Source: Squalus acanthias
Lineage: Eukaryota
Direction of reading: 5' to 3'
Assembly: GCA_030390025.1 (NCBI GenBank)
Contig: CM059432.1
Coordinates: 41,046,001-41,110,000, forward strand
DNA length: 64,000 bases
The notes under the pieces were generated by a model that had not been told where the DNA came from, did no database searches, and worked only from the letters and a program-made list of their open reading frames with translations. Made by a program: the position numbers and the translations under genes. Below are positions 1-64,000 of the stretch, one piece after another. Numbering within the stretch: position 1 is the first letter of the stretch; each line of letters opens with the position of its first letter.

Positions 1-1058
1 CTCTCCACTGGTTGGAGTCATACCTAGCACAAAGGAAGATGGTTGTGGTGATTGAAGGTCAATCATCACAGCCCCAGGACATCGCTGCAGGAGTTCCTCA
101 GGGCAGTGTCCTAGGCCCAACCATCTTCAGCTGCTTCATCAATGACCTTCCCTCCAACATAAGGTCAGAAATGGGGATGTTCACAACTCCTCAGATAATG
201 AAGCAGTTCATGCCCACATGCAACAAGACCTGGATGACGTTCAGGCTTGGGCTGATAAGTGGCAGGTAACATTCGTGCCACAGAAGTGCCAGACAATGAC
301 TATCTCCAACAAGCGAGAGTCTAACCACCGCCCCTTGATATTCAATTGCATTACCATCGCCGAATCCCCCACCATCAACATCCTGGGGGGGTCACCATTG
401 ACCAGAAACTTAACTGGATTAGCCACATAAATACTGTGGCAACAAGAGCAGGTCAGAGGCTAGGTATTCTGTGGCGAGTGTCTCATTTCCTGACTCCCCA
501 AAGCCTTTCTACCATTTACAAGGCACAAGGAAGGAGTGTGATGAAATACTCTCCACTTGCACGGATGAGTGCAGTTCCAACACCACTCAAGAAGCTCGAC
601 ACCATCCAGGACAAAGCAGCCCGCTTGATTGGCACCCCATCTATCACCTTAAACATTCACTCCCTCCACCACTGGCGTACCATGGCTGCAGTGTGTACCA
701 TCTACAAGATGCACTGCAGCAACTCGCCAAGGCTTCTTCGACAGCACCTCCCAAACCCACGACCTCTTCCACCTCGAAGGACAAGGGCAGCAGACGCATG
801 GGAACACCACCACCTCCAAGTTCCCCTCCAAGTCACACACCATCCTGACTTAGAAGTATATCGCCGATCCTTCATCGTCGCTGGATTAAAATCCTGGAAC
901 TCCCTACCTAACAGCACTGTGGGAGTACCTTCACCACACGGACTGCAGTGGTTCAAGAAGGTGGCTCACCACCACCTTCTCGAGGGCAATTAGGGATGGG
1001 CAATAAATGCTGGCCTTGCCAGCGACACCCACATCCCATAAAAACAAATTTTAAAAAA
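1..1058 (+). mobile_element. 3' part of a CR1/L2-group non-LTR retrotransposon (RT ORF2 fragments, frameshifted)
   Basis: ORFs 12-269, 218-430 and 346-993 carry RT motifs ([24 protein letters not shown]). AATAAA at 1002 is followed by an A-rich tail. A second copy lies at 13960-14997 on the minus strand. Confidence 0.85.
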
Positions 1059-1484
1059 GTTGTTCCAGAACATAGGTCACGGTGAGTTGGAGTTTATACT
1101 GTTGCAAAGGTGGGTGAGTGCCGGAGTGAAGGAGTTGGTGAACAATGCACATCCCCACAGAAATGGTTTGGAAAGATGTTTGTAAGGTATCAGCTGAGAC
1201 ACAGAAATTTCAAATAATTTTTATTGGTTTGTTACAAATAAGCAGTGTCTTGCATCCCCACTGCAGGCACATAAATAAATAAATAACTGTTTTCACACAT
1301 ATCACAGTTATATAAATAAATTAGTCTGTGCATATCTCACGGGGGGAAAGCAAATTTTTACCTAGGTTATCAATGGACACTCTATGGTGTGATTTTTTAT
1401 AGTGAGGGCCAAAAAGTACATGAACTTAAGAAAAGGTTAAACAAGTTTGCATCTTTGTTTCTTTACTAAATATCTTTTCAGAGC

Positions 1485-1630
1485 AGTGTCCGCGGCCCAA
1501 CTATCTTCAGCTGCTTCATGAATGATGTGCCCTGCATCATGAGGTCAGAAGTGAGGCTGTTCGCTGATGATTGCAGTGTTCCTCTCCATTTGCAATTCCT
1601 CAGATAAGGAAGATGTCCAAGCCCGAATGT
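1485..1630 (+). mobile_element. Short RT fragment of the same LINE family as 1-1058
   Basis: gcagtgtcc..ggcccaactatcttcagctgcttcat..ggtcagaagtg resembles 103-180. Confidence 0.6.
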
Positions 1631-1718
1631 TAAAGTTCGCTCATGTGCAAAACTGCGAATGGGCCGCGCCGCCCCTTAAAGGGGCCGTGCACCCAAAAAT
1701 AAATTAGGGGGAACATTG
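1631..1718. mobile_element. Right-hand half of the hAT-type MITE seen complete at 12773-12934
   Basis: gccccttaaaggggccgtgcacccaaaa...gggaacattg matches about 12885-12934, including the terminal repeat. Confidence 0.6.
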
Positions 1719-1922
1719 CCCGAGGGCTCTCTGCTTCTTCCTTAAATGGAGGCCCAACCAGTCCCCATCCACCAACACCCTCAACTGCCTGGCTGAACTT
1801 GTTCTTGCATTGAACAACTTTTCCTTTGACTCCACTCACTTCCTTCAAATAAAATGTTGCTATGGGAACCTGTATGAGTTCTAGTTATACCTGCCTTTTT
1901 GTGGGATAGGTGGAACATTCTT

Positions 1923-4138
1923 TCATAGAATCATAGAAATTTACGGCACGGAAGGCAGCCTATCATGTCTGCGCCGGTCGAAAAAGAGCTATCCAGCCTA
2001 ATCCCACTTTCCAGCTCTTGGTCTGTAGCCTTGCAGGTTACGGCACTTCTGCATATCCAAGTACTTTTTAAAATGTGATGCGGGTTTCTGCCTCTACCAC
2101 CAAGATCCAGACCCCACTGTCCTCTGGGTGAAAAAATGTCTCCTCAACTCCCCTCTAATCCTCTACCAATTACTTTAAATCTATGCCACCTGGATATTGA
2201 CCTCACTGCTAAGGGAAATCAATGCTTCCTATCCACTCTATCTCGGCCCCTCATCATTTTATACACCTCAATTAAGACTCCCCTCAGCCTCCTCTGTTCC
2301 AAAGAAAACAACCCCAGCCTATCCAATCTTTCCTCATAGCTAAAATTCTCCAGTCCTGGCAACATCCTCATAAATCTCCTCTGTACCCTCTCTAGTGCAA
2401 TCACATCCTTCCTGTAATGTGGTGACCAGAACTGTACACAGTACTCTAGCTGTGGCCTAACTAGTGTTTTATACAGTTCAAGCATAACCTCTCTGCTGTA
2501 TGCCTTGGCTATTAAAGGAAAGTATCCCGTATACCTTCTTAACCACCTTATCTACCTGTCCTGCTACCTTCAGGGATCTGTGGACATGCACTCCAAGGTC
2601 CTGCTGTTCCTCTACATTGCTCAGTATCCTACCATTTATTGTGTATTCCCTTGCCTTGTTAGCTCTCCCCAAATGCATTACCTCACACTTCTCCGGATTG
2701 GATTCCATTTGCCACTTTTCTGCCCACCTGACCAGTCCATTGATATCTTCCTGCAGTCTACAGCTTTCTTCCTCACTATCAACCACATGGCCAAATTTTG
2801 TATCTGCAAATTTCTTAATCATGCCCCCTACACTGAAGTCTAAATCATTGATACAGACCACAAAAAGCAAGGGACCTAGTACTGAGCCCTGTGGAACCCC
2901 ACTGGAAACAGCCTTCCAGTCACAAAAATACCCGTCGACCATTACCTTTTGCTTCCTGCCACTGAGCCAATTTTGGATCCAACTTGCCACTTTCCCTTGG
3001 ATCTGATGGGCTTTTACTTTTTTGACCAACCTGCCATGTGGGACCTTGTCAAAGGCCTTGCTAAAATCCATGTAGACTACATCAAACACACTGGCCTAGA
3101 AATTCGCGTGGCCGGCTTGCCGCGGGGGTAAGGATCGCGCGTGCTCTTACCCACCGCGCCTGCCGTTGTGTTTTGGGCCCACAGGAACTTCGGGTCCCGG
3201 GCCTCTCCCAAGAGCTGGCGCGCAGTGCTTGCGTGTTCCAGGGGCGCAGTTAGTGCGATGCGACCCCTGGGATCACGTGGGCCATGGAGAGCCAATGGCA
3301 GCAGACCATCTTTCATTCATAGATTTGACAGGAGCCTGTCAAATCTGTGAATTGAAATCGGCCCCAAAAGAACAGCTAAACTTAAAATAAATTTTAAAAA
3401 ACCATCACATTTATAAAATAACTATAGTTAAATAAATTAACCACTTTAAACAAAAATTAAAATTTTTGAAAAAATTAAAATACTTTTTAAAAGTGATAAA
3501 AATAAACTTACCTTTCTTTAAAGTATCTAAAAAAGATAAAGGTGTTGAAAAAAATTTAAAATTATACTTAATTAACTACTTACCTTGTTCAAAAGGGGTC
3601 TTACGCCTCCTTTTTACTAGCGTAGAATCTTCAATACTTACCCTCGCGTTGAAACCTGAAAAAAAATCTAAGTGTGCTGCGTGCGCGCAGCCTCTAGCGC
3701 GCACGCGGTTCACCTAGGAACCGCCCCCTTCACCATACCGGAAGTTCCGGTTTCCCGCGCATGCGCAGTGCATGCAGGAAACCGGCACTTCGGGAATGAA
3801 TACGGGTGAGTACGGACTATGTACTCACCCGGGAATGGCCGAATTTTTGGGCCACTATCTTTATCCACCCTCCTCATTACCTCCTCAAAAAATTCAATCA
3901 AGTTAGTGAGACACGACCTTCCCTTAACAATTCCATGCTGACTGTCCTTGATTAATCCGTGACTTTCTAAATGACGATTTATACTGTCCCTCAGAATTAT
4001 TTCCAATAATTTCCCCACCACTGAGGTTAGGCTGACTGGCCTGTAATTACTTGGTCTATCCCTTTCTCCCTTTTTAAACAACGGCACGTTAGCAGTCCTC
4101 CAGTACCACGCCTGTAGCCAGAGAGGATTGGAAAATGA
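1923..4138 (-). mobile_element. CR1 LINE 3' fragment, interrupted by a MITE at 3093-3853
   Basis: RT ORFs 3710-4087, 2478-3089 and 2219-2485 (NYRPVSLTS, DFSKAFDKV, EYCVQFWSP). (TTCTATGA)-type tail at about 1924-1938. Confidence 0.92.
3093..3853. mobile_element. PIF/Harbinger-type MITE, 761 bp, copy 1
   Basis: Imperfect 14-bp TIRs GGCCTAGAAATTCG / CGAATTTTTGGGCC. 3-bp TSD ACT (3090-3092, 3854-3856). It interrupts the CR1 RT. An inverted copy lies at 42656-43424. Confidence 0.85.
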
Positions 4139-4366
4139 TGTTCCAGTCCTACTCAGGTCATCCCCCTCATCTCCTCTTCCAGTACATTGATGACTGCATC
4201 AGTGCCGCTTCCTGCTCTCACCCCGAACTGGAAAATCTCATCAACTTTGCTTCCAATTTCCATCCCTCCCTTCCCTTCCCATGGTCCATCTCCGACTCTT
4301 CCCTTTCCTTCCTCAACTTTTCTATCTCCATTTCTGGGGATAGACTGTCAACCAATATCTACTATA

Positions 4367-4502
4367 GCGATAGCAAAATACTGCGGATGCTGGAAAATTG
4401 AAACAACAACAGAAAACGCTGGAAAAACTCAGCAGGCCAGGCAACATCCATGGAGAGAGAAACAGAGTTAACGTTTCAGGTCGAAACCCTTCGTCAGAAC
4501 TA
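4367..4502 (-). mobile_element. Solo Penelope terminal repeat (pLTR) insert carrying a hammerhead motif
   Basis: Reverse complement of about 6537-6640. Flanked by the duplication CTACTATA (4359-4366, 4503-4510). Confidence 0.8.
4466..4501 (-). ncRNA. Minimal type I hammerhead ribozyme motif
   Basis: Minus strand reads AGTT-CTGACGA-A-GGGT-TTCG-ACCT-GAAA-CG-TT-AACT: core CUGANGA/GAAA, stem I AGUU/AACU, stem II with a UUCG loop, palindromic stem III. Confidence 0.75.
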
Positions 4503-4643
4503 CTACTATAAGCCCACTGACTCCCACAGCACTTCCTCCCACCCCGCTTCCTGGAAGAACTTTATTCCATTCTCCCAGTGTATCAGTCTCCATCACATCT
4601 GTTCCGACAATGCCACCTTTCATATTAGTGCTTCCAATATATA

Positions 4644-5122
4644 CATAGGATTACATAGGATATACAGCACAGAATCAGGCCATTCGGCCCAACCAGTCCA
4701 TGCCAGCGTTTATGCTCCACTCGAGCCTCCTCCCGTCTTTCCTCATCTATCTCTGTCAGCATAACCCTCTATTCCCTTCTCCCTCATATGCTTATCTAGC
4801 CTCCCCTTAACTGCATCTATACTATTCGCTTCAACCACTCCCTGTGTGAGCGAGTTCCACATTCTCACCACTCTCTGGGTAAAGAAGTTTCTTCTGAATT
4901 CCCTACTTGATTTCTTGGTGATTATCTTATATTGATGTCCTCTAGTTTTGCTCTTCCCTACAAGTGGAAGCACTCTTTCTCTGTCTACTCTATCAAAACC
5001 TTTCATAATTTTAAAGACCTCTATTAGGTCACCCTTCAGCCTTCTCTTTTCAAGAGAAAAGAGACCCAGCCTATTCATCCTTTCCTGATAGGTATACCCT
5101 CGCATTTCTGGTATCATCCTTG
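4644..5122 (-). mobile_element. CR1 LINE 3' fragment
   Basis: ORF 4743-5147 (GLFSLEKRRLKGDLIEVFKI...WNSL). Tandem catagga tail at 4644-4660. Confidence 0.88.
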
Positions 5123-5195
5123 GTTCATAGGTTCCTATTATCAGCAAAGTTCCATGGTAATATATAATAAAAGCAAATGAAACAAGATCATTCCT

Positions 5196-6637
5196 TTCCG
5201 GTACATTGATGACTGTATCGGTGCCGTCTCCTGCTCTCGCCCTGAACTAGAACATTTCATTCACTATGCTTCCAATTTCCACCCTTCCCTCACCTTCACA
5301 TGGTCCATCTCCGACTCTTCCCTTCCCTTCCTCGACTTCTCCATCTCCATCTCTGGGGATAGGTTATTGACTAACATTCACTACAAGCCCACTGACTCCC
5401 ACAGCTACCTGGACTACACTTCCTCCCACCCCGCCTCCTGTAAGGACTCTATTCCATTCTCCCAGCTTCTCCGTCTCCGCCGCATCTGCTCTGATGATGC
5501 CACCTTCCATACCAGTGCTTCCGACATGTCTTCCTTTTTCCTCAACCGAGGATTCCCCTCTACCGTGGTCGACACGGCCCTCGACCGTGTCCGTTCTATC
5601 TCCCGCACATCTGCCCTCACCCCTGCCCCTCCCTCCCGGAACCACGATAGGGTTCCCCTTGTCCTCACCTTTCACCCCACCAGCCTCCACATTCAACGGA
5701 TCATCCTCCGCCATTTCCGCCACCTCCAGCGTGATCCCACCACCAAACACATCTTCCCCTCACCTCCCCTTTCAGCATTCCGTAGGGACCGCTCCCTCCG
5801 CGACACCCTAGTCCACTCCTCTACCACCCCCAGCACCCCTTCCCCTTCGCCCGGCACCTTCCCGTGCACGCGCAGGAGATGCAACACATGCCCTTATACC
5901 TCCCCTCTTCCCACTGTCCAGGGCCCCAAACACCCCTTCCAGGTGAAACAGCGATTTACTTGTACTTCCTGCAATTTAGTATACTGTATTCGCTGCTCAC
6001 GATGTGGACTCCTCTACATTGGGGAGACCAAACGCAGATTGGGTGACCGCTTTGCGGAACACCTCCGTTCAGTCCATAAGGGGGACCCCGAGCTTCCGGT
6101 GGCCTGTCACTTTAATTCACCGCTTCACTCCCACTCTGACTTCACCGTCCTCGGCCTATTACACTGTTCCACGGAAGCTCAGCGTAAGCTCGAGGAACAG
6201 CACCTCATCTTTCGTTTAGGCACGCTACAGCCCTCTGGACTCAATATCGAGTTCAACAATTTTAGATCATAACCTCAGCTCCAATCACATTTATATTTTA
6301 TTTTATCCACCCTTTTATTTGTCCCCCCCCACCTTTTTTTTTCCTCCTAGAAGCTGGCAGCTGTCCTTCATTCTGCCAGTGGATTTCACACTTCATTCAG
6401 CCTTAATCCACCTCTAGCCTTGCATATCTCTTAATGTCTCTTAATGTCTCTTCATCTCCCCCTTTGTTCCTTTATCCCCTCCCCCTTTTCCCAGCTTTAC
6501 CCTGGCCTTAAATCTATTTGATTTCCGGCTCTTCCCAGTTCTGATGAAAGGTCATCGACCTGAAACGTTAACTCTCTTTCTCTCTCCACGGATGCTGCCT
6601 GGCCTGCTGAGTTTTTCCAGCGTTTTCTGTTGTTATT
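5196..6637 (+). mobile_element. Young 5'-truncated Penelope-like element: open frame 5196-6272 (RT C-terminal part plus GIY-YIG endonuclease) followed by a pLTR
   Basis: The frame is open from FRYIDD at 5196 into ORF 5367-6272 (358 aa, no stops). CxxxxCxxC linker and VYCIRCSRCGLLYIGETKR..RFAEH GIY-YIG motif. Flanked by the duplication TCATTCCT (5188-5195, 6638-6645). Confidence 0.92.
6537..6573 (+). ncRNA. Minimal type I hammerhead ribozyme motif in the Penelope pLTR
   Basis: AGTT-CTGATGA-A-AGGTC-ATC-GACCT-GAAA-CG-TT-AACT. Predicted cleavage is after GUU at 6569. Confidence 0.8.
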
Positions 6638-8811
6638 TCATTCCTAATAAAGTAATCTTAGAATTAATTTTAATCTATATCTTTCTTTTTCCTCAACCAA
6701 GGATTCCCCCCCACTGTGTTTGACAGGGCCCTCGACCGTGTCCGTCCCATTTCCCGCACGTCTGCTCTCACTCCTTCCCCTCCCTCCCAGAACCATGATA
6801 GGGTGCCCCCCTGTCCTCACCTTTCACCCCACCAGCCTCCACATTCAATGGATCATCCCCCGCCATTTCCGCCACCTCCAGCCTGATATCACCATCAAAC
6901 ATATCTTCCCCTGCCCTACCTTTTCAGCATTCTGCAGGAACTGTTCCCACCGCGATACCCTGGTCCACTCCTGAAATCACGCCCAATACCCCCTCCCTTC
7001 CCACAGCACCATCCCACGCAAGTGCAGGACATGCAACACGTGAACATTTACCGCCTCTCTTCCCACTGTACAGGTCCCCAAACACTCCTTTCAGGTGAAA
7101 CAGTGATTTACTTGTACTTCTTTCAATTTAGTGTATTGTATTCACTGCTCACGATGCAGTCTCCTCTGCATTGGGGAGACCAAACGCAGATTGGGTGATC
7201 GCTTTGCTGAACACCTCTGTTCTGTCTGCAAGCGTGACCCTGAGCTTCCGGTTGCTTGTCATTTTAATTCTCCGCTCCACTCCCACCTCTCTGTCCTTGG
7301 CCTCTTACACTGTTCTAATGAAGTTCAACAAAAGCTCGAGGAACAGCACCTCATCTTTCGATTAGGCAATTTACAGCCTTATGGACTCAACATTGAGTTC
7401 AACAATTTCAGATCATAACCACCGCTCCCATTTTTTTCGGACAGCAGGTGCTGGTAATGATTCTGCTATTGCCATTTACACCTCCTCTAGACCCATCTTT
7501 TGTTTCTTTTTATTTGTCCCATTACCACCCCCTTTGCCTTGCACCATCATATCCCTTTTGTCATTTAATCACTCCTGCCTTCCACCCTTTCACAGACATT
7601 CCCTTTTGTTCTTTCCTCCCCGCCTCACTTTCCCTGCCTCTGTACTTGCTTAAAATCTGTTACATCTCTAACTTTTCCAATTCTGATGAAGGGTCATCGA
7701 CCTGAAACATTAACTGTTTCTTTCTCCACAGATGCTGCCTGACCAGCTGAGCATTTCCAGCAATTTCTGTTTTTATTTCTGCTTAAATAACCTTGTTTAA
7801 AATTCCAGACTTTAATTAATATCCCTATAAACTAGAACAATGGCATAGCCCTTTCAAAATTTCTGCTGGTACATTAATCCATTTTTTGTTGGTTATTTTT
7901 TAGTTCTGAAATAAACTTAAATACACACAATAAATAGCTGATAAAGATATTAAAATGTTATAAAATAAACATTAAACAGTACAAATTTTCAAGTGCATCA
8001 TTTCATGTGTCACACATACAACATGCTGTATTTCCTAAATAAATAGTTCCTTGAATATAGTAACACACATTATTCTTCTCAGCAAAGTTACCTCAAAAAA
8101 TCTGCATTTACCCAGTTTACTTTTACTGCTCCTAAAAATTGCTTCCCAGTTTGTCTTGCCAGTGCTTCTCCATTGCTGGATCAGGGGACAGGAGGAAGAG
8201 TTTACTAACAGAACATCTTGACATGCCAGTCTTGCTGTCAGTCAAATAAATTCTGAGATGGATGCTGGGAAAAAAACTCTTATTACTTTGTACAGTCTCT
8301 TCATTTGGCACAAACCCAGGAACTCAAGCCCATGCTTCTTAGAGAAAACAGGGTGTTTAATGCAAAATATTGCTCTACAAGTTATGATTTTCTTGTAAGT
8401 TTTTCAAATGTTTTTATTATGTTACAAACCTTATTTCTAGCACTAAGTTTCTCAGACAGCAGGTGTTCGAGATGGTGACTGAAAGAATTTTCAAAAAATA
8501 CTTGGAGCAATTTTATTCATTCAAGAACACCGGTTGATGAAATGTCTGTCTTTCTTTTTATATTTTTTTTTAAATGTGATTGCTAATGTTATTTGTAAGT
8601 CATAGGCTAGACATTCTGACTCCTGTATTAAGGTATTTTCAGTTGGTGAGAGAGTCTCTCAGCACATCTTTTAATACAAGATTGTTAGAAGAAATTTGCA
8701 TATGACCAATTTGCTGCAAGAAATTTGCCCAGAATAAATTTGCCTATAATTAAGTGTGACTAAGAAATATATCTGATAGGAAATATTATAGACAGATGTC
8801 TAGAAGATTAC

Positions 8812-9017
8812 CTGAATAATGGTCGAAGCATGGATATGTCCAGGGCCTGCCGATCTTCAGGACAATTATGGTTCTGCACGAGCCACCCGTGGATACATGA
8901 TGTGCAGAAGGCATGTTCACACGGAGCCTGTAAAGGATTCTCCAACACATCTCGGCAGATGCAACACAACAGTCCTTCATTTATGTAGCCTACAAATCGC
9001 TCTATGTCATACCCCAT
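8812..9017 (-). CDS. First coding exon of an RNF41(NRDP1)/RNF151-like RING finger E3 ligase; the exon spans 8812-9037 and further exons lie left of the window or were not recognised
   Basis: MGYDIERFVG..CCIC..APCEHAFCTSC..CPEDR is a C3HC3D RING resembling the RNF41 N-terminus. Acceptor CAG at 9040-9038 with a pyrimidine tract; donor AG|GTAAT at 8811 (phase 2). Confidence 0.9.
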
Positions 9018-9219
9018 TCTCTTACTGTACTCTGCACCTGTTTTTAAAGAGAAAGTAGGCTAACAAAATATTAAAGTTTAAAAATAAATTACATGCAATA
9101 TAATTTTTGCTTTAATACTGAATAAAGCCATTGCTTTTTCTTCCTAATTAATTGATAAACAATACAAGTTTGACTTCTACGAGACCATAGAGATACTTAA
9201 TGTGATGATACTACATTGT

Positions 9220-9610
9220 GGTGTGTTGAGCAAAGTGATTCTCTGAGCCATATAGATGAGGGAAATCCCAGATTTGTGCTGAAATCAGTGCTGAATTTAT
9301 TGATCTTAGCCAAGACAGCAGTAAGGGCACTAAAATTGGCCACAGTGTCCCCAGGTTAGAAAATAAAATAAAATCAGCTTGAATTCCCATTTCAGAACAG
9401 TATACAGTGTCCTCTACTGGAAGTTGTGTGTGTAGATGCTGGGTAAGTACAGCATTGGGCTCAGTTGTGATGTCTTCTGCAGTCGGTTAGCCTGCTGCTA
9501 CTCACTGTTAAGCTACAGACATGAATAATACCCACTTGGCACTTGGGGGGCAAGTGATGCCTGTTGAACTGTATCCCAGTGAGGAAGCCAATGGCTTCAG
9601 GAGAGGATTG
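9220..9610 (+). repeat. Old SINE-like repeat; related degraded copies at about 20490-20720, 23600-23860, 48700-48890 and 51060-51260
   Basis: Patchy shared words (ctgagccata, tgctgaatt, ttggcc..agt, ggattgggct). Highly diverged and family not assigned. Confidence 0.35.
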
Positions 9611-10120
9611 GGGGGCGGGGGGGGGAAGCACAGTGATTGTGTGTGCACTGTGCACACTCACAAGTTGCACCTTTAACCCACAATGTGCAAACAGTCTTCA
9701 GAGCAAGTTTGTTTTTGTTAATTCCTTAGTATTCTCCTGATTGGGGAAGGTGGGATTGCTTTATCCACAAGCATCATTAGTGGCACTTCGTATTTGTTCA
9801 GCAAAGGGTATATTTGAGCAGCATGGAGAGAACCTCACCCCAGCCATTTTTCACTTCTGGTCAAAAAATAGCAAAATGTTACAGTCAAGTTGAAGTTTGA
9901 AAGTTAACCTCAATTTCTAAGACACATGTTTTTAATGCTCTAGAATTTATAGCTGCCAGAGTAAGTTTTTGAAAAAAAAGATTCCTACTATTAGAACAAC
10001 ATCACTGACTATTAGACAACGTCACTGTTTCTTTTCTAACTAGCTTTAATACTTAATTAAAAACACATTCCTTTACATGCCAAAAGAAAAATCACAGAAT
10101 TTTGGGCCCTTTGATTCTAT

Positions 10121-10994
10121 GGCCCCGATATTAATGGGAAGGATCCGGGGAGCACGTAATCGGCCAAGGAATCCGGCAAGACCAGAGATGTGGATACCCT
10201 GCCGATCTTCACGGCAGGGCCTTAATACAACACAGTTGGGCAGCCTCCCGCCCGGCAGTCAGGCAGATGGATAGCCTAGCCAGCGGGCGGAAGGGTAAAT
10301 GAGCAGTTGGAGGCCACAGCCGGGGACCAGTGAAGAAAGTCCCCAGCGCTCAGTAGGGAGCATCAGTTTCAGGCTCGTGATGGGAAGAAAATGGGGGAGG
10401 CTGGAGATCAGGGACGTGGCGAGGAGATGGCTCTGGGCAGCGTTTTGTGGGAGGGGGGAAGGGGGTGTATTGCCCTGATCGGGGGCAGGGGGGTTGCTTG
10501 CCGCAATCGAGGCCGGGGGGCGACTTGCCATGATCAGGGCCATGGGGGGGGGGGGCCGGGGTATCTGTCTGCAATCGGGGGTGGTAGCCTGATTCAAGGA
10601 AGACCGAAGGGTTCCTTGTGAGGCCCAGAGGAGCATTCCTGCCCCTCCTGGCCCACAAGACAACCTAAAAAATAAATTTGAAACTTACCTGCTGGGCCTC
10701 TTCTGGTCCAAGATCCAGCTCCCGGCAGGTTTTGCCTGACGGGGGAGCCGACACTACCCCCTCACTTGGGCCTCAGGTTGATATTGCAGATTGGGACCTG
10801 ATCTGCATATTTAAAAAAAGACTGCTTCTTTCCTGCGGGTGTCCTGCTCAAAAAAGCAGGTTAATATGGGGGACACGCCGGGAAGGAAGTGGGATTGCTG
10901 GGGGTAACTGACACCAGTTATTTTAACTGCCCTCTCCCTCTCTACCCACCCCCGGCCCAGTTTCCACCAGGTAGTGGCTGTTAAAATTGGGGCC
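10121..10994. mobile_element. GC-rich MITE, probably PIF/Harbinger type (second family)
   Basis: TIRs GGCCCCGATATTAA / TTAAAATTGGGGCC. Flanks TAT/GAT are an imperfect 3-bp TSD. No coding capacity. Confidence 0.65.
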
Positions 10995-11104
10995 GATTGT
11001 TCAGTTACACATACATGTGTTACATTCTGCGTGAGGTATTTTTAGATCAAATGCATGCAAGGATGTGACTGAACTAACACTTCCAGGTGAAGGCTGGGGA
11101 TATC

Positions 11105-12292
11105 AACATAAGAACATAAGAAATAGAGCAGGAGTAGGCCATACGGCCCATCGAGCCTGCTCCGCCATTCAATATTATCATGGCTGAACTTTTACATCAA
11201 CTTCACTTTCCTGCCCTATCCCCATATCCCTCGATTCCCTTAGTGCCAAAAATCTATCGATCTCGGTCTTGAACATACTCATTGACTCAGCATCCACAAC
11301 CCTCTGAGGTAGAGAATTCCAAAGATTCACAATCCTCTGAGTGAAGATATTTCTCCTCATCTCGGTCCTAAATGGCCGACCCATTATCCTGAGACTATGA
11401 CCCCTAGTTCTAGACTCTCCAGCCAGGGGTAACAGCTTCACCGCATCTACCCTGTCAAGCCCTCTAAGAATTTTATACGTTTCAATGAGATCACTTCTCA
11501 TTCTTCTAAACTCTAGAGATTATCGGCCCATTCTACTCAATCTCTCCTCATAGGACAGCCCTCTCATACCAAGAATCAATCTAGTGAACCTTCGTTGCAC
11601 CCCCTATAAGGCAAGTATATACTTCCTTAGGTAAGGAGATCAAAACTGTACACTGTACTCCAGGTGTGGTTACACCAAAGCCCTATATAATTGCAGTAAG
11701 ACTTCCTTACTCTGAAACTCCAATCCCCTTGCATTAAAGGCGAACATACCATTTGCCTTCCTAATTGCTTGCTTACCTGCATGTTAACTTTCTGTGATTC
11801 GTATACAAGGACACTCAAATCCTTCTGAATACCAACATTTACTGGTCTCTCACCTTTTAAAAAATATTCTGATTTTCCATTCTTCCAATCAAAGTGGATA
11901 ATTTCACACTTCCCCACATTATACTCCATTTGGCACCTACTTGCCCAATCACTTAACCGGTCTATATCCCTTTGCATCTTACTTTCCCACCTACCTTTGT
12001 ATTGTTAGCAAACTTAGATATGTTACACTTGGTCCCCTCATCTAACTCATTGATATAGATTGTAAATAGCTGAGGCACAAGCACTGATCCTTGCGGCACT
12101 CCACTAGTTACACCCTGCCATCCCAAAAAAGGCTTGTTTATTCCTACTCTATGTTTTCTGTCCATTAACCAATCCTCAATCCATGCTAATATATTACCTT
12201 CAATCCCATGAACCCTAATCTTGTGTAACAACCTTTTGTGTGGCTCCTTATCGAATCCCTTCTAAAAATCCAAATATACTACATCCACTGGT
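11105..12292 (-). mobile_element. CR1 LINE 3' fragment
   Basis: RT ORFs 11962-12231, 11627-11977 and 11178-11501. acataaga tandem tail. Confidence 0.9.
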
Positions 12293-12459
12293 TGCCGGTA
12301 AAGTGTGGGAGAGGTAAATGGAAATTATTGGACATGCTTAGTACAGTGCATTCTTGGAAAGAGTTGATGACTTCTCTTACCTTTGCTAATCTGGTATGGT
12401 CATTAAATTTACTCTGGCATGGCTTAGTCGAGTGGGAGGGAGCTAGAGGTGGCACTCAC

Positions 12460-12595
12460 TTTGACTTTGTGTAGAATGGGCGATATCGATTCAGCTGCCC
12501 GTTATATATCTCTCCCGATTTTAATTTCCATTGAAGTTGGTTGGCTGAATCGATAGCGCCCATTTTACACTACGACTAAAGTCAAAATTACACCC
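12460..12595. mobile_element. Small palindromic MITE
   Basis: tttgacttt..gtgtagaatgggcgatatcgattcagc is inverted against gctgaatcgatagcgcccattttacac..aaagtcaaa. A related end fragment lies at about 25085-25130. Confidence 0.6.
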
Positions 12596-12639
12596 ACTGC
12601 ATAGCAATTTACTGCCATTATGTCTGGGCATCTCTTAAG

Positions 12640-13160
12640 TGCATAATCTAGGCTGACACTCCAGTGCAGTACTGAGGGAACGATACACTGTCAGAGGTGC
12701 TGTAGTATGGATGAGACGTTAAACTGAGGCCCCGTCTGCCCTCTCAGGTGGACGTAAAAGATCACAGGACACCAATGCTTCCTTTAAGCTGCACGGCCGT
12801 GCTGCACTCTAGACCTTCCACGCAGCCAGCTCACCGGCTTTTCAATGGGAAAAACCGCGCACTTGTGGTATTTTGAATGAGCCGTGCAGCCCCTTAAAGG
12901 GGCTACGCATCCAAAAGAATGAAAGGGAACATTGCATGACACTACTTGAATAAGAGCAAGGGAGTTCTCCCGGTGTCATGCCCAATATTCATCTCTCAAC
13001 CAACATCACTAAAACAGATTAACTCATCATTATCTCATTACTGTGTGTGGGATCTTGCTGTGTGCAAATTGATTGCAGCGTTTCCTACATTACAACAGTG
13101 ACTACACTTCAAAAAGTACTTCATTGGTTGTAAAGTGCTTTGGGATGTCCTGAGGTTGTG
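12640..13160 (+). mobile_element. Deu-domain tRNA-derived SINE (SacSINE1-like), interrupted by a hAT MITE
   Basis: Core ggatgagacgttaaac.gaggccccgtctgccctctcaggtggacgtaaaagatc. L2-like tail. Matches 33337-33800. Confidence 0.75.
12773..12934. mobile_element. hAT-type MITE, 162 bp
   Basis: Termini CAATGCTTCCTTT / AAAGGGAACATTG. 8-bp TSD CAGGACAC (12765-12772) / CATGACAC (12935-12942). Confidence 0.75.
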
Positions 13161-13374
13161 AAATGCACAAGTTTTTTCTTTATTTTTATGCCAGAGAATT
13201 ACCTACTCTGCCTTAGTATTTCCAGGCCCCAACAGAGAACTTGGGGGCTTCTCTGCCCACCTGCAGACCTGGCAGCATTCTGCAATCTTTTAGATCTTTT
13301 TTAATTGAATAGAAATGGTAATGATAATGCCTGCCGGTTTAAGCTACCTCAGGCCTTTAAATCCTGCAGTACTA

Positions 13375-13575
13375 CACTTGGCTCAGTGATGGAACTCTTG
13401 CCTTAGAATCAAATGATTGTCAAATCAAGCTCTGCTGCAAGACTTGGGCACATAATCTAGTCTGATACTTCAGTGCAGCACTGACGGAGTGTTCCACGTC
13501 TTTCGTCTGTCTGTTCAAGTGACTGTAAAGATCCCATGGCACTATTTAAAGAGCAGGGGAGCTCTCCAGGCATCT
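13375..13575 (+). mobile_element. Degraded 5' part of the same Deu-type SINE
   Basis: cttggctcagtg A-box head, gcacataatctag.ctga.act, aaagatcccatggcactatt. Confidence 0.6.
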
Positions 13576-13959
13576 TTCTTCTTTGTATTTCCCATCCGAA
13601 ATGAGTAAGCATTTCTGATGCCTGGAGCTCGCTCAAAACATTATAATGAGGCTGACCCTGGATATAACGAAGGGGGCATCACTCATCATGTCGGTTGGGT
13701 GTGAATTGCTTTCCATCCTACTTCTGGTCATAAGATCCACTATCTAGGCTTACACATGATGAATGGCCACTTGGATGTCTGTGGAGGCAGCAAGACTCAA
13801 TGCTATCAGAAGAGGAGTAAATTTGTAAAAATAGAAGCTTCTTTTCCCCCAGCTTTAGGTTATCCTTACCACTCCTCAACTATATGTTAACTTTCATCTG
13901 AAAATTTAGCCCCCCACCCAGATTTTTTTGTACAATTTATCTAGTACTAACTGTGCTTC

Positions 13960-14997
13960 TGTTTCTTTTTTTTTTATTCGTTCCTGGGATGTGGGCATCG
14001 CTGGCAAGGCCTGCATTTATAGCCCATCCCTAATTGCCCTCGAGAAGGTAGAGGTAAGCCGCCTTCCTGAACTGCTGCAGTCAGTGTGGTGAAGGAACTC
14101 CCATAGTGCTGTTAGGGAGGGAGTTTCAGGATTTTGACCCAGTGACTATGAAAGAACGACGATATACTTCCAAGTCAGGATGGTGTGTAAGTTGCAGGTG
14201 GTGGTGTTCCCATGCGCCGGCTGCCCTTGTCCTTCTAGGCGGTAGAGGTCGCGGTTTGGGAGGTGCTACCGAAGAAGTCTTGGCGAGTTGCTGCAGTGTA
14301 TCTTGTAGATGGTACACACTGCAGCCACGGACGGCCGGTGGTGGAGGGAGTGAATGTTTAAGGTGGTGAATGGGGTGCCAATCAGGCGGGCTGCTTTGTC
14401 CTGGATGGTGTCGAGCTTCTTGAGTGTTGTTGGAGCTGCACTCATTCAAGCAAGTGGAGAGTATTCCATCACACTCTTGACTTGTGCCTTGTAGATGGTG
14501 GAAAGGCTTTCGGGAGGTGAGACACTCGCCGCAGAATACCCAGCCTCTGACCTGCTCTTGTTGCCACAATATTTATGTGGCTGGTCCAGTTTAGTTGCTG
14601 GTCAATGGTGACTCCCAGGATGTTGATGGTGGGGGATTCGGTGGTAATGCTGTTGAATGTCAAGGGGTGGTGGTTAGACTCTCGCTTGCTGGCGATAGTC
14701 ATTGCCTGGTTCTTGTATGGCACGAATGTTACCTGCCACTTATCAGCCCAAGCCTGAATGCTGTCCAGGTTTTGCTGCATGCGGGCATTGACTGCTTCAT
14801 TATCTGAGGAGTTGCAAATAGAACTGAACACTGTGCAATCATCAGCGAACATCCCCACTTCTGACCTTATGATGGAGGGAAGGTCTTTGATGAAACAGCT
14901 GAAGATGGTTGGGCCTAGGACACCGCCCTGAGGAACTCCTGCAGCGATGTCCTGGGGCTGAGATGATTGACCTCCAACAACCACAACCATCTTCCTT
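13960..14997 (-). mobile_element. CR1/L2-group LINE 3' fragment (same family as 1-1058)
   Basis: ORF 14469-14990 has GVPQGGVLGP and FADD. Poly-T run (A tail) at about 13966-13975. Confidence 0.88.
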
Positions 14998-15986
14998 CAA
15001 TGTTTACTGAAAGCCTTAAGAAAATCAATATCTCTTTCTATCTAAAAACAAAGTTTAATTTACATTAATTGTACTAACTAAAACCACTGCTACAATTATT
15101 CACCATTTTACACTACAGAAGAAACAAAATTCCACTCAGCCTGTCCTCCACCATGTTTACTGCTCTCTTAAGGGTTAATTCTGCACTCCTACTGGAGGGC
15201 TGCACTTGCAGGGGGTGCGCTTCTTAGAATTGGGACAACGTTGTAGCCCTATGTATGACCTGCGCTCCCTTTGAGTACGGCTTCCCCACTCAGGACACAG
15301 GATTGCAGAATTGGCTCTTTAGTGTTTACCTATGCTACACACCATATCCTGGCCAAGAGGGTTGGCAATTAATTTATTCTGAGGGCTTTACCAGGGATTT
15401 TCTTCAGCTAACTTTTAGGAGGCCCAAGAGAATGGCCTGGATTGATTCAGTTGGCAATTTAAATCTCTTTCCCCTGCAGAAAACCGCTTGGCACCCAGAT
15501 GAAAATGCAAATTAACCATATGGATAATTGCAGGCTCCATTCCACTGCACAGCATCAATATTACTGTGCTACATACTAAATTAACATTATAAATCATGGT
15601 GCGGTCACATAAAAATTCTAGCTATTGAAGGAAATAGAGATGAACTTTATTATATATATTCAATAATAAATATACACTGTATCCTTCATAATAGCTGTTT
15701 TCTAGCCTACAAGCTACCAAAATAAATATAACTACATTTCCAACATGCGATAGTATGAAAGTTGACCTTGAGTAATATAAACAATGCTTTCACAATAGTA
15801 ACTAAACAAAATCATTCCAATCATAATTACATTTTCATTTCAGTCTTATAAAATACAGCTTTACTATAGTATGCTGATGAACATACAAGAAAAAAAACTT
15901 ATTCCCGATGTTGGAAATTCATTTGACCTAGTTTAACTATGGTAAAAGTTTCAATTTTCCAATATAATCTTTGAGAAAATACTGAC

Positions 15987-16081
15987 CTGAATTTTAATGC
16001 ACTTGCAGGGATCATAAAAAGGTTTTGTCATTCGATTGCCTCAGTACTGTGTAAATCGTCCAACTGCTCATCTGCTCCAAC
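15987..16081 (-). other. Candidate non-coding (5'UTR) exon of the RING finger gene
   Basis: On the minus strand: branch-like CTGAC, tract TTTTTTGTCTTGCC, acceptor AAG|G at 16082 and donor CAG|GTCAGT at 15986. It lies in unique AT-rich DNA and has stops in all three frames. Confidence 0.5.
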
Positions 16082-16548
16082 CTTCAATTCAGGCAAGACA
16101 AAAAAGGTCAGTTGTCATGTTTCCAAAGACACCCACAGCTAGTTGTTCAAGGGAGAAAACAATAAGCTGTTGTTCACGTGAGCCAATCTCTTGAAGCAAA
16201 CCACATTCATATTATATGTCAACAGCTCTCTTCAAGTAAAAGATCTTCAATAATTTTGCTATTATGAAATAATCTAAAACTACATAGTTTCATCATTATT
16301 TCTAAGTGTATTTTTCCATATACAAACAAGAAAATACTATAATGAACAAAGCAAAGGTAACAAAAGAATCACTCGAGTGTGAGGCATTTCCATTTTCAGT
16401 CTACTCTCCTCTAACCCGCCCTGCTTTAATGGCTTTTGATCAGTTAAATTTGCCACTTTTTACATTTTCCACTGTAGAACTTTCATAAAAACTCCAATGG
16501 CAAACACAGCTTCCCTTTATTTTCTCTGAGTTTTGTGAATCCCTCACC

Positions 16549-17088
16549 GCGAAGCTAATGACAGAGTGGTCAATTCATGGGGTATCTCTTCCTCGCCACA
16601 AGTTGCTGGCCGATTTGCGCATTAATAACAGCGTGTGTCGTTCACACGCCGTTATTCAACAAATGTTAGGCCAATGCAGCTCTGCTGCATGCTGCAGAAG
16701 TCTCATGCATAATATTATTCAAAAACTTACAATAACATCCTATCGTAATGTGATAATAATAGAAAATCACTAAAGCAAGTCACCCAATAAAAGTCTGCAT
16801 GAAGTCCACACTTAAGATACTTGTACAACATCGAGAGTACTGTGAATTTTCTCATTGTTAAAACTGTAATTTATGTAATAGATGCATAATTTGGTAATTA
16901 TTATTGTAAGTTTTTGAATAATATTATGCAGGAGACTTCTCCAGCATGTATGCAGAGCTACATTGACCTAACATTTTTTGAATAACGGCGTGTGAACGAC
17001 GCACGCCGTTATTAATGTGCAAATCAGCCAGCAACTTGTGGCGAGGAAGAAATACCCCATGAATCGGCCACTCCGTTGTTAGCTTTGC
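16549..17088. repeat. Long inverted repeat: arms 16549-16735 and 16901-17088, spacer 165 bp
   Basis: The arms align as reverse complements over about 187 bp with scattered mismatches. Confidence 0.85.
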
Positions 17089-17697
17089 TGAAACGACATC
17101 TCAGCCTTAACCTTCCCGAGTTTCATGAAATTGCTGCATTAACACATTAATTTGCCTATCAAACTTGCCACAAAAAGTGAAGTCTAGTAATTAACAGCGC
17201 AAGTACCCTTATAACATGATAATTGTTAATGACTGCCAATCAACCTCTCTTGCCCAGAAAGTGAACAATTAAAAGTGTGGAGTCTCATTCCTTCAGATTG
17301 TGAATTGTTGTTGGAGATTTTAAAAATGTCAAATTTTAAATTTTATTTTTTCTTGCTTTTCCTTTCTGTCACTCTTTTCTCTCTCTCAATCCAATCTTTC
17401 TTTCTGTTTCCTTTTTCTTTTCCTGTACCCAATTTGACATTGAATTCACCCACTCTAATTCACCATCCTTCTCAGTCCTTCCTGTTTATTTCTCAATCCT
17501 TCAATCTCATTGGTTAAGGAGATACACGGTTTGTCCCGTTGTTCACCAAGGTCCCAGATGCCCTGTTGCCCTTGCAGCGTTATCATCAGCTCACACTTCC
17601 AGAAACCTTGTGGGCAAAAAATGTTAAAACCTAAACGTGCGCAAAAAAGTCTACAGGGCACGCTGCAAGTTGCCATGCTCAAGCAAAATCAGGGCCA
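16965..17697. mobile_element. Possible Harbinger-type MITE (third family)
   Basis: Ends G(A/G)CCTAACATTT..TTGA and TCAAGCAAAATCAGGGCC resemble GGCC-terminated TIRs but are degenerate. Confidence 0.4.
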
Positions 17698-18571
17698 ATA
17701 ATTAAATGTACTTGTGCGACAAATTCCATGGCCTTCTCACTGTGCAAGGGCAGATACGCACAGGACTAACATTTTCTATAAATATATATGAATAATTTCT
17801 GTATAAATTTAAAGCTAAAGCTAAGGCAAGGTGAAGCTTAAAATGGCTGCTGGGCTCCAGTTCATCTGGCTTTTGGAAGGTGTCCTTTGTCCTTAACTTG
17901 CACATTGTTTAATGTGTTATTAAACCAGGAAGACATTGTTTGGGACATGTGAACAACACATTTAGTGGATTATTCACTCTGGAATCATTAAGCCATTTAG
18001 GCTATGATACTAATAGGAATTATTTTGCCCTGGATTTTCTTTTCCGGCAGTACTGCTGCCAGAATTGTGGCAAAATAGGCTTTGTGCCTGCCTGATCCTG
18101 ATGAATTTTCCATTTTCACTTGCCCAAGTACAATGGCTCTCTGCCACTCACCACTGGGGGGCAGGGGGCTAGGATTACCATTGCTGCAGGAGACAGACGC
18201 CAGCAGCAGCTTGAAAAGGACAGGCAGCCTCAAAGATTAAAAAAATCCTTGAAGTGGCAAAATCTACTGAAGTAGGACTACCACTCCTTGGTGCTGCAGT
18301 ATTTAGGCTACTACCTAACTCCAGTCCATTTACATATTTTGGGCCGTTCTACCTCCCTTCACAATGCTGGATGCCTGTTGAATATCGGTGCTTTTAGTGT
18401 CCAGTGCTGCCAAAGCAACAATGACGGAAAGTGTGAAATATGTCATTACTCCATCATTATATTTTCAGGTAAATGCACTTGCTCATTTTTGGGTATTCAG
18501 CAGAGGTGACAAAGAAAGATTTGACACAACCAAAAATGGGTGTAGATCTGGCGTAATGAATCCCCAATCCA

Positions 18572-19520
18572 TTAGACTTCAATGTAGGGGGCATGATTAA
18601 GAAGTTAGCAGATGATACAAAAATTGGCCATGTGGTTGATAGCGAGGAAGAAATCTGTAGACTGCAGGAAGATATCAATGGACTGGTTAGGTGGGCAGAA
18701 AAGTGGCAAATGGAATTCAATCCGGAGAAGTGTGAGGTAATGCATTTGGGCAGGGCTAACAAGGCAAGGGAATACAGAATAAATGGTAGGATACTGAGAA
18801 GTGTAGAGGAACAGAAGAACCTTGGAGTGCATATTCACAGATCCCTGAAGGTAGCAGGACATGTAGATAAGGTGGTTAAGAAAGCATACGGGATGCTTTC
18901 CTTTATTAGCCAAGGCACAGAATATAAGAGCAAGGAGGTTATGCTAGAACTGTGTAAAACACTTAGTTAGGCCATAGCTAGAGTACTGCATACAGTTCTG
19001 GTCACCACATTACAGGAAAGATGTGATTGCACTAGAGAGAGTACAGAGGACATTTAAGAGGATGTTGCCAGGATAACTAGGAGGAAAGATTGGATAGGCT
19101 GGGGTTGTTTTATTTGGAACAGAGGAGCCTGGGGGGAGATTTAATGGAGGTGTATAAAATTATGAGGGGCCTAGACAGAGTGGATAGGAAGGACCTATTT
19201 CCCTTAGCAGAGAGGTCAATAACCAGGTGGCATAGATTTAAAGTAACTGGTAGAAGAATTAGAGGGGAGATGAGGAGAACTTTTTTCACCCAGAGGGTGG
19301 TGGGGGTCTAGAACTCACTGCCTGAAAGGGTGGTAGAGGCAGAAACCCTCAGCGCATTTAAAAAGTACTTGGATATGCACTTGAAGTGCCGTAACCTACA
19401 CGGCTACGGAGCAAGAGCTGGAAAGTGGGATTAGGCTGGATAGCTCTTTTCGGCCGGCACAAACACGATGGGCCAAATGGCAACCTTATGTGCCGTAAAT
19501 TTCTATGATTCTATTCTATT
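18572..19520 (+). mobile_element. CR1 LINE 3' fragment
   Basis: ORFs 18593-18970 (ADDTK, WQMEFNPEKC) and 19090-19311. ttctatgattctattctat tail. Confidence 0.9.
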
Positions 19521-20834
19521 TTTCATTCTTGCTTACAAATGGAAATTGCTGCACAGGAAAATCAAAGGCAAATAGGAAAATTAAGCCTTAGGTGTGTGGA
19601 ACTCAAGAGGATTCAACCATGAAAGTGTTTGGAAACCAGAGTAGTCCTGGTTGGAACGGAACAGAAAGCTTGCGCCATTTTGGCAGAGTGTAACTTTAAA
19701 AAGAACAAACTGTTTACTGACATCATTATACCAAAAGTTTTGCTGTCATGTATCACATTTGTTTAACCACTGCAAATAAATCTATTAGTTAATTCCTAAT
19801 CTGAGCCAAGCTTGAGTGTGGTGTGTCTTCTGGTGTGGCTTGGAGAGAAGTAAAATGCTGAGGGCACAGTGAACTAGGCCTTTCCCCTTGGCCCTGGGTT
19901 TTTTCTGTTTTTTTTGCCTCTCCCGGGAGATTTCTGCAGGAGGGTTGGGGGGAGGGGGAGGATGTGTCTTGTCATGATGCTTCAGTCATCATGAGTATGG
20001 GGCAGGCTTGATGGTCCAGCTGGTCTTTTCCAGCCTGTCAATTTCATATGCTTATATGTGCGAGTGCTAAAGGATAGGAGATCTCTGCAGGGGCAGAAAA
20101 TTGAGTGGATGCAGCTTCTTGTGCATTTTTAAAAATCATTGTCCTCTTTGTATATCTCTGGCTTTTCTCGCTCTTTCCATAAATTTCCTCTTTTCTAGAT
20201 CTCACTCTCTATATACCACTCCCACACTTTTTCTCTCTTTCATTTTCTGTATTTTCTTCCCTTCTGACTTCCCAGAGAGACATGAAGCCAGACCCTGGCT
20301 TCAGTCCTCTGATAGTCACAGTAGGGGCAGGCAGTGGAAGGGAGATGGGGAGCTCAGGTCAAGAGGGAATGGGGAAGCTGGGACCCAGACTGGGATATGC
20401 TAAAAAGCTCCCACGAATGCTATGTTACTTAATATTTTCAATTTTGGCAATGAGAACAAATGCAAGGCAATTTGTTGACTTTAAGTGCAGCAGAGACATT
20501 AGAAATGGCCTCAGCATTCTTGGGTTAGGGAAAAGACAACATACAGCCAAGTTTCCTACTTATGATTTCTATCCAATAGTGTCTGCTGAAGTACACATGT
20601 GCAGTATTGGACTGAACTGTGATGACTCAAAAGCTTGATCACATTTTAGATTCACAGATAAATAGTGGCCATCTAGGTGAGTTAGCAGAGGGCTACTGCC
20701 ACCCACCATAGCAGCAGTCAGGATAGGTAAAGTGAAGAAACTGGAGAAGAAAAAATATATATATTGAAACTATACTTAAATTGCTAAAAAAAAATGATAG
20801 GATGTATAGCAGGGTGGTGGATAGTGAAGAGAAC

Positions 20835-21910
20835 ACTAAGCATAAAGTAAAACAGGAATTTGATTAGGAGGGGCAAAACCAGCATTGAAGAGGAAGGGTT
20901 TTAAGGAGGTTTGTGAAGGCAGAAAGGGAGATAACAAGGTATGGATGTTGAGGGAGGAAGTTCCAGAGTGTGGAAAAATAGTGGCTGAAGGAGTGGCTTC
21001 CCATGGTGGAGTGGGGAATGAGAAGTAGACCTGTGTTTGAGGACTGGAAGTGGAGCATGGATACATGTAGCTGGAGGATATCCCAGTGGTAGGGAGGGTC
21101 AAGGCCATGGAGGAACTTGAAGGTGAGGATGAGTATCTTAGTCGATTCTACAGGGAACGGGAAGTCAGTAGCGCGTGGGATGCAAGCCTTTGTGTGGGTG
21201 AGAACAGGTGTGTGGCATTCTGGGTGATTTGTCACTTGAGGGGTGGGAAGCGGTGAAGCCGGTAAGGAATACATAGGAGAAGTTCAGCCGCAAGCTGATA
21301 AAAATATGGATTAGGGTTTCAGTGACAAAGCTAACTCAGCACAGAGGTGATGTTTTGGAGGTGAAGGGAAGCAGTCTTGGTGACGGATTGAATGTGGGGG
21401 AGGTAGTGGAGCTCAGGATCGAACAATACCTCAAGGTTCTGCACATCTGGGTTTAGCCTGAGCTGGCAGCTGAGAAGTCAAGGTGAGAGGCACACGGGTG
21501 TTTGCAGGTGATCAGAAAGATAGCTTTGATTTTGTCAGCATTAAGCTGAAACAAGTTTAGGTCACTTAGATCTTGTCAGACAAGCAGTTGGAGTGGCAAT
21601 GGCCGTGGGTATCAAAGGAGAAAGTATTGTTGTTGGCTTACTTGTGAAAACTAATCCATTGTTTCTAGATGATGTCACTGAGGAGTAGTATGTAAAAGAG
21701 GTAGAGAAAGAAGTCAAAAAAGAGGTATACTAGAAGTGACTGTGGGGGTATGGGAGAGGAAGCCACTGGAGGTGATGTAGTGTCTTGATGTGACTGATAG
21801 AAGTGGAACCATTACAACAACTGCCGTGAAACAGAGACATCAAGGATTATTAGAATGTACTGTACACATAATGTGGTCAGTAACTTTGACAAGTGCAGTC
21901 TCTGTGCTGT
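20835..21910 (-). mobile_element. Degraded L2 LINE
   Basis: KILILTFKFLHGL-type residues in ORF 20864-21274. Resembles the reverse complement of 49600-50830. Confidence 0.6.
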
Positions 21911-22115
21911 GGAAGGGAAGACGACTTATTGGAGGGCCTCAAACAAGGAGTAATGGAGATGATTGGAGGAGACAGTTTACAGTGGAGGAGTTAGGAACGG
22001 TTCTTACTTTCCAGATGATCTTATAGTAGTAGTAGTAGTATTTGGTTAAAAAGGAGCAACTGTGGAACATAAGGTGGTAGCGCCATATTAGGTGATGAAC
22101 AGATTGATTGGGTAC

Positions 22116-22242
22116 GATAGCAAAATACTGCGGATGCTGGAAATCCGAAATAACAACAGAAAACGCTGGAAAAACTCAGCAGGCCAGGCAACATCCGTGG
22201 AGAGAGAAACAGAGTTAACGTTTCAGGTCGAAGACCTTTCGT
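22116..22242 (-). mobile_element. Solo Penelope pLTR insert with hammerhead core and 16-bp target duplication
   Basis: Near-identical to 4369-4497. CAGATTGATTGGGTAC is duplicated at 22100-22115 and 22243-22258. Minus strand reads CTGACGA-A-AGGTC-TTC-GACCT-GAAA-CG-TT-AACT. Confidence 0.88.
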
Positions 22243-22499
22243 CAGATTGATTGGGTACTCTTCAAGTGTGCACAAACATACAATATGCAAATTTGCAGCC
22301 ATGGAGGTGGCTGTTGTACCAAGCAGAGTAATCTGGGGTCTGGTGGTCGAAGAATAATCTAGCATTGATGTGGTGCCCATGCAAGGTCATTGAGTGAGGA
22401 CCTTGGTTGCACAGAAGCTTGCAGATTACATGTTGAGTGCCAGAAAGATGGCTGGAGGATCAGTGCTGGTATTGAGGGCCAAGGTTTGATGGTCTGAAG

Positions 22500-23125
22500 A
22501 CATGACTTCAGGTTCTACATGTACGCTGACGACACCCAGCTCTACCTCACCACCACCTCTGCCAACCCCTCTACTGCTTCTGTGTTAGCAGACTGGATTT
22601 CCTCCAATAAAACATTGGGAAGACCAAAGTCATCGCCTTCAGCTCCCCGCCACAAACTCTGTTCCCTTGACACCGATTCCATCCCCCTCCCTGACCACTG
22701 TCTCAGCCTGAACTAGACTGTACGCAACCTCTGCGTTCTATTTGATCCTGAGCTGAGCTTCTGACCCCTTTTCCTCTTTATCACAAAGACCCTCTACTTT
22801 CACCGACATAACATTGCCCATCTCCGCCCCTGCCTCCCCTTATCTGCTGCTGAAACCCTCACCCATGCTTTTGTTACTTCCAGAATTGGCTATTCAAATG
22901 CTCTCCTGTCCGGCCTCCCATCTTCCACTCTCCATAAACTTGAGCTCATCCAAAACTCTGCTACCTATATCCTAACCCGCACCAAGTCTCGTACATCATT
23001 ACTCCTAAGCTTGCTGACCTACATTGGCTCCCGGTCCACCAACGCCTCGATTTTACAATTCACATCCTCGTGTTCAAATCCCTCCATGGCCTCGCTCCTC
23101 CCTATCTCTGTAGCCTTCTCCACTA
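22500..23125 (+). mobile_element. L2 LINE RT fragment
   Basis: MYADDTQLYL (ORF 22519-22716) and a downstream LHWLP-type region. Similar to 49990-50610. Confidence 0.8.
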
Positions 23126-24374
23126 CATAAGCAGTGTCCACTGGCAGTGTTCATAGTTACTTTGATAAACTTTCTTATCACCCACAGCAACCAATCTGTA
23201 TCAACAAGCATTCTTTAAGGAGACAGAAGGTATTCAATATTACAGTGTAGCTTTGTTTGGAATTTAATTTTCCATGACACCCAAAGAATATCTGAATTTT
23301 TATAATAGTGAGCATTTTTTTAAAAAGGGAAAGCAATATCTATTACAATCCAGTATAAAGTTAATCACTAGTGATAACTTTGCTCAGGATATTTGAAGAG
23401 TTGCAAGATACATACCATATGGTAAACACCCTAGAATGGTTTAAGTTACTGTCAACAGCTTTAAGGTTGGAAAAATACCAACTGTTTGAATGGAAAATTA
23501 CAACACCCCGTGTTCATTACATGTAATCGTGTGCAGCTTAACTAAAAGATAGAGTTCTTCCCTCCTAATTTCCTTAAGATGCTGGCTTCGACTGGTGTAC
23601 AGATTCATAACACCAGTCACTCGTAACTTGCAAAAGTGGACATTCTTCATGTGTGGGCCTAGATAATTACTGTTGACAGACTAAGCAGACATAGGGGGCA
23701 TTATAGGCTAGCCTATCCTCACTTGATAACCACATATTACTCTTGGTAGCTAACAGGAGCGGATACACTGGTTGATTTTCTCGTTCCGAGATCACAGCAG
23801 CCAATTATAACACCTTTGCTGCAACCATAGTTGGCTATGGCTAATTCAGCACAGACCAGAATTCAGAGGTGTCTGACTCAAGTTTAAATATACATAATGC
23901 CAGACAAAATGGTATCAGTAACTCAATAAGTAGATTCCACTGCAAGATATTTTTGATATAACTGCTTCAGCTGAAAAGGTATTTGTACAATATTGAGAAA
24001 AAATTAAATCCAATTTGTTTCTAGCATCTCAAAAACACCAAAAGTAACATGTAAATGCCACTCAAACATCATGACTAATTATTATGGTCTTGTCGGTACA
24101 CGGCTTGTATACATCACAGCTGTACATTTTGTGAAAATTTGGGTGAGGTTCAAAATATCAGGAACTTTAAATGTCACCTGTACAATAACATATAATCTGA
24201 TGCAATAAACACATTTTGCTTTGAAGGCCAAAAATATAACTTTTCTTCTAAGTTATGCTATTGTTATTTCAGTAATATGATCCGAAATTCTTACGATTTG
24301 GTGTAAATTTAGTACCAAATTGCTAATAAAGCAGTGTAACAATTTTTCTGAAATTGATATCCCTCTTTTCCTTT

Positions 24375-25010
24375 CAACAACAATTCACATTTATACAGAG
24401 CTGTTCATGTAAAAAATGTTTGAGTGCTTTACAAGGGGGAGAGATGAATGCAGAGCAGGTTGTAAAGGAATTTGGGCTGGGGATACTGAAAGCACAGAGA
24501 TAGATATCCATGAGAAGTCTGAAGGCAGAAAGAGGTAAAAAAGCGAAGAGAATTTCAGAGGGCAGGAGCATAATGGCTGTAACATCAGTCCCAGTGTCAG
24601 GGGGTAAGCAGAAATCTTGAATCAGAGGAATATCGGTGCAGGTAGGACAAGCAGTTGTAGATATTTCCCAGATAAGGTGGGTCGAAACTTTGATGGTACA
24701 GTATTTGAAATTGAATGGAGATCTTGAAATCTATTTGCTGGGGCTGAGGGAGCCAGTGAAGTCAACTGACAATGGATTTGCAGGAGAGAATTAGCAGTTC
24801 TGAATTAGCGCAGTTAATGAAGGATGGATCAAGTTTTAAGCATCAGAGGTGGAGTAAGACTATCAGTGGAAAAGTAGAGGTAGAAGTAGGCAGCCTTCAC
24901 AACAGGCTGGATGTGGGGCAGAAAGCTCATCTCAGGATGAATGCCAAGCTTTATACATCACAAGACTCAGTCAGGGAGGTTGATAGAGCTAGTGTCAGAA
25001 AAATATAGGT
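24375..25010 (-). mobile_element. Highly degraded L2-like 3' fragment
   Basis: aacaacaattcacatttata tail, similar to other L2 3' ends in the window. Purine-rich body. Confidence 0.4.
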
Positions 25011-25696
25011 ATTAGTGAGAATTAAATGGATTAATTCAATTTTGCCAATATTGCATTTATCTCACTTTCATACTTCAATGGAAATTCGCTATCACCCATT
25101 TTACACTATTGTACAAAGTCAAAATCTACTCCACTGTTTAATTTTTAATTGGTGGTGGGGGGGGGGGGGGGAAAGAGAGATCAGAAGGGTTTTTGGGGGG
25201 TTAAAATTCTCCTTATATTCCTGCAATGGCCACCCTGCTCCTGCCTCAAGATGATTTTCTGACCCTTGGTTAACCCCCATTCCCTTCTCTGTCCCCCTCC
25301 CATTTTTTGCACCTTACTCCCTCTGTCCCACTACTCCTCCTCTCCCTGTTCCCTCCTCCACCGTCTTTTCCTTCCCCATCCACCAGCCTCCTTGCTCCCC
25401 ATTACCTCTCCTCTTGTCGCCCCATCTCTCACCTCCTCTCCTCTCCTCTATCCACATTGGTTCCAATATCCCTACCCTATAACCCTGTTTGACCTGCAAA
25501 ATTCAAATTGGTCTTGACTACCCGTATGCAACGCTATTGAAGATCAATGAATAATACATGAAAAGTCTTGCATATAAATCACTTTCTGTCACACTTCACG
25601 TGTCATGTTAGCGTAACTTCTGACTTACCATTAGTAATACCACGGTAGATCTGCTAGTAATATTAAAAGACTTAAATGCTGTTCATTTGTAATTTC

Positions 25697-25803
25697 TTTC
25701 AGTTCTGATGAAGGGTTCACACCTGAAACGTTAACTCATCTGTTATCTCCACAGATGCTGACTGACCCGCTGAGTGTTTCCAGCATTTTCTAGTTTTGTT
25801 TCA
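25697..25803 (+). mobile_element. Solo Penelope pLTR fragment with an intact hammerhead motif (25701-25736)
   Basis: AGTT-CTGATGA-A-GGGT-TCAC-ACCT-GAAA-CG-TT-AACT, followed by ctccacagatgctg..gctgagt.tttccagcattttc as in the other pLTRs. Confidence 0.75.
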
Positions 25804-26252
25804 ATCAAGGGGGAATTGGTGAATGGGTGGGATTGAGTAGGGATCTATGGGATTGAGGAGGCGTGGAGCAAAATGTTGGAATTGAGGAAGATTAGGAAAT
25901 GTATGGGAAAATTTAGCAGGTGACAGGAATGTTAAGGAAAAGCAGGAATAAGTGTGACAAGGTCCAGGAGGGCAGCAAGAAAGTTCAGAAGTAAGGAAAC
26001 GGGAGGCAGAGTAAGTGAAGGTAATTTTAACCTAGCCCTCCTAGAGAAGGTCTCAGGGGTAAGGAGTGGCAACGTCATGGAGTGACTTGCAGATGAACGT
26101 GACAATTTTGAAATAAATGTGCTGGGGGGGATTGGGAGCCAATAAAGTTTGGTAAGGACAAGAGTGACAGGGAGCAGGACGTTGTGCAGAATAGTCAATG
26201 AGGTGCAATTTTTTTTTACACAGTGGAACTTTAAAAGTTAGCAAGCATACCT

Positions 26253-26970
26253 TAGAATCATAGAATGGTTACAGCACAGTAGGATGCCATTCGGCCCGTC
26301 GAGCCCATGCCAGCTCTCTGCAAGAGCCTCCAGCTAGTCACAATCCCCCGCCCTTTCCCTGTAGCCCTGTAAATTTTTTTCCTTTTTGAAAGCCATGATT
26401 GAATCTGCCTCCACCACCCTTTCAGGCAGTGCATTCCAGATCATAACCACTCGCTGCGTAAAAAAGTTTTTCCTCATGTCGCCTTGGGATCTTCTGCCAA
26501 TCACCTTAAATCTGTGTCCTCTGGTTCTCGACCCTTCTGCCAATGGGAACAGTTTCTCTCTATCTACTCTGTCTAGACCCCTCATGATTTTGAACACCTC
26601 TATCAAATCTCCTCTCAATCTTCTCTGCTCTAAGCAGAATAATCCCAGCTTCTCTCGTCTATCCACGCAACTGAAGTCCCTCATCCCTGGAACCATTCTT
26701 GTAAATCTTTTCTGCACCTTCTCTAAAGCCTTCACATCCTTCCTAAAGTGCGGTGCCCAGAACTGAACACAATACTCCAGTTGTGGCCGAACCAGTGTTT
26801 TATAAAGGTTCATAATAACTTCCTTGCTTTTGTACTCTATGCTTCTATTTATAAAGCCCAGGATCCCGTATGCTTTTTTAACCGTTTTCTCAACCTGCCC
26901 TGCCACCTTCAACGATTTGTGCACGTATACTCCCAGATCTCTCTGTTCCTGCACCCCCTTTAGAATTGTA
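26253..26970 (-). mobile_element. CR1 LINE 3' fragment
   Basis: ORF 26334-27014 (RDLGVYV..EYCVQFWAP..WNALP). tagaatca tail. Confidence 0.9.
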
Positions 26971-27399
26971 AACCCTTTGGAGTAATCAAGACTGGAGATG
27001 ACAAAGAACTGCATAAAGGTGTCATCAGCCTTTATGGAAATGTGCTATCTTTATTAGAACACGTAGGAGGGGATCCAAGCTAGAACGATGTCATGGAACT
27101 GGATTTCGGAGATGGTGGAGTGGATGGATAGAATGACTGTGTCAAATGCTGCAGAAAGAACAAGGAGAATAAGGAGGATAGAGGACAGTGATCGCAGTCA
27201 CAAAGAATGTTATTGGTGATATTGACCAGAGTGGTCTTAGCACAGCGGGCAGAGCAGAAATTAAATTTGGAGAGATTTAAAGAAGGGTTGATAACCTTTG
27301 CTATAAAACCCCACACTAAATAGATGGACAATCAAGGTAAACAGCTGCTTCCCATATTAGAAATGTATTTATTTACGTAAGTGTGATACGAGAGGGGAA

Positions 27400-27840
27400 C
27401 CAGAAAGAAATAAAGAACTTGCATTTAAAAAAGTAACTTTCATGACTTTAGGATGTGCAAAAGCACCTCACATCCAATGAAGTACTTTTGAAATGTAGTC
27501 ACTGTAATAATGTAGGCAAATGCAGCAGTCAATTTGCACATAGCAAGGTCCCACAAACAGCAATGAGATAAATAGCCAGATAATCTGTTTTAATGATGTT
27601 GGCTGAGAGATAAATATTGGCCAGGACACAAGCAAAACTCCACTGCTCTTCTTCAAATAGTGCCATGGAGGCCTCAGTTCAATGTCTCATCTGAAAGATG
27701 GCACCTTTGACAGTACAGCACTCCCTCAGTACTGCACTGAAGTGTCAGCCTGTATTATGCACTCAAGTTTCTGGAGTGAGGTTTGAACCCACAAACTTCT
27801 GACTAAGATGCAAGAGTGCGAGCACTGAGCTAAGGTTGAA
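27400..27840 (-). mobile_element. Deu-type tRNA SINE
   Basis: Reverse complement of the 33337-33800 family. B-box-like ggttcaaacc at about 27781-27790. Confidence 0.75.
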
Positions 27841-27934
27841 CAACAAGTTTATTTATTTTTCTACCTGCAATGGGTAAGGAAAATACTATTTATGTATTTT
27901 ACAGGAACCAATCAAAAAACTTCAGTCTCTGGGG

Positions 27935-28232
27935 ACCTCCAATTCTGGCCTCTGGCGCATCCCCGATTTTAAACGCTCTACCATTAGCAGCCGTGCCTTC
28001 AGCTGCCGAGGCCCTAAGCTTTGGAATTCCCTCCCTAAACCTCTCCGCCTCTCTATCTCTCTTTCCTCCTTTAAGACGCTCCTTAAAACCTACCATTTTG
28101 ACCAAGCTTTTGGGCATCTGCCCTAATATCTTATGTGGCTCAGTGTCAAATTTTTTTGATAACGCTCCTGTGAAGCACCTTGGGACATTTTACTACATTA
28201 AAGGCACTATATAAATGTAAGCTATTGTTGTT
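27935..28232 (+). mobile_element. L2 LINE 3' end
   Basis: Matches 50640-50935. Ends ttgggacattttactac..aaaggcactatataaat..gttgttg. Confidence 0.8.
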
Positions 28233-28569
28233 GATGTTATTTCTTACAAATATCTGTCCAAATTCTCTCACTGGAGATATGCATACCTCCATGATTTCCA
28301 CAATTCATCACTGTCCTCTTGCAACATTGTAACCAATGACTCACCATGATCAACAGCATGGAAAATGTACTAGTATATATAAGTCTTACCCCTAGAACAC
28401 AATTAATTACAGGTATAAATCTTAAAAAATGAGAAAGCCAGTCATTGACCTGAAATTTACAAGCAATTGTCCTCTGATTGACCTCAACATTTTATGAGTA
28501 GGCACAATTACAGTATCTGGCTGAGACTACTTAGAGCAGTGACCTTAAAGGCACAGGCCAGGTTAGCAG

Positions 28570-30885
28570 GTAAACATCACAAATGCACCCTAGACTAATC
28601 ATTAAAAGTAGCAACACAGGTCAACAAAGCCATCAAAAGACAAACAAGGCAATGGGGTTCATTTCTCGGGCAATAGAATTCAAAAACACCGAAGTTATGT
28701 TAAACTTATATAAAACCTTGATTAGACCACACTTTTAGAGTACTACGCACAGTTCTGGTCTCCATATTACAAAAATGGATGTAGAAACACTGGAAAAAGT
28801 GCAAAAATTTACAAGGATGATACCAGAACTGCAGTATACAACTATCATGAAAGACTGAACAGGCTGGGGCTCTTTTCTCTGGAAAAGAGAAGATGGAGAG
28901 GTGACCTGATAGAAGTCTTTAAAATTATGAATGGGGTCGATAGGGTAGACATAGGTGAAGATGTTTCCATTTATGGAAGAGTCCAAAACTAGGGACCATG
29001 AATATAGCATGTAAACAGAAGTTCGCATCGTCAGAACAGATGCGACAGAGACGGAGACACTGGGAGAATGGAATAGAGTCCTTACAGGAAGCAGGGTGGA
29101 AGGAAATGTAATCAAGGTAGTTGTGGGAGTCAGTGAGCTAATAGTAGCTATTGGATGACAGCCTATCTCCAGAAATAGAGATGTTGAGGAAGGGAAGAGT
29201 TGGAGATGGACCATGTGAAGGCGAGGGTAGGGTGGAAATTTGAAGCTTCCTGTAAGGACTCTATTCCATTCTCCCAGTTTCTAGCTCTCCGTTGCATCTG
29301 TTCTGACGATGCCACCTTCCACACCAGTGCCTCTGATAGGTTTTTATTTTTCTTAAACAGAGGATTCCCCTCCACCTTGGTTGATAGGGCCCTCGACTGT
29401 ATCCGTCCCATTTCACGCACTTCTGCTCTCACCCCCTTCCCCGAATCACGATAAAGTTCCCTTGTCCTCACCTTCCAGCCCACTAGCCTTCACATTCAAC
29501 AGCTCATCCTCCGCCATTTCCACCAGCTCCAGCGTGATCCCACCACCAAACACATCTTCCCCTCTACTTTCAGCATTCCGAAGAGACCGTTCCCTCTTCG
29601 ATATCCTGATCCACTCTTCCATTACTCCCAACACCCTCTCCCCTTCACATGGCACCTACCTATGCAAGCGCAGCAGATGCAACATGTGCCCTTTTACCTC
29701 CTCCCTTCCACCACCCATCCCCCCATACATTCCTTCCAGGTGAAACAGCAATTTACTTGTACTGCTTTCAATTTAGTATACTGTATTTGCTGCTCACGAT
29801 GCGGTCTCCTCTACATTGGGGAGACTAAATGCAGATTGGGTGATCACTTTGCTTAACACCACCATTGAGTCCAGACGTGTGACCCTGTCCAGTCGCTTGC
29901 CATTTTAATTCTCTGCTCCACTCAAACTTTTCTGTCCTCGGCCTCCTACACTGTTCCAACGAAGCTCGAGGAACAGCACCTCATCTTTCCATTAGGCACT
30001 TTACAGCCTTCCGGACTCGGCATAGAGTTCAACAATTTCAGATCATAACCACTCCACTGCGCTCATTTTTTTGCACAGCAGGCGCTGGTAATGATTCTGC
30101 TGTTGCTATTTATGTAATAATATAGTATATTATCACCACTTTGAGTAAAGAAATGTCTCCTGAATTCCTTGCTGGATTTATTAGTGAGTATCTTATATTT
30201 ATGGCCCAATACAAAAGGCAAAAGGCAGAATGCTGCAAATCTGAAATATAAACACTGGAAATACTCAGCAGGTCAGACAGCATCTGTGGAGAGAGACCCA
30301 TCTTTAGTTTCTTTACTTGTCCCACCTCCTTTTGCCTTGTACTATCATCCTTTTTGCCATTTAAATCACTCCTGTCTTCCACAGAACTTATCTTTTGTTC
30401 TTTCCTCCCCTGCGCTTGCTTAAAACCTGTTGCATCTTTAACCTTTTCCCAGTTCTGACGAAAAGTCACCAACCTGAAACGTTAACTCTGTTTCTATTTC
30501 CAGAAATGCTGTCTGACCTGCTGAGTATTTCCAACATTTTCTGTTTATAGTTCAGATTTCCAGCATCCCACGGTATTTTACCTTTTTGTATTAGGCCATA
30601 AATATAAGATAATAACGAATAATTCTAATAAGGAATTCAGAAGAAATTTCTTTATTCAGAGTGGTAATAATGGGGAACTTGCTACCACATGGAGTGGTTG
30701 AGGCGAATAACACAGATGCATTTAAGGGGAAGCTACACAAGCACCATGCAGAAGAAAGGGATGGAAGGATATGTTGATGGGGTTAGATGAAGTAGGGTGG
30801 GAGGAGTCTGGTGTGGAGCATAAAACACTGGCATAGACCTGTCGGGCCGAATGGCCTGTTTCTGCGCTGTAAATTCTATGTCATT
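28570..30885 (+). mobile_element. CR1 3' fragment split by a Penelope insertion (pieces about 28570-29010 and 30590-30885)
   Basis: YKTLIRPH/QFWSP/GDLIEVFKI-type sequence stops at ggaccatgaatata and resumes at ggccataaatata. ttctatg tail near 30880. Confidence 0.75.
29015..30590 (+). mobile_element. Degraded Penelope-like element with an inverted 5' segment (about 29015-29243) and a pLTR with a damaged hammerhead (30451-30487)
   Basis: SCKDSIPFSQ and YCICCSRCGLLYIGET (ORFs 29200-29454, 29662-29856). The 5' block is the reverse complement of PLE RT sequence. Confidence 0.85.
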
Positions 30886-30959
30886 CAATATAACTATATT
30901 TAATCGGTATTAGTGAGTGATTGTATAATAATATAAAGGATAGTATAACTATATATAAT

Positions 30960-31400
30960 CGGTACCTCTGCCGTTCCGCTCGCGCTTCTCCAACAATCTG
31001 CGTCAATCAGCAGCCGTTGCCGTAAAGCACCGTAACCTGAATTTTACGTCTTTCGTTGCCTCTGGTAACCGAGCCCTTCGGGCGAGTCGCTCAGGAATTA
31101 GCTGATTAAAACGCGAGTTCAGTGAGAGGCCGGTAAAGGTAACCGTGTTAATACGGTGTCTCTGTCGCTTTTACTGCTACAGAACGGAATGGGGAAGGGA
31201 ATCGCAGCCAGTATTTTTTTTTTAACTCATGTAGGAGCTGGACTTTAAAATGAACTCTTCATTTCTCCGCGAGCAGTTGAAAACGTTTCGTTGGCCTCGA
31301 GAGATTTCAGTGAAAGCCGACAGAGCCGCACCCCGAAACATATAAATATTATATACGGTATATTTAGATCCCGTTACTGGTAGTGAAGACGGAATATCAC
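30960..31400 (-). promoter_or_regulatory. CpG-rich unique island, candidate promoter/first exon of the RING finger gene; RFX X-box-like motif at 31055-31069
   Basis: Local CpG enrichment in non-repetitive DNA. GTTGCC-TCT-GGTAAC fits GTNRCC(N0-3)RGYAAC. Possible minus-strand donor GAG|GTACCG at about 30965. Confidence 0.5.
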
Positions 31401-31664
31401 CCATCCATAATTCTATATTTGTAACAAACTGGCATATAGATTTAAAACAAAATAATTACATGAAACAAAAGCAGCAGTGTTATCTAGTAATCCAATGAAT
31501 CGGGCATCAGCCACCAGTTTCTCCCTCAGCCTCACTCACACTGAGCAGTGATTCAGAAGCATGATAAAATGACACTGCCTTGTAATTCTCAGTGACAGAC
31601 TTCAGGGTCTAGGTTAACCTTCTTACGCTCCATGGGATTTTCAGTTAGCAAGAGTAAGATCTGT

Positions 31665-32400
31665 ATGAAACAACAAAAACACCCTGCATTTATGTAACAT
31701 CTGTAACATTAAAAATATTCCAAGGACTTTTGATAAGTGTAAGGAAAGTGGATGCCAGGCCAGAAAGGGAGAGATTGACCAAAGGCTTGGCTGAAGAGAT
31801 GAGTTTTGAGAAGATTTTTTGAAGGAAACAGGTAAAGAGCTTTAAGGGTGGAATTCCAGAGAGTAGGACCCAGGCAGCTGCAGCCTCTACCACCAATAGA
31901 GGGACAATGGAAGGGGAGGTTGCACAAAAAAGCCAGAGTCAGAAGAAATAAATGTTCATGGTGGGAGGATGTACAAATGAAGGAGATTACAGAGGTATGG
32001 TGTGGCAAGGCTATAAATGAATTAAAATATGAGCACGAGGATTTTAAATTTAACGCATTGGGGTATGGGGAGCCAACGTGGGTCAGTGAGGATGGAGGTG
32101 ATGGGTGAATGGGACAGAATGTGCACAAGCTTTAGTTTATGGAAGGTGGAGGAGTGAGGCCAACAAGGAGAGTGTTGAAGTAGTCAAGTCTGGTGGGGTT
32201 GAAGGTATGTATAAGGGATTCAGCGACAGATGGACAGACGTAGGGCAGCTGTGGAAGCAAGCAGTTGTGTAATGGAGGGAATATGGAGTCTGAAACTAAG
32301 CTCAGAGTGAAACAAGACATAAAGGTTGTGAACAGTCTAGTTGAAGTGGTAGCAAAAGCCATGGAGACAGGTAGATTGAAAGCATGAAAGGGATGGTATG
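31665..32400 (-). mobile_element. Degraded L2 LINE 3' region
   Basis: RLDYFNTLLVGL and LWNS residues in ORFs 32132-32443 and 31709-32128. aacaacaa tail. Confidence 0.65.
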
Positions 32401-32574
32401 CAGGGATCCATGAAGTGCCAGATGACTTGGAGAGTTTTAACACATCATATGAATGGAGAGGAGGGTGTTTTAAGATGACAACAAAAAAAATAGAAGGGAG
32501 TGGGGTTCAACTTTGGTGGATTGTAAAATAACAAAAACAATCAGTTAGGAATAGCTGGTGAATTTTGTTGTTAT

Positions 32575-32914
32575 TCATCACCGGCATTTATTGCCCATCC
32601 CTAATTGCCCTTGAGAAAGTGGTGGTGAGCTGCCGCCTTGAATACAACTGAGTGGCTTGCTAGGCCATTTCAGAGGGCAGTTAAGAGTCAACCATATTGC
32701 TGTGGGTCACATATAGGCCAGACCAGGTAAGGACAGCAGATTTCCTTCCCTGAAGGACATTAGTGAAGCAGATGGGTTTTTACGACAATCCAGTCATTTC
32801 ATGGTACCATTACTGTTACTAGCTTTTTTTTAAATTTCAGCTGCCATGGTGGGATTTGAACTCACGTCTCCGGATCATTAGTCCAGTAACATAACCACTA
32901 TGCTACCGTACCCC
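32575..32914 (-). mobile_element. tRNA-derived SINE whose 3' tail matches the LINE at 1-1058
   Basis: A box TAGCATAGTGG (32905-32895) and B box GAGTTCAAATCCC (32863-32851). Tail 32583-32641 matches about 952-1012. Confidence 0.8.
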
Positions 32915-33336
32915 TACATTTATATGTACATTTACATTTATATAAAGACTCGAAGCTAGAAATCACCTAATGTGAATAATCGCGTTACGACTTTGTTTCT
33001 CTAAATGCTACTTTTCCTAGCTTATTTCAAATCTTTGAAAAATACATTTGTGAGAAGATAATAATAAATTGTATAAATAATGCACACACAGTACACTACT
33101 CCCTTATAATCCAGAGTGAAATAAACCTGATTATTGTAATTCAAATCACATAGTACATTGCCATTTACATTTAAGTCATGGGAGCCGGCTATTGCGGAAT
33201 AGAGAATAAAAATCACCTAACAAACTCTACCTGTATATAATATAGCACAAGTTGGAATGTGTTTAAAAGCAGAAAACAACAGCAGGTTCAGATAACACTA
33301 ATAAAGGCAGTGTCATACCAGTATATAATACCATTG

Positions 33337-33800
33337 TCAGCCTTGGCTCAGTGGTAGCATTCTCGCCTCCAAGTTAGAAAGTTGTGGGTCTCACTGCAGA
33401 GTCCCACTCCAGAGAACTGAGCACAAAATCTAGGCTGACACTCCAGTGCAGAACTGAATGAGCGATGCACTGTCAGAGATGCCGTCTTTTGGATGAGGCG
33501 TTAAACCGAGGCCTGTCTGCCCTGTCAGGTGGACGTAAAAGATCCATGCCTATATTACGAAAGAGAGCAGGGGAGTTCTCCCTGGTGTCTTGACCAATAT
33601 TTATCCCTCAACCAACATCACTAAAAACAGATTATCTGGTCATTATCACATTGCTATTTGTGGTACCTTGCTGTGCGTAAATTAATTACCGCGTTTCCTA
33701 CATTACAACAGTGATTACGCTTCAAAAGTACTTCACTGACTGTAAAGCGCATTGGGACATTCAGAAGCCATGAAAAGCACCATATAAATACAAGTCTCTT
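33337..33800 (+). mobile_element. Near full-length Deu-domain tRNA SINE (SacSINE1-like)
   Basis: A-box head TGGCTCAGTGG, conserved central core, and L2-like tail ending atataaatacaagtc. Confidence 0.8.
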
Positions 33801-34477
33801 TAAAGCATCCAAGCTTCAGTCTTACAGTTTAAAGTGTCATCAGAATTTTAAGTGAATTACTGGTTTTAACACAATCCAATCAAAGCAACACTCTAAATTA
33901 TATACTAAAGCATCAATGTACAATAAATAACAGAATTGTTCAATATACATAATAGACCAGAATAGTACAATTCAATGAAATATATTTATTAAAAGTCTTG
34001 CTTATGGGACACACCTTTTGTCCATATTAAGCTTATGTCCTGTATCATGATTTTTGAATCACGCTTATGTCAAAATCTTAAAAATTGCAAAATGCTAAAT
34101 CAACACTTTTAAGTCTATCTGACGGTCATGCTTTAGTTGCAGGCCTTCCTGCCATTAGGTGATGCAATGGTCAAATTGGCAAAATCCAGCTGCCATTTTA
34201 TTTATTACTCGATTTTCTCTTCTGTGCAAGCAAGTTTTATTTCTAATATACAGAATATATTTTTAATTTATTTTTCCTTCGATGGAGTCCCAAGCACGTT
34301 ACTGAAGCCGTGGCCTTTTTACTGCTGCTCCTGCCACCATTGGCTGTCGCCACAGTCTCTTGCTGTCACCCTTGAACCTTTTCCCACTTCTGCCGCAATC
34401 AGTGCTGCTCTGCTGACCTTCCTGGTACCATCAGTCTTGCACTAGAACATAATAGGAGCAGGAGTAGACCATTCAAT

Positions 34478-35745
34478 TTAAGCTGATTAAGGAGAGCCAA
34501 CACGGATTTGTAAAAGGCAGATCGTGTTTGACTAATCTAATTGAATTTTCTGATGAAGTAACAGGGATGATTGATGAAGGGAATGCAATGGATGTTGTCT
34601 ACATGGATTTTAGGAAGGCGTTTGACAAAGTACAACATAGAAGGCTGGTTAACAAAATTGAGGCTCATGGAATAGGTGGGTCAGTGGCAGCTTGGATAAG
34701 GAATTGGCTTAAGGACAGAAAACAGCGAGTTGTGGTAAATGGCTGCTTTTCAGACTGGAGGATGGTAGACAGTGGTATTCCCAAAGGGTCAGTGCTGGGG
34801 CCACTGCTATATATATGACCTGGATATTGGAATACAGAGTAGAATTTCTAAATTTGCTGATGACACCAAACTTGGAGGTGTGGCAAACAGTGAGGATGAT
34901 ACCAATTGACTGCAACAGGACATAGAAAGGCTAGCAGAATGGGCAGACAAGTGGCAGATGGAATTTAATACAGAGAAGTGTGAGGTTTGGCAGAAGGAAC
35001 AGGGAGAGCCAATATACACTTAATGGCACAGTTTTAAAGAGTGTGCAGGGACAGAGGGTCCTGGGAGTTAATGTACATAGGTCCCTGAAGTGGCGGGACA
35101 TATTGAGAGTGGTTAGCAAAGCATATGGGATCTTGGGCTTCATAAATAGAGGTATTAAGTACAAAAGTAGAGAAGTTATGCTGAACCTTTATAAAGTGCT
35201 GGTTAGGCCACAACTGGAGTATTGCGTCCAGTTCTGGTCACCACACTTTAGGAAGGGTGTGAAGGCACTTGAGAGGGTGCAGAGGAGATTTACCAGAATG
35301 GTTCCGGGGATGGGGGATCTTAGCTACAAGGACAGGTTGGAGAAGCTGGATTTGTTTTCATTAGAGGTTGCAGGGTGATTTGATAGAGGTGTACAAGATT
35401 ATGACAGGTTTAGATAGGCTAGACTGGGAAAGGCTGTTCCCACTAGTTGATGGTACAAGGACTAGGGGATACAGATTTAAGGTTTTGGGCAAGAGATACA
35501 GGGGGGATGTGAGGAAAAACTTTTTTACGCAGCGAGTGGCGAGGACCTGGAACTCGCTGCCAACGGAAGTGGTGGAAGCGGAGACACAATGTTTTCAAGG
35601 GGAGACTGGATCGGCACTTGAGGGAAATAAACTTGCAGGGTAACGGGGATAAAGCGGGGGAATGAGACTGACTGGATTGCTCTACAGAGAGCCGGCACGG
35701 ACTTGATGAGCCGAATGGCCTCCTTCTGTGCCGTTATGACTCTAT
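34478..35745 (+). mobile_element. CR1 3' fragment nested in the tail of another CR1
   Basis: ORFs 34528-34818, 34980-35378 and 35368-35643. Confidence 0.88.
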
Positions 35746-35918
35746 AAGATCATGACTGATCTTCTACCTCAACTCCACTTTCCTGCACTATCCCCATTTC
35801 CCTTGATTCCCTTAATATCCAAAAATCCAATGATCTCTGTCTTGAATATACAGAACGATTGAGCGTTCACGGCCCTCTGGGGTAGAGAATTCCAAAGATT
35901 CACCACCCTGAGTGAAGT

Positions 35919-36403
35919 CCTGTTCATTCATCACCCTGTGCTCGCTGACCGACATTGGCTCCCGGTTAAGCAATGCCTAGATTTCAAAATTCTCATCCTT
36001 ATTTTCAAATCCCTCCATGGCCTCGCCCTTCCCTATCTCCAATCTCCTTCAGCCCCACAACTCTCCCCCACCGCCCCCCCTCCCCACCCCAGAGATATTT
36101 GCGCTGCTCTAATTCTGCCCTCTTGAGCATCCCTGATTATAATTGCTCAACCAAATTGTGGCCACGCCTTCTATTGCCTAGGGCCTAAGCTCTGGAATTC
36201 CCTGCCTAAACCGCTCCGCCTCTCTACCCTCCTTTAAGATGCTCCTTAAAACCTACCTCTTTGACCAAACTTTTGGTCACCTGTCCTAATTTCTCCTTAT
36301 GTGGTTCGGTGTCAATTTTTTTGTCTTATAATACTCCTGTGAAGTGCCTTGGGACGTTTTACTACGTTAAAGGCACTATATAAATACAAGCTGTTGTTGT
36401 TGT
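35919..36403 (+). mobile_element. L2 3' end nested in CR1
   Basis: HWLPVKQCLDFKILILIFKSLHGLA (ORF 35938-36126) and a (gtt)n tail. The host CR1 resumes at gaag on both sides. Confidence 0.85.
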
Positions 36404-39400
36404 TGAAGACATTTCTCCTCATCTTAGGCTTAAATGGCCGTCCCCTTATTCAGAGACTGTGACCCCTGGTTCTAGACTGCCCAGCCGGGGGCAACTTCCT
36501 CCCTGCATCTACCCTGTAAGAATTTTGTATGTTTCGATGAGATCACTTCTCATTCTTCTAAACTCTAGAGAATATAGGCCTAGTCTACCCAATCTCTCCT
36601 CATAGGACAATCCCCCCATCCCAGGATTCAGTCTGGTGAACCTTTGTTGCACTCCCTCTATGGCAAGTATATCTTTCCTTAGGTAAGGAGACCAAAACTG
36701 TACACAATACTCCAGGTGTGGTCTCACCAGGGCCCTATATAATTGCAGGAAGACGTCTTTACTCTTATACTCAAATTTTATTGTAATAAAGGCCATATTA
36801 CCATTTGCTTTCCTAATTGCTTGCTGCACCTGCATGCTAACTTCCAGTGATTCGTGTACAAGGACACCCAGGTCCCTTTGAACACCAACATTTCCCAATC
36901 TCTCACCATTTAAAATATACTCTGCTTTTCTAGTTTTCCTACCAAAAAGTGGATAACTTCACATTATATTCCATTTGCCATGTTCTTTCCCACTCACTTA
37001 GCCTATCTATCCCCATGAAGCCTCTTTGCATCCTCCTCACAACTTACATTCCCACCTAGCTTTGTATTATCAGCAAACTTGGATATATTACATTTGGTCC
37101 CCTCATCCAAATCATTGATGTAGATTGTGAATAGCTGAGGCCCAAGCACTGATCCTTGCGGTACCCCACTAGTTACAGCCTGCCAACCCGAAAATTACCC
37201 GTTTATTCCTACTCTCTGTCCGTTAACCATTCCTCAATCCATGCTCGTATATTACCCCCAATCCCATGAGCCCTAATTTTGTTTAATAACCTTTTGTGTG
37301 GCACCTTATTGAATGCCTTCTGAAAATCCAAATACACCACATTCATTGGTTCCTCCTAATCTATTCTGCTAGTTACAACCTCAAAAAAACTCCAACAGAT
37401 TTGTCAAGCATGATTTCCCTTTCATAAATCCGTGCTGACTCTGCCCAATCCTATTATGATTTTCTAAGTGCCCTGTTACTACGTCCTTAATAATAGATTC
37501 TAGCATTTTCCCTACCACTGATGTCAGGCTAACTGGTCTGTAGTTCCCCGTTTTCTCTCTCCCTCCTTTCTTAAATAGTGGGGTTACATTTGCTACCTTC
37601 CAATCTGCGGGAACCGTTCTAGAATCGATGGAATTTTGGAAGATGACAACCAATGCATCCACTATCTCTATAGCCACCTCTTAAAATCCTAGGATGTAGG
37701 CCATCCGGTCCAGGAGATTTATCTGCTTTCAGTCCCATTAATTTCTCCAGTACTATTTTTTTACGAAAACTAATTTCTTTCAGTTCCTCATTCTTGGTAG
37801 ACCCTTGGTTCCCCACTATTTCCGGGTGGTTTTCCATGAAGAGACACAAAGTATTTGTTTAATTTCTCTGCCATTTCCTTATTTCCCCATTATAATTTCT
37901 CCTGTCTCAGCCTGTAAGGGACCCAAGGTTCTTCTGCTAATCTTTTCATTTTTACATACCTAGAAAAGGTTTTACAGTTTGTTTTTATGTCTCTCACTAG
38001 TTTACTCATTCAATTTCCCTTTCTTTATCAATTTCTTGGTCCTCCTTTGCTGAATTCTAAAATCCTCCCAATCCTCAGGCTTACTACTCTGTTTGGCAAC
38101 ATTATAAGCCTCTTCCTTTAATCTAATACTATCTTTAATTTCTCTTGTTAGCCACGGTTGGACCATTTTTCCCATGGTGTTTTTATTCCTTAAGGGAATG
38201 TATATTCGTTGCGAATTATGAATTATTTCTTTAAATGTTTGCTATTGCTTTTCTAATGTCATATCTTTTAATCTAGTTTCCCAACCTACCTTAGCCAACT
38301 CGCCTCTCATACCTACGTAGTTTGCTTTGTTCAGGTTTTAGGACCCTAGTTTCGGACTAAACTAAATCAGCCTCAAACTCAACATAAAATTCTATCATAT
38401 TATGATCACTGCTCCCCAGAGGCTCCTTTATTACAAGGTTATTAATTAACCCTGTCTCATTGCACAGTACTAGATCTAAAATAGCCAATATCCTTGTAGG
38501 TTCCTGGACATACTGATCTAGAAAACTATCTTGAATGCATTCCATGCACTCTTCCTCTGCACTAATTCTGCAAATTTGGTTTGCCCAGGCTATATGAAAG
38601 TCAAATTCCCCCATGATTACAGTATTACCCTTGTTACATGCATCTCTAATTTCCTGATTTATACTCTGCCCGACACTTCAACCACTGTTAGGGGGCCTAT
38701 AGACTACTCCCACTAGTGTTTTCTGCCCCTTGTTGTTTCCTAGCTCCACCCAAACTGATTCTACATTTCGTTTTTCTGAGCCAAGATCCTTTCTCACTAC
38801 TGGTCTTGCTGCCACTCCCAGTTTTATTCCCCTTATGATCCACTCGGCATTGGGCCCCAGTCAACTCCACTTACCTATCCATTCGAAGTCAGTGCATCGA
38901 ATCATAGAATGATACAGCACAAAAGGAGGCCATTTGGCCCATCATGCCTGTGCCGGCTCTTTAGTAGAGCTATCCAATTAATCTCACTCCCCTGCTCTTT
39001 TCCCACAGCCCTGTAAAAATTTTCACTTCAAGTATTTATCCAATTCCCTTTTGAATGTGCTTCTACCACCCTTTCAGGCAGTGGATTCCAGATCACAACA
39101 ACTCGCTGTGTAAAAAAATGTACCTCATGTCGCCTCTGGGTCTTTTGCCAATCACCTTAAATTTGTGTCCTCTGGTTACCGACCCTTCTGCCACTGGAAA
39201 CAGTTTTGCCTTATTACTCAATCAAAACCATTTATGATTTTGGAACACCTCTATCAAATCTAACCTTATCTGCTCCAAGAAGAAAAATCCTAGCTTCTCC
39301 AGTCTCTCCACATAACTGAAGTCCCTCATCCCTGGCACCATTCTAGTAAATCACTTTTGGACCCTCGACAAGGCCTTGACATCTTTCCTAAAATGTGGTG

Positions 39401-40844
39401 CCCAGAATTGAACACAATACTCCAGCTGAGGCCTAACCAGTGTTTTATAAAGGTTTAGCATAACTTCCTTGCTTTTGTACTCTACTCCTCTATTAATAAA
39501 GCCAAGGAAGCCATATGCTTTTTAACAGCCTTCTCAACTTGTCCAGCTATCTTCAAAGATTTGTGTACTACACTCCCAGGTCTCTCTGTTCCTGCATCCC
39601 CTTTAAAATGCACCATTTAGTTCATATTGCCTCTCCTCATTCTTCATATACTTCTCTGCATTAAATTTAATTTGCTATGTGTCTGCCCATTTCACCAGTC
39701 TGTCTATGTCCTCCTGAAGTCTGTTACTATCCTCCTCATTATTTACTACTTTTCAGAGGTTCATATCATCTGCAAATTTTGAAATTATACCCAAGTGCAG
39801 GTCATTAATATACATCAGAAAGAGCAGTCGTCCTAATACCGACCCCTGGGGAACACCACTGTATACCTCCCTCCTGTCTGGAAAAACAACCGTTCACCAC
39901 TACTCTCTGCCCCTTAGCCAATTTTGCATCCATGCTGCCACTGTCCATTTAATGCCATGGGCTTTTATTTTGATAACAAGTTTATTATGTGGTACTTTGT
40001 CAAACGCCTTTTGAAAGTACAGAACATCAACCGCACTACCCTCATCAACCCTCTTCATTGCTTCATCAAAGAACTCGATCAAGTTAGTCAAACATGATTT
40101 GCCTTCAGCAAATCGTGCTAGCTTTCATTTATTAACCCATACTTTTACAAATGCCAATTAATTTTGTCCCGCATTATTGTCTCTAAAAGTTTCCCTACCA
40201 GCGACATTAGGCTGACTGGCTTGTAGTTGCCGGGTTTATCCCTCTCCCCTTTTTTATACAGGGGCGTAACATCTGCAATCCTCCAGCACCACCCCCAATT
40301 CCAAGGAGGATTGAAAGTGTATGGCCAGAGCCTTACTTCCCTCAGATGCATCCCATTCGGACCGGGTGACTTTTCTACTTTGAGGATTTAAGTACCTCCC
40401 CTTTATCTATTTTTATCCTATCCAATATCGCTACTGCCTCCTCCTTTACTGCTACATTGCATCTGTCTTCACTAAAGAGGATGCTGCCAAAGTACTCATT
40501 TAGTACTGTACGAAAGGCTGATATTTAAAGATATTTAGTAGACGAGAATCATATATGTATAACTTCAAGTGTAGCCATTGACCAAATAATATTACCCATA
40601 ATTACTCCTGGGTAACTAAAAAGCTAAGACTTGTTCAAAATGTAGCTGCACAGTCAAAAGCAGTTTTGACTAAGTTTTGATAACAAACAACCACAGACTG
40701 CGAGTGAAGGTTAAATCATTAAATAACATATTATAATGCTGTATAGAACTTAGAATTCGCTTAACAAAACTGATTGCAACGATATTTTAAAAATAATTAG
40801 TATAAGGACATAAAATGAGAGAGATCATGGAGATAATTAATTAA

Positions 40845-42531
40845 GAAGGGGAAAATAGAATATGAGAGGAAGCTTGCTGGGAACATAAAAACTGACTGTA
40901 AAAGCTTTTATAGATATGTGAAGAGAAAAAGATTGGTGAAGTCAAGCGTAGGTCCCTTGCAGTCAGAATCAGGGGAACTTATAATGGGGAACAAAGAAAT
41001 GGCAGACCAATTAAATACATATTTTGGTTCTGTCTTCACAAAGGAGGACACAAATAACCTCCCAGAGATGTCGGGGAACATAGGGTCTGATGAAAGGGAG
41101 GAACTGAAAGAAATCAGTATTTGTAGGGAAATGGTGTTAGGGAAATTGATGGGATTGAAGGCCGATAAATCCCCAGGGCCTGATAATCCACATCCTAGGG
41201 TACTTAAGGAAGTGGCCCTAGAAATAGTAGATGCATTGCTGATCATCTTCCAACATTCGATGGAATCTGGAACAATACCCATGGATTGGAGGGTAGTTAA
41301 TGTAACCCCACTATTCAAAAAAGGTGGTAGAGAGAAAACGGGGAATTACAGACCGGTAAGCCTGACATCGGTAGTGGGGAAAATGCTAGAGTCCATTATA
41401 AAAGACGTAATAGCAGAGCACTTGGAAAACAGTGATAGGATTGGACAAAGTCAACATGGATTTACAAAAGGTAAATCGTGCTTGACTAATCTACTGGAAT
41501 TTTTTGAGGATGTAACTGGTAAAATAGATAAGGGAGAACCAGTGGATGTGGTGTATTTGGACTTTCAAAAGGCTTTCGATAAGGTCCCGCATAAGAGATT
41601 AGCGTGTAAAATTAAGGCACATGGGATTGGGGGCAAGGTATTGACTTGGATAGAGAACTGGTTGGCAGACAGAAAGCAAAGAGTTGGAATAAACGGGTCT
41701 TTTTCCAAGTGGCAGGCAGTGACTAGTGGGGTACTGCAGGGATTGGTCCTTGGTGTCAAAAACAGGAAGGCAGATTATCTGAATGGCAATAGATTGGGAG
41801 AAGGGGAAGTGCAACGAGACCTGGGTGTCCTTGTGCACCAGTTGCTGAAGGTAAGCATGCAGGTGCAGCAGGCGGTTAAGAAGGCAAATGGTATGTTGGC
41901 CTTCGTAGCGAGGATTCAAGTACAGGAGCAAGGATGTCTTGCTGCAGTTGTACAGGGCCTTGGCGAGACCACACCTTGAGTATTGTCTGCAGTTTTGGTC
42001 GCCTTATCTGAGGAAGGAGGTTCTTGCCATGGAAGGAGTTCAGCGAAGATTCACCAGGCTGATACCTGGGATGGCAGGAATGACGTATGAAGAGAGATTG
42101 GGTCGATTGGGCTTAAACTCGCTGGAGTTTAGAAGAATGATAGGGGATCTCATTGAAACTTATAAAATTCTAACAGGACTGGACAGACTAGATGCAGGAA
42201 GGATGTTCCCGATGGTCGGGGTGTCCAGAACCAGGGGTCACAGTCTAAGGATAAGGGGTAAGCCATTTAGGACAGAAATGAGGAGGAATTTCTTCACCCA
42301 GAGAGTGGTGAACCTGTGGAATTCTCTACCACAGAAGGCAGTTGACGCCAATTCATTAAATATATTCAAGAAGGAGTTGGATATATTTCTTAAGGCTAAA
42401 GGGATCAAGGGATATGGGGAGAAAGCAGGGACAGGGTTCTGAATTTGGATGATCAGCCATGATTGCATTGAATGGCGGAGCAGGCTAGAGGGGCCGAATG
42501 GCCTACTCCTGCTCCTATCTTCTATGTTTCT
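40845..42531 (+). mobile_element. Relatively young CR1 fragment with an internal deletion near 41750
   Basis: ORFs 40918-41979 (353 aa; the FADD region is missing) and 41939-42442. ttctatgtttctat tail. Confidence 0.92.
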
Positions 42532-42655
42532 ATAAGGTATTTATCTGGTCGATTAAAGAGATAGTTTGGATACCTCAAGACTAGTGAAACAGCGCTGATA
42601 TGGGCCCTTGGTATAAAGGCCTTGTACCAGGGAAGCTAGAAATGAAAGAGATAAA

Positions 42656-43424
42656 GGGCCAAAAATTCGGCCCTTCCCGGGTGAGTACACAGTGCGTACT
42701 CACCCGTAAGGCGTCCCAAAGAGCCGGTTTCCTGCATGCACTGCGCATGCGCGGGAAACCGGAACTTCCGGTCTGGTGAAAGGGGCGGTTCCTAGGTGAA
42801 CCGCGTGCGCGGTAGAGGCTGCGCGCACGCAGCAAACTTAGTTTTTTTTTCAGGTTTCTACGGGAGGGTAAGTATTGAAGAACCTGCACATTTAAAAAGG
42901 AGGCGCAGGAGCCGTTTTCAACAAGGTAAGTGGTTAATTAAGTATAATTTAAATTTTTTTTCAACAGGTTTATCTTTTTTAGATACTTTAAAGAAAGGTA
43001 AGTTTATTTTTTTATCACTTTTAAAAAGTATTTAAATTTTTTCAAAAATTTAAATTTTTGTTTAAAGTGGTTAATTTATTTAACTATAATTATTTTATAA
43101 ATGTGATGGTTTTTAAAAAAAAAATTATTTTAAGTTTAGCTGTTCTTTTGGGGCCGATTTCAATTCACAGATTTGACAGGTCTTCCTGTCAAATCTATGA
43201 ATGAAAGATGGTCTGCTGCCATTGGCTCTCCATGGCCCACGTGATCCCAGGGGACGCATCGCACTAACTGCGCCCCTGGGACACGCACGCACTGCGTGCC
43301 GGCAGTTGGAGCAGGCCCAGGAGCTGAAGTTCCCGTGGGCCCAAAACACAACGGCAGGCGCGGTAGGTAAGTGCGCGCGCGATCCTTACCCCCGCGGCAA
43401 GCCGGAGAGGCGAATTTCAGGGCC
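42656..43424. mobile_element. PIF/Harbinger-type MITE, 769 bp, copy 2 (inverted relative to 3093-3853)
   Basis: TIRs GGGCCAAAAATTCG / CGAATTTCAGGGCC with 3-bp flanks AAA/AAA. Collinear with the reverse complement of copy 1. Confidence 0.85.
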
Positions 43425-43615
43425 AAAGTAAATTCCAATGGGGTGAAAAACTATAAACAAGATAACACTGAACATGGCAAGGTTGGTGGAAAAATACTGG
43501 AAAGGCGGGATACTACCTTGGTCTGAGTGACAATGGTATTTTGACCATTAGAACCAATTAAAAAAGGTGATTTTGTTAAAGACCACATATGGACACTGGC
43601 CAAACCAACTTTTGA

Positions 43616-44556
43616 TAAGAAACATAGAAGATAGGAGCAGGAGTAGGCCATTCGGCCCCTCGAGCCTGTTCCGCCATTCAATGAGATCATGGCTGATCAT
43701 CCAAATTCAGTACCCTGTCCCTGCTTTCTCCCCATATCCCTTGATCCCTTTAGCCTTAAGAAATATATCTAACTCCTTCTTGAATATATTTAATGAATTG
43801 GCCTCAACTGCCTTCTGTGGTAGAGAATTCCACAGGTTCACCACTCTCTGGGTGAAGAAATTCCTCCTCATCTCAGTCCTAAATGGCCTACCCCTGATCC
43901 TTAGACTGTGACCCCTGGTTCTGGACTCCCCCGCCATCGGGAACATCCTTCCTGCATCTAGTCCTGTTAGAATTTTATAAGTTTCAATGAGATCCCCTCT
44001 CATTCTTCTAAACTCTAGCGAACATAAGCCTAATCGACCCAATCTCTCTACATACGTCATTCCTGCCATCCCAGGTATCAGTCTGGTGAATCTTCGCTGT
44101 GCTCCCTCCATGGCAAGAACATCCTTCCTCAGATAAGGCGACCAAAACTGCACACAATACTCAAGGTGTGGTCTCACCAAGGCCCTGTACAACTGCAGCA
44201 AGACATCCTTGCTTCTGTTCTCGAATCCTCTCGTTATGAAGGCCAACATACCATTTGCCTTCTTAACTGCCTGCTGTACCTGCATGCTTACCTTCAGCGA
44301 TCGGTGCACAAGGACATCCAGGTCTCGTTGCACTTCCCCTTTTCCCAATCTATTGCCGTTCAGATAATAATCTGTCTTCCTGTTTTTGCCACCAAAGTGG
44401 ATAACCTCGCATTTATCCACATTATACTGCATCTGCCATGCATCTGCCCAATCACACAACCTGTCCAAATCATACTGGAGTTTCTCTGCATCCTCCTCAC
44501 AGCACACACGCCCACCCAGCTTTGTGTCGTCTGCAAACTTGGAGATATTGCATCTG
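43616..44556 (-). mobile_element. CR1 3' fragment, same subfamily as 40845-42531
   Basis: ORF 43707-44612 is open from KFADDTK to the stop codon. The 3'UTR is nearly identical to 42443-42531. Confidence 0.92.
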
Positions 44557-47500
44557 GGGTTAAAACCTCGATACTCAAAGAACAACTTTACACAGACGTA
44601 CTGTGAGAACAAAGGAACAGACTTAAGACGACGTCATCTGTGTCCGAGAGGTTCCAGAGACCAAGGGCTGCAAGCTACTCGTTAAAACTATCGCCTAATA
44701 TTAAGTATATTATGCTGTATGCTTAATAAATCTTGATCTATTGCTCAAACATACTGGCTTCTGCCTATTGGTGTCTTGTCCAAGAACTCAGAGATCATTA
44801 AGATCTTACAGTACCTTAGTCATGCCCTTTGCCTCCACAAGACTATCTCCTTTTTGGTCCTAATTGATCCCACCCTTCCTTTGACTACCCTTTTAATATT
44901 TATGTGTTTATAAAAAGACTTTTGGGTTCCCTTTTATGTTAACTGCTAATTTATTCTCATACTCTTTGCCCCTTTTATTCCCTTTTTTAGATCCCCTCTG
45001 TACTTTCTATAATCAGCTTGGTTTTCTACTGTATTATGAACCTTAGAATTGTAATAAGCCTCCTTTTTCTGTCTCATTTTAACCTCTATATCTTTAATCA
45101 CCCAGGGAGCTCCAGCTTTAGATGCCCTTCCTTTCCCCCTCATGGGAATGTGTCTTCTCTGTATCCGAACCATCTCTTTTTTGAAGGCCTCCCATTGTTC
45201 AACTACTGTTTTGCCTACCAGTTTTTCATTCCAGTTCACCGAAGTATGGTCACTGTTCTCCAAACGCTCTTCCACCGAAACATGCTCCACTTGATTCCCT
45301 AGAACTAGAGCCAGCACGGTTTCCTTCCTCGTCAGGCTGGAAACACACTGATCAAGAAAGTTCTCTTACACACATTTCAGGAATTCCTCCCCCTCTTTGG
45401 TCTTTACACTGTTACTATCCCAGTCTATATTAAGATAATTGAAGTCCCCCATTGTCATTACTCTGTAGTTCTTTCATCTTTCTGTAATTTGCTCCTCTAT
45501 CTCCTTCTCACTATTTGATGGCCTATAGTACACACCCAGTCACAAAATAGCTCCTCTATTATTCCTTAATTCTAACCAAATTGTCTTTGACCCCTCAACT
45601 ATATCATCCCTCTCCAGTGCTATAATAGTTTATTTGATCAATACTGCCACCCCCCCCCTCCTTTTTTTTCCTTCCCTATCTTTCCTGAATACCTTGCAGC
45701 CAGGAAAATTAAGTTCCCAATCCTCACCTTCTTTGAGCCAGGTCTCTGTTATTGCCACTATATCATAGTCCCATGCGGCGACTTGTGCCTGCAGCTCACC
45801 AACATTATTTACCACGCTACTTGCAGTAACGTACGTACATGAGCTCCAAACCCATCTTAGGCTATGTTGTATTTGCCCCCTGTCTGATCCCTCCTATTTC
45901 TGAACTATTCTTCAATCTAGTGCTATTTGCCTCTCCCAGTCCTCTGTGCACCTTGTTTCTCCTCTCTAATGTTTTATCCTGGTGTCCATTCCACAGTCAA
46001 ATTAGTTTAAACCCTCCCTCAAAGTACTAGTTAACCTTTCTGTGAGCACGTTGGTCTCAGCTCTATTGAGGTGCAACCCGTCGACCTTGAACAGGTTCCC
46101 CCACCCCAGAAATTTGAAGCCTTCCTTCCGGCACCATTTCTCCAGCCGGTTTTATCCTACTGTTCCTATGCTCACTAGTATGTGGCACTGGGAGTGAGGT
46201 CCTGCTTTTTAACTTCCTCCATTGCTCCTGAAACTGCAGGACCTCAACCCTTTTCCCTCCTATGTCATTGGTTCCCACATGGACCACAAGTTCTGGCTGT
46301 TCCCCTCCCCCTGAAAAAAATGTTCTGCACCTTCTCAGTGATGTCCTTTACCCTGGCACCAGGGAGGCAACACACCATGCGGGACTCATGTCGGTGGTTG
46401 CAGAAACGCCCGTCTATCCCCCGACTATCAAATCCCCTGTGACAAATGCATTTCTACACTTTGCTGTGCGCTCTCCCCCCCGTGCAGTAATTTTCCCCAC
46501 AGTGCCGTGATGTGCTCTAGACTACACACCCCCAAGGTGTCGTTACCCTCGCTGGTATTCAGTGCTGAAAACCGGTTTGAGTGTGCCACACTCTCGGAGG
46601 ATTCCTGCACTGCCTGCCTCTTCCTATCCTGCCGGATGGCTATCCATTTACTATTCTCCTGACTCTCTGTAGATGTGGGGTGATCACCCCCTGGAACGTG
46701 CGCTGCAGGAAATTGTCAGCCTCCCATATGCTCTGTAGTGACTCCAGCCGCTCCTCAAGCTCAGAAACCCTGAGCTTGACTTCGACTAACTGAAGGCACT
46801 TTCTGCACACATGGTTATCCAGGGCCCATGAAGCGTCCTGGAGTTCCCACATGGCACAGGAATTGCAGGTAATGTGCCTCAGCATTCTGCTTAAAAGTCT
46901 ATTTATTATTTATTTAGGAGATAGATATCTCGTATGTGTTTTTAGCTTAGTATCCCCTTACTTCTATTTATTATTTATGTATACCAGATTATTTAATGCA
47001 ATTTGCATCCCTTTAACGTTGGTATCCTCTACTTAGTTAATTTGATCCCTTTAGATCTAATTAATTACTGATTATTTATATATTTACTGTTGCCCTTTGG
47101 TTTAAAGCACTTAGCACTTCCTTCACCCTCTGCACCAAATTCCCACTCTCAGCAAATTCCCATTGCCACTCTGTATAGCAAGCCACTCTGTTTAACAGAT
47201 ACTTCCAACTCTGTGCACACACAGCTCTGGCATCTCTAGCAATAGCTTCTCTTCCCACCCCTGTACCATCACCTAAGAAGTCCTCAAGGATCTATCCTTG
47301 GCCTCCTTTCCTCTTCTTCATCTACATACAACTCACTGGCGACACCATCCTCAGCCATGAGGTTAGCTTCCTCAAACATTGACAACACCCAGCTCTCCAC
47401 CTTACCAGATTCCCCCATTGACTCCTATGTACAATGGCACAGAAGATCTATCACCTGAACTAGATTGATTACGCCTACACTAACGCCTCCCCCGAGTTCT

Positions 47501-47600
47501 CCCAAGTCCCTTCCCTCCCCCAGTTCTGTTAGTCCACAACCCTTCCAAATATTCCCGTTTTCCAGAACCCTCTCTCAATTTCTGTTGGTTCAATGAAATA

Positions 47601-47620
47601 TCTCTCTCTCTCTCTCTCTC
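47601..47620. repeat. (TC)10 microsatellite
   Basis: Directly visible. Confidence 0.9.
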
Positions 47621-47899
47621 TTTCCCCTTCAACTAGTTGTCTTTCACTGTTGATCCCACCCCATCTCGAATTGATACTAATCCCCAAATTTCTCCAAGTA
47701 TTCTTACACTAGCTGTTCTTAACCTCGCCAAATAGTCACACACCCTTTCAACAAGTGTTCACAACCAGCAATCACCCTTAAGTATGGGTGGAACCCAACT
47801 AACTACCGGAGTCAGAGTGAGCAATGCCACGGTAAATCTGCTAGTAGTTTAAAACGTAATATATTGCATAACAGTGCGGCAGAATTAATGTCTAATGGA

Positions 47900-48055
47900 C
47901 AATACAAACATTTAAAAGATGACTTTAAAGAGCTGCACATGCGCATTATGTAGAACTTCGGGTCGGTGCTAAGGCTGCTGGGAAGGCGGGAAACTCCAAA
48001 GTTCTGATCTCGGGCAGTAACAATTATTACCCCATCAATCACCCGCAGTGCTGGG
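47900..48055 (+). promoter_or_regulatory. RAD54B: Candidate RAD54B promoter and non-coding exon 1
   Basis: CpG-containing unique DNA with E2F-like GGCGGGAAA (47985-47993) and NRF1-like TGCACATGCGCA (47934-47945). Donor G|GTAAGG at 48056. Confidence 0.55.
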
Positions 48056-48151
48056 GTAAGGGAGGTGGTAATCAGACGCGTTTTGGCCAGGGGTATAATT
48101 TATGTATACACACTCATTTCTCTTCCGGTGCCAAAGTGACAACTGACTGAC

Positions 48152-48280
48152 ATGAGAAGATCCGCAGCTCCGAGTCAGCTCAGCGGCAACGCAGCAAAAA
48201 AATTCAAATTCATCCCACCGGGGAAAAGTGATAGTCGGGAGCCTGTCTCAGGAGCCACCAGACTCTTGGAAAGGAACGAG
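48152..48280 (+). CDS. RAD54B: DNA repair and recombination protein RAD54B, first coding exon
   Basis: MRRSAAPSQLSGNAAKKFKFIPPG matches the known vertebrate RAD54B N-terminus (MRRSAAPSQL.GN..KK.KFIPPG). 43 codons, then donor GAG|GTACAA (phase 0). FSBP lies downstream as expected. Confidence 0.92.
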
Positions 48281-48879
48281 GTACAAACAAAACAAACTTC
48301 TGTTAGGACTGGGATTGTGAAACCGAGCTTAAGGGGTTAATTCAGAAATGTCACTGGTGGATTTCTGGGTTTGCAATATGAGTAGGCTTCCTTACTCTCT
48401 CATTTATATTGGAAAAACTGCCTCACATATTTGCCTTTTAAATCCATATATTAAATCTTGTGTAGGGAACGCACTTCCTGGCCACAAATATTATTTGCCA
48501 TTGTCACTATCTTTAGTTATGCTTTTTTTGTCAGTATTTACCATTGTAAATTGCTCCATTCAGATTTCCCATTTACTGTTGTTACATCAACTGTTACGAT
48601 GTAGTTGCAGGCTGTGTGGTGTCATCATGATGCATACGATTATTGTGGACCCTGATGACTGATGTCAAATAGACCCATTATAGTTCCCTGGAAAGATCAG
48701 TTTATCTAGTTCATAGCTGAGCCATACTGGTCGGAGCTTGTGGCTGCAAGGTTGCTACAGTTGGCCTCTGCGTTAGGGAGATAAATCAACCAAGGCTTCT
48801 GTTTCTGATTACTATCCAGCGAGCTCTGTGTGGATTTATGTTTGGGGAAGACAGGGTTGGGCTTAGATATGCCCCTGGT

Positions 48880-50935
48880 CATTCCCCTGGTATGGCCCTC
48901 CTCTCCACTCCTTAAGTCCAAGGGACGCAGACTTAAACGGAAATGGTTTAGCCATTCATCGCCAAATCTAGCTGGACCACGTAAGGCACTATCGGGTCCT
49001 GCTCTCCTCTGAAAATGGCTCACTATTCCAGGATCATCTGCATGCAATGAAAACCCCCGGCTTCTTTTCTCTACTGCAAACCATCTTCTTAAACCCCTCT
49101 CTCCTGCCTCCTCCATGTTCACCTCCAACAACAAGTGTGAGGAGCTCATGGACTTCTTTGTCACTAAGATTGAGACCATCCGCTCAGCTTCCTCTGTTGC
49201 TTCCCTCCCTTCTCCTGGCCCACCAGGCTAAACTTCCTCTAAGGTTCACCCCACCCTAGCCCTGAACTCTCATCTTTCTCGAGTTTCTCTCCTATCTCCC
49301 CTCATGCCCTCTGAGTTCATCTTGTCCATGAGACCCACCTCCTGCTTCCTCAACCCTATTCCCACTCAACTGCTGACCACCCAACTTTCCTTCCTGGCCC
49401 CCATGTTAGCTGATATTAACGGTTCTCTCTCTTCAGGTACTATCCTCCTCCCTCACATCTGCCGTCATCACCCCTCTCCTCAAAAAACCAGCCGCTGACC
49501 CCTCTGTCTTGCAAATTACCGCCCCATCTCCAACCTCCCTTTCCTTTCCTTGAATGTGCTGTCGCCTCCCAAATCCCTGCCCATCTTTCCCGGAACTGCA
49601 TGTTTGAATTCCTTCAGTCAGATTTCCGCCTCTCCCGCAGTACCGAAACGTCTCTTCTCAAAGTCACAAATTACATCCTATGTGATTGTGACTGTGGAAA
49701 TGATCCCTCCTCGTCCTTCTCGACCTGTCTGCAGCCTTTGACACGGTTGACCATACCATTCTCCTCCAACCCCTCTCCTCTGTTGTTCAGATGGTTGGGA
49801 CTGCACTCCCCTGGTTCCATTCTTATCTATCCAGTCGTAGCCAGAGAATCACCTGCAATGACTTCTCTTCCCGCTCCCGCGCCGTTACCTCTGGTGTCCC
49901 CCCAAGGATCTATCCTTGATCCCCTCCTATTTCTCATCTACATGCTGCCCCTGGGCGACATCATTCAAAAACAAAACATCAGGTTCCATATTGTATGCTG
50001 ATGATACCCAGTTCTACGTCACCACCACCTCTCTCGACTCCCCCCACTGTCTCTAAATTATCTGACTGCTTGTCCGACATCCAGTACTGGATGAGCAGAA
50101 ATTTCCTCCAAATAAGTATTGGGAAGAACGAAGCCATTGCCTTCGGTTCCCTAGCCACTGACTCCATCCCTCTCCCTGGCATCTGTCTAAGGCTGAACCA
50201 AACTGTTCACAACCTTCGTGTCGTATTTGACCCCGAGATGAGCTTTCTACCACACATCTGCGCCATCATAAAGACCGCCTACTTCCACCTCAAAGCATCG
50301 CCCGACTCTGTCCCTGCCTCAGTTCATCTGCTGATGAAACCCTCATCGAAGCCTTTGTTACTGCTAGACTTGACTATTCCAACGCACTCCTGGCCGGCGT
50401 CCCATCTTCCACACTCCATAAACTTAAGCTCACCCAAAACTCTCCTGCCCGTATCCTAACTCGTACCAAGTCCCGTTCACCCATCGCCCCTGTGCTCGCT
50501 GACCTACATTGGCTCTCGGTTAAGCAATGTCTCAATTTTAAAATTCTCATCCTTGTTTTAAAATCCCTCCATGGCCTCACCCTTCCCTATCTGTAACCTC
50601 CTCCAGCCCTACAACCCTCCGAGATATCTGCGCTTCTCCAATTCTAGCCTCTTGCATTGGCCTCTTGCGCATCTCTGATTTTAATCGCTCCACCATTGAC
50701 GGCCGTGCCTTCCGCTGCCAAGGCCCTCTCTAAGCTCTGGAATTCCCTCCCGAACCCTCTCCACCCCATACCTCGCTTTCTTCCTTTAAGACGCTCCTTA
50801 AAACCTACCTCTTTGACCAAGCTTTTGGTCATCTCCTTATGTGGCTCGGTGTCAAATTTTGTGTGATAACGCTTTTGCAAAGTGCGTTGGGACATTTTAC
50901 TACGTTACATGCACTATATAAATGTAATTTGTTGT
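48880..50935 (+). mobile_element. L2 LINE, about 2 kb 3' portion, in a RAD54B intron
   Basis: NYRPISNL-like region, PQGSILDPLLFLIYMLPLG, and an LHWL region. L2 tail tataaatgtaatttgttgtt. Confidence 0.88.
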
Positions 50936-51992
50936 TAGTGTGTTAACATCCAATGCCATGCGCACATATAAATAACACTCATCTGGAGAGTCAGAGACAT
51001 TACTGTTGGAATAACTGCTCCACCATGTCGTCTGGGGAGAAGGGAAGACTGGTACATTGATATCACGTGCTGCAGAGTGGTAGGCTGTGGGTGTTTCTGA
51101 TTCTCGTATACTAAGTTCTTTATCTCAGCCAGTTTGTCAGGGACATGCGGGGGGGGGCAGTCACACTAATCGCTCAGCTAACTCAACACGCACCAGGTAT
51201 CAAACTTAGGGTCTTTATGGCTTAGTACAACATCACTTAGCACAGAGCCATAGATAGAGTTCTCATTATACTTCATTAGTTTAACTTGTTTTATCCACTT
51301 TATTAGGCCTAGCGTATTGACAATAATCTTGTGAAAGAATGTCTGCAAAGCAGTAATGTAGCAATGTGTCCTAGTAGCAATCCAGTGGACATGAAACACT
51401 GGCTCAGTATGCTTGGATATTACACCGCTCTCTGCAAAGTGAATTGCTGATCCTTACCGTGGCAACACAGTTCTAGGTAATTTCCCACAGGCAGCAATGG
51501 GAGTCAGCTGGCAGCTGCCATGAACTCTCTAGCAGACATTTATGGTATACAATTGTCAGAGGCATAGTAAAAGAAAACTGGCTGGTGCATAGCATTAGTG
51601 GAAGTGGGAAGCAGGAAAAATAACTTCCTTGTTGACAACATCAAGATTTAGGTGCTGTCTCTTACCCTTTCTCAGAACCTCAATAATCTGGAAGTTCATA
51701 TCTACCTCAGTGTTCCCTTTCTTCCACAATATATTGGCTTTTAAAACCCATGTTTTATACCACTTAACTGAGACATCTTGATTTATCTCATCTTTTCAGA
51801 TTTGTACAACTGTGGTGGTGTCTTACACTATATAGCATTGGTCTTTCACCCGATCTTCTCAATTTGTTTTTAATATTTCATGTGTTAATTTAAAAGTAAT
51901 AGAAATCTATAAAAATAAGTAGGTTGTGAATACAGATTGGAGATGATCACTTTTGAGGTGATTTCCTTATTGGGTATTCCCTTTTATTTTAG

Positions 51993-52197
51993 GTACCTCA
52001 TGAAAGTGATGATAACGAGAGTTCTATACTGCAATCCAGAGCATTGGTCACAAAATGTGAAATAATCCAGACCTGCCCTTCTCGCCAAACTACAGGAAAT
52101 GTGGATGAAGAGGGTCACGTAAAGAGATCTGAATCTAACCATCTGACTACCGTATCTGCTTTTTCAGTGGGGGCACAAAGTGCAAGTCAAGCTGATG
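51993..52197 (+). CDS. RAD54B: Probable second coding exon of RAD54B (poorly conserved N-terminal region)
   Basis: Acceptor cttttattttAG (51991-51992) and donor G|GTAAGT (52198). Open in phase 0 (VPHESDDNESS...SQAD), compatible with the previous exon. The protein sequence itself is not recognisable. Confidence 0.7.
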
Positions 52198-52714
52198 GTA
52201 AGTACAACTTCATACTATTACACTCTTCAAACCAATTCTGGATTTCACTCCCAATAGCTGTGCAGTTTGCCATTTCCTAGAAACCTACCTTCTGACTAAA
52301 GTCTGCCACTGATTGTGTCAGCAAACTCCAACCTCTCCAAAAGAGAGAGAGAGAGATAAGGCATGCAGTAACTGAGTAAAGAGTTTTATTACGAACACTA
52401 GTGTGTTTCCACTAAAACTGTAGCATCAGTGTACATACAACTTCAATCTGGAGTTGGGGCCTGACATAACTTCAGAGTGAAGTGGGGTGAGACTGACTGG
52501 AGAAGAGTCTTGCTCACTTTAGTTTTAGAATTAATTTGGGCCGTAACTCTGGATTTACTCTGCACAAGTTTAGCTTTGCACCGATTCTAAACTGGTAGCA
52601 TAAATGCACCCTAAAAGTATTGAGTTTTGTTTTTAAATTGACAGCATCAGGATTCTTTTCCCACCAGCATTTCAGAAAAGTGTAAGGATTGGTTTTGAAA
52701 TTTTCATACCGTAA

Positions 52715-53175
52715 GAAAGAAGGAAAAAACTTGTATTTTTTAGTGCTTTTCATGTCCCTGTAACATTCAAAAGCACTTTGCAGACAATGAAGTACTTTCA
52801 AAGAGTAATCACTGTTGTAATCTAGGGAAATACTGCAGCCAATTTGGGCACTGCTACAAACAGCAATGCGATAAATGATCAGAATATCTGTTTTGGGGGT
52901 GTTGTATGAAGGATAAATGTTGGCCAGAGCATCGGATGAACTGCCCTGCCCTTCTGAGCATAGTGCCATAAGATATTTTAAGTCCATCTGAGGGGGCAGA
53001 CGGGACCTCACTTTAGCGTCTCATCTGAAAGATGGCACCTCAGAGAGTGAAGCGCTTCCTCAGTACTGCACTGAAGTGTCAGCCTAGATTATGTGCGCCT
53101 CTTAAGTGGAGCCTGAATCCACAACCTTCTGACTAAAAGGTAAGAGTGCTACCTCTGAGTCGAAGCTGACACCTT
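52715..53175 (-). mobile_element. Deu-type tRNA SINE
   Basis: Reverse complement of the 33337-33800 family. Confidence 0.75.
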
Positions 53176-53980
53176 GAAGTGCTGGTTGTTTCTTGTTAGC
53201 CATGATGGCTTGGCTTGTTCCTTTCTATGTAATTGCTCTGTTATGTTTGTTATTTTTTTTTCATGTTAAATACACTATCAAAGCAATGCATGTTAATCAT
53301 AGCTCACAACTGCAGTGGTCTGCAGTAGTGGAATTATGTCCAGCTTGGCTAATTACAGGTGATGGTTTTTTCATAGAATCATAGAAAGTTACAGCACAGA
53401 AGGAGGCCATTTCGGCCCATCATGTCCGCGCCGGCCAACAAAGAGCTATCCAGCCTAATCCCACTTCCCAGCTCTTGGTCCGTAGCCCTGCAGGTTAGAG
53501 CATCCCAAGTGCACATCCAAGTACTTTTTAAATGTGGTTAGGGTTCCTGCCTCTACCACTCTTTCAGGCAGTGAGTTCCAGACTCCCACAACCCTCTGGG
53601 TGAAGAAATTTCCCCTCAAATCCCCTCTAAACCTTCCCCCAATTACTTTAAATCTGTGCCCCCTGGTTTTTGACCCCTCTGCTAAGGGAAATAGGTCCTT
53701 TCTATCCACTTTATCTATGCCCCTCATAATTTTATACACCTCAATAAGGCCTCCCCTCAGCCTCCTCTGTTCCAAGGAAAACAGACCCAGCCTATCCAGT
53801 CTTTCCTCATAGCTAAGATTCTCTACTCCCGGCAACATCCTTGTAAATCTTCTCTGTATCCTCTCTAGTGCAATCACATCTTTCCTGTAATGTGGTGACC
53901 AGAACTGCACTCAGTACTCTAGCTGAGGCCTAACTCGTGTTTTATACAGTTGAAGCATAACCCCCCTGCTCTTGTATTCT

Positions 53981-54207
53981 ATTGAGAGGTCGCACAACAC
54001 CAGGTTATAGTCCAACAGTTTTATTTGAAATCAGAAGCTTTCGGAGCTATCGATTGCCCCTTCCTCAGGTGAAGTCACCTGAGGAAGGGGCAATCGATAG
54101 CTCCGAAAGCTTGTGATTTCAAATAAAACTGTTGGACTATAACCTGGTGTTGTGCGACCTCTCAATTTTGTCCACCCCAGTCCAACACCGGCATCTCCGC
54201 ATCATGA
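53981..54207 (+). mobile_element. Non-coding Penelope-type foldback insert: 92-bp inverted arms plus a 41-nt tail
   Basis: Arms 53981-54072 and 54075-54166 have 1 mismatch and a 2-nt loop. CTTGTATTCTAT is duplicated at 53971-53982 and 54208-54219. Confidence 0.85.
54075..54116 (+). ncRNA. Minimal type I hammerhead ribozyme motif (mirror copy on the minus strand at 54031-54072)
   Basis: TCAC-CTGAGGA-A-GGGGC-AATCGATA-GCTCC-GAAA-GC-TT-GTGA: stem I UCAC/GUGA, stem II GGGGC/GCUCC, palindromic AGCU stem III. Confidence 0.8.
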
Positions 54208-55057
54208 CTTGTATTCTATGCCACGGCTAATAAAGGCAAGCATTCCGTATGCCTTCTTAACCACCTTATCTACTTGGCCTGCTACCTTCAGGGATCTGTG
54301 GACATGCACTCCAAGGTCCCTTTGTTCCTCTGCACTACTCAGTGTCCTACCATTTAATGTGTATTCCCTTTCCTTGTTAGCCCTCCCCAAATGCATTACC
54401 TCACACTTCTCCGGATTGAATTCCATTTGCCACTGTTCTGACCAATTTATTGATATCTTCCTGCAGTCTGCAGCTTCCTTCTTCAGTATCAACCACACAG
54501 CCGATTTTAGAATCATCTGCAAACTTCTTAATCATACCCCCTATATTCAAGTCTAGATCGTTGATATATACCACAAAAAGCAAGGGACCTAGTACTGAGC
54601 CCACTGGAAACAGCCTTCCAGTCACAAAAACACCCATCAATCATTACCCTCTGCTTCCTGTCTCCGAGCCAGTTTTGAATCCAACTTGACACTTTGCCCT
54701 GGATCCCATGGGCTTTTAACATCGTGACCAGTCTGCCATGTGGAACCTTATCAAAAGCCTTGCTAAAGTCCATATACACTGCATCAAATGCACTACCCTC
54801 ATCTACCCTCCTTGTTACCACCTCAAAAAATTCAATCAAGTTTGTCAGACACGACCTTCCCTTAACAAATCCGTGCTGACTATCCTTGATTAATCCGTGT
54901 CTTTCTAAATGAAGATTTATCCTGTCCTTCAGAATTCTTTCCAATAATTTTCCCACCACTGAGGTTAGGCTGGCTGGCCTGTAATTACTCGGTCTATCCT
55001 TTTCTCCCTTTTTAAACAAGGGTACCACATTAGCAGTCCTCCAGTCCTCTGGCACCA

Positions 55058-55148
55058 ATTTTAAATAAATCTGTTGGACTATAACCTGGTGTTGTGCGAC
55101 TTCTCATTTTTGTCCACCCCAGTCCAACACCGGCATCTCCGCATCATG
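55058..55148 (+). mobile_element. Shorter copy of the 3' end of the 53981-54207 element
   Basis: Matches about 54116-54206. ACCA is duplicated at 55054-55057 and 55149-55152. Confidence 0.8.
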
Positions 55149-56139
55149 ACCACACCTGAAGCCAGAGAGGATTGAAAAATGATGGTCAGGGCCTCTGCAA
55201 TTTCCTCTTTTGCTTTGCTTAACAGCCTGGGATACATTTCATCCGGGCCTGGGGATTTATCCACTTTTAAAGCTGCTAAACCCCTTAATACTTCCTCTCT
55301 CACTATGTTTATTTCATCTAATATTTCACACTCCTCCCCCCGATAGCAATGTCTGCTTCGCCCCTCTCCTTTGTGAAAACAGACGCAAAGTATTCATTAA
55401 GAACCCTACCGATGTCTCCTGCCTCCACACACAGATTACCCTCATGATCTCTAATAGGCCCTATCCTTTCTTCAGTTATCCTCTTACTCTTAATATATTT
55501 ATAAAACATCTTTGGGTTTTCCTTGATTTTACTTGCCAAGAATTTTTCATGCTCTCTCTTTGCTTTCCTAATATCCTTTTTAATTGCACCCCTGCACTTT
55601 CTGTATTCCTCTAAAGATTCTGGAGTATTTAGCCCTCGGTATCTGTCATACGCCTCCCTTTTTTTCTTTATCCTACCCTGTATGTCTCCAGACATCCAGG
55701 GGCTCTAGATTTGTTAGTCCCACCTTTTTTCTTTAAGGGCACATGTTTGGTCTGAACCCTCCGGATCTCCTCCTTGAATGCCTCCCACTGCTCTGACACT
55801 AATTTGCCTTCAAGTAGCTGTTTCCAGTCCACTATGGCTAAATCCCCTCTGAGCTTAGCAAAATTTGCTTTTCCCCAATTTAGAATTTTTATTCCTGGTC
55901 TATCCTTGTCCTTTTCCATAACTACCTTAAATCTAACAGAATTATGGTCACTAGCACCAAAATGCTGCCCCACTGATACACCTTCTACCTGCCCAGCTTC
56001 ATTCCCTAAAACTAAGTTTTTGAAGTTGCTTTGGGGGCAGTTTGATCATATTCGAGGTGGCACTGGGGATCCATGGTCAAGATTCATTAATGAACCAGAC
56101 AGCAGCTACAAGGAGCAATGTTATTACAATTTCCTGATG

Positions 56140-56265
56140 TAGAATCATACAGCACAGAACGAGGCCATTCGGCCTATCGTTCCTGTGCCAGCTCTCTGAA
56201 AGAGCTACCAGTTAATCCCACTCCCCTGCTCTTTCCCAATAGCCATGCAAATTTTTCCTTTTTAA
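56140..56265 (-). mobile_element. CR1 3'UTR fragment
   Basis: tagaatcatacagcacagaa..ggccattcggcc, as in other CR1 tails. Confidence 0.7.
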
Positions 56266-57359
56266 GGAAATGTTTTATGATTTCCTATTGGGGGGGAAAA
56301 AAAGCAGCACAGAATGAACCATGGACCATAAGAAAACAAACCAAGGACACAAAATCCCAAGTAAAAGTGAATAGTATTTCACACGGGCTGGAAAATAAAA
56401 TAAAACCATATTAAAGTGTTATCTCTTTGTAAATCCCTTATCCGTTCATCCTCCACATAAAAATTAACAAGTTCAGGCTTTTGCCTAGTGGTTACGACAG
56501 ATAGATGGTTTTAATAAGCAACTCCAGCCTCTTATAAACTGAAACCTGTGGTCTTGTGCATATCAGGAATAGGAGAGAATGCTATGGAACTAACATTGCC
56601 ACCAAGTTCTCCTGTCTACTTTGACATTAGATATCACCAACTGGCCATTAAGTTCAGACTAAAAACTAATATATTTATTTACAAGTAAGATAATACACAG
56701 GTGCAATAAAACACAGCAATGTACTAGTAGTGCAACAGTAAAGATCGAATCAGTCCACAAGGGGTTAAAATACCATTTTCGAGAACATTTCTTGCCCAGT
56801 TTGTTACCAGCCCATGCTTTCATAGACCAACAATGGGGGGGCTATATGTGTGTGATGTTGGCTCGCTCAGTTCTAGTGTCCGTTCCATAAACTGAACGGA
56901 ACTAATAATTACAAGAAAAGCCTACAACTCCTCTTCAATTTTTGGGCCTCCAAATACAGGCATCATCATCCAAAATTTAAGACACTTTACAAAGGATGGT
57001 TGCATGTCATATGAATAAGCAATTTGACATACATCATCTTGCGCTTACCAAGGCCTTAAACGTTATACATTTTGCTTTTCCAGAACTTAACCCTTCCTGT
57101 TAATCTGCTTCAATACCAGATCAATCAATTTGGCTTATTTTTCCATACTGAACATTTTTTCTGACTACTTTTGTCACCACCCTTTCTTCATGTGCAAGAC
57201 TTGATGGTATTGGCAAACTATTTGACTGTAGGGGCTCTACAGCTGATTTCAATCCTGTTCTCATCCAACACTTGACACATGCATATCTATTCAAAATCTG
57301 AGATGCCTAGCTCAGACACTTTTTTGTGTTTGATGTTTACAGTTACAAGACTGTCTTGT

Positions 57360-57890
57360 TTACATAGAATTTACAGCACAGAAACAGGCCATTCGGCCCA
57401 ACTGATCCATGCCAGTGTTTATGCTCCACACGAGCTTCCTCCCACCCCTCTTCATCTAACCCTATCAGCATATCCTTCTATTCCTTTCTCCCTCGTGTTT
57501 ATCTAGCTTCTCCTTAAATGCATCTCTGCTGTTTGCCTCAACTACTCCACATTATCACCACTCTCTGGGTAAAGAAGTTTCTCCTGAATTTCCTATTGGA
57601 TTTATTAGCGACTATCTTGTATTTATGGCCTCTAGTTTTGGACTCGCCCACAAGTGAAAACATCTTCTTTACGTCTACCCTATTGAACCCCTTCATAATG
57701 TTAATGAGCTCTATTAAATAACCTCTCAGTCTATTTGCTAGAGAAAAGAGACCAAGTCTGTTCAGTCTTTCTTGATGGTTATAACCTCTCAGTTCTGGTA
57801 TCATCCCTGTAAATCTTTTATCCACCTTCTCCAGTGCCTTTTGTAATATGGAGACCAGAACAGTGCTAGTAGCCTAACCAAAGTTCTATG
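57360..57890 (-). mobile_element. CR1 3' fragment
   Basis: ORF 57538-57825. Similar to 4644-5122. Confidence 0.85.
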
Positions 57891-58566
57891 GGCTAGAGTT
57901 GCCACTTTGGGCGCAATCGGGAAAATGCGTGCAAAATTGCGATGTCAGGCATCTCATTTGATCTGTCAATTTGATTACCACTAAATTTTGGATTTGATTT
58001 TTCTACCATCACTGTCCTCTTTCTGTTTGACCAAGGTATAAGTACATGCATTATTAGTGACATTTCTTTTTATTATGTGACACAACCTTGAAATAAGTAA
58101 TTATGGATACTTTGTGTTAGAACTTGACACAGTAACAGATTTTTCAGAAACATACATATCTGTGACCAATCTAAAATTGTTTGTATTTATAACTAATTTA
58201 GTTTTTACTTATTTATAGTTGAATTTTTTTAGTGGGAGAAAAAACTAGACCATAACAATAGGCACAGTAAGTAAAACAATTGGTAATGTTGGGGCGGTGG
58301 GGTGGAATCCTGTAGAGGTATGGGTAAATATGGTATGGGTTTCTCTCTAGTAAAGCTCCTTACCTGTTACTGGAGGCAGTGCCCTCGCTATATCTATGTC
58401 CGGAAAAACAACATCTGAAAATGTCTTGATAATATAGGAAAAGATTCATGCATAACCAGCATAAGCAATCGATCTGTAGTTTAAAAATAGTTGATGATCT
58501 AAACACTGCAGAAATAGTGCTACTCTCCACTCTCTCTTGGAGAATATGGACCCACATGTGTAACCT

Positions 58567-61120
58567 CGGTAGTGGGGAAGCTTTTAGAAACGACAATTAG
58601 GGACAATGTTACCAGTCACTTGGACAAGTGTGGATTAATTAAGGAAAGCCAGCACAAATTTGTTAAAGGCAAATCGTGTTTAATTAACTTGATCGAGTTT
58701 TTTGATGAGGTAACAGAGAGGGCTGATGAGGGCAATGCGGTTGACATGGTGTACATGGATTTCCAAAAGGCGTTCGACAAAGTGCCACATAATAGGCTTG
58801 CCAGCAAAGTTGAAGCCCATGGAATAAAAGGGACAGTAGCAGCATGGATATGAAATTGGCTAAGTGACAGGAAACAGAGAGTAGTGGTGAACGGTTGTTT
58901 TTCAGACTGGAGGAATGTATACAGTGGTGTTATCATAGAATGGTTACAGCACAGAAGGCCATTCGGCTCGTCGAGCCCGTGCGACTTTCAGCTAGTCCCA
59001 CTCGCCTGTCCTTTTCCTGTAGCCCTGCAAATTTTTTTCTTTCAGATACTTGTCCAGCTCCCTTTTGAAAGATAAGATTGAGTCTGCCTCCACCACCCTC
59101 TCAGGCAGTGAATTCCAGATCTTAACCACTCGCTGCGTAAAAAAGTTTTTTCTTACGTCGCCTTTGGTTCTTTTGCCAATCACCTTAAATCTGTGTCCTC
59201 TGGTTCTCGATCCTTCTGCCAATGGGAACAGTTTCTCTCTGTCTACTCCAGACCCCTCATGATTTTGAACACCTCTATCAAATCTCCTCTCAATCTTCTC
59301 TGCTGCAAGGAGAACAACCCCAGCTTCTCCAGTCTAACAACGTAGCTAAAGTCCCTCATTCCTGGAATCATTCTCATAAATCTTTTCAACATAAGAAATA
59401 GGAGCAGGAATAGGCCACTTGGCCCCTTGAGCCTGCTCCGCCATTCAATAAGATCATAGCTGATCTTGGGCTCAAAGCAACTTCCCCGCCCGCTCCCCAT
59501 AACCCTTCACTCCCTTATCTTGCAAAAATGTGTCTATCTCCACCTTAAATGTATTTAATGACCCAGCCTGCACAGCTCTCTGGGGCAGAGAATTCCACAG
59601 ATTTACGACCCTCTGAGAGAAGAAATTCCTCCTCATCTCCGTTCTAAAAGGGCAACCCTTTATTCTGCACCTTCTCTAAGGCCTTCACATCCTTTCTAAA
59701 GTGTGGTGCCCAGAATTGGACACTGTACTCCAGTTGGGGCCGAACCAGTGTTTTATACAGGTTCATCAGAATTAACCACGTGTCCGCCCATTTCACCAGC
59801 CTGTTTATGTCTTCCTGAAGTCTATCACTGTTCACTATACTTCCAAGTTTTGTGTCATCTGCAAATTTTGAAATTGTGCCTGTACACCCACGTTCAAGTC
59901 ATTAATATATATCAAGAAAAGCAATGGTCCTAGAACCGACCCCTGGGGAACACCACTGTATACGTTCGTCCAGATTTTGAACACCTCTCCAGTCCGAAAA
60001 ACAAACGTTCACCGCTACTCTCTGTTTCCTGTCACTTAGCCAATTCCGTATCCATGCTGCCACTGTCCCTTTTATTCCATGGGCTTCAACTTTGCTGGTG
60101 AGCCTATTATGTGGCACTTTGCCGAATGCCTTTTGGAAATCCATGTGCACTATGTCAACCGCATTACCCTCATCAACCCTCTTGTTATCTCATCAAAAAA
60201 CTTGATCAAGTTGGATAAACACGATTTGCCTTTAACAAATCCATGCTGGCTTCCCCCAGGGGTCGGTACTAGGACCACTGCTTTTCTTGACATATTAATG
60301 ACTTAGACTTGGGTGTACAGGGCACAATTTCAAAATTTGCAGATGACATAGATCGGCTGGTGAAATGGGCAGACACGTGGCAGATGAAATTTAACGCAGA
60401 AAAGTGCGAAGTGATGCATTTTGGTAGGAAGAACGAGCAGTGGCAATATAAACTAAAGGGTACAATCCTAAAGGGGGTGCATGAACAGAGAGACCAGGGG
60501 GTATATGTGCACAAATCGTTGAAGGTGGCAGGACAGGTTGAGAAAGCAGTTAAAAAAGTTTACGGGATCCTGAGCTTTATAAATAGAGGCATAGAGTACA
60601 AAAGCAAGGAAGTTATGATGAACCTTTATAAAACACTGGTTTGGCCTCCACAGGAGTATTATGTCCAATTCTGGGCACCGCACTTTGGGAAGGATGTGAA
60701 GGCCTTAGAGAGGGTGCAGAAAAGATTTACGAGACTGGTTCCAGCATTGAGGGACTTCAGTTACATGGATAGACTGGAGAAGCTGGGGTTGTTCTCCTTC
60801 GAGCAGAGAAGGTTGAGAGGAGATTTGATAGAGGTGTTCAAAACCATGAGGGGTCGAGACAGAGTAGATAGAGAGAAACTGTTCCCATTGGCGGAAGAGT
60901 CAAGAACCAGAGGGCACAGATTTAAGGTGATTGGCAAAAGAACCAAAGGCGACATGAGGAAAACTTTTTTGCGCAGCGAGTGGTTAGGATCTGGAATTCA
61001 CTGCCTGAAAGGGTGGTGGAGGCAGACTCAACCGTGGCTTTCAAAAGGGAACTGGATAAGTACCTGAAGGGAAAAAAATTGCAGGGCTACGGGGAAATAG
61101 CAGAGGCTTGGGACTGGCTG
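58567..61120 (+). mobile_element. CR1 fragment (58567-58931 plus 60252-61120) with an antisense CR1 (58932-60251), itself interrupted by a third CR1 tail (59388-59663)
   Basis: Plus-strand ORFs 58572-58853 and 60309-61067 join at SGV|PQGS. Minus-strand ORFs 58992-59222, 59644-59835 and 59902-60150. Confidence 0.88.
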
Positions 61121-61536
61121 ATAATGCAATTGTTCACAAGATCGTTGCAGGCAAGAACCTTGTGACATTCTGGATGAAGATGCGGAGAGGGGCATTGATT
61201 GTTGGTACACTGGCAGAATCCAAGGTAGCAGTGGTGAGTTGGGCAAGTGGGACGAGAAGAATGTTGGTGAGATTAGCCCCCACACTGGGCGGAATGGTTG
61301 GCAAGATAGGAGGATAAGGTAGTTGGGGTTGTTGATCGTAAGGAGGCAGCAACTAGTTCATCGATGGACCCTTCAAAGAATGTCAAGAGAAGCACAGCGG
61401 GGTACCTTCCGGCTTCTGCAAGGGGGAAATGGAAGTAATGGACTGAGGTCCGGAACAGCAGCCAAAATGCGCACGTGACTGGATATGGAAGGTTTAAATT
61501 TATATTCCACTTTATCATGTCTGTCAGAAACATCTT

Positions 61537-61920
61537 GACAATTAATGAATTACTTTGAAGTGCGGTGATTGTTGGTGTTCAGACAAAGCAGCAGTCATTT
61601 TGTACACAGAAAGATCCCATAAACAGTGATGAAAATGAATGAACTTTTTTTTGGGGTGCTGTTGGCTGAGCGAGCAGTATTAGGCCAGAGCACTAAGACT
61701 TTCTTCAGTACCAAAGGATCTTTACTGCCCACCTCAAACTGAGGACCTGTCTGCTTGTTAACGTGTGATCCAAAGAACAGCACTTTTAATAATACAGCAG
61801 TCAGTACTGCCTTGGACTGGCAGTTTTAAGTTACCAGCTTACTCTTCTGGTTTGAGACTCAAACCCACAACCTTCTGACCAAGAAGCGAGAGTGCTACCA
61901 AATGAGCCAAGCTGAAGTAA
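61537..61920 (-). mobile_element. Degraded Deu-type SINE
   Basis: ccacaaccttctgac..gagagtgctacca.atgagccaagctga is the reverse complement of the SINE head. Confidence 0.65.
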
Positions 61921-63425
61921 ACAAAGAGAAGAGCCATTTGTAATATTTGTCACAGTAGCATCACTCATAACTGTTTTGATGATAATGTCTCATGGAATTT
62001 AGGTTTTGTTGTGTATCTGTGAACAAAGGAAGGAATATTTAGTGAACATTTTTTTTCTTAAGTGGTGTGCCTCTTTTAAATGATCCAATTGTATATATTA
62101 TAGTACATTTTAAATGCCATTTTTCTGCCTTCCTCCAAAAAACTATTCTTACCCACATTTTTAAAAGCTTTGTTAAGTACGTTAACATTTCTGTTCATCC
62201 ACTATTTGAGTGTCATGGTCTATAATTATTACAAGGATGCAATTATCATGGATTTTTTTCTATTGAAATGTCAGCAGATGGCAATATGGTGACATATCTA
62301 ACTCGATCAGTATTCTGACTGTACCCTATATAGATTGGGTTTATAAATTAATCTTTCACAATCTCCTCCTGAGTAATGGTGGAACTTTACATATTAATTG
62401 AAATATGCTTAAAGGTTGCACTGTGCTCTAGAAAGCCAGTCTTATAGCTGCATAAAATATGCTGTGGTATTTGAATTCAAATCCTAAAGAAAAGAACATT
62501 TTAGTAGAACGGGTCTGACTATTTTTATAAGCTGTTGTGTGGGTTTCATGTATTTATGGTTTCAGATTTCAGGCTGGTTTTCTTTGTTGCCAAAAGATCT
62601 GTCTTTCAACTTACTGTTGCATCGGAAATTTAGAATTAAAAAAGTAACTTTGACGAAGTGACTTCATTTATTTAAAAAAAAAAGTTAATCAATAATTTGG
62701 TGCAGGCTGTAATGCGGCTGCTTATTTCAACTTATTGAGCACAGTACAAGCAAGCATGATCGAGGAAGTGAAGTTCCTTGATTGACATCAGAACTAGCAT
62801 GGGGAATGCAAACAACACTAAAAGCTCCACAGCAGGATTACTGGGGCCCTGTCGGGGATCAGCGTACGGACTGCAGAATACTCGTGCATACTGTTGTTTC
62901 ACAACAACAATAATTCTTTGTTCATAGTTTGATGTAAATTTTTCTGTTTCAAACATAAAATTAGGACCAAGTTTGTCTTTTAAGGTTGAAGCTGTAGTTT
63001 TTAACAGCTACGCTATGAGATTAAATATCAGGCTAATTTTGGTTATGTAGGTTTGTGTGCAATACAGCAAAATGATAGCTTTAGAACACCTGTACCTTTG
63101 CACAGGGATTCTGTTGCTAACGCTTTCAAAACCAGAAAAACAGATCAGATAACAACACAGCCCAGCATTTGATTGGTCTCAGCATCAGGGGCTTGCACAG
63201 TCTCATTTTAGTCTGGAGCCTTAAGTAGGTCAGGCCTAGCTTAGCCAGCCTGCAGATGATCAGCTGCAGATGATCTCTGGATGAAGTCAAGCTGAAAGGA
63301 ATTTCAATGAACCCTTCCTGATAGGCGTAGGCCTAAAAAGGCTGGCCTAGTTAAGCTTCAGCTTATAGTGCGAGTGTAGGCTTTGCAGTCAGTCTGAAGT
63401 TTGTGTGATGTGCTCTGTACAAAAT

Positions 63426-63808
63426 ATGTTAGGGAAAAAATCAAACCGATCTTCAAATTTTACCATATATGAAAAGATTGATTTGTTGAAACTTGTACGG
63501 CCTCACATCAAAGTCCTGGAGGTTCATAAGAATAATCAGGCTATAATAGTTGAAAAAAATCGTTGCTGGGAAACTATAGCACAGCAATACAATGCAGTTG
63601 GAGTGGATCGTCCGCCTCGTAGCGCACAGGCTTTGCGAACACTATATAAACGCATTAAAGAAAGTGCTAAACAAGAGATAGCCAGGAGGGAGCAGCTGCA
63701 TCCAGACTATAAAGGAAACGTCTCTGAGCCAACCAGAAGAATTCTAGAAATGATTCCTCACATTTTCCAACCACTTTTGAAGGTGATAGACAGCGACAAC
63801 TTACAACG
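63426..63808 (+). CDS. FSBP: Fibrinogen silencer-binding protein, first coding exon (Myb/SANT-like DNA-binding domain); in-frame upstream ATG at 63408
   Basis: RSSNFT..EK.DLLKLV.P..K.LE.H.N...[35 protein letters not shown] matches vertebrate FSBP. Donor CG|GTAAGA at 63809 (phase 2). Lies in a RAD54B intron. Confidence 0.93.
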
Positions 63809-64000
63809 GTAAGATTCTCATTTTACTGACTATAAAAAAAATATGTTTTAATTAGTCCCTTTACATGAGGCTTGTATACAGAACTCATTATTACAATGGC
63901 CACTTCATCCATGTCTCTGAAACTGGGAAGATATGATCACACATGACTGAAGTTTTGGTGAGATGACCAACATGAGGAAATGATTCAAGTTCTAACTTCA

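Follow-up and report, generated by a model that had tools for sequence, protein, structure and literature searches.

What is the short palindrome, with a hammerhead motif on each strand, that interrupts a LINE fragment in a long intron of the dogfish Squalus acanthias, and how did it come to be built? It was singled out in a first-pass annotation of the window, the 64,000-nucleotide stretch of DNA analysed here. As a single locus it carries little weight, since it is debris left by a retrotransposon in non-coding sequence of a gene. The family to which it belongs is weightier: its roughly 90,000 ends, many of them nearly unmutated, allow tail pairing, arm identity and stop positions to be counted.

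Structure of the insert

The insert is a nearly perfect fold-back (Table 1). Its arms, 53981-54072 and 54075-54166, pair at 91 of 92 positions around a 2-nt loop, AG, with a lone mismatch at 54034, and the predicted fold has an energy of -184.9 kcal/mol versus -65 in shuffled sequences (z = -24; 0 of 200 shuffles as good). The 41-nt tail shows no pairing with the left arm. Twelve base pairs of target are duplicated around the insert, 54208-54219 repeating 53971-53982. Among the loci compared, the host repeat is found uninterrupted at this site in five further copies, each with these 12 bp only once. The hairpin, loop, tail, duplication and one hammerhead motif per strand had all been described in the first-pass annotation and were found again. 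Two of its details change. The length between the target duplications is 225 nt, the 227 nt given earlier taking in two left-duplication bases that are part of the pairing as well; and the fold-back point, placed at the first base of stem I, in fact turns at parent position -3, three bases beyond stem I (the loop AG and the shared T54075). The mismatch does, as described, disrupt stem I of the antisense motif, 54034 lying opposite G54113 in the innermost pair. C54076, within the joint, could be a cap-templated base.

Table 1. Coordinates of the insert, its parts and its surroundings (window positions).
Feature	Position	Strand	Basis or remark
First coding exon located in the host gene	48152..48280	+	Motif scan; insert in the intron behind this exon
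Host: decayed RT-encoding LINE fragment, split by the insert	53455..55103	-	Pfam RVT_1
Left target-site duplication, 12 bp	53971..53982	+	Last 2 bases also pair with the right arm (tail-less end)
Tail-less arm, parent -3 to about +92	53983..54075	-	Sequence comparison
Minimal hammerhead motif, minus strand	54031..54072	-	Innermost pair of stem I lost through the substitution at 54034
Fold-back joint	54073..54076		Loop AG; shared T54075 is parent -3 in one arm and +1 in the other
Minimal type I hammerhead motif, plus strand	54075..54116	+	Sequence, fold, covariation over 30 variants, descriptor of PMC4209133
Tailed arm, paired portion, parent +1 to +92	54075..54166	+	Identity to parent
41-nt tail	54167..54207	+	Parent ORF start codon (ATG, 54204-54206) in its final bases
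Right target-site duplication	54208..54219	+	Sequence
Second family piece, 92 nt, non-inverted, tailed	55058..55149	+	96% identical; without hammerhead core

That the palindrome is an artefact of assembly or library preparation is extremely improbable. No contig spans the locus among the short-read contigs of six runs, which would fit an artefact, but insert and host are both high-copy and such contigs hold nothing locus-specific; two contigs in the eight sets from these runs (33 and 37 nt, run X2) cross the AG joint, too short for the bridging criterion, and possibly derive from the assembled sample itself. Low depth over 54038-54085 in two runs of one study, presumably RNA, was set aside. 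The different flanks, the 12-bp duplication with its known empty site, the one-sided tail and the recurrence of this architecture at dozens of loci that were inspected all argue for a genuine insertion, as does the mismatch, which is private to one of 278 motif instances from overlapping loci.

The reading frame of the host LINE, which we take to be of the CR1 type, continues on both sides of the insertion site. Helicase exons located by motif scans are ordered on the + strand from ~150.8 to 216.6 kb, and the insert is intronic even if an exon escaped these scans; the intron after 48281, behind the first coding exon found, is seemingly about 100 kb long. The host gene is presumably RAD54B, judging by its motifs. 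Of the earlier description, a CR1 in a RAD54B intron, an RT-bearing LINE in an intron of a gene with helicase exons stands, both names being presumptive.

The host LINE holds further copies of the family. The second piece in the window lies in the same LINE copy, begins a few bases past the predicted ribozyme cut and is flanked by a repeat of merely 3-4 nt. At or near the LINE position corresponding to 53971-53982, several independent insertions of the family occur in other orientations or variants (L068, L071, L188, L002), and a second recurrent LINE site is occupied at L004, L012, L014 and L057; these repeated hits on shared LINE sites constitute a target preference. Elsewhere in the window, a tRNA-like match at 32848-32906 (-), barely above the Rfam threshold, is probably a SINE head.

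The parent element

The family was located by pattern (exact-sequence) searches of the 3.7-Gb genome. For the hammerhead region these gave 2,107 matches, and two tandem pairs were retrieved (L046 and L047). In L047, an end repeat identical to 54075-54207 at 133 of 133 nt stands before a single ORF of 892 amino acids, with the second direct end repeat (pLTR) 3,137 bp further on; pLTRs flank the ORF in L046 too. The L047 element, full-length and with the same terminal sequence, is a candidate for the autonomous partner that the first-pass annotation proposed to look for, and the 100% identity across 133 nt bears out the young age proposed there. The remark in that annotation that the window lacks a coding parent also holds, the second, non-inverted 92-nt piece being the only other member of the family found there.

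The 892-residue protein matches Pfam RVT_1 at 35.5 bits (cut-off 29.6). A C-terminal GIY-YIG region with two cysteines between its motifs is visible in the translation; the Pfam GIY-YIG profile gave no match to the protein at E 0.001. The linker between the reverse transcriptase (RT) and endonuclease (EN) regions has the form CX4CxxC, and a CX2-5CxxC linker at this place marks the Neptune and Nematis clades (PMC8557442); by this motif, the parent looks Neptune-type. The protein shares 33% identity (E 3e-47) with a window ORF that has a weak GIY-YIG match. A different Penelope-like family is present in the window at 5181-6272 (+), with that same protein identity to the parent, and hammerhead-like cores of this other family lie near 4497, 6541, 7683, 22245 and 25705.

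The insert is almost certainly a stub of a Penelope-like element (PLE): its right arm and tail match an end repeat of the full-length L047 element without a difference, down to the start codon of the parent ORF in the final bases of the tail, and the inverted end repeat with its tail matches the insertion unit of EN+ PLEs, a truncated inverted copy with a one-sided tail and a target-site duplication (TSD). A far larger version of this design is found at L046:1678-7854 (G000:C1, 2.36 Mb), where a near full-length element is accompanied by an inverted arm of 2,903 bp at 99.3% identity; each of the two ORF copies has a frameshift.

Hammerhead motifs

On the plus strand, stem I is formed by 54075-54078 with 54113-54116, the core by 54079-54085 followed by an extra A at 54086, and stem II by 54087-54091 with 54100-54104; GAAA occupies 54105-54108, and stem III is palindromic. 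The conserved core, stems I and II and the palindromic stem III are all present, in keeping with the minimal hammerhead annotated earlier, and the cut is predicted to fall after 54112. Thirty variants, chosen through a core-motif search and related by descent, have an invariant core and a variable position 7 and loop II. Pairing holds in 97.4% of 270 cells, and 12 of the 30 variants show a C-G/U-A switch in stem I. Pairing and covariation were matched by none of 500 shuffles, and the number of pairs with a double change by 46 of 500. Searches with Rfam gave no hammerhead match to the hairpin or the parent repeat, at the gathering score or at E 10.

The fold-back joint extends the plus-strand stem I to 8 bp. 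When the host gene is transcribed, however, the whole hairpin is expected from the fold to prevail and to mask the sense hammerhead. Minimal type I hammerheads have been described for PLEs, the single motif tested being without in-vitro cleavage, and dual hammerheads on opposite strands, 100-700 bp apart, are already on record in these elements (PMC4209133). We propose that both motifs are passengers in the insert, with putative activity.

Could the host nevertheless use the structure, as an intronic hairpin or as a ribozyme switch in the pre-mRNA? The predicted fold, on the sense strand of the gene, is very stable, but such a role is highly improbable, given that the insert is identical to a recently copied element, lies within another repeat in an intron of ~100 kb and belongs to a counted set of more than 1,300 such stubs. 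Rfam yields just below-threshold generic hairpin matches and no known miRNA family at the gathering score (best 57 bits versus 140). Arm-to-arm mismatches at 38 loci number 8 in 2,907 columns, two of them A/G, a count that concerns genomic DNA and not RNA editing. The lone minimal hammerheads on record, without in-vitro cleavage (PMC4209133), likewise speak against a switch.

Hammerhead cleavage as the setter of the fold-back point is rejected for now, the arm ends showing no sharp excess at the cut. By hand count over 50 listed loci (100 arms), the five positions surrounding the cut take about 4, 6, 9, 8 and 8 of the ends. Among the same 50 loci there are no blunt cut-to-cut joints, and a single locus has both arms at the cut, with a 6-nt spacer.

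Fold-backs across the genome

A 30-mer from the right arm has 90,712 exact matches genome-wide. Among the first 100 of these (3.2 Mb of contig 1), 62 form 31 back-to-back pairs within 3.5 kb when paired by hand, with a gap of no more than 250 nt in 18 pairs; a very rough scaling from these first 100 matches gives about 16,000 short fold-backs in the genome. Direct counts are 284 fold-backs with 0-6 nt between the stem I starts and 543 with 7-36 nt, and 523 and 577 at two downstream anchors, in partly overlapping sets; stubs of the insert's kind counted in this way number more than 1,300. Fold-back points are spread all along the element, and the arms range from ~30 bp to 2.9 kb.

Of these 31 unselected pairs, 29 have one tailed and one tail-less arm; none has two tails, and two have none. 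In the 29, one end lies at 128-140 (one arm continuing into the ORF) and the other at 84-106. Duplications of 12-13 bp flank 20 of the 31 pairs, none being found in four, and TSDs range over 8-15 bp. The apex is unpaired over 149-2,781 nt in 11 pairs. A tail-to-tail pair of the same family, with both ends tail-less (L102:309-2275), is the reverse of the usual head-to-head arrangement, and at L199-L204 (G000:C4, 179.56-179.58 Mb) one stub has been multiplied at least ninefold within a tandem array.

The exact junction of the insert occurs 77 times, so that the earlier question of whether fold-backs recur at the same base is answered in the affirmative. The 31 of these copies examined in detail carry seven stem II variants, all present in ordinary copies as well, and in all 31 both arms carry the same variant (two differ by one substitution), the chance of such sharing being 0.19 per locus. 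Duplications of 11-14 bp are found in 28 of the 31. The further-reaching arm of the asymmetric joint is tailed in 18 copies and tail-less in 13. Because the junction occurs on seven variants and the side of the tail is not fixed, each insertion must make the joint anew.

These copies also bear on the idea of an independent unit that spreads by transcription and renewed insertion in fold-back form. The 77 exact junctions and the similar overall length of the copies are what a young, non-autonomous, retrozyme-like unit would produce, but copies of a single master would all have the same variant and the tail on the same side, whereas the seven variants are shared with ordinary copies and the tail lies on either side. 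Other joints are about as recurrent, 7 of the 50 loci listed joining at the palindromic stem III, for example, and the tandem head-to-tail repeats that define animal retrozymes (bioRxiv 10.64898/2026.07.22.740005) are absent. A self-propagating unit is accordingly very unlikely. Of the first-pass reading, youth and derivation from a PLE remain; the notion of an independent unit falls with the seven variants, the two tail sides and the fold-backs all along the element.

A proposed insertion mechanism

How PLEs build their inverted repeats and tail is termed undefined in the cited part of PMC8557442. We consider it most probable (about 0.6) that the insert arose in a single insertion event in which two cDNAs were primed from opposite target strands. 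The enzyme of the element would cut both DNA strands, and the same short stretch of RNA would be copied from each cut. With the cuts staggered by 12-14 nt there would be two primers, one starting at the tail end (+133) and the other ~40 nt further in (+92), both copying one single RNA molecule. The 3' ends of the two cDNAs would then join through 1-2 nt of pairing, followed by fill-in. At the insert, one cDNA would reach the 5' end of the RNA at -3, giving a strong-stop-like product of the leader, and a cap-templated C would supply two nucleotides of pairing and so favour precisely this joint. Priming of one RNA from two strands would explain together the one-sided tail, the identical arms, the duplication and a loop that comes from either arm.

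The protein of an anole PLE cuts and extends both strands, uses two RT start sites that bound the tail and is predicted to form a dimer; the cited portion of that paper draws no tie between two-strand extension and inverted copies (PMC11167929). The proposed mechanism is read from finished insertions, and some points tell against it. The in-vitro data come from an element of the Poseidon clade, whereas the parent of the insert looks Neptune-type; arm identity could also follow from copying of one cDNA or from one active source per cell; and the overlaps at the junctions fit ordinary end joining as well. Overlap of at least 1 nt between target and element is found in 21 of 27 loci at each end, 9 of the 36 loci having been dropped from scoring for an anchor mismatch or for want of a duplication.

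Identical arms, and the palindromic apices too, would be explained directly by snap-back, or self-priming, in which the cDNA or an antisense RNA folds at its 3' end, the hairpin is copied and an endonuclease resolves it to leave a one-sided tail. Self-priming on antisense RNA has been put forward for the head-to-head structures of rotifer elements (PMC3846280), and the tail has been ascribed to endonuclease-mediated resolution (PMC8557442). This route is nonetheless unlikely. Snap-back of a tailed first strand requires the tailed arm as the source of the loop and fails because 13 of the 31 loops come from the tail-less arm. Apices that stay unpaired over 149-2,781 nt, as in 11 of the 31 unselected pairs, are also hard to accommodate, and the two arm ends match the two start sites on sense RNA seen in vitro (PMC11167929), as the two-primer mechanism would have it. 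Self-priming of an antisense RNA may still apply.

The stop at position -3

Arm ends were counted from four young variants, a stop being scored where a non-parent base stands in front. Of 9,463 arms that reach -3, 833 end there, against 233 at -1 and 118 at -5; stops at -3 are 3.6-7 times commoner than at neighbouring positions, and ~91% of arms continue beyond. Locus-by-locus inspection covered -3 and -5 and showed true joints in 30 of 30 and 28 of 30 cases, respectively; a single tandem array supplied six of those at -5. A separate upstream mapping of arm ends, limited by the break points of variants, was used for just 2 of 30 ends at -3. Because the stop falls at -3 and not at +1, the link of stem I to the fold-back point is probably indirect.

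Of the upstream variants, 19 have a TATA-like box, and in 16 of these it starts 30-32 nt ahead of the -3 A. Compared with the initiator consensus, the -3 A has an initiator-like context, kept across variants with differing spacers. The same TATA/initiator layout has been described for a rotifer element (PMC3846280); the Penelope promoter of D. virilis is TATA-less (PMC2377424). Whether -3 is the transcription start is, in our estimate, close to an even bet, with the layout making it a likely candidate.

The two-primer mechanism could also hold with a different cause for the -3 excess, namely a pause at an RNA structure or bound protein beside stem I; this alternative disputes the transcription-start step alone, and we regard it as a substantial, if lesser, possibility. 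Position -3 lies just three bases from stem I, and none of the 30 inspected -3 copies continues into the ORF, although full-length copying of an RNA begun there should carry them into it. The signal of a cap is weak as well: the base before the joint is G in 49, C in 40 and A in 11 of the first 100 cases at -3, versus 38, 37 and 25 at -5 (hand counts), and many of the G's can equally be assigned to the other arm, with a clearly extra G in about 3-5 of 30 inspected loci. On the other side, the ratio of G to A before the joint differs between the two positions (49:11 versus 30:25, p = 0.002, with the tandem array counted once), the predicted fold of the parent stem I is weak (z = -0.65), and the conserved TATA-like box at its usual distance, the initiator-like -3 and the matching rotifer layout (PMC3846280) also speak against a pause.

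Implications

If -3 is a transcription start, its stop predicts a capped RNA 5' end at exactly that base. Tentatively, PLEs may routinely prime two cDNAs per RNA from opposite target strands, at two fixed starts, the smallest stubs being strong-stop copies of the capped mRNA leader, whose first 40 bases would be the hammerhead. Were the two-primer and leader reading true, it would account at once for the inversion of the end repeat and for a tail on one side only, and a ribozyme would stand at the 5' end of the mRNA. The predicted fold also makes it plausible that a transcript of the insert would be double-stranded RNA and a substrate for Dicer or ADAR, a property not special to this locus; if many such intronic hairpins are transcribed, they would be a large source of long double-stranded RNA. 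In a search judged by titles, opening lines of abstracts and selected passages, with most subscription literature and older Penelope reviews outside it, no publication came up that tallies tail pairing or connects the ends of stubs with a transcription start.

Comparison with known systems

In the twin priming of L1, two target strands prime cDNAs on one RNA, leaving an inversion between the duplications. The proposed origin of the insert is similar in that two strands would prime one RNA and the inversion is flanked by duplications; it differs in that the inverted segments of L1 do not overlap, whereas the arms of the insert copy the same stretch from two fixed starts. MITEs and fold-back DNA transposons have terminal inverted repeats flush with a TSD of fixed length, and their copies share one fixed structure. 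They are ruled out here by the one-sided 41-nt tail, the TSDs of 8-15 bp and the variable apex.

Like the non-LTR retrozymes of animals, the insert is non-coding, bears hammerheads and derives from PLE end repeats; retrozymes are arranged in tandem, head to tail, and are thought to be mobile as units, whereas the insert is inverted and one-off (bioRxiv 10.64898/2026.07.22.740005). Assignment to this class was rejected, the insert being a single inverted unit whose junction is remade on seven variants and which therefore does not spread as a unit. Its motifs share with the minimal hammerheads of PLEs the 4-bp stem I, the extra base before stem II, the palindromic stem III and the variable loop II, but the two motifs abut and stem II has 5 bp rather than 7-8 (PMC4209133). 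The insert resembles the anole Poseidon element PAc in that two ends lie ~40 nt apart at the limits of the tail, a stem-loop is predicted there and targets are mostly AT-rich; unlike PAc, the parent is Neptune-type by motif and its ORF begins at the tail end, not in stem II (PMC11167929).

The closest counterparts are the insertion units of EN+ PLEs, for which head-to-head inverted pLTRs with a one-sided tail of 30-40 bp and a TSD have already been published (PMC8557442, PMC3846280, PMC2377424). The inverted ends, tail on one side, TSD, palindromic junction and strong 5' truncation are shared. The cited portions of these papers describe the layout but offer no figures on how tails pair, how alike the arms are or where they stop; the Squalus acanthias genome adds the tail-pairing counts, the identity of arm variants and the excess of stops at -3, about 31 nt behind a TATA-like box. 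Unlike the published units, the insert is minimal, without an ORF, and its kind is extremely numerous. It is an instance of a known insertion pattern, not a new ribozyme element.
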